From positions 1,024,001-1,088,000 of the forward strand of contig OY763927.2 of the NCBI GenBank assembly GCA_963667665.2: a stretch of 64,000 nucleotides of DNA, written 5' to 3'. The number at the start of each line of letters is the position of its first letter. Position 1 is the stretch's first letter. The position numbers and the translations under genes were made by a program. Source of the DNA: Nitrosopumilus sp. (GTDB lineage: Archaea; Thermoproteota; Nitrososphaeria; Nitrososphaerales; Nitrosopumilaceae). This document shows positions 1-64,000 of this stretch, piece after piece. A model generated the notes under the pieces. It did no database searches, had not been told where the DNA came from, and worked only from the letters and a program-made list of their open reading frames with translations.

Positions 1-2
1 TT

Positions 3-161
3 CAATTTGCCAATAGTACACTGGAGAAGGGTTTAGCAGTTGCACCAGGAGAAGGATTTGGAGATTACAAAAATTTTATTAGAATTTCTGCATGTCAAGA
101 TGAAAAAATACTAATTGGCGGAATGAATATACTAAATAACATAATGAGTGGAAAACAATGA
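3..161 (+). CDS. C-terminal fragment of a class I/II PLP aminotransferase (runs off window start)
   Basis: Manual translation QFANSTLEKGLAVAPGEGFGDYKNFIRISAC...; the VAPG.GFG...FIRIS motif is typical of the family. The stop overlaps the tyrA start (ATGA). Confidence 0.75.
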   Translation, partial: QFANSTLEKGLAVAPGEGFGDYKNFIRISACQDEKILIGGMNILNNIMSGKQ

Positions 162-1012
162 AAAAGAAAGTTACAATTCTTGGTGCTGGAGGCCAAATGG
201 GTCAATGGTTCACAAAATATTTTGCAGGTAAAAATTTTGAAGTAACAGGTTATGATTCAGAAAACAAAGTTTCAGGTAAAGATGTCATAGTATCAGAATC
301 TTTGGTAGGGGCAATTCTAAAAGCAGATTATGTGGTTTTAGCTACACCCACAAGAAGAACACCAGAGATTATCAGATTAATTGCAAAAGAGATGAAACGT
401 GGGACATACCTCATTGAAATTTCATCTGAAAAATCTAAGGTAGCAGCATCATTAGCAAAAATGCCAGCAAAAATTAATCCAATTTGTATCCATCCAATGT
501 TTGGCCCAGGAATAAAAACAATAAAAGGTCAAAATATAATTTCAATTCCAATCAAAGATGCTAAAAATGAATTAACAGTTGCAAAATCATTATTTGAAGG
601 AGCAAACTTTGTTACAATAGATGCAATTGAACATGACAAAAAGATTGCCGTGATTTTAGGATTAACCCATTTAATGAATGTTGTTTTTGCAAAAATTATC
701 TCAAAAGATGAAAAGATGATGCTAACAGAAAAAATGTCAGGAACTACTTTTAGAGTACAAAAGACATTAGCAGAAAGCATAATGACTGAATCTCCAGAAT
801 TAATTGAAACAATTATTGCAAACCCAGAGATTCGAAGAGTTGCCGAGGAACTTTGGAAGGATGTAGGTAGACTACTCACAGCAGTTCAAGAATCAAAAAC
901 AGAAGAGGTCGTTACTTACATCAAGGAGGTTCAGGAAAAACTTGCAGAGCATACTGACCTCAATGAATCATACAAAAGACTAACAAAAATGGTAAAAGCC
1001 GTTGAAAAATAG
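158..1012 (+). CDS. tyrA: Prephenate/arogenate dehydrogenase
   Basis: Rossmann GAGGQMG, HPMFGP, EHDKKIAVILGLTH. Confidence 0.9.
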   Translation: MKKKVTILGAGGQMGQWFTKYFAGKNFEVTGYDSENKVSGKDVIVSESLVGAILKADYVVLATPTRRTPEIIRLIAKEMKRGTYLIEISSEKSKVAASLAKMPAKINPICIHPMFGPGIKTIKGQNIISIPIKDAKNELTVAKSLFEGANFVTIDAIEHDKKIAVILGLTHLMNVVFAKIISKDEKMMLTEKMSGTTFRVQKTLAESIMTESPELIETIIANPEIRRVAEELWKDVGRLLTAVQESKTEEVVTYIKEVQEKLAEHTDLNESYKRLTKMVKAVEK

Positions 1013-1017
1013 CAGAT

Positions 1018-1422
1018 ATGCGCTCAACGAAAATAGTTACATCATTCATTAAAGATAATGAAAAATTATTGATTCTAAAGAGAAGTAATAAAGTAAAATC
1101 AATGAAGGGATTATGGGCTGGAATTAGTGGAATTATAGAAAAAAATGAAGAGCCATTAAAAAGAGCAAAGATTGAGATTTTTGAAGAAGTTGGAATAACA
1201 GAAGATTTGATCACACTTGTTAAAACTTCAGAAGAGATGAGAATTAATTCACCTCAATATGAAAATCATGAATGGGAGATATTTCCATTTTTGTTTGAAG
1301 TAAAAAATCCAACAATAAAGCTGAATTGGGAAAATTCTGAGTTCAAGTGGATAAATGTAGAAGAACTAGAAAATTACGAAACAGTTCCTAGTCTTCAAAA
1401 AGTATTATTCAATCTGTTGTAA
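1018..1422 (+). CDS. NUDIX hydrolase
   Basis: Nudix box GIIEKNEEPLKRAKIEIFEEVG; LNWEN. Confidence 0.85.
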   Translation: MRSTKIVTSFIKDNEKLLILKRSNKVKSMKGLWAGISGIIEKNEEPLKRAKIEIFEEVGITEDLITLVKTSEEMRINSPQYENHEWEIFPFLFEVKNPTIKLNWENSEFKWINVEELENYETVPSLQKVLFNLL

Positions 1423-2733
1423 ATTTTTATTTTCTTTTTGATATTTTTTTTGCTGTGGCAACATCATGTAAACACAAGCTCCACCACACATTGTGCATGG
1501 AACATTATTTCCAGGATGCTGTCCAGTTCTACTATGAATTTTAGCTGCCTCCTCAGGATCTATAGATAATGCAAGTTGTTTTTCCCAGTCCAAAGTACGT
1601 CTAGCTTCAGTCATTTCCATATCCCATTTGATTACCTTGTCACGAATTTTTACAAGATCACCAGCATGAGCTGCAATTCTGTATGCAATTAATCCTGCTT
1701 TTACTTCTTCGACATTTGGTAAAGCTAAATGTTCAGAAGGAGTTAGATAACATAAAAGATCAACTCCTTCACTTGCTGAAACTGCAGCTCCTATTGCACT
1801 TGCAATGTGATCATGACCAGATGCAATATCAGTTACCAAAGGACCAAGAACATAGTATGGTACATCACCAATTAGAGACTTTGCGAGTCTAACATTTGCT
1901 GCAACCTCATTTAGTGGAACATGTCCTGGACCTTCAACCATCACTTGAACATCTTGTTCATGTGCACGTTTTGTTAATTGTGAAATATTGATCATTTCTT
2001 GAACTTGTAATTCATCATGAGAATCCAAAATTGAGCCAGGTCTAAGAGCATCTCCAAGGCTAAATGTTACATCATATTTTTTTGCCATTTCAATAAGATA
2101 GTCATAATGAGTCACGTATGGGTTTTCTTTGTCATGTTTCAACATCCATGCCGCAGTAATTGTCCCCCCTTTACTTACAACACCACCATATCTCTGAACT
2201 TTCAGGATTCTTTTTGCAATATCTTTTGTAATCCCACAATGAATTGTAACATAATCAACTCCATCTTTTACATTACTTTCAAACGCATTAAGATAATCAT
2301 CTTCAGTTAAATTCAAAGGATTTTTGTGAACTTCTACCCCATAATTGTAGGCTTCATAAATTGGAACAGTTCCAAAAGTAATTGGTGTAACATCCAAAAG
2401 AGTCTGTCTTATTTTTTTAACATCTCCACCATCACTAAGATCCATTAGTGTATCTGCATGATATTTCACTGCAATCTTGGCTTTTTCAATTTCTTCGTCC
2501 AAGTTAACATTTAGAGTAGAGGTTCCAATGTTGACATTTACTTTAGTTTTAAGGCCTTTACCAATTCCAACATTATGAATTTTTTGTGGTCGAATATTAT
2601 TACTTGGGATTATTATAGAACCACGTGCAATTTTTGGAATTAACCAATCAAGTGAAACATCTTCATCTTTTGCCACTTGTTTCATTTCATCAGTAGCAAC
2701 ACCTCGTCGTGCAGCAGTCATTTGAGTTGCCAT
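1405..2733 (-). CDS. thiC: Phosphomethylpyrimidine synthase ThiC
   Basis: TKVNVNIGTS, SLGDALRPG, EGPGHVP, C-terminal CTMCGGAC Fe-S motif; start refined to MATQM. Confidence 0.97.
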   Translation of the reverse strand: MATQMTAARRGVATDEMKQVAKDEDVSLDWLIPKIARGSIIIPSNNIRPQKIHNVGIGKGLKTKVNVNIGTSTLNVNLDEEIEKAKIAVKYHADTLMDLSDGGDVKKIRQTLLDVTPITFGTVPIYEAYNYGVEVHKNPLNLTEDDYLNAFESNVKDGVDYVTIHCGITKDIAKRILKVQRYGGVVSKGGTITAAWMLKHDKENPYVTHYDYLIEMAKKYDVTFSLGDALRPGSILDSHDELQVQEMINISQLTKRAHEQDVQVMVEGPGHVPLNEVAANVRLAKSLIGDVPYYVLGPLVTDIASGHDHIASAIGAAVSASEGVDLLCYLTPSEHLALPNVEEVKAGLIAYRIAAHAGDLVKIRDKVIKWDMEMTEARRTLDWEKQLALSIDPEEAAKIHSRTGQHPGNNVPCTMCGGACVYMMLPQQKKYQKENKNLQQIE

Positions 2734-2866
2734 GAAGTAATCTATGCATTTACCTGATTTAAACAATCATGAAAATTACAAAAAGTATTGATCGCTAAAA
2801 AATTTCATTACACTATATTAAGAAAATTGATCGATCTTATATGTCATAATTGTGTATTGATCATTA

Positions 2867-2962
2867 TTGGGAACCATCAAAGAATGCAAACATTGTGGTA
2901 GAGAATTTTACAATATGAATGATGAATTTTGTTCGTTTGATTGTGTAACTCAATCATCATAA
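2867..2962 (+). CDS. Unannotated 31-aa Cys-rich microprotein (FCS/TRASH-like zinc finger)
   Basis: TTG-start MGTIKECKHCGREFYNMNDEFCSFDCVTQSS; CxxC...FCSxxC; TATA-like TTATAT ~25 nt upstream. Confidence 0.6.
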   Translation: MGTIKECKHCGREFYNMNDEFCSFDCVTQSS

Positions 2963-2971
2963 TAATCTAAA

Positions 2972-3190
2972 TCAGTTTAGATGTAATTCTTTTTCTAAGT
3001 CGAGTTTTTCACTTGTAATTTTATAAATTCTGTCTAAAATAGGCGCGGTTATTTGTTCAGAATCAGATGAACTTTCAAAATTTTGTTTAATCTCATTAAC
3101 TCTTTCTTTCAATTCAATTTCAGATATAACTAATGAAATATAATTTTGAAGTTTTTGATTTTTAGATTTCACTGACTCTATTTCAGACAT
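2972..3190 (-). CDS. Small coiled-coil hypothetical protein
   Basis: 72-aa ORF with heptad-like charged sequence, 6 nt downstream of the Zn-ribbon ORF. Confidence 0.65.
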   Translation of the reverse strand: MSEIESVKSKNQKLQNYISLVISEIELKERVNEIKQNFESSSDSEQITAPILDRIYKITSEKLDLEKELHLN

Positions 3191-3195
3191 ATCTA

Positions 3196-3387
3196 TTATC
3201 TAGGTGGACTCCAGCTCTCTTCAATGTTATTGTCAGTATTTCCAGAAACAAGATATTGTTTTCCACATTTGAAACACTGCCACAAGAATTTGTCATCTTT
3301 CTTTGCTTGATATTGCATAGGCAACAAGCAAGTTGTACACCGTAATTCTTCAGGTGATGAATCATTAATCACTGGAATTTTAGTCAC
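3196..3387 (-). CDS. Small zinc-ribbon protein
   Basis: CTTC...WQCFKCG; probable GTG start at 3387. Confidence 0.65.
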   Translation of the reverse strand: MTKIPVINDSSPEELRCTTCLLPMQYQAKKDDKFLWQCFKCGKQYLVSGNTDNNIEESWSPPR

Positions 3388-3502
3388 AGGTATTAAACAA
3401 ATCAACAAAGTATAAAATTGATATCAAAAAAAATAACCACACATAGGTAAAAATTCTAGGTTTAAAGGAAAAACAGATTAGTGCTGAGAATAAGAAAATA
3501 TT

Positions 3503-4801
3503 ATGAATTTACTTTCAATCGGGGGTTCTGATCCTTCTTCAGGTGCAGGTATTCAAAGTGACATCAAAACTTTTTCATCATTTAATGTACACGGTTTAAC
3601 AGTAATTACTGCAATTACAGGTCAAAATACTTCAAACTTTGGAATGATTGAACCAGTATCACAAAAAATTCTAAAAAATCAGATGGAATCCGTAACATCA
3701 GATTTTAAAATTGACGGAATAAAAATTGGAATGGTATACAATTCTCAAATTATCAAAGTACTTTATAATCAATTAAAAAAATTAAAAATTCCAATAGTTA
3801 TTGATCCTGTACTAAAATCAACTACGGGTGGATCATTAATAGAAAGATCAGCCATCAAAGATTTTCAAAAATTTATAATTCCACTTGCAACAATAATTAC
3901 ACCAAACAAATTTGAGGCTGAAATTTTATCAAAAACCAAGATCAATACAAAAAATACACCTAAAAAAGTTGCAAAAATAATTCAAAAAATGGGAGCAAAA
4001 AATGTTGTCATTACAGGAATTGAGACAAAAAATAATCAAATATTAGATATTGTACTAGAAAAAAACAATAGTTATTCAATTTCAGGAGACAAAATATCTA
4101 AGATTAGTCATGGTAGTGGATGTAATTATTCTGCAGCCATAATTTTTGCACTTGCAAAAAATAAAAGCATAAAAGAATCTGTAATATTTGCCAAACAATT
4201 TACTCGTAATTCAATAAAAAATGCAAAAAATGTAGGGAAAGGAATTGCAATAACAGATATTCAAGAATATGATAAAATCAATTCAGAATTATCAAATTCC
4301 ATTACAAAATTTATAGAAATTAAAAATATCTATAGAAACATACCAGAATGCCAAACCAATTTTGTATATTCCAAACAAAAACCAAAGTCAATAAAAGATA
4401 TTCTAGGTATATCAGGAAGAATTGTTAAAACTGGAAAACATGTAAAGATTGCAGGAAATTTGACATATGGAGGTTCCAAACATGTTGCAACAGCAGTATT
4501 AACAATGAATAAAAAATTTCCACAAATTTGCTCTGCAATAAATCTAAAATATCAAAACTCCATAATACTAAAAATAAAAAATTCAAAATTGATAGTTTCT
4601 AGTTATGATAGAAATCAAGAACCTAAAAATGTAAAATCGAAAAATTCTACAATGGAATGGGGAATAAAAAGTGCAATTAAAAGTTCAAAGAAAGCACCAG
4701 ATGTGATTTATCACAAAGGGGATTTTGGAAAAGAACCTATGATTATAATTTTTGGAGAAAATCCAAACAATGTTTTGAAAAAAATTTTAAAAATTATTTG
4801 A
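3503..4801 (+). CDS. thiDN: Bifunctional HMP/HMP-P kinase - thiamine-phosphate synthase (ThiD-ThiN fusion)
   Basis: GGSDPSSGAGIQSD, HGSGC; C-terminal ThiN motifs IPECQTN, GGSKHVA, GDFGKEPM. Confidence 0.93.
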   Translation: MNLLSIGGSDPSSGAGIQSDIKTFSSFNVHGLTVITAITGQNTSNFGMIEPVSQKILKNQMESVTSDFKIDGIKIGMVYNSQIIKVLYNQLKKLKIPIVIDPVLKSTTGGSLIERSAIKDFQKFIIPLATIITPNKFEAEILSKTKINTKNTPKKVAKIIQKMGAKNVVITGIETKNNQILDIVLEKNNSYSISGDKISKISHGSGCNYSAAIIFALAKNKSIKESVIFAKQFTRNSIKNAKNVGKGIAITDIQEYDKINSELSNSITKFIEIKNIYRNIPECQTNFVYSKQKPKSIKDILGISGRIVKTGKHVKIAGNLTYGGSKHVATAVLTMNKKFPQICSAINLKYQNSIILKIKNSKLIVSSYDRNQEPKNVKSKNSTMEWGIKSAIKSSKKAPDVIYHKGDFGKEPMIIIFGENPNNVLKKILKII

Positions 4802-4859
4802 TACAAGTTTAGTCAGAATCTATCCTTGAACATAAATAGTCAGCCACGAAATAATATTT

Positions 4860-5561
4860 GTGAAAGCAGTTATTCTTGCTGGAGGATTGGGTACAAGACT
4901 TCAACCATACACAAAATTTCTTCCAAAACCAATGTTGCCATTAGGTGAAAAACCAATTTTGGAACATCTAATTGATTGGACAAAGAAAAATGGTGTCAAA
5001 TCAATAGTGTTGTGTGTTAGTTATCTCAGAAAAACTATTGAAAATTATTTTGAAGAGGGTACACGATTTGGAGTTAAAATAGAATATGCAATTTCAAATA
5101 AACCACTAGCTACTGCAGGTCAACTCAAAACTGCAGAAAAATTCATTGATGATACTTTTGTTTGCATATATGGTGATTCAATTTTTGATTTTAGCTTAAG
5201 AAATATGATAAAGCAACACACCAAGAAAAAGGCATTTGTCACCATGAGTCTAAATGAATACAAAACAAACTTACCTTATGGTGTAATTGAGACCTCCAAA
5301 ACTGGAAAAGTCTTAAGCTGGAATGAAAAACCAGAGATTAAAGCTAATGTAAACATGGGATGTTATGTTATGGAACCTAAAATTATGAGTTTTATTCCAA
5401 AAAATAAGCCATACGGAATGGACGATGTGATAAAAAAAGCTATGAATAGAAAAAAATTGGTTAATAGTTTTATCACAAAAAAAGGATTTACAGATATTGG
5501 TAACAAGGCATCTTACAAAAAAGCATATCAAGACTATATTCAAAAACTAGGAAAGATCTGA
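4860..5561 (+). CDS. Sugar-phosphate nucleotidyltransferase
   Basis: LAGGLGTRLQPYT..PKPM; no C-terminal left-handed beta-helix. Confidence 0.9.
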   Translation: MKAVILAGGLGTRLQPYTKFLPKPMLPLGEKPILEHLIDWTKKNGVKSIVLCVSYLRKTIENYFEEGTRFGVKIEYAISNKPLATAGQLKTAEKFIDDTFVCIYGDSIFDFSLRNMIKQHTKKKAFVTMSLNEYKTNLPYGVIETSKTGKVLSWNEKPEIKANVNMGCYVMEPKIMSFIPKNKPYGMDDVIKKAMNRKKLVNSFITKKGFTDIGNKASYKKAYQDYIQKLGKI

Positions 5562-5569
5562 AAATAAAA

Positions 5570-6007
5570 ATGAGTGAACCAATAATCAGAGAATTAAGAA
5601 AAGAAGACATCTGGAATGGATTTCTAACAACACTTGATACATTAAGACAAGCAAGTGATATTGACAAAAATAAAGCTGACGAAATTTTTGAAAAAATTAA
5701 TTCAAACCCAGATCACATAGTTGCAGTTGCAGAATTAGATGGAAAAATAGTAGGTTCTACAACACTTTTGATTGAACCAAAATTCATTCACAAAGGTGGG
5801 CTAGTAGGCCATATAGAAGATGTTGTAGTAGCTAAAAAATTTCAAGGACAAAAAATAGGTGAAAAAATTATGAAATATCTTCTTAAATTTGCAAAGAATC
5901 GTGGTTGTTACAAGACGATTTTAGATTGTACAGAGGATGTTAAACCATTTTATGAAAAACTTGGTTTCAAGCATATAGCAAACGAATTAAGATTTGATCA
6001 CACTTAG
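5570..6007 (+). CDS. GNAT acetyltransferase, glucosamine-6-phosphate N-acetyltransferase (GNA1)-like
   Basis: EPKFIH.GG.VGHIEDVVV, GCYKTILDC, FYEKLGF. Confidence 0.85.
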   Translation: MSEPIIRELRKEDIWNGFLTTLDTLRQASDIDKNKADEIFEKINSNPDHIVAVAELDGKIVGSTTLLIEPKFIHKGGLVGHIEDVVVAKKFQGQKIGEKIMKYLLKFAKNRGCYKTILDCTEDVKPFYEKLGFKHIANELRFDHT

Positions 6008-6444
6008 AAATATTCTTTTTTAGGACGAATCTTTTTTTGTTTTGATAAATAAGCTCCAACACCCATAACAAGGATAGATAAGACCATAAACAAAATGGGT
6101 AAGAATCTTACTGCATCTGTAATATAATTATCTTCAATTCTATTTAGCATAGAATAACAAACATACATTCCTACTAACAAAATTATTCCCCCTGCAATAA
6201 TCATTCCTCCAATTGGTCTTGAACCATATCGTCTTGACATGATAAAAGCAACTCCAGCTAAAATTCCAGCTGGGGCAACACCAATTGAAACAAATTGAAT
6301 TAGTTTTGAATCTGCTGAAAATGATCTCAAAAATCCATCATCCTCAGGGATATTAATCATAAAGTTGTAAACTGAAATCATTTCTCCCGCAAACATTGCA
6401 AACAAAGCAACACTGGTAATTGCAAGCCATTTCTCAATTGCCAT
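6004..6444 (-). CDS. Membrane protein (about 4 TM helices)
   Basis: Four hydrophobic segments, basic C-terminal tail. Confidence 0.8.
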   Translation of the reverse strand: MAIEKWLAITSVALFAMFAGEMISVYNFMINIPEDDGFLRSFSADSKLIQFVSIGVAPAGILAGVAFIMSRRYGSRPIGGMIIAGGIILLVGMYVCYSMLNRIEDNYITDAVRFLPILFMVLSILVMGVGAYLSKQKKIRPKKEYF

Positions 6445-6486
6445 AATTCTAACAAAATTTAGTTGATAAATAAACCATTCAAAAAA

Positions 6487-7503
6487 TCATTCAATTCCAA
6501 CTAGGTTGGCTAATTCTTTCCTGCATGCTGCACCAAGTTTTTCAGCAGCTTCTTCAGGAGAGATATCATTTAAGAAAATTCCATATCCACGTTCTAAACC
6601 AGACCAGGGTTTGGTAATTGGGTATATTTCAATATGCCAATGAATTTGTCTACTGTTTTTCTTTTCAGGAGAAAGATGGAAGACCAAATTATATGAAACA
6701 TTTTTGACAGCCTTTGAAAGACCGCCCAAAGTTGACCTGAGAATTAAGGATAAATCATTGATTTCTTTTTGAGTAATTTTAGAGAAACTAGTGGTATGTT
6801 TTTTAGGAGAAATCCAAAATTCATATGGATATGAAGGAGCCCATGGGCAAAATGCAATAAATCCTTCTGTTTGAAGAACCTGTCTTGGACCACTAATCTC
6901 CTCATTTATTACCTGACACATAGGACAAACACCTTTTTCATTTAGAATTTTGTGAGAGGCTTCTGCTTCTTCTTCAATTATTGGAGGAATTGTGGAAAGT
7001 GTCAAAAGATGAAGATGAGGATGAGGATTAGTATTACCAGCTAATTCGCCATGATCACCATAAATTGTAACATAAGTTACTCCTTTTTGTGTATAAAGCC
7101 ATCTCAATCTATCTTGAACTACAACTAGAACGTTTGACCATTGTTCTGTATCAATTGTTGCAAATGTATCTTTTTTATTTGGTGTTGTAACTACAATGTA
7201 ATGATAACCATATGCAGGTTCACTGTAGAAAGGCCTATCACTGTAAGAGTTTTCAGTGTCAATTGAAACTATTGGATTCTTACTTTCAAAAACTCTAATT
7301 GACCAATTCGTTACATTTTCATCTTCATTGTCTTGAAGACGTTGCAGCATTCCTTCTTTTTCAACAAGAGACAAAACAGAAGGATTTGTCATGGATTCAT
7401 TACCAGGAGCAAAAGGAAATTTTTTTGGATCGACAACTTTATCGTCTTTTTTTGCAACAATCATGAAACGCTCGGAAACATAACCCTTACGCATATCTCC
7501 CAT
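6487..7503 (-). CDS. galT: GalT/HIT-superfamily nucleotidyltransferase
   Basis: PFAPGNE, HPHLH, CPMC, PWAPSYPYE, HWHIE. Confidence 0.8.
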   Translation of the reverse strand: MGDMRKGYVSERFMIVAKKDDKVVDPKKFPFAPGNESMTNPSVLSLVEKEGMLQRLQDNEDENVTNWSIRVFESKNPIVSIDTENSYSDRPFYSEPAYGYHYIVVTTPNKKDTFATIDTEQWSNVLVVVQDRLRWLYTQKGVTYVTIYGDHGELAGNTNPHPHLHLLTLSTIPPIIEEEAEASHKILNEKGVCPMCQVINEEISGPRQVLQTEGFIAFCPWAPSYPYEFWISPKKHTTSFSKITQKEINDLSLILRSTLGGLSKAVKNVSYNLVFHLSPEKKNSRQIHWHIEIYPITKPWSGLERGYGIFLNDISPEEAAEKLGAACRKELANLVGIE

Positions 7504-7721
7504 AATTATTATTTGAAGTAAATGTCTGTTAAAACGTTTACTAAGATCTATTCAATGTCAAAATTAAAAAAAATTGCAATATAATTTTCACAATATTAGG
7601 AAAATAGTACTTTCATCAAAAAATAAATGTTTTTGAAAATCAAAAATCTGTAGAAATTTATTTTCATATTTTATTTTGATCGCATTTTTTTATGTAAGCT
7701 TTAAAGGAAAGTATTAGAACT

Positions 7722-9026
7722 TTGAAAGACAGGGATATTTTGGATAACTCAAATATTCATTTGATTTACGTTCTTTTAGATGGAGTTGGGGATCTTCCAC
7801 ATCCAGATTTAGATGGAAAGACGCCTCTAGAGGCTGCAAATACACCAACTTTAGATAAAATTGCCAGTAATGGTGCAATAGGAGAAGTAATTTCTGTTGG
7901 AAAGGGAATAGCACCTGAATCAGACATTGCTGTTTTCAACATGTTAGGATACAAATTCAATCATACAGAATATGTTGGTCGTGGAGTGATTGAAGCCATA
8001 GGAATTGGAATTGACTTTAAAGATGGTGATTTAGCACTTAGAGGGAATTTTTCTACATTAAATGAAGAAGGAGTAATTACAGATAGAAGAGCTGGGAGAC
8101 GTATTGAAAAAGAAGATACATTGAGTATAGCAAAAGAAATTGAAGCAAAGATCAAATTTTCACATCCTGATACATCAGTTGTAGTTTCTCCAACAATTGG
8201 ACACAGAGTAACAGTTAGAGTCAGAGTGAATTCTCAAAAACTTTCTGCAAGAATTACCAATACAGACCCAGCATACAGCAATATTGGCGGTATGGGAGTA
8301 GCAAAAGCCGTTGGGGATTTTCTAAAAATTGAAAAATGTTTGCCATTAGAAGGAACTGAAGATTCTAAATTTACAGCAAATCTAGTTAATGAGTTTTCAG
8401 ATCAAGCAATTGAGATTATGAAAGAGAGTAAAATTAACAAAAAACGACAAGAACAAAACAAAAAGCAACTAAGTTGTATTTTGCTTAGAGATGCAGGAAA
8501 CAAATATCCAAATGTGATTCCAATTAATGAAAAATTTGCAATGAAATTTTCATGTATAGTTGACATGCCAGTAGAGCTTGGGATTTCAGAAGTTCTCAAG
8601 ATGAAAACATTTGAAGCTGGTGGACTAACAGATTATGAGGAAAAAGCAAGAGTAGCTGCTGATGCGATGAAGACTCAAAATGCAATATACGTTCATCTTA
8701 AGGGACCAGATGAGTTTGGTCACGACGGAGACGCAATTGGGAAGACAAAAAACATAGAAGAGATTGATCAGAGATTCTTCAAAACTCTTGTTGAAAACAT
8801 TGATTCAAGTAAAGTTGCAATTATAATTTCAGCTGATCATTCAACACCATGCATCAACAAAGGACATAGTGATGATCCAGTTCCAGTTTTAGTTTCAGGT
8901 GATTTTATTAAAAATGATGGCACAACAAGAATGACTGAAGAACAAGCTAAGAAAGGAAGTATTGGCTTGCTTCAAGGTGCAGAAGTGGTTCCAAAAGCTT
9001 TAGAATTAATTAAATCTCAAAAATAG
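7722..9026 (+). CDS. apgM: 2,3-bisphosphoglycerate-independent phosphoglycerate mutase (archaeal type)
   Basis: DGVGD, TPLEAANTP, PESD, HLKGPDEFGHDG, ADHSTP, HSDDPVP. Confidence 0.93.
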   Translation: MKDRDILDNSNIHLIYVLLDGVGDLPHPDLDGKTPLEAANTPTLDKIASNGAIGEVISVGKGIAPESDIAVFNMLGYKFNHTEYVGRGVIEAIGIGIDFKDGDLALRGNFSTLNEEGVITDRRAGRRIEKEDTLSIAKEIEAKIKFSHPDTSVVVSPTIGHRVTVRVRVNSQKLSARITNTDPAYSNIGGMGVAKAVGDFLKIEKCLPLEGTEDSKFTANLVNEFSDQAIEIMKESKINKKRQEQNKKQLSCILLRDAGNKYPNVIPINEKFAMKFSCIVDMPVELGISEVLKMKTFEAGGLTDYEEKARVAADAMKTQNAIYVHLKGPDEFGHDGDAIGKTKNIEEIDQRFFKTLVENIDSSKVAIIISADHSTPCINKGHSDDPVPVLVSGDFIKNDGTTRMTEEQAKKGSIGLLQGAEVVPKALELIKSQK

Positions 9027-9579
9027 TCAAGATCTGTGATTGTTGCATTTCAATTGCTTTGCTTCTAATTCTATCTACATCTATTGAATGATAAACAGAA
9101 GGAGAAGTACCTAATTTTTCTAAAACTCTAGACAACATGCCAATTCCAATACTGAGCTCATCTTCTTGAGCATGAGCATATGCAACTGCAAATAAAATTA
9201 TTCCTTGAAGAACTTCTTTTTCTCGTCCAAAACACTGTTTCCAGACACCTTCTAACGCCTCATGGCATTCCCAAAATCTTTCATTGTTAAAGTAGAAAAT
9301 TCCATCTTTGATACCTTGTTCTCTATCTATCTCTTCTTCTACGACATGTCGAATATTATCTAGAGGTCCAATTGGAGATAATCGCTCAACAAGTGTGTCA
9401 AGGTCCTCTTTTTCAACCCCTACATCTAACTCGATAAATTTTCTGGCAATTCTGCAAACTCTTACCGACGCATTCAGATCAGATGCAAGATCTCTAGCCC
9501 TGTTAATTATCTCACGGGAATGTTCAGGACCATAGTCTTTATTTTTAAAATGTAGCATATAGCGTTCCATGGCATTCAT
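9010..9579 (-). CDS. DUF309-domain protein
   Basis: FNNERFWECHEALEGVW...LQGII signature. Confidence 0.8.
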   Translation of the reverse strand: MNAMERYMLHFKNKDYGPEHSREIINRARDLASDLNASVRVCRIARKFIELDVGVEKEDLDTLVERLSPIGPLDNIRHVVEEEIDREQGIKDGIFYFNNERFWECHEALEGVWKQCFGREKEVLQGIILFAVAYAHAQEDELSIGIGMLSRVLEKLGTSPSVYHSIDVDRIRSKAIEMQQSQILTIFEI

Positions 9580-9653
9580 TTACAAGAATTTCTTAAATTT
9601 CTTTTCTAATTACAATCAAGGTTTATATGAAATATCCAAAGGATTTTGGGTAC

Positions 9654-10133
9654 ATGTCCATTATTGAGACTATCACAGATGTAGATAACACATTCCTATC
9701 CAGAAGAGAGCTAACATGTAATTTTACAGGATTAGGAGGTAAACTCAAAAAAATGGAAGCAGTTGAAATGATTACTAAAGAATTCAAACTAGATGGTAAA
9801 GTCGTAATTCCAATGGGATTAAAAAATCATATTGGAAAACCATTGATTACAGGAACTTTCTATGTTTATGATGATGAAGGATTGGCAAAAAGACAGATCA
9901 ACCCAACAATTTTTTCAAGATTAGAAAGGACAAAAGCCAAACTAGCAGAAGCTGAAAAGGCAACAGAAGAAGCAGGTGCAGAAGAGAAACCAGCTAAGGA
10001 TGCAGAAGAGAAACCAGCTAAGGATGCAGAAGAGAAACCAGCTAAGGATGCAGAAGAGAAACCAGCTAAGGATGCAGAAGTTAAAGCAGAAGAGAAACCA
10101 GCTGAAGAACCAAAAAAGGAAAAGGCTGAGTAA
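9654..10133 (+). CDS. rps24e: 30S ribosomal protein S24e with repetitive acidic C-terminal tail
   Basis: N.FLSRREL motif; adjacent to S27ae; start refined to MSIIE. Confidence 0.85.
   Translation: MSIIETITDVDNTFLSRRELTCNFTGLGGKLKKMEAVEMITKEFKLDGKVVIPMGLKNHIGKPLITGTFYVYDDEGLAKRQINPTIFSRLERTKAKLAEAEKATEEAGAEEKPAKDAEEKPAKDAEEKPAKDAEEKPAKDAEVKAEEKPAEEPKKEKAE
9978..10073 (+). repeat. 24-bp tandem repeat x4 (GCAGAAGAGAAACCAGCTAAGGAT, encodes AEEKPAKD)
   Basis: Four perfect copies plus partial copies to ~10103. Confidence 0.95.
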
Positions 10134-10303
10134 TGGCTGGCAAGAAAGGTTCTAGTCCAAATGTTTATTCATATTACAAAGTTGATGGAGACAAACTAAC
10201 AAAAACTAGAAAAGTTTGTGCAAGATGTGGAAAAGGTGTGTTTATGTCAGAACACAAAGATAGAAACACATGTGGAAAATGTGGACTAACAGAATTTAAA
10301 TAG
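10133..10303 (+). CDS. rps27ae: 30S ribosomal protein S27ae (absent from ORF track)
   Basis: MAGKKGSSPNVYSYYKVDGDKLTKTRKVCARCGKGVFMSEHKDRNTCGKCGLTEFK; TAATG overlap with rps24e. Confidence 0.95.
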   Translation: MAGKKGSSPNVYSYYKVDGDKLTKTRKVCARCGKGVFMSEHKDRNTCGKCGLTEFK

Positions 10304-10349
10304 TAAAATTCTATTTATTAAAAATTATTGAAAGACAAAAATTTAGAAT

Positions 10350-11057
10350 TTAATACAAGCGTTTTTTACGAATTTTAGAACTTTTTTCTTGTAGTTGTTC
10401 GATTTTTGAAATAAATGCAGGTGCTAATTTTATTTTAGAAAGAGATTCTACAGATAATTTTACAGTATTAGTATCCAAAGAGATGTTGGTTTTAGGGAGA
10501 TTTCTATCAGCCCAAAATTTTATTGCCTTGTCTTCGAGTTTATAATCACGAAAACCAGCAGGGAATTTTTTTGTAATATGATTTAACAAAGTTTGATCTT
10601 TGAAGACTACTCTTGGTTCAAACAACCTTGTTTCATCACTGTAAACATTTTCAAATAAATTGCCAGAAATTTCATCTGAAAGTAACTCCATCTTTGAAAT
10701 TTTTCTAATTAATTCCAGAAAATGTAAAAATTCATGTGCTAGAATTGCATGAATTGTTCCTTTGAGCCCATAAGCAACCAAAGGTGCAGAAATTTGGATT
10801 ACAACCTGAAATTTTTCCTCAAACATCACGGGAATTGTTCTTGCGAACAAAATTCCATACTCATAAGAATTTGGATCTGGAGAGGATATTACAAGAGAAG
10901 GTTCCACATAGGCAATAGGGAATTTAATTCCTGAGGCTTTTTCAATTCTATTTATTCCTGCAACAGTAATTGGAAAACGTTCTACTGTAAGGTCATACAC
11001 ATCATCAGGAATGATTCCTTTTGTATGAGCATCTTTCAAACGGATTAATGGATCCAA
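10350..11057 (-). CDS. Hypothetical protein with HExxH zincin-like motif
   Basis: HAILAHEFLH. Confidence 0.7.
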   Translation of the reverse strand: MDPLIRLKDAHTKGIIPDDVYDLTVERFPITVAGINRIEKASGIKFPIAYVEPSLVISSPDPNSYEYGILFARTIPVMFEEKFQVVIQISAPLVAYGLKGTIHAILAHEFLHFLELIRKISKMELLSDEISGNLFENVYSDETRLFEPRVVFKDQTLLNHITKKFPAGFRDYKLEDKAIKFWADRNLPKTNISLDTNTVKLSVESLSKIKLAPAFISKIEQLQEKSSKIRKKRLY

Positions 11058-11099
11058 TGTTCCACATCGACAATTTTGAATGTAAAAACGTTGATTTGA

Positions 11100-11198
11100 T
11101 CAGGATCTAGATTTTCCAGCTTTTGTTTTCTTTTTTTTACGTCTATCAGCTGTTTGATCAGCACGTCTTTTGTGTTTACCTTTTTTTCTAATTGGCAT
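11100..11198 (-). CDS. Unannotated 32-aa highly basic microprotein
   Basis: MPIRKKGKHKRRADQTADRRKKKKTKAGKSRS; ATG to TGA, same strand as neighbours, fills the gap. Confidence 0.65.
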   Translation of the reverse strand: MPIRKKGKHKRRADQTADRRKKKKTKAGKSRS

Positions 11199-11232
11199 GC
11201 TGTTTTGCAATTTTGGCACTAGTTAATTGTTA

Positions 11233-12378
11233 TCATTGTACTTCAATATCAAGAAAATCAAATTCTTGACACATACACGATATATTAAGAATTTGAGAAA
11301 TTCCAGGTGAGACATCATCACTATTTACAAATCTCTTGATTGGTAACCCTCCTTCAGCTTTGATAAATAAGGTAAATGTATTACTAGAATTTTTTTTATA
11401 TTTTACAGATAAGATTTTTTTCTCAGAACGTTTTCCAGATTTTTCATAAACTACTACAGGATATTTTTGAAGTTCTTTTAATTTTTTTAGATTTTTTGAA
11501 TCAATTTTATCTTCTGTAGAAACTTTCAACTCAATTGATGAATTGAATTTAAGAGGTTTTTTTGGAGATTCACGAACAATTTTGAGATTAATTATATTAA
11601 GAAATTTGGATTTTATTGAAGTTGATTTTAATTTTCTTTTAAGAGGATTTTGAATTTTAACAAAAAATGGTCTTCCAGTACCTAAAACGAGGCTAGATTT
11701 GTCTTCACCACCAATCCATGTAAATTTAGCAGTGGTTCCACCAAATTTTTCAAAGATGAATTTGGAGATTATTCCTTCAACACTATCAAATTCTGAAATA
11801 CCATGAAAATTGCAAGTTCTGCATCCTTTTCCAGAACAATTAGAACAAGACTTTTGCTTTTGTGAAATTCCTCTTTGAGTTTTGACATATCTTCCAGAAA
11901 AAGAAATTGATTTTGAACGTAATTGACAAGATTCATCTTTCAAGTTTATTGTAAAAGTCACATCTGAATCCAAAAAATCAATATTCTTTTTTGTTTTTCT
12001 AGAAAATGACTTTCTTAATTCTCTCGATACATCAGTCTTTATGCCATCAATTCCTTTTAGTTTGTATTTTGAGCGAATGAAATCATCTCTATCAATAATT
12101 GAAGGTTTAATCATTGCACCTACACTAAATGTAGCAAAAGAATAATTTGATGAAACATCTATCATCATTTTCAAAAAATGATTTAGATTGTCAAACAGAT
12201 TTCTACAGATATAGCATTTTTGAGTAGAGTTTAGATTTTTTTTAAGTTTTTTGCCAAGAAGTTTGTTTGATGAAAGATGTAATTGTTTTGAAAACAGTCT
12301 CCCCAAACAATTGTCACACAATGGATATTTTTTTAAGATTGGTTTTACAATAGGGATGATTTTTTGATAATTAGACAT
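11233..12378 (-). CDS. pus10: Pus10-family tRNA pseudouridine synthase homolog (catalytic motif degenerate)
   Basis: N-terminal LCDNCLGR..C..C, GRYVK..RGISQ, CSNCSGKGCRTC, GTGRPF. Confidence 0.85.
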   Translation of the reverse strand: MSNYQKIIPIVKPILKKYPLCDNCLGRLFSKQLHLSSNKLLGKKLKKNLNSTQKCYICRNLFDNLNHFLKMMIDVSSNYSFATFSVGAMIKPSIIDRDDFIRSKYKLKGIDGIKTDVSRELRKSFSRKTKKNIDFLDSDVTFTINLKDESCQLRSKSISFSGRYVKTQRGISQKQKSCSNCSGKGCRTCNFHGISEFDSVEGIISKFIFEKFGGTTAKFTWIGGEDKSSLVLGTGRPFFVKIQNPLKRKLKSTSIKSKFLNIINLKIVRESPKKPLKFNSSIELKVSTEDKIDSKNLKKLKELQKYPVVVYEKSGKRSEKKILSVKYKKNSSNTFTLFIKAEGGLPIKRFVNSDDVSPGISQILNISCMCQEFDFLDIEVQ

Positions 12379-12404
12379 TTCAGAAGAGATTTTTGTGATT
12401 AAGA

Positions 12405-13733
12405 CTATCCTAATCCCATTTTTCTAAGTGTACCTTGCATTTGGCGTCCTTTGGATGCCTTCATCATGTTCTTGGAGTTTTTGTAATTTTTGATAAGTTC
12501 TTTAACTTCACCTTCTGGCCAGCCAGAACCACGAGCTATTCGTTTGATTCTTGATGAGTTAAGCAAGTCCAAGGGATTGGCTTTTTCAGCTTTGGTCATA
12601 CTTTGAATGATGTATCGCCATTTTTCTACTCTACCTTCCATCTGATCTAGTTGATCTTCTTTTACCATTCCTGACATGCCAGGCATACTCTCAAGAATTC
12701 CTTTCAGTGAGCCTACTTTGGTAACTTCTTCTAACTGAAATAAGAAATCCTCCATGTTCATTCTTCCACTAGAGATTCTTTTCATTCTTACATCATCACC
12801 TTCATCTTCTAACCGTTTTGCCAAATCTAGTACTGCTTGAATATCACCCATTCCAAGTAATCGTCCAACAAATCGTGTAGGAGAAAATTTTTCTAAATCA
12901 TCAATTCGTTCACCAGTACCAATGTACATTATTTGTGCACCAGTAGCTGCAGATGCTGCAAGTGCACCACCACCTTTTGCAGAGCTATCTAATTTTGTAA
13001 TTATTACACCACCCACTGGAATAGTTTTGTGAAATGCTTCTGCCTGAGCGTAACATTGTTGTCCTATAGTTCCATCAATTACAAGTAATGCTAAATCAGG
13101 TTCTGCAACTTTGTTAATTCTAGACATTTCTTCAAGCAAGTCTGTTTCTTCTTTATGTCGTCCTGCAGTATCAATTAGAACTACATCTAAGGGTTGTCCT
13201 GCAAAATGTTTTAATCCATTTTTTACAATGTTAGGAGAATCTTTGTTGTTTTCTTCACCATATACTTCAACACTTGATTTTTCACACATCGTTTTGAGTT
13301 GAACTAGTGCTCCAGGTCTATAGGTATCAGCACCTACTACTCCAACTTTGTATCCCTGTCTAGTAAGAAATTTGGCAAGTTTTGCGGTAACTGTAGTTTT
13401 ACCACTGCCTTGAATTCCAATTAAAATTATTTTATTTTGTATTCCAGGTTTAAACTCAAAATCAGATTCATTTCCTAGTAATTTTGAAAGTTCGTCATAA
13501 AGTATCTTTATAATATGATCTTTTCGTGAAAGGCCAGGAGGAGGAGTCTCATTTAGTGCCCGTTCTTCTAGTTGTTTTGTAATTTCAAGAACTAATCTGA
13601 CATTAACATCAGATTGCAGTAATGCCCTTTGAACATCTTTTGAGAGCTCTTTGATTAGTTCTTCATCTATGCCTGAAGACTTTACAATCTTCTTGATTGC
13701 AGCACCTAAACTCTCCTTTAGTCCATCAAGCAT
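12405..13733 (-). CDS. srp54: Signal recognition particle protein SRP54
   Basis: GIQGSGKTT, DTAGRH, TKLD, M-domain SRIKRIARGSG. Confidence 0.97.
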   Translation of the reverse strand: MLDGLKESLGAAIKKIVKSSGIDEELIKELSKDVQRALLQSDVNVRLVLEITKQLEERALNETPPPGLSRKDHIIKILYDELSKLLGNESDFEFKPGIQNKIILIGIQGSGKTTVTAKLAKFLTRQGYKVGVVGADTYRPGALVQLKTMCEKSSVEVYGEENNKDSPNIVKNGLKHFAGQPLDVVLIDTAGRHKEETDLLEEMSRINKVAEPDLALLVIDGTIGQQCYAQAEAFHKTIPVGGVIITKLDSSAKGGGALAASAATGAQIMYIGTGERIDDLEKFSPTRFVGRLLGMGDIQAVLDLAKRLEDEGDDVRMKRISSGRMNMEDFLFQLEEVTKVGSLKGILESMPGMSGMVKEDQLDQMEGRVEKWRYIIQSMTKAEKANPLDLLNSSRIKRIARGSGWPEGEVKELIKNYKNSKNMMKASKGRQMQGTLRKMGLG

Positions 13734-14415
13734 TGTAATTCAATCCAGCATCCATTATTTCAAACCTTCCTCTATACCCATCCCATATTTTTTTGGTTTT
13801 ATTGATTTTGATCGAATTTGAAAAGAGAGGGCAGTTTACCACAAATGTTTCAGCTTCGCCTCCTTCAAAATTTAAGTTGAACCCAAATTTCTCAGATAAT
13901 TGCTTCAAAGTATCAATATCAGATTTTGTTATTTCCTTTCCAAGCCATGTGTCATCCAAACCATCAGAGGTTACAGTAATTATTATAAAATCAAAATTGG
14001 AATCTAGTAAATCATTCATGTATTGTTCTGGTTCTGTATTCCATAATGGTGTTATTGCAACTAAATCTAATTTTGAGCAAAGTGATTCAAACTTTTCTTT
14101 TTGAAATTGGCTTTTGATTCCACCATGAACTAATCCTTCAATATGAAATTGCTCTTTAGCATTTTGTAATAATTTTTCTAGTGCAAATAATTCATCATTA
14201 GTTTCATCAGATTCAGAATTAATAGTTAATTGTGGAATGTTCATTGATTCTGATTGTAATTTTGTCCATTGCAAATTCGGATAATGCAGTAAATGACTTT
14301 CTTCAGATTTTGTAAAAATACTTAGAAGGCATATAACTTCATGTCCTTGTTTTTGTGCAAGATAGATTGCATATGTACTGTCTTTTCCACCTGAAAAAAG
14401 AGAAGCTAACTTCAT
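13726..14415 (-). CDS. dph6: Diphthine--ammonia ligase
   Basis: PP-loop SGGKDS, EGGEAET. Confidence 0.88.
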   Translation of the reverse strand: MKLASLFSGGKDSTYAIYLAQKQGHEVICLLSIFTKSEESHLLHYPNLQWTKLQSESMNIPQLTINSESDETNDELFALEKLLQNAKEQFHIEGLVHGGIKSQFQKEKFESLCSKLDLVAITPLWNTEPEQYMNDLLDSNFDFIIITVTSDGLDDTWLGKEITKSDIDTLKQLSEKFGFNLNFEGGEAETFVVNCPLFSNSIKINKTKKIWDGYRGRFEIMDAGLNYNA

Positions 14416-14463
14416 TATCTAAAAAATATTTAATTCAACAAACATTTGAGATTTGTTGAAAAA

Positions 14464-14528
14464 GGATGCTTCATTACTCATAATCCTCATCAAAATTCAG
14501 ACGGCTTTTCCGCTCATCATCAGCACCC
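14464..14528 (-). ncRNA. Candidate C/D-box guide sRNA
   Basis: Minus strand: gggtgct-g-ATGATGA(C)-gcggaaaagccgt-CTGA(D')-att-TTGATGA(C')-ggattatgagta-ATGA(D variant)-agcatcc, with a 7-bp terminal stem (one G-U). Confidence 0.65.
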
Positions 14529-14531
14529 ACA

Positions 14532-14942
14532 CTAGCTCTTAATGCGCATGATTTTAGTTTTATCCATAACAACCCAGTATTCTACATTTTGTCCGTTTTC
14601 TAATTTTCCTTTAACTTCATCATCAATCATAGATACATCAATTGTCTCAAAGGTTTCAGAATCCATTACCTGTATTGTATCGCCAATAATTGAGATGATT
14701 TGTCCCACTTTTTTGTTAATTAATGGAATGTGAATTTGCATGCTGACTGGTCCTACATGAGGTCTTTTTTGACCATCAAAAATTCCCTGACCAACAATTC
14801 TTGCTTTTGCTGAACCGTGTTTTCCTGGTTTTGATGTATCGTATTCAACAATTCTGCATGGCTCTCCACTGGGTTGATCAGAATGAGGTAATAGAATGTA
14901 TGAACCAATTTTCAAAGAACCAAGATCAGATGGCTTGCTCAT
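14532..14942 (-). CDS. eif5a: Translation factor aIF-5A
   Basis: Hypusine motif SKPGKHGSAK. Confidence 0.97.
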   Translation of the reverse strand: MSKPSDLGSLKIGSYILLPHSDQPSGEPCRIVEYDTSKPGKHGSAKARIVGQGIFDGQKRPHVGPVSMQIHIPLINKKVGQIISIIGDTIQVMDSETFETIDVSMIDDEVKGKLENGQNVEYWVVMDKTKIMRIKS

Positions 14943-14976
14943 GCAAAAACAGTTTTTACTCGAATATTTAACTTTT

Positions 14977-15588
14977 CTACTTTAGTTGATCAAGAAGTGA
15001 GAGACTCAATAAATTAGTCATCGTCAATCCTTTTCTGTTTACATCACGACGTGTTTGTTCACAGTATTTCTGTAAACTTTGATGACTCTTTTCACTTGCA
15101 ACTTCAATGACTACAATATTTTCAGAGTATGGAAAAGTGAATTTTGAAGTATTCAGACAAAAGGTATTCATGTTTCCTAGTCCTGCTTTTTCAATTTTCT
15201 CTCTTTTTATTAAGAGATTTGCGATTTCTTGCAGGTCTTCAGCATCTTCGCCATATTCTAGATAATATACTGAAACAAAATTAGTTTCCCCTTGAACTTC
15301 TCTTTGGAAAAGATCATCTTGGATATTAAACACAAAGGAGGTTTTTTCTTGGTTATGTTTAGTAAGATCATTAGATATTTTTTCACTATCTTTGAATTTG
15401 GCTAAAAGATAATGATTAGTAGAATCAGAAAAGTATGGTTTGCTTTCACGAGAAAATGTACCTGTAACAAAAAATAAATTTTCAATATTTTTTGAATGAA
15501 TCCAAGATTCTTTTAGTTCAATAGATTCATGCGTATGCAAATACGGAGCGCAAACATATCCAGAATAAGATAAGGATAGCTTTGACAT
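14977..15588 (-). CDS. Hypothetical protein
   Basis: 203-aa ORF, no motif recognised. Confidence 0.75.
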   Translation of the reverse strand: MSKLSLSYSGYVCAPYLHTHESIELKESWIHSKNIENLFFVTGTFSRESKPYFSDSTNHYLLAKFKDSEKISNDLTKHNQEKTSFVFNIQDDLFQREVQGETNFVSVYYLEYGEDAEDLQEIANLLIKREKIEKAGLGNMNTFCLNTSKFTFPYSENIVVIEVASEKSHQSLQKYCEQTRRDVNRKGLTMTNLLSLSLLDQLK

Positions 15589-15696
15589 TGTCTAAAAAAT
15601 CGATTCAGGGTATTTATGCGTATAGTACGTTATACGATCAAAGGTGTAAAGTGTCTACGATAGTTTTTTAATAGTAGAGATCTTCGTTCTCCTTGT

Positions 15697-15823
15697 CCCG
15701 TGGTAGCTCAGCCTGGTAGAGCTTCCGGCTGTAGTTGTTGGCTTTAGATGGCTGACCGAATAACAGCATATCAGGCATACAGAAACCGGGTTGTCGGTGG
15801 TTCAACTCCGCCCCACGGGACCA
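15697..15823 (+). tRNA. tRNA-Tyr(GTA) with 50-nt intron at 37/38 (15735-15784), encoded CCA
   Basis: Acceptor CCCGTGG/CCACGGG, D-arm TAGCTCAGCCTGGTAGAGC, anticodon GTA 15731-15733, T-arm GGTGGTTCAACTCCGCC, BHB-like pairing. Confidence 0.95.
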
Positions 15824-16185
15824 CAATTTTTTCTATGAATAAAAAAATGATTTTAAAATTATCTATTGTCCTCTTTTCATTCCTACTAATACCCTAAAAG
15901 CGGGTATTAACAGGGGTATTAAGAAATTTTTTTACAATATAGAAATAAAATTCCTTGCTTAGTCACTTTGAAAAAGCTATGAAGACTCTTTGAATAAAGA
16001 CTTGATTAAAGGAGAAAAAGCTATGAAACCTCTACCAAAGGCACGTTGAATGTCTTTGAAGCAAAATTCTAGCTTTTTTAGGCACGTGGAAAATGTCGTG
16101 ATAGGTAATGCTGGTGCCTGTGATTGTTCTACAAAGTAGAGTATCTGAGATTCAACGAGATTTAGAGTATAATATTTCACATATT

Positions 16186-19100
16186 TCATTCAGGAATTTT
16201 ATCTAAAATAGAAATTTCAGAATCTGAAAATTGGTAAAGTTTGTAAATTAAATCATTTAATTCATGATCGTCTTTAGAAATGACTTTATCAATTTTTGTG
16301 ATTGAATCAGTTTTTGTTTTGAAATACTGTTCCCAATCCTCCTGTTCAGTTGGAGTTAAAGTTGATTGAGATATTTTTTCTAGTTCAGACAAGAATTCGT
16401 TAAATTGGATAGTATAGAAATTTTTAAAATCTGTAGATATTGATGAAATATTGAATTTGTGAAAAACGCGATTCCAGAAATTTTGCTCTTCTTCAATTTT
16501 ACTTTTGTAATTCTTCAACAGTTTTTCTACTAGAGAGATGATCTGTTTTTGTTGATTCTCATCTGCATTAAAAACAGGGAATAATCTAAATTTTGTTACA
16601 CCAATATCTACTCCAACACCTCTGTGTTTTCCATATCTATTGAACCAATATCTAGCCATATTAGAATTCAAAAGACCCAAAAGATATTTGAGATCAAAGT
16701 TAGAATCTTTTTTAGAAATTACAGAAAAAGAAAATCCAACAAAATATTGTTCCTCATCATAATAGAATTCCGGAGAAGAAAACATTCCTTTACAAATTAA
16801 TTTAGGATTGAGAAAAAAATGATCAGGTCTAGGTCTGTGTAAGCCATAAGGATGATTTACGGATGTAATGAAAGGAGACAAATTATCTAGATGTTTTTGA
16901 ATATTAGGATATTCGCCATCTGAGATTTTTTCTCTAACTCCTTCATCAGAATAAATTAGATATTCATTTTTGAAACTAATTGAATACTTTCCAACTGCAG
17001 TACTAACGAGATATTTTTTTAGAACTTCTTGTTCTTGATTGCTAAAATTAAGAGATTTCATTTCTGATTCAGATAAAACAAAAATTCCATCACCTACTTG
17101 GAATTCTTTAGAACCAATTTCATCAAGTGCATTTTGGTCTACTTTATCAGTAGATTCTTGAACACCTGTTGATGAATTATAGACATCACCCAAGTCACTG
17201 CAATTTTTAAAGTCTATTTCATCTGGAAAGAAATCCAATGAAAGATCAGGAGTGAACAGTTTTGAATATGGTTTGATGATTTTATTTTTTTCCAAGATTA
17301 CTTTTTTGAATTCTTTTTTGTCAAGTTTGATGTATGTTGTTTTATCGTTTGCTTGTGTCTTGTTTTTACGATATAGATGAATCATATGTTTGTCGCTCAC
17401 GTCTTTGAAAACTTTGATCTTCCCAAAATCTACACATTTTTCTAAAATTAAATTATCTTTAATTCTTTGAATCATTTTTTTAGAACCTGAACTCTTATAC
17501 CAATAACTATTGGTGATTAATCCAAATCGTCCTCCATCTTTTAGAACTTCAATTGCTCTATGTACAAAAAAATACCAATAGTCCATCTTTCCTTGATGAT
17601 AGTCACCCAAATCAGCATTGATTACAGGCTCAAAAGTATCCTTATTGTCCATTTCTTTAGCGTATGGAGGATTTGTTACTACGATGTCAAACCCAGGTTC
17701 ATCACGCAATTTTTCACTAAGTATTTCTGGAAATTCTGCGTTCCAATCAAATCCGGTCCCATCATCATTTTTATCAGTCAAACTATTTCCATGTTGGATT
17801 CTTGCAGAAAGGCCAATCAACTGTCTTCCTTTAGAGGCTATTTTTAAAAATAAACTTAATTTAGTAATTTCAACTGATTCAGAATTAATATCAACACCAT
17901 AGATGTTATCTTTGATTATACCTCTTGCAAAAACTTTTTCGGATTCTTTATCAAATGTCATCCACTTTTGAGTGCCAGATCTTTTTCCTTTTGTTGCATG
18001 GATGTAAGAACCACCTTTTTGTTTAAATTTTTGAATTTCATCATGAATTGAAAGTAAAATATCTACAGATTTCACTAAAAATGCACCACTACCACAAGCA
18101 GGATCAAGAATTTTGATTTTTTGAAATTTATCTTCTAATTCTTGGATATTATCTTTATATTCCAAAATTAGTTGGTGTGGTTCAGTTACACCTTTTTTTG
18201 AGAGATATGGAATAATTGTATTTTTACAAATGTATTCTGTAACATATTCAGGCGTATAAAAAACTCCTTCTTTTTTTCTTTGAGATTTCTTTTTGTTTTG
18301 TAATTCTTCTAAATCACCAATAGATTGTTCAAAAATATGTCCTAGAATATTGACGCTGATTTTTTCATGATACTCATCTGTATCTTGATCCTTGGAATCA
18401 TCAGGTTCATCATTGAAGTCATATGAATCCATTTTGAGCAGATTAATGATTATTGGACTAATTTTTCCATTGTAACGATCTACAGCATTTTGACGAATTT
18501 TGTTTAATTTGACTCTCTCAGGTACTGGAACTTTTTCTGTAATTTTATCAAAAAAGGATTTTTCTTTAAAATCGTAGAAAAAGGCATTCCTATCCATAGG
18601 TTCTTTAAAGAATTCTCCATTGAAACCGGATTTATTGTCAATTTCATTACTACCTGTATCCATCCATGAGAATATTGTTTGAATGTAATCTGAAATTTTA
18701 GTGGTTTTTTCTTTAACGTCACCCGAATTAAGAAGTGCCAAAATTCCATCAGAAAATATATCCTTTTTGACCAGATTATTATCTTCGGCAAAAAATAAGA
18801 AAATTAATCTGTTGAGATAAGTTTGAGCAAATTTTATTGCATCATCATTATCTACATTTGATTTATCTTGAAAGGCATGTATTAACATTAATCTTGTTTG
18901 ATGATATAGTTTATAGAAATCATCTGTAAGATCTTCTTCTTCAACTTCAGTTTCATGTTTTAATGTTTTTATGAATCTTGAATCTATACTATCTTTGGAA
19001 AATATAGAAATGAATTCTATGATTTCTTGTTCTAATAATTTCATTTTTTTAGGTGGAAATGTAAATTTGTAACATTCTGCTCTCATAGATTCCCTTGTAA

Positions 19101-19518
19101 TGAGTACAAATTCTTCAAAATTTGTAACTACAGCATAATCAATTTCAGGATTTTTTTCAATGTATGTAATTGCTTGTGTAATCGGAGTATCTTGTTCTTT
19201 TTTATCATAACCCTGAAATTCAAATAATTTCTTTTTTCTGCTTTTTAATTCAAATAAAACACCACCAGATCCAGAAGGGGGAATATAGCTAAAATCTAAT
19301 CTATTTACTTCCTCTCGGATTTTTTCTCTTGGATATCCAAGAGCATCAATCATCAAATCTCTAAAATGTCCTTTGTTTTGTGTTTCTATTTTTAATTCGT
19401 CAGCGTCTAAACGCTCTTTCCATTTTTTTACAGGTGTTTTTTGTTTTGGTAAAATTTTTTTCCCTGTACAAAGTTCTTTTCTTTTTGTTTCAGAAAATAG
19501 AGTATTTGGAATTTCCAT
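16186..19518 (-). CDS. Type IIG (Eco57I-like) restriction-modification enzyme: endonuclease + N6-adenine MTase + target recognition domain
   Basis: N-terminal LDF...FELK nuclease motif, GVFYTP, motif I DPACGSG, motif IV NPPY, TaqI_C-like YLLGLLNS. Confidence 0.9.
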   Translation of the reverse strand: MEIPNTLFSETKRKELCTGKKILPKQKTPVKKWKERLDADELKIETQNKGHFRDLMIDALGYPREKIREEVNRLDFSYIPPSGSGGVLFELKSRKKKLFEFQGYDKKEQDTPITQAITYIEKNPEIDYAVVTNFEEFVLITRESMRAECYKFTFPPKKMKLLEQEIIEFISIFSKDSIDSRFIKTLKHETEVEEEDLTDDFYKLYHQTRLMLIHAFQDKSNVDNDDAIKFAQTYLNRLIFLFFAEDNNLVKKDIFSDGILALLNSGDVKEKTTKISDYIQTIFSWMDTGSNEIDNKSGFNGEFFKEPMDRNAFFYDFKEKSFFDKITEKVPVPERVKLNKIRQNAVDRYNGKISPIIINLLKMDSYDFNDEPDDSKDQDTDEYHEKISVNILGHIFEQSIGDLEELQNKKKSQRKKEGVFYTPEYVTEYICKNTIIPYLSKKGVTEPHQLILEYKDNIQELEDKFQKIKILDPACGSGAFLVKSVDILLSIHDEIQKFKQKGGSYIHATKGKRSGTQKWMTFDKESEKVFARGIIKDNIYGVDINSESVEITKLSLFLKIASKGRQLIGLSARIQHGNSLTDKNDDGTGFDWNAEFPEILSEKLRDEPGFDIVVTNPPYAKEMDNKDTFEPVINADLGDYHQGKMDYWYFFVHRAIEVLKDGGRFGLITNSYWYKSSGSKKMIQRIKDNLILEKCVDFGKIKVFKDVSDKHMIHLYRKNKTQANDKTTYIKLDKKEFKKVILEKNKIIKPYSKLFTPDLSLDFFPDEIDFKNCSDLGDVYNSSTGVQESTDKVDQNALDEIGSKEFQVGDGIFVLSESEMKSLNFSNQEQEVLKKYLVSTAVGKYSISFKNEYLIYSDEGVREKISDGEYPNIQKHLDNLSPFITSVNHPYGLHRPRPDHFFLNPKLICKGMFSSPEFYYDEEQYFVGFSFSVISKKDSNFDLKYLLGLLNSNMARYWFNRYGKHRGVGVDIGVTKFRLFPVFNADENQQKQIISLVEKLLKNYKSKIEEEQNFWNRVFHKFNISSISTDFKNFYTIQFNEFLSELEKISQSTLTPTEQEDWEQYFKTKTDSITKIDKVISKDDHELNDLIYKLYQFSDSEISILDKIPE

Positions 19519-19626
19519 TTTTTAGACAAAATGTGTTTTTTATTATACGTTCTAAAGATTTCTATTAATATGAAATTATGATGAACTCTTCATAATTTAA
19601 TAACTTCAGAGATCATAAACTAATAC

Positions 19627-22600
19627 TTGGTTCTCAATGATTCTCAAAAACAGGCAGTAGAACATCTCGATAGTCCCCTTTTAGTCTCTGCAGGTCCTGG
19701 AAGTGGAAAAACAAGAGTAATTGTTGAAAGAATAAAATTTCTAGTTGAAAATAATCATGCCAAAAAATCAGAGATTTTATGCCTGACATTTTCTGAAAAA
19801 GCAGCCCAAGTGATGTCAGACAGATTAGAAGAAATTTTTGGAGATGTTTCTGAAATGCAAATTAGTACATTTCACTCATTTTGTCATGACATTCTAGGAG
19901 ATAATGTCCTTGAAACAGGAATTGGTATTACAGATGTAATAGATAGAGCAAGTCTTTTGGTATGGGGTCTTAAAAATATTGACAGTTTTGGATTTGAACA
20001 TATTGAAATTGGAAACAATGCAGCAGAAGTAATTGAATCACTAATTGATGGTATTAGTACATTCAAAGATGAACTAGTTAGTTCTGATGAATTAAGAGAA
20101 TATTTAGATAAAAAACAAAGCCAAGAAGATATCAATATTGAAGAAAGAGATTATCTTCGTATGCTAGATGACTTGCACAAAGTCTATGTAAAACATATAG
20201 AATTTTTGAGAAGTGCAAAACTAATTGATTTTGATGATATGATTGTACTTACAAATGAAAAACTAAAAGAAAAACCAAACATGCTAAAAAAGTATCAAAA
20301 GAAATTCAAACATATTCTAGTTGATGAATTTCAAGACAACAACTTTGCACAATTTCAACTAGTACAACAACTAACACCAGAAGGAAATCTCACAGTAGTG
20401 GGAGATGCTGATCAAAGCATTTACAAATTCCAAGGAGCATATGATAGAATTTTTCAGCATTTCAAAGAAGCATATCCTGATTCAACAGAAATAATACTTG
20501 CAGAAAACTATCGTAGTCCAAAAAATCTAGTTGAGCTTGCAGGTCAATTACTAGAACCAATTATAAGTAGAGAACCAAAGAAATTATTTTCAAACAAAGA
20601 TGATAAATCAAAGACAATTGTTGTTCGTTGCAATAATGATATGGCTGAAGTTGAATATGTGGTAAACCAAATTAAAGAGATTCTAAATTCTAATTCAGAA
20701 TATTCTTTCAAGGATTTTGCAGTATTATCAAGAAAACGAGCAGATGGTAAGAAATTTGCCCAGTCACTGAATGCCTTTAACATTCCTGCCAACTATGTAG
20801 GAGATACAAAGATTTTCACATCGGCCACAGGCAAAAACATGCTTTCTTATCTGAAAATTATGGCAAATCCAACTACTTCAGGCATGCACATCTACCGTGT
20901 TTTGAGGCTACATGGTATTTCAGAGCAAAACATCTCAAAAATCATGTATCAGGCATCACGAAAGGCTAGAAAATCAGATACTGATAATGACTTTGTTTAT
21001 GATTCATTGTGTGATGATATTTCTGAAATTACCCAAAAACCAGAATTAAGGGAATTATCTGATTTGTTTTCAAGGATTACCAAACTTGAAACAATGCAAA
21101 GTGTCAGCGAATCAATTTTACAAGTAATGATGAAAGAGACGGATTTGTACAAGAGTCTTACAAGAGAAGATACTCTTGAGAATAGAAATTATCAAACAAT
21201 TCTAAAAGAAATTTTCAAGATTGCTCAACAATTTGAGAATCTAAATCCTGATGGTACAATTGACGATTTCTTGGGATATCTTGAGTCACTTGATAAATTT
21301 GATATTGAAACTGAAGAAGGATTAGAATCAGATAATACAGTTCAAGTATCTACAATTCACCAAAGTAAAGGTAAAGAATTTCCATTTGTCTTTGTTGTAG
21401 ATGTTGCTCAAAGAAAAATGCCACTAAAGTATAACCCAAAAACATTCTATGTTCCTGATGAATTATCAAAAGGATTAATGATGCATGATACAGGAAAAGA
21501 AAGTTACATCAAAGAAGAAAGAAGATTACTCTATGTAGCAATGACTAGAGCAATTAACCAACTATTCATCATATTTCCAATAAAATACACTAGCAATAAA
21601 AGACCAAACAAACCATCACAATTCTTAGACGAATTAAATTATGATGAAAATGATTTAATTGAACTAATTGACTTTAATGGAAAAACTCAAGAATCAATGC
21701 TACAAGACCAAGAGCGACTAGATATTCTAAAAAATGATTATGCAGGACAAGCAATTACACATCTTAATCAGATGCAATTTCAAAGTGCAGTTAAGAGAAT
21801 TATTGATCTTGCTAAAATTGATTACTTTGAGAAAAATAAAACTTTGGATGGATTCTCTGCTGAATCATTTCTAAAATCAGAAGACAATGAAGAACTTGAA
21901 AGTCAATTATTTGAAAACAAAATTCCACTAGTGAACAAAGAGAAACTAAGATTATCAAAATCTAAATTTTCAGTCTATCAGGAATGTCCACTAGAGTACA
22001 AATTTTCACATGTTCTTCGAGTGCCTACTATTCAAGGAACTGCCCAATACATGGGAAATGCATTTCATAAGGTAGTGGAGATTCTGGCTGGAATTGAAAT
22101 GGAAGGCAGAAAACCTACCTATGAAGAAGCCCTTGAGACGCTTGAAAAGACCTGGAATTCTAATGCGTATTTGAAAAAACCCAAGAAAAAGGAGCAAGAA
22201 GATCGTCAATTAGTGGAAAATATGCTTCAAACATACATTTCATGGCTAGAATCAAACCCCAATTCAGTAGTGGATGTGGAAAAGAAGTTTCAGTTAGAGT
22301 TTGAAGGTATCAAGATTACAGGTGATATTGACAGAATCGAAAAGACACCTGCAGGGAAATACCATATTGTTGATTTTAAGACAGGTAAAAGTATTCCCAG
22401 TGGAATTATCAAAAATATTTCAGAAGATATTCAAATGAATCTTTATGCTTTGGGAGTAGAAAAACTCTACAATGAATTACCAGAAAGAAGTTCATTATAC
22501 TATATTAGAAATGAAAAAACTATACCATATGATGTTGATGCAACCAAAGTTGAAGAAATTAAAAAACAATTAGAAGAAAATACAAAATCAATTCTAAATG

Positions 22601-22683
22601 AAGAGTTTGATGCTACACCCGGAAAACCATGTAGAAATTGCTCTTACAAAGATATTTGTGATTATAAAGTAACTACATATTAG
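19627..22683 (+). CDS. UvrD/REP SF1 helicase fused to PD-(D/E)xK nuclease with Fe-S-type cysteines (AddA/AddB/Cas4-like)
   Basis: LNDSQ, AGPGSGKT, DEFQD, GDADQSIY, ENYRS, TIHQSKGKE, EERRLLYVAMTRA; C-terminal ECP, GDIDRIE..VDFKTG, CRNCSYKDIC. Confidence 0.92.
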   Translation: MVLNDSQKQAVEHLDSPLLVSAGPGSGKTRVIVERIKFLVENNHAKKSEILCLTFSEKAAQVMSDRLEEIFGDVSEMQISTFHSFCHDILGDNVLETGIGITDVIDRASLLVWGLKNIDSFGFEHIEIGNNAAEVIESLIDGISTFKDELVSSDELREYLDKKQSQEDINIEERDYLRMLDDLHKVYVKHIEFLRSAKLIDFDDMIVLTNEKLKEKPNMLKKYQKKFKHILVDEFQDNNFAQFQLVQQLTPEGNLTVVGDADQSIYKFQGAYDRIFQHFKEAYPDSTEIILAENYRSPKNLVELAGQLLEPIISREPKKLFSNKDDKSKTIVVRCNNDMAEVEYVVNQIKEILNSNSEYSFKDFAVLSRKRADGKKFAQSLNAFNIPANYVGDTKIFTSATGKNMLSYLKIMANPTTSGMHIYRVLRLHGISEQNISKIMYQASRKARKSDTDNDFVYDSLCDDISEITQKPELRELSDLFSRITKLETMQSVSESILQVMMKETDLYKSLTREDTLENRNYQTILKEIFKIAQQFENLNPDGTIDDFLGYLESLDKFDIETEEGLESDNTVQVSTIHQSKGKEFPFVFVVDVAQRKMPLKYNPKTFYVPDELSKGLMMHDTGKESYIKEERRLLYVAMTRAINQLFIIFPIKYTSNKRPNKPSQFLDELNYDENDLIELIDFNGKTQESMLQDQERLDILKNDYAGQAITHLNQMQFQSAVKRIIDLAKIDYFEKNKTLDGFSAESFLKSEDNEELESQLFENKIPLVNKEKLRLSKSKFSVYQECPLEYKFSHVLRVPTIQGTAQYMGNAFHKVVEILAGIEMEGRKPTYEEALETLEKTWNSNAYLKKPKKKEQEDRQLVENMLQTYISWLESNPNSVVDVEKKFQLEFEGIKITGDIDRIEKTPAGKYHIVDFKTGKSIPSGIIKNISEDIQMNLYALGVEKLYNELPERSSLYYIRNEKTIPYDVDATKVEEIKKQLEENTKSILNEEFDATPGKPCRNCSYKDICDYKVTTY

Positions 22684-23426
22684 ATTAGAAACTCAGATGC
22701 ATCTATTCCTTCTTGAGTGATTTTTATCCATCTGTTTCGTCCAATCTTTTCAATTTCAATGAATCCCCATTCATTTTTTAGGGGTTCTATGATATTTTTA
22801 TCTAAACTTGCAAATCTTGCTTGAGAATGATTTAATTTTTCTGCATTAATTGTAATTAGTCCTGTCTCTTCTGCAATTTCTGCCATCTCTTTTTTGGTAA
22901 TCTTTTGATTTTTTGCATCATGAATTATTTTCAATGCATCCAATAGTTTCTGTTTTGGAGTTTGTATTTCATATGTTGGTAATGGTATTGTATCTTTGAT
23001 TCCAAAGGATTGTTGTTTTCCTTCAAATGCGGCATATGTTTCAGGTTCCGCATAGAATGGTTGAATATTTTTGCATTCTTTTAGAATCATGCATGCCATC
23101 ATACATGCAATTGCTTGAATTTTAGAACCTGATGCTACATTGACATAAATGTAGTTGTTTTTTTCTTTTGAAATTATTTCTTTTACTGCTTTTATTACTT
23201 TGAATATGCTCAATCTGTCTGCATAAGATATCTCTAACTTTACTCCAAGTTTTTTACATTTTTTTCTAATTAATTCAAGGTATGGCCCTGATTTGTCTTC
23301 ACTAGTTTTTTCATGAACCAATAACCATAGTTTATCTGCCTTGGTTTCTTTTAGAGGGAGGACTATTCTATCAATTTCAAAGCCTAATGGGGCAATATGT
23401 ACTCGAAACGTGGCTAGTTTGCTCAT
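22680..23426 (-). CDS. DUF6293/HFX_2341-like regulator: CARF-like Rossmann domain + C-terminal winged HTH (Csa3-like architecture)
   Basis: VHIAPLGFEIDR, YVNVASGSK (cf. CARF NxSGGxK), C-terminal wHTH ending GRNRWIKITQEG; start refined to MSKLA. Confidence 0.75.
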   Translation of the reverse strand: MSKLATFRVHIAPLGFEIDRIVLPLKETKADKLWLLVHEKTSEDKSGPYLELIRKKCKKLGVKLEISYADRLSIFKVIKAVKEIISKEKNNYIYVNVASGSKIQAIACMMACMILKECKNIQPFYAEPETYAAFEGKQQSFGIKDTIPLPTYEIQTPKQKLLDALKIIHDAKNQKITKKEMAEIAEETGLITINAEKLNHSQARFASLDKNIIEPLKNEWGFIEIEKIGRNRWIKITQEGIDASEFLI

Positions 23427-23436
23427 AATGGTATCT

Positions 23437-23452
23437 ATAGTATGCATACTAT
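23437..23452. promoter_or_regulatory. Perfect 16-bp palindrome ATAGTATGCATACTAT, putative operator between divergent genes
   Basis: Self-reverse-complementary; sits in the 65-nt gap between the regulator start (23426) and the micro-ORF operon start (23492), next to TATA-like TATATAA at 23461. Confidence 0.65.
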
Positions 23453-23491
23453 GTTGATAGTATATAATAATTTCTATTACGTAATTATATC

Positions 23492-23608
23492 ATGAAACAA
23501 GAAAACATAATTCAAGAAAACGGATTTAATTCAAAGGCTTCTTTTTATCCTAGAATTATCCGAGAGTTCGAAGATAATGACGAACCAATGTTCTATGGAG
23601 GTAACTAG
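23492..23608 (+). CDS. Micro-ORF 1 (38 aa, acidic)
   Basis: MKQENIIQENGFNSKASFYPRIIREFEDNDEPMFYGGN; ~25 nt after the TATA-like box; stop abuts next ATG. Confidence 0.55.
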   Translation: MKQENIIQENGFNSKASFYPRIIREFEDNDEPMFYGGN

Positions 23609-23785
23609 ATGATAAGTAAAGTACTTCCAAAAGTAGATGAAAAAGAACCTGATTTTGGTTCTGAAGTTTCTGTAAAGAGAATGAACGGAAAGATGCACGA
23701 ATCAATTAACATGATCGATGCTACTTTGAAATCTAAAACAGAATCACTGGATAGTTTGTTGAAGAAATTGAAAGGAGTGATCTAA
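23609..23785 (+). CDS. Micro-ORF 2 (58 aa)
   Basis: MISKVLPKVDEKEPDFGSEVSVKRMNGKMHESINMIDATLKSKTESLDSLLKKLKGVI; SD GGAGGT at 23597. Confidence 0.65.
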   Translation: MISKVLPKVDEKEPDFGSEVSVKRMNGKMHESINMIDATLKSKTESLDSLLKKLKGVI

Positions 23786-23790
23786 TCTTG

Positions 23791-23961
23791 ATGACATCAA
23801 AAATAATCAATCAACAACATGACCAACATGTAAAGGTGTATTACCAACACCTAGAAATCCAAAAAAATATCCATCATATTTCTTGGAAAAATCATAACAT
23901 TGAACAATACATTCAACAAGCTTTGGATGAATATTTGAAAAATCAGGAAGATGTAAAATGA
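23791..23961 (+). CDS. Micro-ORF 3 (56 aa; C-terminal helix reminiscent of ribbon-helix-helix proteins)
   Basis: MTSKIINQQHDQHVKVYYQHLEIQKNIHHISWKNHNIEQYIQQALDEYLKNQEDVK; GGAGTG upstream; ATGA overlap with next ORF. Confidence 0.6.
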   Translation: MTSKIINQQHDQHVKVYYQHLEIQKNIHHISWKNHNIEQYIQQALDEYLKNQEDVK

Positions 23962-24131
23962 AAATAACAAGAATTCTTCCAAAGTTTCTTGCAAAATCAT
24001 ATCAAGAAGAAGATTTGAGACGAGCAGAAATTAATCTACAATATCATAAAGGTATGGTTAGATTTTTTGAAGACAGAATTGCTGATGGATATGATGAACT
24101 TGCAAGATTGAGGGGATATAATTGGAAGTAA
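23958..24131 (+). CDS. Micro-ORF 4 (57 aa, helical)
   Basis: MKITRILPKFLAKSYQEEDLRRAEINLQYHKGMVRFFEDRIADGYDELARLRGYNWK; ATGA-coupled. Confidence 0.65.
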   Translation: MKITRILPKFLAKSYQEEDLRRAEINLQYHKGMVRFFEDRIADGYDELARLRGYNWK

Positions 24132-24241
24132 TAACAGAAGTTACTCAATCGCACTTTGTTGTACTTGTAATTTTAGGGATTATCATTACATGTGTTGTAG
24201 TAATTAGCAATATTCCTCAAATTAGGAGATTCAAACATTGA
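24122..24241 (+). CDS. Micro-ORF 5 (39 aa, single TM helix)
   Basis: TTG start, MEVITEVTQSHFVVLVILGIIITCVVVISNIPQIRRFKH; GAGGGG upstream; TTGA overlap with next ORF. Confidence 0.55.
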   Translation: MEVITEVTQSHFVVLVILGIIITCVVVISNIPQIRRFKH

Positions 24242-24441
24242 CTAAGAAAACTCCACCATGTCCAATATGTAAGAGTAAAAATGTTGCATGGATTTTTTAT
24301 GGATATCCAGGAAACATGGAATGGTATCTTGAGGCAATAGCAAAAAAGGAGATTGTTGGTGGGGGCTGTGAGATTTCATTTGATGATCCAAAATGGGTAT
24401 GCAATGGTTGTCATCATAGGTGGGGAGAAAGAGATGAGTAA
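24238..24441 (+). CDS. Micro-ORF 6: zinc-ribbon protein (67 aa)
   Basis: CPIC..IFYGYP...GGC....PKWVCNGC; SD AGGAG upstream. Confidence 0.75.
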   Translation: MTKKTPPCPICKSKNVAWIFYGYPGNMEWYLEAIAKKEIVGGGCEISFDDPKWVCNGCHHRWGERDE

Positions 24442-24727
24442 TCTTACAGTTGATTCCAAGAAAAAAAGTGCATCAGAAGCCTTTGTCAATTCTTTTGGGG
24501 GCTATCCAATAGGATATGCAGTAGGAATTCTAATTTTGCCAATATCTATGGGCTGGATTCAAGAGGATCCTCTAGTTGCAAACTTGGCAATTACTTTTGT
24601 CTATGCTACAGTTTCTTTTGTTCGGAGTTATGTTCTAAGAAGAACATTTGAGAAATATGGAATTGATGATAATTTCTTAAGAGCAGGTATGAAATTGATT
24701 AGAAAAATTTCATTGAGGAGAATGTAG
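24434..24727 (+). CDS. Micro-ORF 7: small 2-TM membrane protein of a type often seen in viruses
   Basis: MSNLTVDSKKKSASEAFVNSFGGY...VSFVRSYVLRRTFE; start refined to the ATG overlapping the ORF 6 end. Confidence 0.75.
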   Translation: MSNLTVDSKKKSASEAFVNSFGGYPIGYAVGILILPISMGWIQEDPLVANLAITFVYATVSFVRSYVLRRTFEKYGIDDNFLRAGMKLIRKISLRRM

Positions 24728-24730
24728 AGA

Positions 24731-24988
24731 ATGGGTGAAGAAAAAGTATGTTGTATATGCAATGAACATAAGAAATTTCTTGGACGTATCAATGCAGGAC
24801 AAAAACTCTATTGTATGCAATGTCAAGCAAAAATTACTGAAGAATATGGAATGAATTATTGGAAACCATGCTCTTTTCAAGAATTCATGGAAGCATTTTC
24901 ATCTTCTATCCATAAAGGAAAAAGAAAACCAGCAAACATGTTTAATAATCTAAGAGAAACGTTACGAAAATTTGATGATGATATATGA
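24731..24988 (+). CDS. Micro-ORF 8: zinc-finger protein (85 aa)
   Basis: CCIC...YCMQC; SD GAGGAG upstream. Confidence 0.7.
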   Translation: MGEEKVCCICNEHKKFLGRINAGQKLYCMQCQAKITEEYGMNYWKPCSFQEFMEAFSSSIHKGKRKPANMFNNLRETLRKFDDDI

Positions 24989-25224
24989 ACCAAGAAGAAA
25001 TGACTCGCATAGTAAAAGAAGAATTAAGACACATTCCAAGTGGTGATGGTGTTATGCATGGATGGTTACAAACTTACTATAATAGACGCAGAAGACATGA
25101 TCTAACCAAGGGAAGAAAAAAGGAAGAAACACTGTCATGGTGTATTGATGAGATTAGAAAAGAATCTCCAGGGTGGCTTGCTGAATATGACATTACTTTT
25201 TTCAAAATCACCAATAACAAGTAG
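24985..25224 (+). CDS. Micro-ORF 9: hypothetical protein (79 aa)
   Basis: ATGA overlap with ORF 8. Confidence 0.7.
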   Translation: MNQEEMTRIVKEELRHIPSGDGVMHGWLQTYYNRRRRHDLTKGRKKEETLSWCIDEIRKESPGWLAEYDITFFKITNNK

Positions 25225-25261
25225 GAATAGTTATAGACATTGAAAAGATATTCAAAATAAA

Positions 25262-25698
25262 ATGACTCAACAAACTGCTAAAAAAGCAATTGCACTACTG
25301 ATTAAGAAAGATTCCAGGTTTCATGAACCTGATAAAAAGCAAAGAACTAACCTATCAGTTGCGTTTGCCAGAAAAAATATGATTCTTTATGGAAGAGCAT
25401 TTGATATTATAAAACTAAAAAAGAAATCAATTTAGATGATGGAGAAAAAGTTTTCAAAAACATTGATAGTATTCTTGTATATGAAATTAAATCTACTGCA
25501 AATAAAGATGTAGGAAAAAATTTTGAAAATTACTTTTTTAGTCTTAGTACTGCAGAACTTTTAGTTGCACAAAGCTTGAATGATAGATTCAGATTTGTAT
25601 TGGTGAATATCTTTACAAAAGAAACTCAAGATCTTACTCTAAAGAAATTTTTCAAAAAGGTTAGAAAAATTTATCCCACATGGTCCGTTAGTTTTTAG
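25262..25698 (+). pseudogene. PD-(D/E)xK (DUF3883-like) nuclease split by a -1 frameshift at A_AAA_AAG (pseudogene or programmed frameshift)
   Basis: Frame 0 MTQQTAKK...GRAFDIIKLKK then stop at 25433-25435; -1 frame continues EINLDDG...VYEIKSTANK...YFFSLSTAELL...WSVSF to 25698. Confidence 0.7.
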
Positions 25699-25707
25699 AG
25701 TATAATT

Positions 25708-26685
25708 TTGACTTTTCATGACTTGTCAAAAATTCTCATAATCACAACAGGTGAAACTGAAATGGATAGTCTTTTCGTAGAAGAATTACATTCCTCACCT
25801 GGTTTTCAAAATTGGGTTGCTGAAAAAATGTCATTGAAAAATTCTTACAAATTTAATAACGCTTGGAAATCTATTAACCAAATAACTGGAACACAATGTG
25901 ATATCGCTGTACGATTTGTCCATAACAAACACAGTGTGATTTTACTAATTGAAGATAAAATTAAAGCCAATGAACAACCTAATCAAGCTAAAAGATATCG
26001 TAAAAGTGGGGAATCTCTTGTTAAAGAGAAACACTGTGATGAATATTATACATGTCTTCTTTGCCCAAATCGTTATGATGAAGATGGTTCAATTAAGAAA
26101 AAATACGACAAGAGCATATCCTATGAAGAACTTTTAGAGTGGTTCAAAAAACAATCCACTTCTAAAAGATTACAACACAAACAAATGATTATAGAAAATG
26201 GAATTGAACTTTCCCGAAAAACATTTAAAAAAATACCTGATGAAAATACGACAAAATTTCATAATTACTATAGAAAAATTGCATTTGATATAGACGACGA
26301 ATTGAAACTTCCCAAGGGCATACCTCAAAAACAAAACACATGGATTCGTATTGGACATTTTGATTTTCCTAGTAACATCGAAATTAAACACAAAGGAAGA
26401 CATGGATTTGTAGATTTACAAATATCTAAAATGACAAAGTTAGAAAAAGAGAAATTTTCCAAATGGTTTGCTGGTAAGAAGGAAGATAAAATGACTCTGG
26501 AAAAGACTAACAAGTCGATATCTGTACGACTCGGTACCGTGAAAATATCTAAAGAGGATATTGCAGATGCTGTAGAACCTAAAAAATATAGAAAAGAAAT
26601 TGAAGAAGCCCTAGAAAAAGCAAAGATACTGAAGGATTGGTACTTCACGTGGTCTGATGATCCTATATTTGCACAGAAATTCTAA
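25708..26685 (+). CDS. PD-(D/E)xK nuclease family protein
   Basis: CDIAV...LLIEDKIKANEQPNQAKRY. Confidence 0.8.
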   Translation: MTFHDLSKILIITTGETEMDSLFVEELHSSPGFQNWVAEKMSLKNSYKFNNAWKSINQITGTQCDIAVRFVHNKHSVILLIEDKIKANEQPNQAKRYRKSGESLVKEKHCDEYYTCLLCPNRYDEDGSIKKKYDKSISYEELLEWFKKQSTSKRLQHKQMIIENGIELSRKTFKKIPDENTTKFHNYYRKIAFDIDDELKLPKGIPQKQNTWIRIGHFDFPSNIEIKHKGRHGFVDLQISKMTKLEKEKFSKWFAGKKEDKMTLEKTNKSISVRLGTVKISKEDIADAVEPKKYRKEIEEALEKAKILKDWYFTWSDDPIFAQKF

Positions 26686-26772
26686 ACTCTTTTTCAGGAG
26701 GATTTTACAATATCATCAATCTAGTGATTTTTAGGCTCAAATTTGTAAATATTATAGATCCCTATACAGGAT

Positions 26773-27465
26773 ATGGCCATTATCTATGGAATGGCAGACA
26801 GTGAGAGAAGGCTTCTAAACAAGCTCCCAAACGAAGTTAGAAATCTTGATGATATTGACAGAGTCAAAAAGGAATTCGAAGATAAGGTATCTAATGAAGG
26901 TGATGGAATTATTTCAGGAATCAAAAAATGGAACTACGTAAGACAAATCAACAAATTTGGAAAAGAAGAGGTTCGATTATTTCGTAAAGGAACTAGTGGA
27001 GAAAATCAAGTAATTGATGAACTATCAAAGCTAGAGGATAGTTATCATATTTTGTGTGGGGTAGATTTAGAATTAGATCATTGGTTTACCTATAACGGAG
27101 AAAGGAATCTAAAATCAGCTTCGATGGATTTGGTTGTAGTTTGTCACAAAGGCGTATACATGATTGAAGTGAAAAACTGGAGTAATCATTTTGCAAAGAA
27201 TAATGATAGCTTTAGTCCATACGAGCAAACTGAAAGAGCTGGTAGAGTTTTATGGATTTCACTTCAAGGAATATTCAGAAAGGTACGTGTAACAAATGTT
27301 CTATTATCTATAAAGGGGAATTTAGAATACAACAAGAACTATCGTTCAGTCTTTGTTTCAAGCTTGGATAGAATCAATTTTTTTCTGATGAGGAGAGAAG
27401 ACACTCTGACTGAAAAACAAATCAAAAACATTGTAAAAGATTTGAAAGGACACGTGACTAACTGA
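26773..27465 (+). CDS. NERD nuclease-related domain protein
   Basis: GTSGE..V, MDLVVVCHKGVYMIEVKNW, SPYEQ. Confidence 0.85.
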   Translation: MAIIYGMADSERRLLNKLPNEVRNLDDIDRVKKEFEDKVSNEGDGIISGIKKWNYVRQINKFGKEEVRLFRKGTSGENQVIDELSKLEDSYHILCGVDLELDHWFTYNGERNLKSASMDLVVVCHKGVYMIEVKNWSNHFAKNNDSFSPYEQTERAGRVLWISLQGIFRKVRVTNVLLSIKGNLEYNKNYRSVFVSSLDRINFFLMRREDTLTEKQIKNIVKDLKGHVTN

Positions 27466-27722
27466 TGTTTGGTTTATTCAAGAAAAAAGAAAAGGCCAAA
27501 ACATACACATACGAAGAAAAGAGGAAAGAAAGCCGCTTAGCATACGAGAAATGGAGAGAATCCGAAGACAACATTTTGAAGAGTTATTGGAATGACAAGT
27601 CAAATAGAAAAAGCAGGAGTGAAAAGGTGCAAGAATTATCTCAAAAATTAGAAAGAGGTAGAGGTGCAATTAGGTCAAGCCTCGAAAAATTTTCTGAAAA
27701 AATGGAAATTGTTCCTTTATGA
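27465..27722 (+). CDS. Small protein with Myb/HTH-like motif
   Basis: AYEKWRESEDNIL...ELSQKLERGRGAIRS; TGATG-coupled to the NERD gene. Confidence 0.6.
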   Translation: MFGLFKKKEKAKTYTYEEKRKESRLAYEKWRESEDNILKSYWNDKSNRKSRSEKVQELSQKLERGRGAIRSSLEKFSEKMEIVPL

Positions 27723-27826
27723 AATCACTCACAAAGGTAATACCCAAAATTATAGTTTTTAAAAATAATAAAAAGATAGACTGATTTAAGAAAACAAAAG
27801 AAATCTTAAATTAAAAAATTCTATGC

Positions 27827-28018
27827 CTATTCTGATTTTTTGACTTTTTGTGCTGCAGGTCCTTTTTGACCTTCGCCTACTTCAAACTCGACTTTATCGC
27901 CTTCGTTGATGAATCCGTCAACGTCTGATTTATGTACAAACAGATCGTCTCCACCTTCTCTTTCGATAAAACCAAAGCCCTTAGTACGGTTAAACCACTT
28001 TACGGTGCCTTGTTCCAT
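27827..28018 (-). CDS. cspA: Cold-shock protein
   Basis: GTVKWFN..KGFGFI, DLFVH. Confidence 0.96.
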
Positions 28019-28089
28019 TTGATTTTCAGATAATTAATCGCTATATTAAGTAAGTCATCAAAAGAAGATCAAGCACAAATCAATGATGG

Positions 28090-28401
28090 CTAAAAATCTT
28101 TAGGAATATGATTTTGTTCCTTTAACCATGTCACTTGAGGTAATGTGAATCTCCAAATTATATCACCACGTTCTTTTTCTTTAAAATCCCAAGGTGCAAT
28201 AATCACAATATCATTATCTCGAATCCAAACTCTTCTCTTTAGTTTTCCTCTAATTCTACCACGTCTGGTAACATTATCAGCACATTTTATCATGACATTT
28301 TCACCTCCAAGCATTTTCAATACCCGTCCAAAAAGTTCACCTTCTTCAGGAAGACGAATTTCTTTAAGAGCACTTTCATTTTTTACTTGGCGCTTACCCA
28401 T
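28090..28401 (-). CDS. eif1a: Translation initiation factor aIF-1A
   Basis: IRGKLKRRVWIR, APWDF; start refined to MGKRQ. Confidence 0.95.
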   Translation of the reverse strand: MGKRQVKNESALKEIRLPEEGELFGRVLKMLGGENVMIKCADNVTRRGRIRGKLKRRVWIRDNDIVIIAPWDFKEKERGDIIWRFTLPQVTWLKEQNHIPKDF

Positions 28402-28510
28402 GAGTATAATTAACATTGTGAGCATATAACTGATAGTGTTTTTGATAGTGAGAAATTCATGCACAGCACAATACACAAGAAATTTTATCTATTATTATGA
28501 GAAATAATCT

Positions 28511-29074
28511 ATGGAATTTAGGTGTATAGAAGATTGTTCTCAATGTTGTATTGAAAGGGAGTATTATCCAAGTAAAAAATTTGGAAAAATAGGAGTGTTA
28601 ATTCTTCCTGAAGAAAAAGAGAGAATAGAAAAATTAGCAAAATTAAATGGATTAGAGATCAAAATTCTTCCAAGAATTGGGATTTCTGATAAGAAAAATT
28701 CAACTCCAACTAAAATTTTAGCATATCAAATGATGGGAATTGAAAAAAATGGAAACACATGTCCATTCTTAGATACAGACAGTGGAAAAAAATCACCACA
28801 TGGTGGATTTCCATGTAGAATTTACAAAGAAAGACCACTTGCATGTATGACTTATCCATTAATTGAATTGGATCCAATCACACTTGATGAAAAATGCAAG
28901 TTTTGTAAAGAACATGGAACAGCAGACAAAAATCTAAATTCAGAAATAGAATCTCTTCTAAAGATTAAAGAAAAAATGGATACCAATGCTTCATTTATTT
29001 GGAGATTTGCAACTGGAATTGGAGAGTTAGAAGATCAGCAAATTTTGGAATCAGGTTGGATTTTAGAAGAATAG
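28511..29074 (+). CDS. YkgJ-family cysteine-cluster protein
   Basis: C...CSQCC, CPFL, CRIYKERPLACMTYP. Confidence 0.85.
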   Translation: MEFRCIEDCSQCCIEREYYPSKKFGKIGVLILPEEKERIEKLAKLNGLEIKILPRIGISDKKNSTPTKILAYQMMGIEKNGNTCPFLDTDSGKKSPHGGFPCRIYKERPLACMTYPLIELDPITLDEKCKFCKEHGTADKNLNSEIESLLKIKEKMDTNASFIWRFATGIGELEDQQILESGWILEE

Positions 29075-29144
29075 ACTAGTCACAAAAATTGTATGAGGCA
29101 TCATTCAACCAAAAATACAAAAAGCATTAGAACTTTTGTGTATT

Positions 29145-29645
29145 ATGAACGAAGATGCATGGTCAAATCTAGATAAAGTTGATCAAAAGATTATCGAGAT
29201 TCTCAACAACAATGCTAGAACCCCATCAAAAGAAATTGCATCAGAACTAACTAGATCAGGTCATGATGTTTCAGATAGAACAATCAGAAAGAGAATAGAA
29301 CGACTTGAGAAAAGTGGGATCATCAAAGGATACAAAGCAGTTCTAACAGATGTATCAGGAATTAACAAGTATCAAGCAATATTGATGAAACTGAAACCAT
29401 CAAAGTCACTGGAAGCAGTAAAAGATTCTATCAAAGAATTCATTACAAAATTAGATAATTATCTTCTAGTTGCAAATATGGAAGGAGAATGGAATATGTT
29501 AATAATGATTCAAGTGGATTCTGAAAAAACAAACACATCACAGAAAATTGTGGAAAAATTTTCAGAAGAATTAATTGATTATAGAATTAATGAAATAGAT
29601 ATCAAAGATGCAAATATACTAAACATGTCTCTACTTTTATTGTAG
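29145..29645 (+). CDS. Lrp/AsnC-family transcriptional regulator
   Basis: LDKVDQKIIEILNNNART...RIERLEKSGIIKGY. Confidence 0.9.
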   Translation: MNEDAWSNLDKVDQKIIEILNNNARTPSKEIASELTRSGHDVSDRTIRKRIERLEKSGIIKGYKAVLTDVSGINKYQAILMKLKPSKSLEAVKDSIKEFITKLDNYLLVANMEGEWNMLIMIQVDSEKTNTSQKIVEKFSEELIDYRINEIDIKDANILNMSLLLL

Positions 29646-30392
29646 TAAAGAATATTCTGATTCTGCCACATCTATTGCTTTTTTGAGTTCATCAAGTGTA
29701 AAGGGTTTTTGAATAAATGCTGAAACACCAGTACTGATTGTTTTGTTAACACGTTTGGTTGTCTTATCATCGGCAGTAATTACTACAATCTGTAAATTTA
29801 TTTTATCCTGGAGTAGTTTTGTCGCAACAACATCACCTTCAAGATCAGGTAATCCCATATCTAAAAGAATCACAGGTTCTTTATTTTCAGAAAATAGTTT
29901 TTTGCATCCTTTGATACCATCTTTCCCATTCTCAAAAACATAAACTTCAGAATAACCTAATTTTTCGACATAATTTTCTAATTTCATTACAACTGCTTTA
30001 CTATCATCAATTATTACAATGGGTCTTGTAACTGGAATTGTTGATGAAACAATCATTTTTGCTTTTTGATATGCCTCTTTTGCTTTGTCAAATTCTCCTA
30101 AACTTAAGAAACATTTTGAAGCATAAAGTAATGCACCTTTCACATTATTGGAATTTTTTGAATTTGAATATTTTAAAAACAAATCTCCTGCTTCTTTGAT
30201 TTCATTTTTAGATTCTTTTCCATGTCTAGTTTTGCATTCAGCAGATAACATATACAATAAAGCAGAACGGACAGGATCTGATTTTTTTAAAGATTCAGCT
30301 TGATTTAGGAATAGGTTATGGGCAGTAATGAATTGTTTATTTTTCAGATGAGTAACTGCAATTTCACAATTAATTTTTGAAACCAATATCAA
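29637..30392 (-). CDS. Response regulator: TPR-like N-terminus + C-terminal receiver domain
   Basis: IIDD, LLDMGLP, VITAD, IQKPF. Confidence 0.85.
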   Translation of the reverse strand: MILVSKINCEIAVTHLKNKQFITAHNLFLNQAESLKKSDPVRSALLYMLSAECKTRHGKESKNEIKEAGDLFLKYSNSKNSNNVKGALLYASKCFLSLGEFDKAKEAYQKAKMIVSSTIPVTRPIVIIDDSKAVVMKLENYVEKLGYSEVYVFENGKDGIKGCKKLFSENKEPVILLDMGLPDLEGDVVATKLLQDKINLQIVVITADDKTTKRVNKTISTGVSAFIQKPFTLDELKKAIDVAESEYSLLQ

Positions 30393-30437
30393 TATTCGAC
30401 GTTTTTATTTTATAAGATTTTGTTATGGTAAATCAAA

Positions 30438-31514
30438 CTATGGATTTATCACAGCACGGCCAATAATTTTTCTGGCTTTGAGATCATTTAAGGCAGTGTT
30501 TGCCTCATCAAGAGCATATCTTTTTGATATGACTGGTTTTATTACTCCTTTTTTTGCTAACTCTATCAATTCAACCATATCATTATAGTTACCAGTGTAA
30601 GCACCCTGAATAGTAATTGATTTGAGAGGAATTGTTACCAGAGATAATTCAAGAGATCCTCCAAAAAGTCCAACAAGTATCAAATTTCCTCGTTTTCGTA
30701 TTACCCCCAATGCAGTTTTCACAGTTTGAGGCGCATTAACAAAGTCAATAATACTATCAGGCCCTTTTCCATTACAAATAGAAATTATTTTGTCTATTGG
30801 AGTTCCTACTCCAGAAGATAAAGACCCAGTAACATTAGTATTTACAACAAAATCTGCACCCATTTTTTTGGCAGTATCAAATTTTTTGTCATCATTATCA
30901 ATGCAGACAATTTTAGCTTTAGTTATTGCCTTTGCAATTTGAATTGCCATCAATCCTAATCCACCAGCCCCAATTATCAACAAAAATTCTGGTGAATTTA
31001 CATTTGCTTTTTTGACAGCATTATATGCAGTAAGTCCAGAACAAGCAAGCGAAGTTGCAGAATCTAAATCAACACCATCAAGTTTTGCTAAATATTTGGA
31101 ATCAGGAACTAAAGCATAATCAGAATATCCACCATCTTGAAAAACACCCATTGATTTTGGTGTATCACACAAATTTTCATTTCCCACTTTACATGCAGGA
31201 CATTCCCCACAACCTATCCAAGGAAAAACTAAAACTTCGTCTCCTTTTGATATTCCAGAAACTGAATCACCAATTTCTTCAACAATACCAGCAATTTCAT
31301 GCCCAGGAGTTACAGGGTATTTTACACCTCTATCTGTAACCTTCATAAATTTTCCATCTCCAAGATCATATCCTCCTTCCCACAAGTGTAAATCACTATG
31401 ACAAACACCTACAGATTTTACTTTAACTAGAACTTGATTTCCTTGAGGTTTGGGAGTCTCAAATTCCAATACAACAAGAGGCTCATTAGGGCCTATGATT
31501 CTAGCAGATTTCAT
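30438..31514 (-). CDS. Zn-dependent alcohol dehydrogenase
   Basis: GVCHSD, GHE, CGECPAC...C, GAGGLG. Confidence 0.93.
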   Translation of the reverse strand: MKSARIIGPNEPLVVLEFETPKPQGNQVLVKVKSVGVCHSDLHLWEGGYDLGDGKFMKVTDRGVKYPVTPGHEIAGIVEEIGDSVSGISKGDEVLVFPWIGCGECPACKVGNENLCDTPKSMGVFQDGGYSDYALVPDSKYLAKLDGVDLDSATSLACSGLTAYNAVKKANVNSPEFLLIIGAGGLGLMAIQIAKAITKAKIVCIDNDDKKFDTAKKMGADFVVNTNVTGSLSSGVGTPIDKIISICNGKGPDSIIDFVNAPQTVKTALGVIRKRGNLILVGLFGGSLELSLVTIPLKSITIQGAYTGNYNDMVELIELAKKGVIKPVISKRYALDEANTALNDLKARKIIGRAVINP

Positions 31515-31608
31515 AGGCTAGTTTTTCGTCATAACAATATAAGAGTTGACTGGAAGTGAGAGAAAAATAGAGCCCTTAGATATTATTGAATATGATAAAA
31601 GTTATCAT

Positions 31609-32286
31609 ATGAGTGAGTCAGAAACTCCCAATAGTATATCTCAAGAACCAATAAACATCCTATTTAGCCCCTCATCTGTTTCCAAAAAAGATGTTTGGGA
31701 TATTGACCTAATTCAAATTTTAAATTTATTAATAAAAATTCTGGAAAAATCAGGTAAGAAGGATTTTAAAGTTGCAGGAATGGCAGCATTATCATCATCG
31801 TTAATCTATAGAATGAAAGTCGAAAGTATTTTTGCATTACAAAGAGCAGCCATGGAGAAAAAACCAATGAATCAAAGAACAGACATAGATATTGAATTAA
31901 TAGACATTCCATTTAGGCATGAATCCACATACCCAGTTACACTAGATGATTTATTGGGATTACTTCAAAATCTTATAGGTACAATTGCAAATCCTCAATC
32001 AAGAAGAAACAGACGATTAGAAATTGAGCCAATTGAAGCACCTGACTTTCAAGAATATTTCATTTCACTTGAAAGTATAATTGGAAAATATGAAGACTTG
32101 GTAATGAAAAAAATATCAGTAAAGGGATTTGGGTTACTTCAAGACATTATTTTAGATCTTGATGAAATAGATTCAATCAGATGTTTCTTTGCAATATTAT
32201 TTTTGGCTAGAGACCAAAAAGTTGACCTTGAACAAATTGAAGAGGATATCAAAATTACAGTAATAAAAGAAGAATTAACAAACTGA
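31609..32286 (+). CDS. scpA: Segregation/condensation protein A (kleisin)
   Basis: DVWDIDL, VTLDDL, FFAILFLA; upstream of scpB. Confidence 0.8.
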   Translation: MSESETPNSISQEPINILFSPSSVSKKDVWDIDLIQILNLLIKILEKSGKKDFKVAGMAALSSSLIYRMKVESIFALQRAAMEKKPMNQRTDIDIELIDIPFRHESTYPVTLDDLLGLLQNLIGTIANPQSRRNRRLEIEPIEAPDFQEYFISLESIIGKYEDLVMKKISVKGFGLLQDIILDLDEIDSIRCFFAILFLARDQKVDLEQIEEDIKITVIKEELTN

Positions 32287-32338
32287 TCAATAATGGAGAA
32301 AAGATTTCTTTAACTAATTTTAGAGGATGAATAGATAA

Positions 32339-32917
32339 TTGGCTAAAATTGATAATCTGGATGAGGCAACAGCAAGAATTGAGGCAGCACTTTACTCAGC
32401 AGGTAGACCACTTAGAATAGAAGACTTAATCAGAGCCTCAGGCACAGAATCAAGAAAAAAGACACTAGAATTACTCAAAGAAATTATGAAAAAGACAAAG
32501 TCAGCATTCAAAGCACTTGAAGTAGTCATACTTCCAGATGAATCATATGTATTTCAATTAAAGCCAGAATACAGCTCTACTGTTAAAAGATATGCTTCAA
32601 AACCTGTTCTTCCAAATGCTGCACTAAAGACATTATCATACATTGCATATAGTCAACCAATATCATCAAAACAACTTGTAGAGACAAGAGGTTCCGGAGT
32701 TTATGCACATCTAAAAGAACTACGACAATTAGATTACATCAGTCATCAAAATGTTGGGAGATTAAAAATTTACACAACATCAGAAAAGTTCCAAAAGTAT
32801 TTTGGAATTCAAGGAGATGTAGAAGATCTAAAACAAAGACTATTCTCCAAAGTAAGGAAAATAGCAAGTATGACTCAAACAAATCCGGATCCTCAAATTG
32901 TTACAGAACTAAACTAA
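32339..32917 (+). CDS. scpB: Segregation/condensation protein B
   Basis: IEAALYSAGRPL, LKTLSYIAYSQPI, YTTSEKFQKYFG. Confidence 0.92.
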   Translation: MAKIDNLDEATARIEAALYSAGRPLRIEDLIRASGTESRKKTLELLKEIMKKTKSAFKALEVVILPDESYVFQLKPEYSSTVKRYASKPVLPNAALKTLSYIAYSQPISSKQLVETRGSGVYAHLKELRQLDYISHQNVGRLKIYTTSEKFQKYFGIQGDVEDLKQRLFSKVRKIASMTQTNPDPQIVTELN

Positions 32918-32983
32918 TCAGATTTGAATTCAAGGCTAATTTTTTGCGTTTTGTATAAATTAGAGTAACTAAGACAAGGTTTT

Positions 32984-33367
32984 GTGAAAAAGTGCGTAGA
33001 GAATTTAGCAACCAGTAAAATAACTGGTGGAAGAAGACATCCACTTAGAACTAGACGAAAGTATGAAACTGACAGATACCCAAATGAACCAATTAATGGA
33101 GCTCAAGTAACAGTAACAAGACACACCCGTGGAAAAAATAGAAAGACAGCTTTGAAAGCTGTTGATTTTGTTAATTTATCTACAGGTGATGCTAAAGTCA
33201 AGAAAACAAAAATTATCAAAGTTTTAGATAATGCAACAAACAATGATTACAAAAGACGTGGCATTATTACAAAGGGTGCAATTTTAGAAATTCAAGAAGG
33301 TAAGTGTAGAATTGTTTCTAGACCTGGACAAAACGGAATAGCTAACGCAATTTTACTAAAGGAATAA
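32984..33367 (+). CDS. rps8e: 30S ribosomal protein S8e
   Basis: KITGG, RRGIITKGAI, SRPGQNG. Confidence 0.95.
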   Translation: MKKCVENLATSKITGGRRHPLRTRRKYETDRYPNEPINGAQVTVTRHTRGKNRKTALKAVDFVNLSTGDAKVKKTKIIKVLDNATNNDYKRRGIITKGAILEIQEGKCRIVSRPGQNGIANAILLKE

Positions 33368-33368
33368 A

Positions 33369-33668
33369 ATGAAAGATTACGAACATGTCGTAATCTGGTT
33401 GGATTATTTCAACAAGAATTTAAAAAAATCTAAAGGAAGAAGAATTGGATTAGAAAAATGTGTTTTTGATCCTTCATTAAAAGAGCTGATTGATGCAACA
33501 AAAGATGCTGGATTTGAAATTACAGAATCAAATGACAAAGTACGATTTCCTAAAAGACCATTTGTTAGGTCAGGATATGTCGTTTTACCAAAAGGATCCA
33601 CAAAGACAATAATTCTTAACAAAATTTCTGAAAAACTGATTACAAAAAGGTCAAAGCAATCAAAATAA
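33369..33668 (+). CDS. srp19: Signal recognition particle protein SRP19
   Basis: IW.DYFN.....KGRR, P.L.EL; position after rps8e. Confidence 0.88.
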   Translation: MKDYEHVVIWLDYFNKNLKKSKGRRIGLEKCVFDPSLKELIDATKDAGFEITESNDKVRFPKRPFVRSGYVVLPKGSTKTIILNKISEKLITKRSKQSK

Positions 33669-33741
33669 AATCAATTCTAGCTCTTAGCTAAAGTAAAGTT
33701 GACAGAAGTATATGAAAACAATATCATGTTAGTGTTTTTAA

Positions 33742-34011
33742 TTGCAGGAGGTAGGCGAAATAATGCACCTAGCCGGAAGTGGCAGGGTAATCATTCAACT
33801 ATCAAACAAACTAGTTGAAGGACAAATACTCTGTGACGAAAAAGGAACTAGAGTTGCAAAAGTAATGGAATTGATTGGTCCAGTAAGTAGACCATTTGCA
33901 TCTGCAACTCCGTTGACAAATAATATCAAAAAATACATTGGCAAAAGTGTTTTCGCATCTGAACAAGCTCCTGCAAGTACACCAAAAAAATTTAGGAGAA
34001 GAAGAAAATGA
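33742..34011 (+). CDS. gar1: H/ACA RNP protein Gar1
   Basis: KV.ELIGPVSRPF; position between srp19 and tfb. Confidence 0.85.
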   Translation: MQEVGEIMHLAGSGRVIIQLSNKLVEGQILCDEKGTRVAKVMELIGPVSRPFASATPLTNNIKKYIGKSVFASEQAPASTPKKFRRRRK

Positions 34012-34958
34012 ATATATTAAAAACCCAAAACTGTCCTGAATGTAAATCTACATTAGTAGATGACATGCAGAATGGCGAAATAATCTGCTCTGGTTGTGGC
34101 GTAGTAGTCGCTGATCAGATTGCAGACAGTGGTCCAGAAACAATTAGTTCGAATCTCGAAGACAAGATGAGGTTAGCAAGAGCAACCGGACAAACAACTT
34201 ATTCTCAACATGACTTGGGAATAACAACTGAGATTTCAATTAGTGCAAAGGACTTTAGTGGTAAAACAATTAACCACGAAGTTGCAAATCAAATGCACAA
34301 TCTCAGAAAATGGCAACAAAGAATACGAGTTTCCTCACCAAGAGAAAGAAGACTTGCAAATGTTTTAGCAAAAATGGGCGAAACATGTGATGGTCTTAGT
34401 CTTTCAAAGAATGTGTTGGAAACTGCTTCTATGATATACAGAAACTTGGATGGACACGTAGATGTGAAGGGAAAATCAGTAGTTAGTATTACAGCTGCTA
34501 CAATCTACATGGCATGCAAACAATGTGAAGTGGTAAGATCACTAGAAGAAATTTGTCGAGGAATTTGTCCGGCGAAAGATGTTAAATCAAAAACAAAACT
34601 TGCAGCAAGATACTATAGAACCATGGTAATGGAAATGGGACAATTTGTTGCCCCAGTTGTAACCATGGACAAATACATCTCAAAGATAGCAAACATGACA
34701 CAAACTGAGGTTAGAGTTGAAAGACTAGCCTTGGAAATTGCAGAAAAAACCAAAGATAGTAGCATTTCAGATGGAAAGGCACCAAATGGAATTGCAGCAG
34801 CATATCTGTATGTGGCATCAGTCCTACTTGGGCAAAACGTACTTCAAAGAGACATTTCAAGTGTTGCAGGAGTCACAGAAGTTACTATCAGAAATAGATG
34901 TAAAGAGATTCTAACATGTTACAAACTCAAAATTACTTTGAGACCAACTCTGGCATAA
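34008..34958 (+). CDS. tfb: Transcription initiation factor IIB (TFB)
   Basis: CPEC...CSGCG Zn ribbon, LRKWQ, two cyclin repeats, VTEVTIRNR. Confidence 0.95.
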   Translation: MNILKTQNCPECKSTLVDDMQNGEIICSGCGVVVADQIADSGPETISSNLEDKMRLARATGQTTYSQHDLGITTEISISAKDFSGKTINHEVANQMHNLRKWQQRIRVSSPRERRLANVLAKMGETCDGLSLSKNVLETASMIYRNLDGHVDVKGKSVVSITAATIYMACKQCEVVRSLEEICRGICPAKDVKSKTKLAARYYRTMVMEMGQFVAPVVTMDKYISKIANMTQTEVRVERLALEIAEKTKDSSISDGKAPNGIAAAYLYVASVLLGQNVLQRDISSVAGVTEVTIRNRCKEILTCYKLKITLRPTLA

Positions 34959-35003
34959 CACTACACCCTCCCCCCTTTTCATTTTATTATCAAAAATATA
35001 TCA

Positions 35004-35017
35004 TTAGGATTAGCTAA
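35004..35017 (+). promoter_or_regulatory. Semi-palindromic box TTAGGATTAGCTAA upstream of sufC
   Basis: Ends 42 nt before the sufC ATG, just upstream of the TATA-like box; matches the boxes upstream of sufB. Confidence 0.6.
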
Positions 35018-35058
35018 ATTTCGTCTGCATTATATAGCGATATAAAATACAGCGCAAC

Positions 35059-35829
35059 ATGGCAGTATTAGAAATCAAAGACCTTCATGTATCAAGAGAA
35101 GGTAAAGAGATTCTCAAAGGAGTTAATCTAAAGACAGGTCCTGGAGAAGTACATGCCATTATGGGACCAAATGGTTCAGGAAAAAGTACACTAGCATACA
35201 CACTACTTGGACATCCAAAATACCAAGTTACTAAAGGAGACATTTTGATTGATGGTGAAAGCATTTTAAAATTAAAGGCAGATGAAAGAGCAAAGAAAGG
35301 ATTATTCTTAGGATTTCAATACCCAACAGAAGTTTCAGGTGTAGGATTTTCTCACTTTCTTAGAACAGCTTACAACTCTTTAAGCAAAGCACTTGAGGGA
35401 GACAACAGAGAAGTATTCATTACAGTAAGAGAATTTCAAAAATATCTAAAAGAAAATTTAGCCAAAGTAGGATTAAAAGAAGAATTTCTATCAAGATATC
35501 TTAACGAAGGATTTTCTGGAGGAGAAAAGAAACGTGCAGAAGTTTTACAAATGGCAGTGTTAAAACCAAAAATTGCAATTTTAGATGAACCAGATTCAGG
35601 ATTAGATATTGATGCAGTTCAATCAGTGGCAAAAGCAATCAGTCAAGTATCTGGAAAAGAGGCAACAACAATCATAATTACTCACTATGCCAGAATTCTA
35701 AAATTCCTAGACAAACTAGATTATGTACATGTATTTGCAGAAGGAAAAGTCATGAAAACAGGTGATGCATCACTTGCAGATAAACTGGAAGCAGAAGGTT
35801 ACGAATGGGTCATTAAACAAACAGCCTAA
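35059..35829 (+). CDS. sufC: Fe-S assembly ATPase SufC
   Basis: GPNGSGKST, FQYP, LNEGFSGGEKKR, DEPDSGLD, ITHY. Confidence 0.96.
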   Translation: MAVLEIKDLHVSREGKEILKGVNLKTGPGEVHAIMGPNGSGKSTLAYTLLGHPKYQVTKGDILIDGESILKLKADERAKKGLFLGFQYPTEVSGVGFSHFLRTAYNSLSKALEGDNREVFITVREFQKYLKENLAKVGLKEEFLSRYLNEGFSGGEKKRAEVLQMAVLKPKIAILDEPDSGLDIDAVQSVAKAISQVSGKEATTIIITHYARILKFLDKLDYVHVFAEGKVMKTGDASLADKLEAEGYEWVIKQTA

Positions 35830-35863
35830 TCAAATTTAAACAGAAAATTTTTTCAAAAAACCA

Positions 35864-36076
35864 TTGATTTACAAAGTTAAAGTAGAATTTTCTAAAGAAT
35901 TTCTAGAAATTAAAGACAACCAAATTAACATTGGAGTAAAATCAAAACCAGTCAAAGGAGAAGCTAGCAAAGAAATCATCAAAAAACTAGCAAAACATTT
36001 TGGAGTATCCACTACACTTGTTCATATAAAATCAGGCCACAAATCTCATCAAAAAATTATCGAGATTCTACAATAG
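35864..36076 (+). CDS. DUF167/YggU-family protein
   Basis: PVKGEA...LAKHFGV....I.SGHKS..K. Confidence 0.8.
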   Translation: MIYKVKVEFSKEFLEIKDNQINIGVKSKPVKGEASKEIIKKLAKHFGVSTTLVHIKSGHKSHQKIIEILQ

Positions 36077-36122
36077 AAAATTTAGTTTTTTGTTTAAATA
36101 GGGTTTCAAAATTGGAGAAACC

Positions 36123-36797
36123 ATGTCAGAAGACAATGATCAATATTATTTCAATTACTCATTTTTCAAAGTTGATCCTAAATGGAGATGGATGGCAGAC
36201 TTGGCAAAAGAAGAATCTGCAAAAGAAGTTGAAAATATAATTAAAAACTCAGGAATAATGTATAGAACTTATTCAAATCTAGGATTAAGAGATGATACAG
36301 ACTTTTTGTTTTGGTTTGCAGCAAAGACAGTTGAAGAAATTCAAGTAGTTATTGAGAAATTATACAAAACAGTATTTGGAAAATACATTATACCATCTAT
36401 AACATACTTGTCATGTACACGACCATCAGTTTATGCGAAAGAGTCAATGGCTCAGGGATTTGTGACAGGAGACGAACCAAAAAAATACGTGATAGTATAT
36501 CCATTTACAAAAACAAGAGAGTGGTATCTATTACCAAAAGAAAAACGCCAAGAGATAATGGATGAACACATTGGAGTAAGCAAAAAATACCCACAAATTG
36601 TTCTAAACACCACATATTCATTTGGAATTCATGATGAAGATTTTCTTTTAGCATTTGAGGTAGATGATATTAGAGATTTCCAAGATCTTATCATGGATTT
36701 GAGAGAAACTCAAGTATCTACATATGTGAAAAATGATATTCCAATGATTGTATGCATCAAAAAGGACATCATTCCTCTAATTACAAGCATGGGCTAG
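36123..36797 (+). CDS. Chlorite-dismutase-family heme protein, probable coproheme decarboxylase ChdC (HemQ)
   Basis: YPFTK (Y-P-M/F-x-K ChdC signature), WYLLP, EH proximal His, YSFG. Confidence 0.8.
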   Translation: MSEDNDQYYFNYSFFKVDPKWRWMADLAKEESAKEVENIIKNSGIMYRTYSNLGLRDDTDFLFWFAAKTVEEIQVVIEKLYKTVFGKYIIPSITYLSCTRPSVYAKESMAQGFVTGDEPKKYVIVYPFTKTREWYLLPKEKRQEIMDEHIGVSKKYPQIVLNTTYSFGIHDEDFLLAFEVDDIRDFQDLIMDLRETQVSTYVKNDIPMIVCIKKDIIPLITSMG

Positions 36798-36916
36798 ATA
36801 GATTTCAAAAAAAATCCAAGACTAATCAAAATATTTCTCATATAAAACTCAAAAATCAATGATGTAAATCTTGGATAAACATAAATGATGAAATCAGAAT
36901 AAATGGAGACATAGAA

Positions 36917-37915
36917 TTGAATTACAATAAACTAGGAAAGACAGACATCAAAGTATCAGAATTAGGATTTGGTGCATGGGCAATTGCTCTTGATTGGTGG
37001 GGCAAAAAGATTGAAGAAGATGAAGCAAAAAGAATGCTCAAAAAAGCATATGATTTAGGAATCAATCTCTTTGAAACAGGAGACATGTACGGTAAAGGAA
37101 AAAGCGAGAGACTAATTGGCGAGGTTTTCAAAGATATGAGAGATGAAATCGTTATTTCTACAAAATATGGTTATGATTTTGAAGGAGTAGAACAAATTGG
37201 ACACACTGAGCTTCCACAGAAATTTGATGAAGATTTTACAAGAAAGGCATTAAGAAATAGTTTAGAGAGATTGCAAACAGATCATCTTGACATGTATGGT
37301 TTGCATAATCCAAAACTATCTCACATAAGAGATGATTCAATTTTTAATGTACTTGATAGTTTTGTTAAAGACGAAACCATCAAAACATACCAAGTTGCAT
37401 TAGGTCCAGCAATTGGTTGGACACAAGAAGGCCTAGAAGCAATGGATAGACCAAATCTTAGTGCGGTTCAAACAGTTTACAATATCTTAGAACAAACACC
37501 TGGTAATGAATTGATGAAAAAAGCTGAGGAAAAAAATGTTGGAATTTTAGTTAGAGTTCCTGAAGCATCAGGAATACTTACAGGAAAAGTAAATGCAGAC
37601 ACCAAAATTGATGAAAAGGATCACAGATCAGTAAGAAAAGGAGAATGGATTAAGGCATCATTAGAAAAAGTCGAACAGATAAGATCAATTGCAGAAAGAA
37701 ATGAATTAACAATTACAGAGTTAGCAATGAAATTCATAATGACAAAGAAAGGATTTGCATCAGTATTTCCTACTATGGTCAGTGAAGAAGAAATTATCAA
37801 TTATGTAGAAATGACAAAAGGTGGATACATTTCAACATCAGATATGAAAGAGATTGATGAATTATACAATACATGGCCTTCCTATGAATTAAAAGCAACA
37901 TCTCAAGCAAATTAA
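36917..37915 (+). CDS. Aldo/keto reductase
   Basis: LGKTDIKVSELGFG, DMYG, ISTK, SLERLQTD. Confidence 0.92.
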   Translation: MNYNKLGKTDIKVSELGFGAWAIALDWWGKKIEEDEAKRMLKKAYDLGINLFETGDMYGKGKSERLIGEVFKDMRDEIVISTKYGYDFEGVEQIGHTELPQKFDEDFTRKALRNSLERLQTDHLDMYGLHNPKLSHIRDDSIFNVLDSFVKDETIKTYQVALGPAIGWTQEGLEAMDRPNLSAVQTVYNILEQTPGNELMKKAEEKNVGILVRVPEASGILTGKVNADTKIDEKDHRSVRKGEWIKASLEKVEQIRSIAERNELTITELAMKFIMTKKGFASVFPTMVSEEEIINYVEMTKGGYISTSDMKEIDELYNTWPSYELKATSQAN

Positions 37916-37922
37916 TCATTAA

Positions 37923-38261
37923 ATGGTTATTCCAATCGATTCACAAAAGACATTAGAAATTATAGAGGGAATGAAGCTTGCAAAGATTGGCAAGTATGAT
38001 AAGTGGGAAAAAATTATTAAAAAAATTAAAACCGAGAAACCACTAACCCCAGTGGAACTTGAATATTATACTAGTCTAACAAGAATTTACAAGAATTCAA
38101 GCGTGACTAGTAGAAGTAAGATATACCATACAAAACTATCAAAGCAAGATGAAAAACCACCATGCAAAGTATGTGGTGATGATTCTCTATACTATTGCAA
38201 CATGAATGATCAGTATTTTTGTACAATACATGTAGTTGGACATGATGAGAATGAATTCTAA
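37923..38261 (+). CDS. Hypothetical protein with C-terminal B-box-like Zn finger
   Basis: CKVC.....YYC.....FCTIH...H. Confidence 0.7.
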   Translation: MVIPIDSQKTLEIIEGMKLAKIGKYDKWEKIIKKIKTEKPLTPVELEYYTSLTRIYKNSSVTSRSKIYHTKLSKQDEKPPCKVCGDDSLYYCNMNDQYFCTIHVVGHDENEF

Positions 38262-39274
38262 GAAACAGGTATAGTTTCTTCGAATGAAAAAGATTTTTCT
38301 ACGAAATATTCAACTCTAACTTTTTTGAATTCACGAGAACTAAAAAGAATCTGGTATTCAGGAACATTGATTTGATCTTGTATCGTCTTTGCCATCTCAT
38401 GTGCCTCATCATGAGTTTTGCAATGAATCATTGAAAAGACATTGTATGGCCAGTCAGGATATGTAGGTCTCTCATAGCAATGACTCACCTGAGGAAATGC
38501 ACCTAGCTTTTCACCAACTTCAGATATTTTATCTTCAGGAACTTTCCAAACTATCATTCCATTTGCAGTAAATCCAACTTGTCTATGTCTTAAGATTGCT
38601 GCAAATCTTCTCATTATTCCATTGTCTTCATAATATTTCATTTTTTCAAACAATTCATTTTCAGTAATTCCTAGATTCTTTGCTGCTTTTAGAAATGGTT
38701 CATCAATAATTTCCATGTCTTTTTGTAATTCACGAATAAAGTTTTTGTCGTCTTCAGTTGGTTCAAATTTTATATTTTTAATTTCTTTTTTTGTCTCAGT
38801 TGGGGCAATCTCATGTTTCTTTTCATCTATCATGTCTAATTTTACACCAATCTTGAATAATTGTAAAGTAGGAAGCATTCTTACCTTTTTGATTCCCTTT
38901 AGAACGTTAAACTTGTCAACTTCTGTTTTCAAATCTGCACCAGGTGGAACAGCCAATGTAAACCAAAGATTAAACTGATGTTCACGTTCATAATTATGGC
39001 TAACACCAGGATGACGGTTAATTTGACTTGCAACATTTTCTAGTTGATCATGTTCAATCTCCATTGCAACTAGAGAACTTGTGTAACCAAGCTTTCGAGT
39101 ATCAAAAATTGCACTTAGTTGTCTTAGAACGCCAACTTTCTTTAGATCATTCAGACGTTCTTTGATAATTTCTGGAGTAGTGTCGAATTTTTTAGCAATA
39201 GCATCAAAAGGTCTTGTTACAAGTGGAAATGTCCATTGAATCTCATTTAGAATTTCTTTATCTAATTCATCCAT
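38258..39274 (-). CDS. ahbAB: Fused siroheme decarboxylase AhbA-AhbB (NirDL-like)
   Basis: Two AsnC-like repeats, VSHNYER and VSHCYERP..WPYN motifs; divergent from sirC-hemA. Confidence 0.88.
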   Translation of the reverse strand: MDELDKEILNEIQWTFPLVTRPFDAIAKKFDTTPEIIKERLNDLKKVGVLRQLSAIFDTRKLGYTSSLVAMEIEHDQLENVASQINRHPGVSHNYEREHQFNLWFTLAVPPGADLKTEVDKFNVLKGIKKVRMLPTLQLFKIGVKLDMIDEKKHEIAPTETKKEIKNIKFEPTEDDKNFIRELQKDMEIIDEPFLKAAKNLGITENELFEKMKYYEDNGIMRRFAAILRHRQVGFTANGMIVWKVPEDKISEVGEKLGAFPQVSHCYERPTYPDWPYNVFSMIHCKTHDEAHEMAKTIQDQINVPEYQILFSSREFKKVRVEYFVEKSFSFEETIPVS

Positions 39275-39377
39275 AGATGCCAATATGTCAGTCACTTGTA
39301 TATTCAATTAAAAATGTAGCTGGTATTTTACGCGTTGATTTTTAATACATAAATAGAAACCCTAGTCCTTTTGATCG

Positions 39378-40031
39378 ATGATAGTTGATCTAAATCTTCA
39401 GGGTAAAACAATAATTGTCATAGGTGGTGGAAATGAGGCACAAAAGAGAATCAATTCATTGCTAAAACAAGATTGTGAAATTTTGGTAATTAGTGATTCT
39501 GTTAACTCACATATTAACAAATTAGTAAAAGCAAAAAAAATCAAATTAAACAAACAAAAAATTCATGACACAAAATTTATTTCAAAATTTAAACCAAACA
39601 TCATCATAACAACTACCAATGACAAAAATCTAAATCAAAAAATTATCAATAGTGCAAAAAGAAGTAAGATTATTGTGTATAGTTCTGATAATCCAGAAGA
39701 CAGTGACTTTTCAAATCCTGCAATAATTGATTTTGAAAATATGATACAAATTGCAATTTTTACAGGTGGTCGTAGTCCAGCGATGTCAAAGAAGATTAGA
39801 ATTCAATCAGAGAAAATATTCAAAAAGATAATCACAAAAGAAGATATTTCTCAAATTAAGATTCAAAAGATCGCAAGAAAACTAGCAAAAGAAAGTATAC
39901 ACACTCAAACTCAGAGAAAAAAATATCTTCATAGCATTATGGTTGATAAGAAGATTGAACAGTTAATAAAAGATGGACAGTTAAAAAGAGCTGAAAGGCA
40001 AGCCGTTACAATGTTGAGGAATTGGAAATGA
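39378..40031 (+). CDS. sirC: Precorrin-2 dehydrogenase/sirohydrochlorin ferrochelatase (SirC/Met8-like)
   Basis: VIGGG..A..R, DNPE.SDF..PA, TGGRSP. Confidence 0.88.
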   Translation: MIVDLNLQGKTIIVIGGGNEAQKRINSLLKQDCEILVISDSVNSHINKLVKAKKIKLNKQKIHDTKFISKFKPNIIITTTNDKNLNQKIINSAKRSKIIVYSSDNPEDSDFSNPAIIDFENMIQIAIFTGGRSPAMSKKIRIQSEKIFKKIITKEDISQIKIQKIARKLAKESIHTQTQRKKYLHSIMVDKKIEQLIKDGQLKRAERQAVTMLRNWK

Positions 40032-41293
40032 ATCAAAATATCATAAATGCACGTGTAACTTTTCGTAATTCACCAATTCACATTCTTGAAAAATTTACAA
40101 TAAAAAATATCGATGATGCATATGAGCAATTCAAAAAGCATTCAGGAATGGATGAATGTGTAATTATTCAAACATGTAACAGAATTGAATTATTTGGTAA
40201 ATCAAAAACTTATGATCTAGATAAAATCAAGAAAACATGGGCATCACTTACGGGACTTGGAGAAGATGTATTTGATGAAAATATGGAGTTCGTTGAAAAT
40301 CAAGAGGCAATACATCATCTGTTGAAATTAACATCAGGGTTGGACTCCATGGTATTAGGGGAAGAACAAATTCTGGGTCAGATAAAAAAATCCATTACTT
40401 CAGCTAGAAAGATAAAAGCATCAGGACAACATCTTAACACTTTATTTGATAAAGCAATTAGAGTTGGAACTAGAATTAGAAACTCTAGTGGAATTGGTCG
40501 TGGTGGAATTTCAGTTGGTTCCATGGCAGTAAAACTTGCAGAAGAAAACATTGATGAACTAAAGACAAAGAAAATTTTATTGATTGGGACTGGTGAAGTA
40601 TCGACTCTTGTTGCAAAATCATTACAAAGAAGAGGATATGCATTTGATGTTACAAGCAGAACCATTGGAAGATCACAGGCATTTTGTGAGACAATGGGAG
40701 GAGTACCAATCAAATTTGAAGAAGTTCTTTCAGGATTTGAAAATTATAATGTATTATTTGTTGCAACAACTGCACCATATTTTCTTGTAACTCATGAAAG
40801 AATCACAAATGCCATGAAAGATAAGAAAAATGGATTGATGATTCTAGATTTATCAAATCCAAGAACAGTAGATGAGAAAGTTGCAACAATTGGAGGAGTG
40901 AAATTGATGAATCTTGATCAGATTGCAGAGATGGTTGAAAAGAACATGAATTCACGATTAAACAAGGTAAAAACCATTGAAAATATAATTAACGAAGAAG
41001 TAATTGTATTAGAAGCCTCAATGAAAAGACTAGAAGCAGAACCACTTGTAAAAGAAGTATTCAAGAACATAGAGCATCTCAGAGAAAAAGAATTACAAAA
41101 AGCACTTCATATGCTTGGTGAAAAAGATGAGGAAAAGATCAAGATTATTGATGATCTAACAAAAGCAGTTGTTGAAAGTATTGTGTCTACTCCAATGAAC
41201 AACATCAGAAAAGCATCAGAGCAAGGCAAGCCTGATGTTGTAGAATTAGCAAGCAAACTGTTTGACTATAAAAAACAGAACCAGGTAGACTAA
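40022..41293 (+). CDS. hemA: Glutamyl-tRNA reductase
   Basis: QTCNRIE, SGLDSMVLGEEQILGQ, DLSNPR. Confidence 0.96.
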   Translation: MEMNQNIINARVTFRNSPIHILEKFTIKNIDDAYEQFKKHSGMDECVIIQTCNRIELFGKSKTYDLDKIKKTWASLTGLGEDVFDENMEFVENQEAIHHLLKLTSGLDSMVLGEEQILGQIKKSITSARKIKASGQHLNTLFDKAIRVGTRIRNSSGIGRGGISVGSMAVKLAEENIDELKTKKILLIGTGEVSTLVAKSLQRRGYAFDVTSRTIGRSQAFCETMGGVPIKFEEVLSGFENYNVLFVATTAPYFLVTHERITNAMKDKKNGLMILDLSNPRTVDEKVATIGGVKLMNLDQIAEMVEKNMNSRLNKVKTIENIINEEVIVLEASMKRLEAEPLVKEVFKNIEHLREKELQKALHMLGEKDEEKIKIIDDLTKAVVESIVSTPMNNIRKASEQGKPDVVELASKLFDYKKQNQVD

Positions 41294-41324
41294 GATTATA
41301 TTTTACCCAAAGAGAATTTCTGAT

Positions 41325-42305
41325 ATGTCATTTCCATCTAGACGTCTTCGCAGATTAAGAACATCAGAGAAAATGAGAGAATTAGTTCAGCAAACTACAC
41401 TTTCTTCAAAGGATTTCATTTGTCCAGTATTTGTTCAAGAAGATCTAAAGACCAGAATCAAGATAGAATCAATGTCAGAAATGGAGCGACTTCCATTAGA
41501 TGACATTAATGATGAAGTAGGAACCATAAGTGATTTAGGAATCCCTGCAATCATGCTTTTTGGAATTCCAACTAAAAAAGATGAAGCAGGATCTTCAGCT
41601 TTTGATGATAATGGAATTGTTCAAAAAGCAATTACTCAGATCAGAGAAAATTTTGGAGATAAAATTGTAATAATGGCAGATGTTTGTCTCTGTCAGTTTA
41701 CATCTATGGGACATTGTGGAATTGTTCAAGGAGATAAGATAGATAATGATACTAGTCTTGATACACTTGCAAAGATTGCCGTTAGTCAAGCAAAGGCAGG
41801 AGTTGATACTGTATCACCATCTGCAATGATGGATGGTCAAGTTGCTGCAATAAGAAAAGCACTTGATGATAAAGGATTTACTGATGTTTCAATAATGTCA
41901 CATTCAGCTAAACATCGTTCAAACTTTTATGCTCCATTTAGAGACGCTGCAGAATGTGCACCAAAGTTTGGAGATAGGAAAACATACCAAGTTCCATACA
42001 CAAACGCAAGAGAAGCAATGCTAGAAGTTGAATCAGACATTAATGAAGGAGTAGACATTGTAATGATAAAGCCTGCATTATCTTACTTGGATTTAATAGC
42101 AGAGACAAGAAGAAGATTTAACATTCCTGTTGCAGCATACAGTGTTTCTGGAGAATATGCATTAGTAAAAGCTGCATCACAGTTAGGTTACGTAAATGAA
42201 AAAGACATTACAGAAGAGATTCTATATTCCATTAAAAGAGCAGGAGCTGACATGATAGTCACATATTTTGCAAAATCAGCTTCAAAGTTTCTTCAAGAAT
42301 TATGA
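41325..42305 (+). CDS. hemB: Porphobilinogen synthase
   Basis: DVCLCQF...GHCG, PSAMMDG, MIKPA, YSVSGEY. Confidence 0.97.
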   Translation: MSFPSRRLRRLRTSEKMRELVQQTTLSSKDFICPVFVQEDLKTRIKIESMSEMERLPLDDINDEVGTISDLGIPAIMLFGIPTKKDEAGSSAFDDNGIVQKAITQIRENFGDKIVIMADVCLCQFTSMGHCGIVQGDKIDNDTSLDTLAKIAVSQAKAGVDTVSPSAMMDGQVAAIRKALDDKGFTDVSIMSHSAKHRSNFYAPFRDAAECAPKFGDRKTYQVPYTNAREAMLEVESDINEGVDIVMIKPALSYLDLIAETRRRFNIPVAAYSVSGEYALVKAASQLGYVNEKDITEEILYSIKRAGADMIVTYFAKSASKFLQEL

Positions 42306-42613
42306 GAGACGACGAACGATACGAGATTCAAAGAGCATTTGATCAATTACCACATGTTGTAGGCTCAGCTTGGGCAGTAATTTGGTTTAGAATGAAAGGA
42401 ATCAAAAAACCAACAAGAGAAGAATATAGAGAGAAAGTTTTAGAATATTTTAAGATGGTAGAGCCAGTCTTTGAGTCTTATCCAAAAGATGAGGAATTTT
42501 CAGCAATTTGTAAGTACATTGAATTGAGAAAAATAGATGCATACAAGAAAATAATCTCAGGAGAAAATGAAGAAACTGAAAGACGGTATGACAGATATGT
42601 TGATTATGGTTAA
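42302..42613 (+). CDS. Hypothetical protein
   Basis: 103-aa ORF, ATGA-coupled to hemB. Confidence 0.7.
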   Translation: MRDDERYEIQRAFDQLPHVVGSAWAVIWFRMKGIKKPTREEYREKVLEYFKMVEPVFESYPKDEEFSAICKYIELRKIDAYKKIISGENEETERRYDRYVDYG

Positions 42614-43230
42614 AGTTCCTGTTTTAGTTGATTCAAGAATTCTTTTAGTATTCTAGTCCTCTTTTTTGCCTCTGCTTTTCCAGATTTTGTGTTCATTAAT
42701 GATTCTAGTTTGAGTAACTTTTGGAAAAAATGATCAACTGTCCATGTGTGATCATCAGGAATTCTTCTTTTGCAAAAAGGATCATCTGGATTATAAAATG
42801 GTCTTTTTAGTGAACCACCTGTAGCAAAAACTCTTGCAATTCCGATTGCTCCTAATGCATCTAATCTATCTGCATCTTGAAGAATTTTGCCCTCAAGAGT
42901 TTTAGGGGTTTTGTTTTGTGAAAAACTATGATCTTTTATTGCATCTAAAATTATTACAATATTTTCTTTTGAGAAATCAAATTTTTCAAGTATCTTTTTT
43001 GATTTTTTTGCACTCTCAATTGAAGATGTTTTTGAGCGCTTGTCAGATTTTGGATAAGATACTAAATCATGTAATAAAGCAGCACTTAGAACTAGTTTTT
43101 CATTTACTTTTTCTTTTTTACAGATTTTTTGGGCATTTTTGTATACCCTAATTGTATGCTCAAAATCATGTGCAGAATCATTTTCTATTCTTTTTTTAAC
43201 TTCATTCTTTAGGGAATCAATAACTTTCAT
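42610..43230 (-). CDS. HD-domain phosphohydrolase
   Basis: AHDFEH..RV, LLHD, QDADRLDALGAIG. Confidence 0.92.
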   Translation of the reverse strand: MKVIDSLKNEVKKRIENDSAHDFEHTIRVYKNAQKICKKEKVNEKLVLSAALLHDLVSYPKSDKRSKTSSIESAKKSKKILEKFDFSKENIVIILDAIKDHSFSQNKTPKTLEGKILQDADRLDALGAIGIARVFATGGSLKRPFYNPDDPFCKRRIPDDHTWTVDHFFQKLLKLESLMNTKSGKAEAKKRTRILKEFLNQLKQEL

Positions 43231-43851
43231 TTAGAATCTCCATAATTTTGGTTTGACAAATTTTATTTTTCTCTGAGTAATTAAAATTGTCCAGTTAATT
43301 GATGCAAAAAGAACAACCATACCAATTCCCACACCATCAATTAATAAAATTCCAGTAAGACGGTCTTCGAAGATTTCCAGAAAAGGAGATATCACTGCAT
43401 TTCCAAAATAGATCATAATCATATAAGAAATAATTCTACCAAACCAAAATCCAACATAGATTCCAATACTTTTGGCACGCATTAATCCATATGTGATAAA
43501 CAACATGTTACTTGGAAGAGGAGTAGCACCAAACAGGAAAGAAGCTATAACATAACCATATTTTTTGTTATTAAGATAATCACCAATTATATCAAGATTA
43601 GATTTTTGCTCTTCTGCAACAAATCGTCTAAAATATCCACTAATCTTTTTTAGAAAAAATCGCCCTATAGTAGCTCCAGTTGCACCAACTACAGCAAGAA
43701 TAATAACATTCAAGGTAGGATCAAGAAGATAAAATGATGTCAGTATTATCCAGCTAGGTGGCATTAGGATTGGAGCAGCATTTATTCCAATTAGTACTAG
43801 AAAAATTCCAAAATACGAATATTCTCCAAAAATTTCAAAAATATCTAACAT
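43231..43851 (-). CDS. DedA/VTT-like membrane protein
   Basis: Multiple TM segments, GAT.GR, TPLPS. Confidence 0.7.
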   Translation of the reverse strand: MLDIFEIFGEYSYFGIFLVLIGINAAPILMPPSWIILTSFYLLDPTLNVIILAVVGATGATIGRFFLKKISGYFRRFVAEEQKSNLDIIGDYLNNKKYGYVIASFLFGATPLPSNMLFITYGLMRAKSIGIYVGFWFGRIISYMIMIYFGNAVISPFLEIFEDRLTGILLIDGVGIGMVVLFASINWTILITQRKIKFVKPKLWRF

Positions 43852-44034
43852 CTTTCTAAGATAATGTCACTTTTTTTGTTTCTAAATCCTTGGATTGAGA
43901 GGTTATATGAAAAAAATTCATTATGAATTAAAAAATTAAAAAATTACATGTTTTTGGAAACAATGATCATGAATTGTATGAAAGTGGATCAATTATCCAA
44001 TATCTTTATAAGGAATTTGTGCGTATATATAAGC

Positions 44035-44142
44035 ATGTCTGAAGTGGTTTGGAAGTGTTATAGATGCAATCTTTCTTTTAAGGACGAAGGTGTGGCTGAA
44101 ATACATAAGCAGATCTCAAGTCATTCAGTTTCCAAAATATAG
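44035..44142 (+). CDS. 35-aa C2H2-type zinc-finger microprotein
   Basis: MSEVVWKCYRCNLSFKDEGVAEIHKQISSHSVSKI; TATA-like TTTATAA ~25-30 nt upstream. Confidence 0.65.
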   Translation: MSEVVWKCYRCNLSFKDEGVAEIHKQISSHSVSKI

Positions 44143-44199
44143 ACACTTTTTGAATAGTTACTAAATTTTATGAATATTGTAGTTTTGATTATAATATAA

Positions 44200-44300
44200 T
44201 GCAGAGGGTGGGATTCGAACCCACGAACTCCTAAGAGAAGGGATTTCCTATTTTGAGGATCTTGAGTCCCTCTCGGTTGACCGGGCTTCGATACCTCTGC
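44200..44300 (-). tRNA. tRNA-Leu(CAA) with 16-nt intron at 37/38 (44245-44260)
   Basis: GCAGAGG/CCTCTGC acceptor, AGGGA-CT-CAA-G/A-TCCCT, long variable arm, GGGTTCGAATCCC. Confidence 0.95.
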
Positions 44301-44411
44301 AATGAGATTGGATAATGACCGATATTTTTCAATTGCTATTATGATAAATTAAAAAATGATCCATTGATTTTAAACAAAGCTTATAATTGTGTCAATTTGA
44401 TTCAAAAATAC

Positions 44412-44723
44412 ATGTCAGAATTTATACCAATTTCAGAAGCAAGAGAAAAGAGAAGTGGTGTCAATGTTGAAGCCGAAGTTAAAAGTAAAGGAGACCCAAG
44501 AACAGTAAATCTCAAAAGTGGTGGAACAATTGATGTCTGCGATGCAGTTATTGCTAATGGTGAAACTGAAGATGACCAAATGAAACTCACATTGTGGGGT
44601 GACGACATTAAAGCAGTAAATGTTGGAGACAAAGTTGTCATTACAAATGGATATATCAATGAGTTTAAAGGAGAAGTTTCTTTAACAAAAGGTAAATTCG
44701 GTAAGATGGATATCAATCCATAA
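44412..44723 (+). CDS. ssb: Single OB-fold ssDNA-binding protein
   Basis: LTLWGD, GDKV.I.NGY, GKFG; start refined. Confidence 0.85.
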   Translation: MSEFIPISEAREKRSGVNVEAEVKSKGDPRTVNLKSGGTIDVCDAVIANGETEDDQMKLTLWGDDIKAVNVGDKVVITNGYINEFKGEVSLTKGKFGKMDINP

Positions 44724-44770
44724 TCAATCGAAAGTTTCTTAAATTTTAAACTCTTTTTGTTTTTAAAAAA

Positions 44771-45814
44771 TTAACGTCTAGATTTTTTCTTTGTTTTCTT
44801 TTTAGCTACTTTCTTCTTTGCTTTCTTTTTAGCTACTTTCTTTTTAGCTGCTTTTTTCTTTACTTTCTTTTTAGCTGCTTTTTTCTTTACTTTCTTTTTA
44901 GCTGCTTTTTTCTTTACTTTCTTTTTAGCTGCTTTTTTCTTTACTTTCTTCTTAGCTGCTTTTTTCTTTACTTTCTTCTTAGCTGCTTTTTTCTTTACTT
45001 TCTTCTTAGCTGCTTTTTTCTTTACTTTCTTTTTAGTTGCTTTTTTCTTTACTTTCTTTTTAGTTGCTTTTTTCTTTGCTGCTGCACGCTTTTTTGCAGC
45101 TGCTGCTCTTTTAGCTGCAGCACGTTTCTTTGCAGCTGCTATTCTTTTAGCTAATGCCTTTTTAGCTGCTTTACGTCTCTTTGCCAAAACTTCTTGGAAT
45201 TTCACAGACACTTTTTCTAATGCCTTTTTAGCAGAGGCCTCTGCATTGGTTCGTCTTTCTAATTCTTTTGCAAACTTTTCAGCAGCCTTGTGACTAGATA
45301 TGATAGTTTCACGCAAGGATGGTTTTGATTTGGTTTGTTTTTGAATTTTTGAAGTAATCTTTGATTTAATATCAGAATATTTGGTAGCATCATCTAAAAT
45401 CTTTTTTGCTGTTTTTTGCCTACTTTTAATCTCAGCAATCAGTTCCTGAACTCGGTCATTTAGAGATCGTAATCTAAATTCTGCATTCTGTTTTTCCTCA
45501 GAATTTTCTGAGAATTCAATCTCTTGCTCAGTTTGTTCAATTGCTTCTTTTTCTCGTGTCAATCGTTCCTCGGCTGTGGCTACTAGTCTTTCAATGCTCT
45601 CTAATTGAGAGTTTTTCCTAGTAAGAACTTGAGAGGTATCAGAAACATCTTCACGTTCAGATTCTATTTTTCTATCAATAGAATTTAGACCTGAAGAAGA
45701 ACGTCTTTCAACAGAACGAATTTCTTTTAGTTGTTTTTCAGCTTTTAGTCTAAGCTTGGATGCTTCATGTTTCTTTTGACGTAGTTGAACTACTATTTTT
45801 TCTAATGATGCCAC
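44771..45814 (-). CDS. Coiled-coil protein with Lys/Ala-rich histone-H1-like C-terminal tail
   Basis: ~210 aa heptad region followed by KRAAA and KKKAAKKKV repeats. Confidence 0.85.
   Translation of the reverse strand: MASLEKIVVQLRQKKHEASKLRLKAEKQLKEIRSVERRSSSGLNSIDRKIESEREDVSDTSQVLTRKNSQLESIERLVATAEERLTREKEAIEQTEQEIEFSENSEEKQNAEFRLRSLNDRVQELIAEIKSRQKTAKKILDDATKYSDIKSKITSKIQKQTKSKPSLRETIISSHKAAEKFAKELERRTNAEASAKKALEKVSVKFQEVLAKRRKAAKKALAKRIAAAKKRAAAKRAAAAKKRAAAKKKATKKKVKKKATKKKVKKKAAKKKVKKKAAKKKVKKKAAKKKVKKKAAKKKVKKKAAKKKVKKKAAKKKVKKKAAKKKVAKKKAKKKVAKKKTKKKSRR
44835..45077 (-). repeat. 27-bp tandem repeat x9 encoding KKKA(A/T)KKKV
   Basis: Nine near-identical units (forward ACTTTCTT[T/C]TTAG[C/T]TGCTTTTTTCTTT). 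Confidence 0.95.
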
Positions 45815-45949
45815 GATTAAATCAAAACAAGAGAGTCGGTTAAATTGATAATATGATTAGGATTTGACTTAGCAGTAAAGAAAATTAACCATTTATGATC
45901 GCTTAAATCAATTTTTAAAAAATATTAGTTAAAAGATTTCATTAAAACC

Positions 45950-46261
45950 ATGGAATTTCATCCAAAAGATTTGCCAATATTAAAGACATATGATCTAAAA
46001 GATGAAAAGGATGCATCAAAGGCAGTGGAGGATATGGTAAAACTTGGATTTAGAAATAGAAAAGAAGGATTCAAGGTTTTAATGCCAAAAGAATCAAAAC
46101 TTGCAAAAAGAATTGGATATACAGTTACTACAGGAGTAACACAAGGACTCAGAAAAACAAATGAAATTCGAGATATCAAATATTGGACTTATCACCATGA
46201 TGAAGATCACTATGCAATAGTTTTGATAAGTAATGCTTCTTTGACAGAATTAGGTTTTTGA
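45950..46261 (+). CDS. Hypothetical protein
   Basis: 103-aa ORF with ATG start. Confidence 0.75.
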   Translation: MEFHPKDLPILKTYDLKDEKDASKAVEDMVKLGFRNRKEGFKVLMPKESKLAKRIGYTVTTGVTQGLRKTNEIRDIKYWTYHHDEDHYAIVLISNASLTELGF

Positions 46262-46918
46262 TTTATCAAAAATTTTGTAAAGTTTGGTTCTCTTGGCCAT
46301 TACTCCAACAAGCATTACTCCAATTACTGCTCCTCCAATGACATCCATAGGATAATGCTGTAAGACATAGATCCTACTAAGTGAAATCATTACAGGATAT
46401 AGTAATAGTAAATATGCACCTCGTGGAAATCGTTCAGATAGTGCATAACCCAAAATTATTCCAAATATCATAGATCTGGCGGCATGCCCTGAAGGATATG
46501 ATGCATTAGCCCCACCCTCACAAAATAATGCGTATGTATCACGACTAATTTCTACAGGAAATGGTGAGCCTTCATATTCAAAATCAGGTCTGTCTCTATC
46601 AACTCCACATTTGATGTATCCAGTAAGTAGTGTTGAAATTACAATTAAAATCATCAATGTAATTCCAATTCTACGGGTTTTTGGTATAATTAACAGTAAA
46701 ATTCCAAATGCTAACATCCACAAAACCTCGCCACTTTCTGTGACATATTGCATAATGGTGTCTAATGTTGGATTTCCGACATTTTGAGAGAAAAACAGAA
46801 CTATACTTTGATCAAAACTTTCAGTCACTCCAAAGTATACTAATGCAGAAAGAATGAGAAACAGAATTGTTAACAGCACAAAGGAACGTGACCTGATATC
46901 AAAAATCCAATTTTGCAA
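46250..46918 (-). CDS. PAP2-family membrane phosphatase
   Basis: K...DR.RP, SYPSGH, SRIYVLQHYPMD. Confidence 0.92.
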   Translation of the reverse strand: MQNWIFDIRSRSFVLLTILFLILSALVYFGVTESFDQSIVLFFSQNVGNPTLDTIMQYVTESGEVLWMLAFGILLLIIPKTRRIGITLMILIVISTLLTGYIKCGVDRDRPDFEYEGSPFPVEISRDTYALFCEGGANASYPSGHAARSMIFGIILGYALSERFPRGAYLLLLYPVMISLSRIYVLQHYPMDVIGGAVIGVMLVGVMAKRTKLYKIFDKSKT

Positions 46919-47058
46919 TTAATTAAACCTCAAGTACGTATCTTTTAATTTTTGTCAATACATAAGTTTTGGAAGTGTAAATCATGTTTAGAAATAAGAT
47001 TTGATAAAATAATTCTGATCGGCTCAAAGAATTTAACCAAGTGCATAATAGAAAAATC

Positions 47059-48267
47059 GTGAAGGTGCTCACACTAGATGATTTTGACCTAAAAGGTAAG
47101 ACTGTTTTTTTGAGAGTCGACATGAATTGTCCAATCGATCCAGAGACAATGGAGATTTTAGGTACTAAAAGAATTGAAGAAGCCACTGAAAGTTTAAAGT
47201 CATTAAAAGATGCCAAAGTCGTTATCGCATCACACCAAGGTAGAGTTGGGAATAAAGATTATACTGGAATGGACAAACACGCAAAAGTTCTTGAAAAATT
47301 TATGAATAAAAAAATAAAATATGTTGAAGATACAATTGGCGAAGCTGCTCAAAACGCAATCAAGAATCTAGAGAATGGGGACATTCTACTTTTAGATAAT
47401 CTTCGATTGTGTGCTGAAGAAAATTATGAATTTAAACCAGAGAATGCTGCCAAAACAATCATGGTTAGTCGGTTATCCAAATTATTTGATCTTTGTGTAT
47501 TAGATTCATTTCCAAGTGCTCACAGAACACATCCATCAATTGTTGGTTTTCCACAAGTTTTACCTGCATGTGCAGGAAGAATTGTTGAAAAAGAAGTCAG
47601 AAATTTAGATGAGATAATGACTGTTGCCAAGGCACCACATGTGATTGTTCTTGGAGGCTCAAAAATACAGGATAGACTTGAGGCAATCAAGTTATTGATT
47701 CAAAATGGTCGTGCTGATCATATTCTCTTAACAGGATTAATCGGGAATGTGTTTATGCGAGCACAAGGCAGAATAAAATCTTCACTTGGAATCAAAAGAG
47801 AAGACGAGGTTGTAGCAAAAGCACATTCTTTGATAGGTGAATATCCTGATGTTTTTGCCACACCTGTAGATATTGCAATTGACAAAGATGGAGAAAGAGT
47901 AGAGATGGATGTAAGAGAGATGGGTAAAGGTGATAAAATTTATGATTTGGGCCCAAAAACTGTAGAGTACTATTCAAAATTAATTTCAGGCGCAGGAACT
48001 GTCTTTATCAGTGGTCCTGCAGGATTTTTTGAAAAAGAAAATTTTAGTTACGGAACAAAAGAATTACTCAATTCAGTTGCAAACTCGATGGCTACAACAA
48101 TTGTTAGTGGCGGACACTTGACAACAGCACTAAAAGAACAAGGATTATCAGATAAAATCAATCATATTAGTACTGCAGGGGGTGCATTGGTACTTTATCT
48201 TACAGGAGAAAAATTACCAATGATTCAAGCACTTGAAGATGCTGCAATAGAATACGGATCTAAATAG
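47059..48267 (+). CDS. pgk: Phosphoglycerate kinase
   Basis: LRVDMNCP, SHQGR, LGGSK, GPAG.FE, GGH, HISTAGGA. Confidence 0.96.
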   Translation: MKVLTLDDFDLKGKTVFLRVDMNCPIDPETMEILGTKRIEEATESLKSLKDAKVVIASHQGRVGNKDYTGMDKHAKVLEKFMNKKIKYVEDTIGEAAQNAIKNLENGDILLLDNLRLCAEENYEFKPENAAKTIMVSRLSKLFDLCVLDSFPSAHRTHPSIVGFPQVLPACAGRIVEKEVRNLDEIMTVAKAPHVIVLGGSKIQDRLEAIKLLIQNGRADHILLTGLIGNVFMRAQGRIKSSLGIKREDEVVAKAHSLIGEYPDVFATPVDIAIDKDGERVEMDVREMGKGDKIYDLGPKTVEYYSKLISGAGTVFISGPAGFFEKENFSYGTKELLNSVANSMATTIVSGGHLTTALKEQGLSDKINHISTAGGALVLYLTGEKLPMIQALEDAAIEYGSK

Positions 48268-48607
48268 AAGATTTGCAAGAAGGGTTGGGACATATTCTTT
48301 TTTCAGATATTCCAAGATAGATATCATGGTTACAAGCATTGCAGTGAAGTTTTTCAGCAGGATCAAATAGCTTTAGCCAAATCGTTGTAAAGTTTTGTGC
48401 AATGTTTCTTGCAAGACCTGAATCACAAATTTCATTGAAAAATGATTCAACATCATCAATTATCCAAGATGGGTTAATGTCACCATTTTCTTTGAGTATC
48501 TCAAAAATTTCATCGTTTGTAAATTTAGTATCAACATCATTGAATTTTTCAAAGATTACTTTTCTTATTTGAAGTACAATTGGAATTACAGGAACAAAAT
48601 CACTCAT
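48260..48607 (-). CDS. Hypothetical protein with C-terminal Zn ribbon, last gene of the suf operon
   Basis: CNAC...CPNPSC; N-terminus may be winged-helix-like. Confidence 0.75.
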   Translation of the reverse strand: MSDFVPVIPIVLQIRKVIFEKFNDVDTKFTNDEIFEILKENGDINPSWIIDDVESFFNEICDSGLARNIAQNFTTIWLKLFDPAEKLHCNACNHDIYLGISEKRICPNPSCKSSI

Positions 48608-48608
48608 A

Positions 48609-49052
48609 CTAGTAAAGATTTGCTGCATCTTCTTTTAATCTATCTACATCTTGAGAATCATCAAGATGGTCTGCAAGATACGTGTAAAGAGCAGATTTGA
48701 GTACCTTAAGTGAAAGCAAGGCACATTTTATTCTGACAGCTTGTAAATGTTCAAGACCCAACTCACTTAAAATATCATTTTTCTCAATTTTTCTTACATC
48801 ATCAAGACTTTTGCCTTTTGTAATTTCAGTTAAGACTGAAGAGCAAGCCATACAAATTGCACAACCTTTTCCATCGAATTTAATATCAGTGACTTTGTTA
48901 TCATCAATTTTTAGAGCAATATCAATACTATCACCACATAATGGATTGGAATCATGGAAAATTACATCATGATTTTCAAGCTTTCCATAGTTTGTAGGAT
49001 TTCTTGAATAATCAACAATCATTTCATGATAAATATCTGCATTACCACTCAT
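48609..49052 (-). CDS. sufU: Fe-S scaffold/sulfur transfer protein SufU (IscU-like)
   Basis: NPLCGD, GCAIC.A, RIKCA. Confidence 0.92.
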   Translation of the reverse strand: MSGNADIYHEMIVDYSRNPTNYGKLENHDVIFHDSNPLCGDSIDIALKIDDNKVTDIKFDGKGCAICMACSSVLTEITKGKSLDDVRKIEKNDILSELGLEHLQAVRIKCALLSLKVLKSALYTYLADHLDDSQDVDRLKEDAANLY

Positions 49053-50293
49053 AGTTTGAACACCTTTGCTACTTTATTTAATGAATTCACTAGGGCATCA
49101 ATGTCTTCTTTGGTATTGTAAATGTAAAAGCTAGCTCTTGATGTTGCAGCAACATTTAGTCGCTCCATTAAAACTTGTGCACAATGATGACCAGAACGAA
49201 CTGCTATTCCTTCTCCATCAATAATTTGTGCAACATCATGAGGATGCACATCTGCAAAATTAAATGAGATTACACCACCACGTTTTGAAATATCTTTTGT
49301 GCCATAGATATGAATCCCTTTAACTGCAGATAATTTTTCTATAGCATATTTTGTCAGTTCTACTTCGTGTTCTCGTACATTATCCATTCCAATCTTTGTA
49401 AGATAATCTATGGCTGCCCCAAATCCTATAACATCTGCAATATTTGGAGTACCTGCTTCAAATTTGTATGGTAAATCATTCCATGTAGTTTCATACTTGT
49501 GAACTTCTCTAATCATATCACCACCACCATGAAATGGAATCATAGTTTCTAGAACTGATTTTCTAGCCCACAAAACACCAATTCCTGTAGGGCCGAGCAT
49601 TTTGTGCCCAGAAAATGCAAAAAAGTCACATCCCAGTTTTTCAATATCAACTTTCATGTGAGGTACTGCCTGAGCAGCATCAATTAGTGTGAGAACACCT
49701 GCTGCCTTGCATTTTTGTATAATCTTTTTAACATCAGTAATTGTTCCAAGAACATTTGACATTAAACTAAAAGTTACAAGTTTTACTTTCCCTGTTGCAA
49801 GATATTTGTCAAGATCATCTAAAATTAACTCTCCATTATCATCCATTCCAATGTATTCTAATTTAGCACCTTTCTCTTGTGTGAGAAGTTGCCAAGGTAC
49901 TATGTTGCTGTGGTGTTCATATTCAGTAGTAACAATAATGTCACCTTCTTTGATGTGGGGTCTACCCCATGAATATGCAACAAGATTAATTGCCTCAGTA
50001 GTTCCACGAACAAAGATAATTTCCTGACGATCTTTTACGTTGATGAAATTAGCAATTTTATCTCGAGTTGCTTCATATGCTTCAGTTGCTTCCTCAGATA
50101 TAGAATATACTGCTCTGTGAATGTTGGAATTATAATTTTTATAATAATTAGTAATAGAATCAATTACTTGATTGGGTTTTTGTGTTGTTGATGCATTATC
50201 AAGGTATACTAGTCGTTTGTTATCTCTTACAATTCGCTTTAGAATTGGAAAGTCTTTTCTCAAATTTTCAAAAGATGTTTGTGTGCTTTGCAT
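49049..50293 (-). CDS. sufS: Cysteine desulfurase SufS
   Basis: YLDNASTTQKP, EHHSN, SGHKM, RSGHHCA. Confidence 0.96.
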   Translation of the reverse strand: MQSTQTSFENLRKDFPILKRIVRDNKRLVYLDNASTTQKPNQVIDSITNYYKNYNSNIHRAVYSISEEATEAYEATRDKIANFINVKDRQEIIFVRGTTEAINLVAYSWGRPHIKEGDIIVTTEYEHHSNIVPWQLLTQEKGAKLEYIGMDDNGELILDDLDKYLATGKVKLVTFSLMSNVLGTITDVKKIIQKCKAAGVLTLIDAAQAVPHMKVDIEKLGCDFFAFSGHKMLGPTGIGVLWARKSVLETMIPFHGGGDMIREVHKYETTWNDLPYKFEAGTPNIADVIGFGAAIDYLTKIGMDNVREHEVELTKYAIEKLSAVKGIHIYGTKDISKRGGVISFNFADVHPHDVAQIIDGEGIAVRSGHHCAQVLMERLNVAATSRASFYIYNTKEDIDALVNSLNKVAKVFKL

Positions 50294-50296
50294 ATT

Positions 50297-50614
50297 TTAA
50301 ACCTCTACGTAAACCTCGTTGTTATCTATTTTAACATTATACACATTGAGTGCAGTTTCTGCAGGAAGATTTTGTGGCTTCCCATCTTCTAAATTAAAAA
50401 CAGAAAGATGTAATGGACATCTTATACCTTCTTCACTAAGAAATCCAGTAGAAAGATCTGCATTAGCATGAGTGCAAATTAGATCAGTTGCATGTATTTT
50501 GCCCTTTAGATTAGCTAGAAGAATTTTCTTATCATTAATAGTTAAACCAAAAAGCTGTCCTTCTTTTACCTGCTCCAAATTACAAGCCTTTATCCATTCA
50601 GACAGAAAGATCAC
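50297..50614 (-). CDS. Rieske-type ferredoxin
   Basis: CTH...CPLH. Confidence 0.9.
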   Translation of the reverse strand: MIFLSEWIKACNLEQVKEGQLFGLTINDKKILLANLKGKIHATDLICTHANADLSTGFLSEEGIRCPLHLSVFNLEDGKPQNLPAETALNVYNVKIDNNEVYVEV

Positions 50615-52011
50615 CTATACTTGTAGTGTTGTTCGATTTCGGCGTCTTCGTTGTAGCGAGTTTCCTCAATTTCTACAAACTTTGCTAATTCCTCATCAGT
50701 GTTAATTGATAGTTCCTTGTTTTCCCATTTTGATTCAACTAGATATGCAATCCATGCTCGTACTTGGAAAGACATTTTGCGAGATAATGGTTCTAAGAAT
50801 CCTTCAATAATTGTCCTTTCAGCTTCACTATAGCTTAGACATCTAGTATTAAGATAGAATAGTTGTTCTTCATCTATTTGGGCAACAGATGCAGAGTGAG
50901 TAGCTTTGACATCATTAGTTAGAATTTCTAATCCTGGGATAGAGTCAGACTTTGCATCTTTATCAAGTAGAATAGAGCGACCTGACAAAAATGAATTTGA
51001 TTTTGTTGCATTTTCTTTAATTCTAATCATTCCTTTGAAAAGAGATTTTGATTTGTTTCTGAGAATTGATTTTTCTACAACTCTGCCTTCAGTTGATCGA
51101 GCCTCATGAGTCACATTAGTTTGAATATCAAATGATTGTTCATTATTTCCAAAGATAACTTCAGAATCATTACATGATGAACCTGGTCCATTTAGAAAAT
51201 ATTCGATTTTATATCTAGATAATAGTGCGCCAAACAAACCAGAATACCAGTTAACAGTTGCATCTTGAGCCAAGTCAGTTCTTCGTGTGCAAAAACTAAC
51301 TGAGCTTTGATCCATCATCTGTAGTGTAGTGAAATCTAATTGTGCATTAGGTGCAAGAGTTGTATTTAGTAATTCAAGATATGCTTGTTGTTTTTCTGCC
51401 TTTGGAGAGTATAGTTCCTGAACAATTGTTGCCTTGCTGCTCTCATCTGCAAAAATAATATTTCTAGAGATAGTAGATATTCCATCTTCAGATAAACAAG
51501 ATAAGATATGAATTGGTTTTTCTAGTTGGATATTTCGTGGAATATGAATGAAAACTCCTGCATTAAATGCAGCATTGTTTAGTGCAGTAAATTTATCTTC
51601 ATTGGAATTTGATGCTTCCAGTGCTTTTTTTACTAAATCAGAATTGTTTTGAATTGCATCTTCTAGAGAAGAAATTACAAGTCCTTTGGATTTTAGTTCA
51701 TCAGAGATATTGATTCTATAGGTGTTGGTTCCAATTTGAATAATACATATTTCATTTTCTAGCTCTCCAAGTCTTTTTTGAAGAAAACTAGGAACAGTAT
51801 CTGTAGTAGATACAGATAGTGAAACTTGTTGTGGATCCATTTTTTGTGCATCAGTGTATTTATTGTATAGGGGAGAAATTTCAATAGGTAATTTCTCATA
51901 TACAGATAAGGAATTTTGTCTGTATTCTTTTAGCCAATCAGGTTCGTTTCTTGATGAAGAAATCTCATTGATATGACTAGTGCCAAGTTTTGAAAGAGTT
52001 TCTTGAGACAT
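50611..52011 (-). CDS. sufD: Fe-S assembly protein SufD
   Basis: PGLEI..NDV.ATH, LFYL..R. Confidence 0.92.
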   Translation of the reverse strand: MSQETLSKLGTSHINEISSSRNEPDWLKEYRQNSLSVYEKLPIEISPLYNKYTDAQKMDPQQVSLSVSTTDTVPSFLQKRLGELENEICIIQIGTNTYRINISDELKSKGLVISSLEDAIQNNSDLVKKALEASNSNEDKFTALNNAAFNAGVFIHIPRNIQLEKPIHILSCLSEDGISTISRNIIFADESSKATIVQELYSPKAEKQQAYLELLNTTLAPNAQLDFTTLQMMDQSSVSFCTRRTDLAQDATVNWYSGLFGALLSRYKIEYFLNGPGSSCNDSEVIFGNNEQSFDIQTNVTHEARSTEGRVVEKSILRNKSKSLFKGMIRIKENATKSNSFLSGRSILLDKDAKSDSIPGLEILTNDVKATHSASVAQIDEEQLFYLNTRCLSYSEAERTIIEGFLEPLSRKMSFQVRAWIAYLVESKWENKELSINTDEELAKFVEIEETRYNEDAEIEQHYKYR

Positions 52012-52032
52012 GGTTAATCAAAGATTGGGAGT

Positions 52033-53433
52033 CTATCCCACAGAGTCATCCATTTCTAATTTAATGAGTCTGTTTAGTTCTACAGCATATTCCATTGGTA
52101 ATTCTTTTGTGAATGGCTCCATGAATCCATTAACAATTAGTGTTAATGCTTCTTCTTCGTTAAATCCTCTGCTCATAAGGTAGAAAATTTGTTCATCGCC
52201 AATTTTTCCAACTGTTGCTTCGTGAGTGATTGTTGCATCTTCTTGATTGATTTCCATGTATGGATAGGTTTCAGTTTTTGATGTATCATCTAAGAGCAAT
52301 GCATCGCATCTTACAGTGGCCTTAACATTTGTAGCACCTTTTGCTACATGAAGTAATCCTCTGTAAGTGGAACGGCCATCTAGTCTGCTAACTGATTTTG
52401 ATGTGGTTTTAGATGTTGTGTTTGGTGCAAGATGAACCATTTTTGCGCCTGTATCTTGGTGTTGTCCTTTACCTGCAAAGGCAATTGATAGTGTCTCACC
52501 ATATGCTCTCTCACCCATTAGATAGATTCCAGGATATTTCATTGTTAATTTACTTCCAATGTTTCCATCAATCCATTCAACTGTTGCACCTTCATATGCA
52601 TAAGCACGTTTTGTTACAAGATTGTAAACATCGCTACTCCAGTTTTGGATTGTCGTGTATCTTAGTTTTGCATCTTTATGTGCAATTAGTTCTACAACAG
52701 CACAATGAAGTGATTCTGAAGAATAAACAGGGGCAGTACAACCTTCAATGTAATGTACTTCTGCACCTTCATCTACAATTATTAGTGTTCTTTCAAACTG
52801 ACCAATGTTTTCTGCATTAATTCTAAAGTATGCTTGTAAAGGCATATCGACTTTGACACCAGGTGGAATGTAGATAAATGAACCACCACTCCAAACTGCA
52901 CTGTTTAGTGCTGCAAATTTGTTGTCCTCTGGAGGAATAATTTTACCAAAGTATTTCTTGAAAAGTTCTGGATGCTCTTTGAGAGCTGCATCAGTATCCA
53001 AAAATAGAACTCCTTGTTTTGCCAAGTCTTCTCTTAGACTATGATATACAACTTCAGATTCGTATTGTGCACCAACACCTGCTAAGAATTTCTTTTCAGC
53101 TTCTGGAATTCCAAGTTTCTCAAAAGTATTTTTGACATTTTCTGGAACATCATCCCAGTTCTTTTCTACTTTGTCTGTTGCTTTCATGTAATAATAGATA
53201 CTTTGGAAATCAATAGAACTAAGATCGCCACCCCAAGTTGGCATTGGTTTTTGCATAAAAATTTCAAAAGAACGTAATCTAAAATCAAGCATCCACTGGG
53301 GTTCGTCTTTTAGTTTACTAATTTCAATTACAGTATCCTTTGAGAGACCCTTCTTACTAAGGTGAACATACAGTTCTGTAGAGTCTTTAAAATCATATTT
53401 TGAATAATCCATGTCAAGATTTTCAGTTGCCAT
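52033..53433 (-). CDS. sufB: Fe-S assembly protein SufB
   Basis: [35 protein letters not shown]. Confidence 0.97.
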
Positions 53434-53474
53434 ACAAAAAATAACCCCGTTATATTATAAATACATAAGTAAAA

Positions 53475-53502
53475 ATAGGCAGAGCTAAATAGCTTGAGCT
53501 AA
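53475..53502 (-). promoter_or_regulatory. Two tandem 14-bp boxes (ATAGGCAGAGCTAA, ATAGCTTGAGCTAA) upstream of sufB
   Basis: Proximal box begins 42 nt from the sufB start, the same distance as the sufC box. Confidence 0.6.
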
Positions 53503-53563
53503 ATTTTGAGTGTGGCAAATCTGAAGAAAAGAATTTAGAATAAAACAATACAATACAAAAACA

Positions 53564-54559
53564 GTGAAACTAGAAACTATCAATTTAGCAAATGATCTAA
53601 AAATTTGCAGAATTCTAAATGGAATGTGGCAAGTATCTGGAACTCATGGACAAATTGACAAACAATTGGCAATCAAATCAATGATTGACTATCACAATAA
53701 TGAATTTACTACATGGGATTTAGCAGACATTTACGGACCAGCAGAATCATACATTGGAGAATTTAGAAAAAAAATAAATTCTGAACAAATAGCAAACACA
53801 CAAGCACTAACAAAGTTTGTTCCAAATCCCGGTCCAATGTCAAAAAGTATTGTAGAGTATTACATTGATCAGTCTTTACAAAAAATGAATACAGATATTT
53901 TAGATTTAGTACAATTTCACTGGTGGGACTACAACAATCTTAGTTACATGGATGCAATCGAGCATTTGTTTTCTCTTAAAGAAAAACAAAAAATAAAACA
54001 TGTTGGATTGACAAACTTTGATACAGAAAGAGTCAAGATAATGACTGAGAAAGGATTTACACCAGTTACAAACCAAGTGCAATATTCTATACTAGACCAA
54101 AGAGCAGAAAAACTCATGGTACCATTTTGTCAAAAACATGGAATCAAAATATTAGCATATGGGACATTGTTGGGAGGATTTTTCTCTGAAAAATATCTTA
54201 AAGCAGATGAACCAACGAGAGCAGATCTTGACACTGCAAGCCTTCAAAAATATTACAACATGATTCAAGAATGGGGAGGATGGAAATTATTCCAAGAATT
54301 GTTAGATGTATTAGATACTATTTCAGAAAAACATGATTGCAGTATTGCAAATGTTGCTACAAGATTCATCCTAGATAGGACAGCAGTTGCAGGAGTAATT
54401 ATTGGTGCAAGGCTAGGAATTTCAGAACATATTGAAGGCAATTCTAAGGCATTTGATGTGAGGCTTGATTCAGATGATTTATCTGCAATATCTTCAGTTA
54501 CAACAAAAGCAAACAATCTCTTTGAGATAATTGGAGATTGTGGTGGAGAATATAGATAA
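53564..54559 (+). CDS. Aldo/keto reductase
   Basis: GMWQ, DLADIYG, TK, QFHWW, GLTNFD, NQVQYS. Confidence 0.9.
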   Translation: MKLETINLANDLKICRILNGMWQVSGTHGQIDKQLAIKSMIDYHNNEFTTWDLADIYGPAESYIGEFRKKINSEQIANTQALTKFVPNPGPMSKSIVEYYIDQSLQKMNTDILDLVQFHWWDYNNLSYMDAIEHLFSLKEKQKIKHVGLTNFDTERVKIMTEKGFTPVTNQVQYSILDQRAEKLMVPFCQKHGIKILAYGTLLGGFFSEKYLKADEPTRADLDTASLQKYYNMIQEWGGWKLFQELLDVLDTISEKHDCSIANVATRFILDRTAVAGVIIGARLGISEHIEGNSKAFDVRLDSDDLSAISSVTTKANNLFEIIGDCGGEYR

Positions 54560-54566
54560 TCAAAAA

Positions 54567-55367
54567 TTATACAACAGTTAAAGTATTTTTCATTGCATCA
54601 AATGCACCGGAAACTGTATGAACTTCTGCAACAGTATTTTTTACATTAAATTTTTTCAATTCATCTGAAGTGAATGGTCCAATAGATACTACAGATAATT
54701 TTACAAGATTATCAAGTAAGGTTTCTGCATCATAATCTTTTGACATTATATCAAAGAATCCTCTCACTGAGGATGCACTAGTAAACACAACACCATCAAC
54801 TTTATTTTGTGAGAATAATTCTCTGAATCCATTCCATTGTGTTGTATCTCGAAATGCACAAACATCATACAAATGAATTTCCAACACGTCAATTCCAATC
54901 TTGTTTAGTAATTCTTTCAAAAAAGGAGTTGATGCACCACTGCGTGGAATAATCACCTTTTTTCCAACTGCATGAATAGCTGTAAATTCCTCACCAACAC
55001 CAACTGAAGAAAATGTAGTAGGTTGATGATTCACTTTGATTCCTTCATTTTCAAGTGCAGTTGTAGTTTTGGGACCTACTGACATTACAGTAGTATTTGC
55101 AACTGCTAATTGTAATTGATCAAATTTTCCAGTCTGTTTTGCAGTATCAAATAGTAATTTGACTGCCTTTGAGCTCATAAAAACAGAATAATCTGGATTG
55201 TATGTTTCAATTGATTTCAAGAATTCATCTACAATCTTTTCTCCCTTGCTGACTAGTTCTATAGTTGGTAATGGAATAGGTGTTGCTCCATTTTGTTGTG
55301 CAAGTGCAATAAATTCAGTAGCATCATCTTTGGAGCGAGTGATTGCAATAGTTTTTCCATCAAGCAT
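54567..55367 (-). CDS. hemD: Uroporphyrinogen-III synthase
   Basis: IAITR, VGPKT, FTSASSV, IGPFT. Confidence 0.92.
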   Translation of the reverse strand: MLDGKTIAITRSKDDATEFIALAQQNGATPIPLPTIELVSKGEKIVDEFLKSIETYNPDYSVFMSSKAVKLLFDTAKQTGKFDQLQLAVANTTVMSVGPKTTTALENEGIKVNHQPTTFSSVGVGEEFTAIHAVGKKVIIPRSGASTPFLKELLNKIGIDVLEIHLYDVCAFRDTTQWNGFRELFSQNKVDGVVFTSASSVRGFFDIMSKDYDAETLLDNLVKLSVVSIGPFTSDELKKFNVKNTVAEVHTVSGAFDAMKNTLTVV

Positions 55368-56107
55368 TATTTCCACCCTATAGTATCTGACAAATCAACG
55401 ACTTTGCCAATAATGATGTTGCTTGGAGGAGTAATTTTGTTTGCTTTGACTTTTTTTGCAATGTTAGTTACTGTTCCTTTAATCATTTTTTGTTTTGGAG
55501 TAGTTCCATTTTGAATTACTGCTACTGGAGTATTTTTGTCCAATCCACCAGATATCAGTTGTTTGCATATAATATCAATTCTTGACAATCCCATCATAAT
55601 CACAATAGTATCAACAGACTTTGCAAGTTTTTTCCATTTGACAATCTCTTTTTTCTTTTCAGGATCTTCATGTCCGGTAACAAACACGACTGAGGAAGAA
55701 TGTTTTCTGTGAGTGAGAGGAATTCCAGCATAAGTTGCAGAACCAATTCCAGAAGTAATTCCGGGAACTATTTCAAATTTTACTTTATTTTCTTTGAGAA
55801 ACTCTGCTTCTTCCCCACCACGGCCAAAGATTATTGGATCACCACCCTTTAGTCTAACTATATTTTTTTTAGATTTTGCATATTTTACCATTAAATCATT
55901 CGTTGTAATTTGATGAGTTGTATCATCACCTACTGCTCGTCCAACATAGACTTTTTCTACTCTTTTTGGAATCATAGAGATGATTTGTTTGCTTACCAAT
56001 CTATCATACAAAACAACATCTGCTTTTTTGAGTAACTCAACTGCTCTCAATGTAATTAATTTACTATCTCCAGGACCTGCTCCAACGAGATATACTTTAC
56101 CTGTCAT
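55367..56107 (-). CDS. cobA: Uroporphyrinogen-III C-methyltransferase (SUMT)
   Basis: LVGAGPGD, RLKGGDP..FGRGGEE, PGITS. Confidence 0.96.
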   Translation of the reverse strand: MTGKVYLVGAGPGDSKLITLRAVELLKKADVVLYDRLVSKQIISMIPKRVEKVYVGRAVGDDTTHQITTNDLMVKYAKSKKNIVRLKGGDPIIFGRGGEEAEFLKENKVKFEIVPGITSGIGSATYAGIPLTHRKHSSSVVFVTGHEDPEKKKEIVKWKKLAKSVDTIVIMMGLSRIDIICKQLISGGLDKNTPVAVIQNGTTPKQKMIKGTVTNIAKKVKANKITPPSNIIIGKVVDLSDTIGWK

Positions 56108-57039
56108 GTCTTATTCCATTCCTCCACTTTTTCTCTCCAATTTAATGCAAGTTCATTTACTCCTTTCTCACGGAGTTCCTCTCCAGCACTTTTACCAAGA
56201 GATTTAGGATCTTTCTTATCTCCAGTTTTGTTTACCTGTATTGATTTTTTTCCATCTACAGAGAATGCCACTACACTCAATGTCATTTCAGAACCGTTTG
56301 ATTTTGCATATGCACCAACTGGAAACCGACATCCAGAATCAACAAAGTCCGACAATGCACGTTCTGCTTCAATTTCTAATCTAGAATCAGCATCTTCAAT
56401 TTTTTTCAGCATTGATATTGTTTGGGAATCATCTGCTCTTGCAACTATTGCAATTGCACCTTGTCCAGGGGATGGAGAAAAATCATCAATTGATAATGGA
56501 AAAAACTTTACATCAACACCCAATCTAGTAATTCCTGCCTGTGCAAGAACTATTGCATCATAGTTTTCCCCAGATGCTTTTTTAATTCTTGTTTCAATAT
56601 TTCCTCGAATTGGTTTAACAGTAACATCAGATCTTTTTTGAATAACTTGTACAGCACGACGAAGTGAGCTTGTTCCAATTACTGCACCTGGTTTTATGTT
56701 CTCAAGTGTAGAACCATCTGAAGAAATAAAGACATCATTTACTACTTCGCGTTTTGGAATACAAGCCAAAATGAGACTGTCATCAATTTCTGAAGGAACA
56801 TCTTTGAGACTATGAACAGCAAAATCTACTTCCTTTTGTGCAACAGCCCTATCAATTTCTTTTTCAAAAATTCCTTTCTGATCTATTGTAAATAATGGTC
56901 TTGTATCAGTATCACCTTTTGTTGTGATAGTTTTAATTTCATATTCTGAATCAGGGTTTACTTTTTTTAGTTCTGCAATTACCCAGTTTGTCTGGGCTAC
57001 AGATAATTGACTTCCTCGTGCACCAACTATGTACTTCAA
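56104..57039 (-). CDS. hemC: Hydroxymethylbilane synthase
   Basis: RGSQL, VHSLKD, GTSSLRR, RGNIETR, GCRFPVG. Confidence 0.97.
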   Translation of the reverse strand: MKYIVGARGSQLSVAQTNWVIAELKKVNPDSEYEIKTITTKGDTDTRPLFTIDQKGIFEKEIDRAVAQKEVDFAVHSLKDVPSEIDDSLILACIPKREVVNDVFISSDGSTLENIKPGAVIGTSSLRRAVQVIQKRSDVTVKPIRGNIETRIKKASGENYDAIVLAQAGITRLGVDVKFFPLSIDDFSPSPGQGAIAIVARADDSQTISMLKKIEDADSRLEIEAERALSDFVDSGCRFPVGAYAKSNGSEMTLSVVAFSVDGKKSIQVNKTGDKKDPKSLGKSAGEELREKGVNELALNWREKVEEWNKT

Positions 57040-58313
57040 TTTTTCACCGATTTTAGTGCTGCATGATATACGTCAAGTGTTTTGTTTAGATCAGTTTCAG
57101 TGTGAGAATCAGATAGAAAAACAACCTCAAATTGAGAAGGCGCAATGAATATTCCTTTTTTCAGTAAGGTTTTGAACATTTTTTGGAATTTCTTGGCATT
57201 TGCATTTTTTGATGTCTTATAATCAACTACAGGTTTGTTTGTAAAGAAAATCTGAAACATTGATGATGTAAAATTGATCTGGTGAGGAATTCGCATATCA
57301 GTAGCCATATCATCAAGGGCTGTAGTGAATAACAAATTGTATAATTCAAGTTTAGAATAAAGTTTGTTTTTGATTTTGTTAATTGTCTTAATGGAACTAA
57401 TTGCAGCACTAACAGAAATAGGATTTCCAGCAAAAGTGCTTGCTTGATAGACTTTACCACCTGGAGATAACAAATTCATAATCTCTTTTCGCCCGCCTAC
57501 AGCAGATATTGTAAATCCATTGCTTAGTGCTTTGGCAAGTGTAGTAATGTCTGGTTTGATTCCAAAATGTTCTTGTGCACCGCCAGGGGCTACACGAAAC
57601 CCAGTAACAACTTCATCAAAAATTAATGGAATATTATTTTCTTTAGTAATTTTTCTCAAATCATGAAGAAAATTCTTTTCAGGCAAGATTAACCCCATGT
57701 TAGCTAAGATTGGCTCTACAATAACTCCTGCAATGTCTTTGTTTTGTTTAATTGTTTTTTGTAAATCTTCAATGTCATTATATGGAACAACTAGAGTATT
57801 TTTTGAAACCTCATCTAAACCACCATCAGAGATTGAAATTCCATTGTGTGCAGAACCAGAACCCGCTTTTACCAAAACAGAATCATGTGCACCATGATAG
57901 CATCCTTCAAATTTTATTATTTTTTTCTTTTTTGTAAATCCACGAGCTAATCGGATTGCAGTCATTGTAGCTTCGCCACCAGTATTTACTAATCGCACTT
58001 TGTCCATTGATGGAAAATTTCCAATAATTAATTTTGATAATTCTAATTCAGATTCTGTTGGAGTACAATAAAGAGTTCCTTTAGAGAGTTGTTTTGATAC
58101 TGCTTGTATGATCTCTTTTCTTCTATGTCCTAAAAGTAATGCACCATAACCATTACAAAAATCGATGTAACGATTGTTGTCTTCATCCCAAATGTATGCA
58201 CCATTGGATTTTTTTGTAAAAAATGGATATGGCTCAAAATATCTAACTGGGCTATTGACTCCTGATGGAATCACTTTTTTGGCATTATTGAATAATTTCT
58301 TAGATTTAGACAA
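57036..58313 (-). CDS. hemL: Glutamate-1-semialdehyde 2,1-aminomutase
   Basis: GVNSPVR, FEGCYHG, FDEVVTGFR; start refined to TTG at 58313. Confidence 0.95.
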   Translation of the reverse strand: MSKSKKLFNNAKKVIPSGVNSPVRYFEPYPFFTKKSNGAYIWDEDNNRYIDFCNGYGALLLGHRRKEIIQAVSKQLSKGTLYCTPTESELELSKLIIGNFPSMDKVRLVNTGGEATMTAIRLARGFTKKKKIIKFEGCYHGAHDSVLVKAGSGSAHNGISISDGGLDEVSKNTLVVPYNDIEDLQKTIKQNKDIAGVIVEPILANMGLILPEKNFLHDLRKITKENNIPLIFDEVVTGFRVAPGGAQEHFGIKPDITTLAKALSNGFTISAVGGRKEIMNLLSPGGKVYQASTFAGNPISVSAAISSIKTINKIKNKLYSKLELYNLLFTTALDDMATDMRIPHQINFTSSMFQIFFTNKPVVDYKTSKNANAKKFQKMFKTLLKKGIFIAPSQFEVVFLSDSHTETDLNKTLDVYHAALKSVKN

Positions 58314-58338
58314 TATTTTGCTGTATTTATGGTCATTA

Positions 58339-59022
58339 TTATTCGTAATTTGAGGCTCTTTGGGCTTGGAATTTACCACGAAATAGAAATGCCGCAATAA
58401 TGGTTCCAACAAATGGTGCAGTCAGATATATCCACAAATCATCAAATGTTCCAGATAATAATGCTGGTGCAAAGGCTCGAGCAGGATTCATTGATGCTCC
58501 GGAAATAACTGCGAAAAATAAAATATCTAAACCAACAATCCCACCAATTGCAACACCACTAAATCCTTTCAAACCTTTTGTATACACAACATAAAAGATT
58601 ACACCCATAAGCATTGCAGAAGCTAATACTTCAACTGGAAATATTATAAATATTGAAAAATCATAGTTTGGTGCATTTGCACCAAGATCTGCATTATCTC
58701 CAACAAAACTTAGAACAAATAAGGAACCTAACAGTGCACCAATTATTTCTGCTACAAAATAATATAATACTTGAATTTTTGTAATGTGTCCTGTAATATA
58801 ATAACCAATAGTTACTGCAGGATTAAAATGTGCTAGAGATATTTTTCCAAATGCATACACGCCAATAAGTAATGCAATAAATGGTGCAACAGCTGCAAAT
58901 GGAATTCCTAGATTACCATCAAATGTTTTAGCATCATAAACAATTGAACCAGTAGCAAAAACTACAAGAAGAAATGTTCCAACCAACTCTACAATAAAAA
59001 TTTGTAAATTAGAATATACCAT
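58339..59022 (-). CDS. MIP/aquaporin channel in ars cluster (probable arsenite channel)
   Basis: HFNPA and MNPAR motifs; directly downstream of arsC. Confidence 0.88.
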   Translation of the reverse strand: MVYSNLQIFIVELVGTFLLVVFATGSIVYDAKTFDGNLGIPFAAVAPFIALLIGVYAFGKISLAHFNPAVTIGYYITGHITKIQVLYYFVAEIIGALLGSLFVLSFVGDNADLGANAPNYDFSIFIIFPVEVLASAMLMGVIFYVVYTKGLKGFSGVAIGGIVGLDILFFAVISGASMNPARAFAPALLSGTFDDLWIYLTAPFVGTIIAAFLFRGKFQAQRASNYE

Positions 59023-59025
59023 TAG

Positions 59026-59433
59026 TTATTCCTCAAGTAAATTAATTAGATTAATTACTTCAGTTTTAATTGTGTCACGAATTTTTCGCACATCATCTAT
59101 TGATTTTTCTTTTGGATCAGAGATATTCCAATCAAGTGTATCTTTTACAAATAAAGATGGGCAAGATTCTTTATCCATACATCCCAAGTTGATAGTTTTA
59201 AAAGAATTTTCAATCATCGTGTCGAATAATAATTTGGGTTGTTGATCATCAAGATTAATTCCAATCTCTTTCATTACTTTAACAACCAATGAATTTAGTT
59301 GAGTTGAAGGAATTGTTCCAGCACTAATTACATTGAATTTCTTAGATGCATATTTTCTAAAAAATGCCTCAGCCATTTGGCTACGGCCAGCATTTTCTAC
59401 GCACACAAATAAGATATTTTGAATATCAGCCAC
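59026..59433 (-). CDS. arsC: Arsenate reductase, LMW-PTP (thioredoxin-type) family
   Basis: CVENAGRSQMAE, GC.....CP, W.I.DP. Confidence 0.9.
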   Translation of the reverse strand: MADIQNILFVCVENAGRSQMAEAFFRKYASKKFNVISAGTIPSTQLNSLVVKVMKEIGINLDDQQPKLLFDTMIENSFKTINLGCMDKESCPSLFVKDTLDWNISDPKEKSIDDVRKIRDTIKTEVINLINLLEE

Positions 59434-59474
59434 AATAATAATATAAATATTAGTTTATATAAATCTAAATTGAT

Positions 59475-59774
59475 ATGAATGGAATTAGCCTCTTAAAATG
59501 TATTTGTGATGAAACAAGGTTTGAGATTTTAGAATTATTACAGAAAAACAAGGAACTCTGTGTAAATGATTTTGTAAAGAAATTAAAAAAAGACCAACCT
59601 CTAGTGTCATACCATCTAAAGACACTAAAAAAATGTGGAATTGTCAAATCAAGAGATGAAGGAAAAAAGACATTGTATACAATTTCAAACAGTCAACTAT
59701 CAGAACTAATATCAAATGTCACAAAAACTAGCAAGAAAATTCCAGTTTTATGTTCTGATAATTCTTGTTGTTAA
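59475..59774 (+). CDS. arsR: ArsR/SmtB-family regulator
   Basis: DETRFEIL, QPLVSYHL..L, C-terminal CSDNSCC; divergent from arsC. Confidence 0.88.
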   Translation: MNGISLLKCICDETRFEILELLQKNKELCVNDFVKKLKKDQPLVSYHLKTLKKCGIVKSRDEGKKTLYTISNSQLSELISNVTKTSKKIPVLCSDNSCC

Positions 59775-60073
59775 AATTTTTCAGTTCTCACTACGCCAAC
59801 ATCACTGACATAAAGAACCAAAGCAAAATTGGCAAACATTGTTCGTGATATTTCCTCTACAATGTCTGATAATTTGTCTTCTCTCATAATTACTTCAACT
59901 TTGACATTTTTTTCATTTTTTAAACCTTGACCACGTAAACCCCGATCACCATTTCCTTCCACTTCATAAGTTGTATATCCTGTAATGTTATGTTTTTTTA
60001 AAATTTTAATAATATTTTTTTGCGCAAGAATTTCACAAGTGACTGTGAGTAATTTTACGTTATAGAGTTTCAT
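59771..60073 (-). CDS. sbtB: PII-like regulator SbtB
   Basis: ITGYT...V.G.G.RG.R, VVRTEKF; ATGA-coupled to sbtA. Confidence 0.85.
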   Translation of the reverse strand: MKLYNVKLLTVTCEILAQKNIIKILKKHNITGYTTYEVEGNGDRGLRGQGLKNEKNVKVEVIMREDKLSDIVEEISRTMFANFALVLYVSDVGVVRTEKF

Positions 60074-61155
60074 ATCCAACCCTGTGTGATGTAATGGAAT
60101 AAGTCTATCGATCCTTCTACATTATGTACAATGGATGAAACAACAAACATGATTGGCAATAAAACAATGATGTTGAAAGGAAATGTAATTCCTAATGCTG
60201 ATGTAATGTAAAGACTAGGTTTTGCCTCAGGAATTGCATGACGCAATACTGCAGGTGCTGCAATAAATGATGCACTAGCCAAAAGCAATCCAAACATTAC
60301 TGCGCCACCTAGACTTAATCCCATTGCAGTAGCAACTAAAACACCAATAATTCCATTAAACGTAGGCATTATCACAGCAAATGCAGTAAGAAAAATACCA
60401 ACTTTTTTTAGATCACCTAGTCTTTGACCAGCAATAATTCCCATCTCAATCATAAAGATAACAATTGCACCAGTAAACATCTCATCAAATACAATACTAA
60501 TTGAGCTAAATCCATCCTCACCAATGATGTAACCTATCACAATACATCCAAGCAGTATAACTATTGCTTTACCAGTAATTGATTCATGTAATACTTGAGA
60601 AAGTTTTGTCTTGGTTTCTCGCATTCCTAAATCAATGTCAGATACATCATCATTTTTGAAAGACTGTTTTTTTATACGAATTTGTTTTGCAACTGCCATG
60701 TTAGTCAAAAATATTGCCATGATAAATGAAACAGGCTCCAACACTGCAAGAATAGCTGCAAGATATCCCTCAGATGTAACACCTTGATTCTTAAGAAAAG
60801 ACAATCCAACAGAGAAAGTTACTGCACCTACTGCACCATATGTTGATGCTAATGCATAAGAATCAAAGAGATTGAATTTTCCCAATCTTCTCAGAATTTG
60901 ATAATGATTCAAAGTAAACAAAAGCGAAATGCCAATTGCAACTAACATAGGAACCAACATGTTCTCAAATCCAGTATTTCTCATCTCTATTCCTCCATGA
61001 AGTCCAATTGCCGCAAGAAGATAGATTGGTAAAAATTCTGAAATTGCTTCAGGTATTTTCAAATCAGATTTTATTCTGGCAGCAATAATTCCAAACAAAA
61101 AGAACAGAATTATTGGGGTAAGAAGATTGGATTGTATTAATTGTAAAATTTCCAT
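60070..61155 (-). CDS. sbtA: Sodium-dependent bicarbonate transporter SbtA
   Basis: SDLKIP, IGLHGG, YGAV.AVTF, ASASFIAAPA, LGITFPFN. Confidence 0.92.
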   Translation of the reverse strand: MEILQLIQSNLLTPIILFFLFGIIAARIKSDLKIPEAISEFLPIYLLAAIGLHGGIEMRNTGFENMLVPMLVAIGISLLFTLNHYQILRRLGKFNLFDSYALASTYGAVGAVTFSVGLSFLKNQGVTSEGYLAAILAVLEPVSFIMAIFLTNMAVAKQIRIKKQSFKNDDVSDIDLGMRETKTKLSQVLHESITGKAIVILLGCIVIGYIIGEDGFSSISIVFDEMFTGAIVIFMIEMGIIAGQRLGDLKKVGIFLTAFAVIMPTFNGIIGVLVATAMGLSLGGAVMFGLLLASASFIAAPAVLRHAIPEAKPSLYITSALGITFPFNIIVLLPIMFVVSSIVHNVEGSIDLFHYITQGWI

Positions 61156-61208
61156 TTGAATATTTCAAAAAATTTTTGCTGAAATAAAAACCAAGGTATT
61201 ACCATAAA

Positions 61209-62195
61209 TCAAACAAACAGATGAATCACATAGGTAAATGCAATTCCGAGTGCAGCACTACCGGGAATAGTAATAATCCATGCAAAAACAATTTGCCTGC
61301 CTACTTTCCAACGCACAGCACGTTTTCTTCGTACGGCACCAGCACCCATGATAGTACCAGTGATAGCATGAGTTGTACTTGCAGGAATCCCCAAAGTGGC
61401 AAAAATTGCTAACATGATCCCACCTCCAGTTTCTGCTGCAAATCCTTGATATGGTTTGAGTTTTGTAATTTTCATACCAAGTGTTTTAATGACTTTGTAG
61501 CCACCAAAGAAAGTACCTAATCCCATTGCAGTAGCTGCTGCAAAGATTACCCATAGTGGCATATCAAGTTCAGGAATCATTCCAGCTGAAAACAAAATTA
61601 GAACAATAATACCCATAGTTTTTTGCCCATCATTTGCTCCATGAGTTAGAGCAAACCAGGCTGAAGAAATTATTTGTAATCTACCAAAAGTTTTGTTCAC
61701 AACTGCAGGTCTACGTTTAGCAAATATTGTAATTATTAATCCAGTAAGTAGTAAACCAAAAATCAGTCCACCTACTGGAGCAATGACAATTCCTGCAAAA
61801 ATTTTAGACAGACCACCAAAAACCAATGTTTCAAAACCTATTCCTGCAATACCTGCACCCATTATTCCACCAACTAAAGAATGACTATTAGAAATTGGTA
61901 ATCCAAAATATGTACATAGTGTACTCCAACCGATTGCACCAGCCAAACCACCTATAATCATATAAACAGTAATGTCATCTGGACTAACAATTCCTTTTGC
62001 AATAGTTGTAGCTACTGCAACACCAAAAATAAAAGGGCCAACAAAATTCATAGTTGCAGACAAAGTTACTGCGTGAATTGGTTTTAAAACACGCGTTCCA
62101 ATAACTGTAGCAATAGAATTAGCTGAATCATTAAATCCATTTACAAAATCAAAGATTAATGCAATGATTATTGCTGCTATTGCTATTTCAATCAT
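61209..62195 (-). CDS. pit: Inorganic phosphate transporter (PiT family)
   Basis: NGFNDSANSIAT, GLPISNSH, HGANDGQK, GIPASTTH. Confidence 0.95.
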   Translation of the reverse strand: MIEIAIAAIIIALIFDFVNGFNDSANSIATVIGTRVLKPIHAVTLSATMNFVGPFIFGVAVATTIAKGIVSPDDITVYMIIGGLAGAIGWSTLCTYFGLPISNSHSLVGGIMGAGIAGIGFETLVFGGLSKIFAGIVIAPVGGLIFGLLLTGLIITIFAKRRPAVVNKTFGRLQIISSAWFALTHGANDGQKTMGIIVLILFSAGMIPELDMPLWVIFAAATAMGLGTFFGGYKVIKTLGMKITKLKPYQGFAAETGGGIMLAIFATLGIPASTTHAITGTIMGAGAVRRKRAVRWKVGRQIVFAWIITIPGSAALGIAFTYVIHLFV

Positions 62196-62204
62196 AGAAC
62201 CATC

Positions 62205-62834
62205 CTAAGTATATTTCAAAACAATATCTTCAATGACATCTGCAACATCTACACATCTGTCTGATGCAGTTTCCATTGTTTCATAGATATCTTTTAGTTT
62301 AATGATTTTGATTGCATCATCACTCTCAAATAGTTCTTTGATTGCTTCTCTATACAAATCATCTACAACATGTTCAATCTTACCAGTATTTCTACAATGT
62401 TCAATCATGTCTTTAGTATTTTTGATGTGTTTGAGCTTTGAAATCATATACTCTACTTCTTTTGTGGCTTTGACTAGTTCCTTGGCCATGTCTTCACAAT
62501 ATGGAGGAGGGGAAGTGATTTTGTAGCTATATACTCTTGCAGCAATACCATCCATGAAATCAATCACATCATCTATTTTTGATGCAATTCTTTGCATGTC
62601 CTCACGATCTAAAGGAGTGATGAATGTCTTGTTTAGTTCAGTGAAGATGTCACGTGTTAAGACATCTGCTTCAGTTTCAAGTTTATGAATTTTTGCCGTA
62701 TGTTCAGCATTGGTTAGATCGGAAAATAAAACTACTACAGCTTCTGATGTTTCAACTGCTTTTTTTGCCAAATTATCAAGAATCGTTAAGAGTTCTTTTT
62801 CATTGGATTTGATCCATGATAGCCACATTCCCAT
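62205..62834 (-). CDS. DUF47 phosphate-transport regulator (PhoU-like)
   Basis: E..AD, FITPLDRED, D...DVAD; upstream of pit. Confidence 0.92.
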   Translation of the reverse strand: MGMWLSWIKSNEKELLTILDNLAKKAVETSEAVVVLFSDLTNAEHTAKIHKLETEADVLTRDIFTELNKTFITPLDREDMQRIASKIDDVIDFMDGIAARVYSYKITSPPPYCEDMAKELVKATKEVEYMISKLKHIKNTKDMIEHCRNTGKIEHVVDDLYREAIKELFESDDAIKIIKLKDIYETMETASDRCVDVADVIEDIVLKYT

Positions 62835-62903
62835 GATTTTTCAATTGTAAATTTGGAATTAAAATGTTTGAACATAAAGTCTATTGGACTATATAGAAAA
62901 AAT

Positions 62904-64000
62904 CTAGCCTTCACAATTTAGCAGCAGATCACTTTGTGAATCTGAATAACATCGATCAGTATCTGCACCACCATCAATAACATCAGAACCAGAATTTGAA
63001 TAAATTAGATCATTTCCGGATTCTCCTTTAAGGATATCATGACCAGAATTTCCTATGATTGTATCATCTCCATCATTCCCAGAAATAATATCATCACCGA
63101 ATCCTCCAAATATGCAATCATTTCCTGTTCCACCAGAAATAATATCATTTCCTGCCAATCCAAAAATTAGATCATCACCATCTGTACCTAAAATTACATC
63201 ATCTCCTTGAGTTCCCTCGATGAGATTGTAATCAGAATAGGTATTGCCACAAGTCTTTACAGTAATTGTTTGGGAGGTACTAGAAGCATGCCCAATATTA
63301 TCAAAAGCTACCCAAATAATTGTGGACACACCAATAGAAAATGCATCTGGAGCATTGTGAATTATTGCTTTGATTCCACTTTCATCAGTAGCAGTAGCAT
63401 TACCAAATGAAACAGGGGTTAGGAAATCTACAGCTTCAACTACTAATGAAATTGGAGCAACAATTACAGGCTTTGTTTTGTCAATTGGTGATTCTTCAAT
63501 GATTTCATCAGAAATTTCAACAGAATCATCAATTACAGGCTGTACATAAAATTCAGTTTTATATGATTTGATTTTGTGGTTTGCAGAATCTACAATTAAT
63601 AATTCACCATTAATTCCAATTGTTATATCAGAAAGAAAATCAAATGAATTTGTATATGGTCCTAACTGCTCAAATACATTTAGATTCAAATCAGAGTCTT
63701 GAGATAAATGTAAAATTCTATCATTAGCAGAGTTTACAATAAACATCTCACCCGCAGAATCAACGGCTATTGCTTCAGGAGAAAAAGTATAGTTTGGCGA
63801 CTCAAATGGAAATGATTGAATCAACTCTCCAGTAGCATTAAATTTTTCAATCTTTTTGTTTCCTTTATCAGTGACATAGACATTTCCATCACTATCAATA
63901 TCAATTCCAACGACTGTTAGGAATTGACCTTCACCAAGTCCGCTTGAACCAAATGATGAGATAAATTCCCCATCAGTAGAAAACATTTGAATTCTTTGAT
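62904..64000 (-). CDS. C-terminal part of a large surface/secreted protein: NHL repeats + HYR-like domain + RTX Ca-binding repeats (5' end beyond window)
   Basis: FGSSGLGEGQF...GIDIDSDGNVYVTD, DKTKPVI..P...ATATD, GG.GND nonapeptides; frame stays open to the window edge. Confidence 0.85.
   Translation of the reverse strand, partial: QRIQMFSTDGEFISSFGSSGLGEGQFLTVVGIDIDSDGNVYVTDKGNKKIEKFNATGELIQSFPFESPNYTFSPEAIAVDSAGEMFIVNSANDRILHLSQDSDLNLNVFEQLGPYTNSFDFLSDITIGINGELLIVDSANHKIKSYKTEFYVQPVIDDSVEISDEIIEESPIDKTKPVIVAPISLVVEAVDFLTPVSFGNATATDESGIKAIIHNAPDAFSIGVSTIIWVAFDNIGHASSTSQTITVKTCGNTYSDYNLIEGTQGDDVILGTDGDDLIFGLAGNDIISGGTGNDCIFGGFGDDIISGNDGDDTIIGNSGHDILKGESGNDLIYSNSGSDVIDGGADTDRCYSDSQSDLLLNCEG

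Follow-up and report, generated by a model that had tools for sequence, protein, structure and literature searches.

A CARF and winged-helix regulator with a conserved acidic microprotein partner in a variable island of Nitrosopumilus sp.: a candidate ligand-gated conflict cassette

Regulators of the Csa3 type govern genes for defence and for DNA repair. The haloarchaeal founder of a second family of relevance here, HFX_2341, is described as a vertically inherited, global regulator which represses genes on over-expression (PMC11434293). A small protein encoded beside a transcription factor is known from the TF-smORF modules of temperate phages, for which Silpe et al. (2023) report that the factor drives the adjacent small protein, which in turn inactivates the lysis repressor (PMC10432266). 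The window analysed in this study comprises 64,000 nucleotides of Nitrosopumilus sp. (contig OY763927.2, positions 1,024,001 to 1,088,000); all coordinates given below are those of the window. We assign a probability of roughly 60% to the reading that the locus described here is an autorepressed, ligand-gated conflict cassette and one copy of a modular accessory cassette that recurs in the Nitrosopumilaceae. The core of this cassette is probably formed by a CARF3 repressor, a divergent control region of 65 bp and an acidic microprotein of 25-40 aa. Behind the core, this copy carries eight further small proteins and then three genes of nuclease families, one of which is frameshifted.

The regulator gene (22680..23426, minus strand) encodes a protein of 248 aa with a CARF domain and a winged helix, belonging to the HFX_2341/DUF6293 family (CARF3). 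It matches PF19810 (HFX_2341_N, 2.4e-35), PF22665 (DUF6293_C, 6.8e-23) and Csa3_N (6.7e-9) in Pfam, and CARF3 in PADLOC (4e-73). As the reading frame is open over 22680-23447 and the Pfam match begins at residue 15, the ATG at 23426 is the likely start codon. A Foldseek search with the AF2 model (pLDDT 89.8), as proposed in the preliminary description, returned Csa3 with cA4 as best match (6wxq, 3.6e-9), and the neighbours of the model comprised Csa3, Csm6, Can2 and CARF-HTH ring nucleases. Pfam, PADLOC and Foldseek therefore agree with the earlier assignment as a CARF-like regulator with a winged helix. The locus had also been called undescribed. This does not apply to the regulator family, which is already covered by PF19810/PF22665 and PADLOC CARF3 and whose founder is a repressor; the pairing with the microprotein and the cassette, on the other hand, were not found in the literature searched.

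Residues P13, G15, E17, D19 and R20 as well as G100, S101 and K102 of the regulator are invariant in 15 homologs and correspond to the two motifs of Csa3 that contact cA4, given as T-hydrophobic-G-F-(D/N)-E-x4-R and L-x2-G-hydrophobic-R (PMC8844856). The genome, which is 99.97% complete, contains no detectable cas genes or Cas10; searches for Cas1, Csm1, Cmr2 and GGDEF gave no match, and there was no clear CD-NTase, the SMODS match being sub-threshold. This is in line with the CRISPR-independent nature proposed before. With no producer of cyclic oligonucleotides detected in this genome, the CARF pocket might accommodate another ligand or none at all.

Between the start codons of the regulator and of s1, the first gene in the opposite direction, lies a shared control region of 65 bp (23427..23491) with half-sites of TAGTAT type. 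It contains a perfect palindrome of 14 nt, TAGTATGCATACTA (23438-23451), which is present in a single copy in the 1.89 Mb genome when searched with 0 or 1 mismatch. A second inverted repeat (23446-23463) overlaps the palindrome and abuts a TATA-like block at about 23462-23472, with the ATG of s1 about 20-30 nt downstream. This architecture, with inverted repeats of TAGTAT type placed between the regulator start codon and the TATA-like block, is repeated in 15 of 17 homologous loci, and in most mapped loci 64-72 nt separate the regulator start from the ATG of the gene that opens the divergent side (s1 or a PIN gene). Spacing within the control regions of these loci is specific to the paralog, and one pair of arms has covaried; the half-sites of the three paralog loci of the genome itself are differently spaced or covaried. 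The palindrome facing the regulator, already noticed in the preliminary description, is a putative operator which is both conserved and unique. The elements of the control region may serve as promoter parts for both directions.

The gene s1 (23492..23608, plus strand) encodes an acidic microprotein of 38 aa, a member of an unannotated family with the core motif YPRIIREF-acidic-EPMxYG. The core comprises 25-28 aa in most relatives, and 91 of the 94 representative clusters of relatives do not exceed 77 aa. Third codon positions vary in this family while first and second positions are fixed: a core of 10 codons accumulated 444 synonymous versus 103 non-synonymous codon differences, and the motif is kept even in loci of about 70% G+C. 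Of 35 confident copies (HMM matches at E <= 1e-5), 32 have a PF19810 gene within 1 kb, 21 of the 35 being at most 250 bp away from it and 11 being found at 501-885 bp, mostly consistent with a PIN gene in between. Among the neighbourhoods of homologs, named as a check beforehand, the layout and the linkage of regulator and microprotein thus recur. In the genome studied, the motif occurs three times, each time beside one of the three intact regulator paralogs; no s1 motif accompanies a fourth paralog, which is interrupted by a TGA. Usually s1 opens the divergent operon or comes second in it. Its role as conserved partner of the regulator had not been picked up earlier. HMM matches to s1 were obtained in 39 of 201 genomes of the family (13 of 27 genera), compared to 101 of 201 for Pfam HFX_2341_N (two unpublished genomes included), indicating that many regulators of the family work without the microprotein.

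The PIN genes would fit a toxin-antitoxin-like addiction module, in which the microprotein would neutralise a nuclease, e.g. PIN, with the pair under autoregulation by the regulator. In 9 of 27 fetched loci with a regulator match, a PIN gene of 127-141 aa (Pfam PIN, 6.8e-6) is located between regulator and microprotein, the start of the latter overlapping the PIN stop. Furthermore, 9 of the 35 s1 copies exhibit a spacing of about 500-520 bp, the size of a PIN gene, and autorepressed operators are common in such modules. However, the locus described here and most others have no PIN gene, as seen from the 21 copies close to the regulator, and at two loci (L022, L034) s1 is the sole gene on the divergent side. 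No toxin family was recognised among s2-s9 with Pfam, PHROG, PADLOC and NCBIfam profiles either, and we consider an addiction module highly improbable.

Beyond the microprotein, the cargo differs from locus to locus. In another genus the UvrD-nuclease gene, the regulator (63%), s1, s2, s3 and s6 are found in conserved order. The cargo of conflict type encoded near homologs includes PIN, beta-CASP/MBL nuclease, UvrD-nuclease, Mrr, HNH, HD and DUF5615 proteins, joined by a helicase of 1416 aa that carries an MTES_1575 endonuclease domain. A ubiquitin-like protein with an E1 is encoded near a paralog in the same genome, and the combination of E2, E1 and TIR also occurs beside homologs. This exchange of cargo between loci was not part of the preliminary description. 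For several of the cargo genes, DNA repair or mobile elements are a typical context too. The regulator might instead control recombination and repair nucleases together with a helicase upon a nucleotide derived from DNA damage. A fusion of a UvrD-type helicase with a Cas4/AddB-like PD-(D/E)xK nuclease (19627..22683, plus strand, 1018 aa; Pfam UvrD-helicase 4e-63, UvrD_C 1e-43, PDDEXK_1 4e-37) is encoded convergently to the regulator with an overlap of 4 nt, and its homologs adjoin regulator homologs in three different arrangements, at two loci (L027, L028) directly downstream of the microprotein. A herA-mre11-rad50-nurA operon directly adjoins the regulator gene in 4 of 17 loci, several loci carry a beta-CASP nuclease, and Csa3a of Sulfolobus is reported as an activator of DNA-repair genes (PMC8844856). 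Such a repair regulon is nevertheless improbable, given the patchy spread of the microprotein (the 39 of 201 genomes) and the location in a dispensable island adjoining a restriction enzyme. Core repair genes are normally not strain-variable, and TIR, E1/E2, Mrr and HNH are cargo of the conflict-system type.

This island, which is hypervariable and accessory, comprises 11.9 kb (15833-27756) from a tRNA gene to the 3' region of csp. The intron-containing tRNA gene at its left edge (15697..15820, plus strand; Rfam tRNA, 45.1 bits, E 5e-7) was not detected in an ARAGORN scan; it shares 97-98% identity with the copies of sister genomes, in which csp follows directly. At least 13 genomes within the genus have no more than 13-20 bp between the tRNA and csp flanks, and this empty site was verified at sequence level in three genomes; in nine other genomes of the genus 1.4-27.5 kb separate the flanks. 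The setting beside a tRNA gene had gone unmentioned before. The island also encodes a type IIG restriction-modification enzyme of 1110 aa (16186..19518, minus strand; Pfam Eco57I 6.5e-34, N6_Mtase, MmeI domains and TaqI_C; PADLOC REase_MTase_IIG, 2e-59). In 22680-27722, PADLOC recognised no complete known defence system.

The nine co-directional ORFs that diverge from the regulator (23492-25224, all on the plus strand) encode 38, 58, 57, 57, 39, 67, 97, 85 and 79 aa. Lengths and junctions agree with the abutting or overlapping series reported before: TAG-ATG for s1/s2, ATGA for s3/s4 and s8/s9, TTGA for s5/s6, and short overlaps for s4/s5 and s6/s7. All nine have homologs elsewhere, and dN/dS values of 0.04-0.79, nearly all <=0.7 (NG86, computable comparisons), point to real small proteins under selection at the protein level, more than chance ORFs. 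Seven of the nine resemble the large genes of the island in their scores under a hexamer coding model; s3 and s5 have low scores, yet are conserved.

For s2 (23609..23785, 58 aa, coding score 0.54) we found six non-self relatives of 58-59 aa with 76-86% identity and an in-frame indel, as well as a syntenic homolog in another genus (53% identity, dN/dS 0.65). The start of s3 (23788..23961, 57 aa as called from TTG, hexamer score -0.13) is uncertain, since its seven relatives have variable N-termini around an invariant core, IHHISWKNHNIEQYIQQALDEYLK; a syntenic homolog in another genus gave a dN/dS of 0.45. By tblastn, s4 (23958..24131, 57 aa) was detected in 10 fetched loci (41-77% identity, dN/dS 0.14-0.66), the double CxxC zinc ribbon s6 (24238..24441, 67 aa) in 14 (30-70%, 0.15-0.63) and s8 (24731..24988, 85 aa), with CxxC...CxxC cysteines, in 6 (48-73%, 0.15-0.71). 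The hydrophobic s5 (24122..24241, 39 aa) has two homologs at 58% identity (dN/dS 0.37-0.39) and weak family hints (PQ-loop, holin_2). The small membrane protein s7 (24434..24727, 97 aa; dN/dS 0.10-0.27) belongs to DUF7220 (PF23858, 1.4e-18), matches phrog_4276 (2.9e-13) and had tblastn matches in 19 phage records, an Altiarchaeum virus among them. For s9 (24985..25224, 79 aa) there is one homolog (71% identity, dN/dS 0.21) and the ESM Atlas gave no lead. Altogether, s2-s9 include two zinc ribbons, two membrane proteins and one protein with a short strand-plus-helix core. As most of the small proteins are without family, calling them effectors would be a guess.

Three PD-(D/E)xK nucleases had been predicted downstream, all on the plus strand. 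Two of them hold: a protein of 325 aa (25708..26685; Pfam PDDEXK_4 9.9e-7, PADLOC PDC-S26 2.8e-5), whose gene has no relative at DNA level among 150 genomes of the genus, and a NERD-domain protein of 230 aa (26773..27465; Pfam NERD 4.1e-13, dN/dS 0.15-0.28) with a paralog at G000:C1:1568828-1569571 (78% DNA identity). The third is a small gene with a D...EIK motif (25262..25698), whose frame shifts in an A-run near 25425, leaving an ORF of 57 aa and an open frame of 87 aa. Unbroken, the gene would encode 145 aa, as in relatives at 97-100% identity; further relatives share 49-62%. The only family hint is a weak match to NOV_C (E 0.05 here, 0.003 in a relative). The last gene encodes a basic protein of 85 aa (27465..27722, coding score 0.36), for which profile searches gave no family at E <= 0.01; the earlier name Myb-like gained no support, the best Pfam matches being Spectrin_3 (0.03) and HTH_41 (0.15). 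Contigs from four RNA-seq libraries of two studies match s1-s2, s3-s6, the split gene, the NERD gene and the 85-aa ORF (contig over 27469-27629) at >=99% identity, a weak hint of expression because DNA carry-over is possible. The contig across the frameshift carries the same frame break, and the cassette may therefore be decaying.

Alternatively, as already considered in the preliminary description, the locus could be the switch and early region of a degenerate integrated virus or plasmid, the regulator being a maintenance repressor and the microprotein and small proteins early or anti-repressor genes. The insertion next to a tRNA gene, where sister genomes are empty, a series of very small zinc-ribbon and membrane proteins whose stop and start codons overlap, the phage matches of DUF7220, the frameshifted gene and the transposases near several regulator homologs all fit this origin, as does the resemblance of the divergent arrangement to the TF-smORF modules reported in PMC10432266. 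We nevertheless regard it as rather unlikely, though as a serious rival. No integrase, replication, capsid or packaging genes and no att-like repeat were found in 15833-27756, the regulator had no relatives in IMG/VR in a pattern scan, and there was no DNA match among 50,697 phage records. Furthermore, the regulator-microprotein pair occurs also alone or beside herA-mre11-rad50-nurA, free of other element-like genes, and dN/dS values below 1 in all computable comparisons fit poorly to simple decay of the small genes.

In the conflict cassette that we favour, a regulator dimer would occupy the repeats and thereby block the BRE/TATA of the operon as well as the regulator's own transcription start, so that both directions are shut. 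A ligand entering the conserved CARF pocket would release the repressor from the DNA. Microprotein, membrane proteins and nucleases might then be co-produced in response to foreign DNA or DNA injury. The microprotein, co-inherited with the regulator, may exert feedback on the switch or arm the cargo.

Compared to described systems, the regulator resembles HFX_2341 of Haloferax mediterranei, matching PF19810 and PF22665 above cut-offs over its full length, and both are encoded away from any CRISPR locus. Unlike HFX_2341, it resides in a dispensable island, a genome can contain as many as four of its paralogs, and its putative operator is confined to its own promoter; a microprotein partner is not mentioned for HFX_2341 in the consulted text of PMC11434293. 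With Csa3, Csa3a and Csa3b of Sulfolobales (PDB 2WTE, 6WXQ, 6W11) it shares the two-domain architecture, the best structural match and conserved positions equivalent to both cA4-binding motifs. It exhibits only 12-13% identity to them, however, and 31.9 bits against the NCBIfam Csa3 model (cut-off 60.2), its genome lacks cas genes and Cas10, and its putative regulon is made up of genes for small proteins and nucleases instead of cas genes. The TF-smORF modules have in common with it the logic, not the sequence, of a sensory transcription factor beside the gene of a very small protein whose production it controls or, here, would control; as far as described in that source, their factors are activators on bacterial prophages, whereas here the host is an archaeon, the sensor is a CARF domain and no prophage is recognisable. 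CARF/SAVED defence islands (type III CRISPR ancillary, CBASS) likewise link a CARF sensor to nucleases and to membrane proteins, the whole being a variable island adjoining a restriction-modification system. In those islands a cyclase is encoded nearby, none being found in the genome studied here, and CARF is fused to an effector or activates it directly, whereas the CARF domain of the present locus would gate transcription.

The regulator gene lies on the minus strand in an open frame from 22680 to 23447, with the ATG at 23426 as its likely start. The Pfam profile HFX_2341_N (PF19810) matches residues 15-138 of the 255-aa ORF over its complete length (profile positions 1-120 of 120; 2.4e-35, 122 bits, gathering cut-off 30), and the winged helix DUF6293_C (PF22665) is found with 81.5 bits (6.8e-23, gathering cut-off 27, profile positions 2-99 of 101). 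Csa3_N (36.2 bits, cut-off 27) and Card1-CARF are weaker Pfam matches on the same protein. The best PADLOC model, 'CARF3--CARF', covers the full length (4e-73). Since phmmer returned nothing under an E-value of 0.09 among PDB sequences, a fold search was required. The AlphaFold2 model (mean pLDDT 89.8, alignment of 15 homologs) matched Csa3, Csm6, Can2, Card1, Cam1 and ring nucleases of the CARF-HTH type with a Foldseek probability of 1.00, the top match being Csa3 with cA4 bound (6wxq, E 3.6e-9). Two motifs, P13-L-G15-F-E17-x-D19-R20 after strand 1 and V-x-S-G100-S101-K102 after strand 4, are invariant or nearly so in the 15 homologs and agree by eye in position and pattern with motifs 1 and 2 of Csa3, which contact cA4 according to PMC8844856. 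From the Pfam, PADLOC, fold and motif evidence taken together we assign the regulator to the HFX_2341/DUF6293 family and the CARF superfamily, in agreement with the CARF-like and winged-helix character proposed in the preliminary description. Judged by its score against the curated NCBIfam model TIGR01884 (31.9 bits, cut-off 60.2) it is not a curated Csa3. In the sole experimental paper that we found on the family (PMC11434293), HFX_2341 is a repressor whose gene lies away from CRISPR.

The spacer of 65 bp between the regulator and the first of the divergent genes carries a TAGTAT-like half-site directly after the regulator start codon, the palindrome TAGTATGCATACTA at 23438-23451, a second inverted repeat overlapping it at 23446-23463, and a TATA-like block that stops about 20 nt short of the s1 start. 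The palindrome, already noted at this place from the sequence, is perfect and has no second copy in the whole genome at 0 or 1 mismatch, which argues for a dedicated local regulator. Both the divergent layout and the spacer elements, in unchanged order, are found again at 15 of the 17 homologous loci that were fetched; the two loci lacking this spacer layout belong to homologs of 28-29% identity. From archaeal promoter rules we infer that the AT-rich block is a bidirectional TATA box and that the repeats act as an operator for repression, covering BRE/TATA as well as the start site of the regulator itself. Among the three intact regulator paralogs of this genome the half-site spacing differs or the arms have covaried, as would be expected if the paralogs avoid cross-talk.

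Opposite the regulator, nine plus-strand ORFs of 38-97 aa (s1-s9, 23492-25224) follow each other with touching or overlapping ends in the window (G000:C1:1024001-1088000), which has about 32% G+C. Their existence as consecutive genes had been proposed from the reading frames, and homologs were now found for all nine. Using tblastn, we detected full-length homologs of s1 and s4-s9 (30-82% identity) elsewhere in the genus, with Nei-Gojobori dN/dS values of 0.04-0.79 compared to 0.15-0.28 for the NERD gene of the same cassette. In a collection of 5.8 billion proteins s2 has six and s3 seven relatives, which vary in length in frame around invariant cores, and a different genus holds syntenic homologs of both (53%; dN/dS 0.65 and 0.45). 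A hexamer coding model trained on 567 long ORFs of the genome placed s1, s2, s4 and s6-s9 within the range of the large genes of the surrounding island; s3 and s5 scored low. These data point to s1-s9 as genuine, if so far predicted, genes. The product of s7 is a small membrane protein of the DUF7220/phrog_4276 type, also present in bacterial phages and an Altiarchaeum virus, and s6 and s8 carry paired CxxC motifs. For s1-s5 and s9, no family was found in Pfam, PHROG, PADLOC or NCBIfam, and for s9 the ESM Atlas gave no usable match.

Downstream on the same strand follow a split small gene (25262-25698), a PDDEXK_4 protein of 325 aa, a NERD protein of 230 aa and an ORF of 85 aa. Three nucleases had been predicted here, of which the PDDEXK_4 and NERD proteins stand; the third is a gene for 145 aa, without a Pfam family, broken by a frameshift in an A-run into the pieces 25262-25435 and 25576-25698. 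It has intact 145-aa relatives of 97-100% identity. This family carries a D...EIK motif with no Pfam match above threshold and reaches into bacteria, one relative being named hypothetical protein of Chondromyces apiculatus. A second NERD gene of the same genome (G000:C1:1568828-1569571) shares 78% DNA identity with 26740-27461 of the window. In the other genus the syntenic cassette ends with a 313-aa DUF4268 protein; this was considered as a relative of the PDDEXK_4 protein and rejected, as the two share no BLAST-detectable similarity. In four metatranscriptome libraries, drawn from two studies, nine contigs match the window at 99% identity or more and cover s1-s2, s3-s6, the split gene (with the identical frame break), the NERD gene and the 85-aa ORF. 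They are a hint of expression only, because DNA carry-over is possible; the regulator gene and 25732-26775 are without such contigs, a gap in cover that does not mean silence.

The first divergent gene, s1, encodes a hydrophilic, acidic microprotein without a hydrophobic leader. Its core reads [F/Y]-P-R-I-I-R-E-F-[E/D]-D, followed by an acidic stretch and E-P-M-x-Y-G, in ORFs of mostly 25-28 aa (38 aa here). Within the 10-codon core of 14 copies, positions 1 and 2 are nearly fixed and third positions vary, with 444 synonymous and 103 non-synonymous codon differences and arginine codons alternating between AGA, CGA, AGG and CGT; the peptide is retained even in loci of about 70% G+C. The cassette also shows that a conserved family of proteins only about 25 residues long is overlooked by gene callers. 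Searched exhaustively, a set of 1.84 billion representatives contained 94 s1 clusters, 91 of them of at most 77 aa, and the ten that we looked up were named only 'hypothetical protein'. The one clearly larger protein among the 94 representatives, P0092 (402 aa, from a metagenome), is highly charged, has the s1 motif as its N-terminus and carries repeated W-E-x-[FW]-L-[ED]-K motifs. At another locus (L083, G112:C1:367500-372000, about 70% G+C) some 15 nine-residue repeats lie just upstream of the s1 motif in the same frame.

The association of s1 with the regulator is close. The motif occurs exactly three times in the genome, each time beside one of the three intact regulator paralogs. The s1 matches at E <= 1e-5 number 35. 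For 21 of them the distance to a PF19810 match is at most 250 bp, for another 11 it is 501-885 bp, and for one it is 3.5 kb; the last two stand on separate contigs in fragmented assemblies. In the spacing class of 500-520 bp a PIN gene stands between the two. Two explanations of s1 through PIN were rejected. It is no fragment of the PIN gene, since in other loci it is a separate ORF directly after PIN. Long open frames in some genomes had hinted at PIN-s1 fusions, but the loci concerned have about 70% G+C, at which long frames without a stop arise by chance. Two loci have s1 as the only divergent-side gene, which argues against a mere leader peptide. Within the family, the s1 HMM gave matches in 39 of the 201 genomes sampled, spread over 13 of 27 genera; in a phylum-wide sample it did so in 15 of 56 genomes of Nitrosopumilaceae and in 0 of 344 of other families. 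PF19810 is more widespread (101 of the 201 genomes, a count including the unpublished genomes G137 and G152), so that s1 marks a sub-lineage of the regulator family.

What follows regulator and s1 is exchangeable. At other loci we found PIN, s4-like, zinc-ribbon and DUF7220 proteins, a beta-CASP/MBL nuclease, UvrD-nuclease, Mrr, HNH, HD and DUF5615 proteins and a 1416-aa helicase with an MTES_1575 endonuclease domain. Ubiquitin-like, E2 and E1 genes stand beside a distant homolog, and beside a broken paralog in the genome itself, in one case together with a TIR protein. This fourth paralog (L021, G000:C1:192416-193159) has an internal TGA, a truncated PIN gene and no s1; its neighbours are a ubiquitin-like protein, two unknown genes and a ThiF/E1-like gene, a set that looks like a ubiquitin-like conjugation conflict system. 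In another genus the order UvrD-nuclease, regulator, s1, s2, s3 ... s6 is kept, indicating that this cassette subtype travels as a unit. We favour, with a probability of roughly 60%, an autorepressed, ligand-gated cassette in which a CARF-wHTH repressor and its microprotein partner are coupled to exchangeable conflict-type cargo. An addiction module appears very improbable. A VapBC-type system would pair a PIN toxin gene with a small neutralising protein; PIN genes do occur in related loci, but only in 9 of 27, and the window has none.

The cassette is part of an accessory island of 11.9 kb (15833-27756) at an insertion hotspot. The conserved left flank (to 15832) comprises eIF5A, a 203-aa gene and a plus-strand tRNA gene with a long intron (15697-15820; Rfam 45 bits, missed by ARAGORN in bacterial mode), and the right flank (from 27757) the csp 3' region, csp and eIF1A. 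Only 13-20 bp separate these flanks in at least 13 genomes of the genus, with the empty site confirmed at sequence level for three; in nine others the distance is 1.4-27.5 kb. To the left of the regulator, the island holds a plus-strand gene, convergent with it, for a UvrD helicase with a fused Cas4/AddB-like nuclease, and beyond that gene a minus-strand MmeI-like type IIG restriction-modification enzyme (Pfam, PADLOC). Such presence/absence polymorphism next to a tRNA gene would suit an origin of the locus as the switch region of an integrated element now decayed, yet neither an integrase or recombinase (Pfam, PHROG and NCBIfam on ORFs of at least 30 aa in 16186-27722) nor an att direct repeat of at least 14 nt pairing the tRNA end with the distal edge was found, only short AT-rich, chance-like repeats, and we consider this origin rather unlikely. 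A pattern scan of IMG/VR for the regulator gave four matches, none confirmed, and 23427-27800 had no blastn match in a phage collection. Just downstream of the minus-strand csp lies 27757-27826, a stretch that keeps 95-100% identity over about 40 nt across dozens of genomes that differ by 15-25% in their coding DNA; we take it as the probable csp 3' UTR with an oligo-T terminator, and it may be something more.

A second recurrent site of the module is the 3' end of the herA-mre11-rad50-nurA operon (4 of 17 loci). Either a second hotspot or a functional connection with double-strand-break repair may lie behind this location. The latter would suit a damage or repair regulon, a reading that we regard as quite unlikely. 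At loci L022, L024, L029, L030 and L046 the module abuts the rad50 3' end in both orientations, and in L046 a second s1 copy follows directly after rad50.

No cas gene or cyclase had been seen in the window. In the genome of 1.89 Mb (99.97% complete), Cas1, Csm1, Cmr2 and GGDEF likewise gave zero matches; the single SMODS match, in a distant 446-aa ORF, scored 22 bits and so fell short of the cut-off of 26.5. Thus none of the known nucleotide cyclase families (Cas10 palm, CD-NTase/SMODS, GGDEF type) was found in the genome, nor was the cas-gene association expected for a Csa3. The CARF pocket looks intact, while no known producer of the usual CARF ligands was found in the genome. One conceivable, though unlikely, reading is that s1 itself is the regulator's protein partner, an anti- or co-repressor binding the CARF-wHTH dimer in a self-contained feedback switch that gates the exchangeable conflict cargo. 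A complex prediction for the regulator dimer with s1 scored 0.00 ('no answer'), which counts neither for nor against binding. If true, this would be the first CARF-family sensor whose output a genetically coupled peptide determines, either in place of a cyclic oligonucleotide or alongside it, and it would operate in archaea without CRISPR or a known cyclase.

CARF sensors are understood almost entirely via type III CRISPR signalling, and a large CARF-wHTH family in genomes where neither CRISPR nor a known cyclase was found raises the question what its pockets sense. The strict pairing of regulator and s1 offers a small, testable two-gene switch of one protein, one peptide and one 65-bp operator. 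Its hosts are ammonia-oxidising archaea, which are abundant worldwide and about whose gene regulation and defence against viruses little is known. The cassette also gives access to new archaeal conflict genes, to be sought among the genes behind s1. The full-text literature searched, to which subscription journals and supplements did not belong, held no description of the module or of the s1 peptide.

Compared to known systems, the regulator fits the HFX_2341/DUF6293 family best, both Pfam domains scoring above their gathering thresholds. It differs from Csa3 in falling below the TIGR01884 cut-off and in its genome having no Cas1, Csm1 or Cmr2 match. Systems of the cOA/CBASS type have a nucleotide cyclase, whereas no known one was found in this genome. 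In RRNPP/arbitrium-type systems the peptide is a secreted pro-peptide with a signal sequence and the receptor has a TPR fold, in contrast to the leaderless s1 and the CARF fold here; the adjacency of peptide and receptor is common to both.
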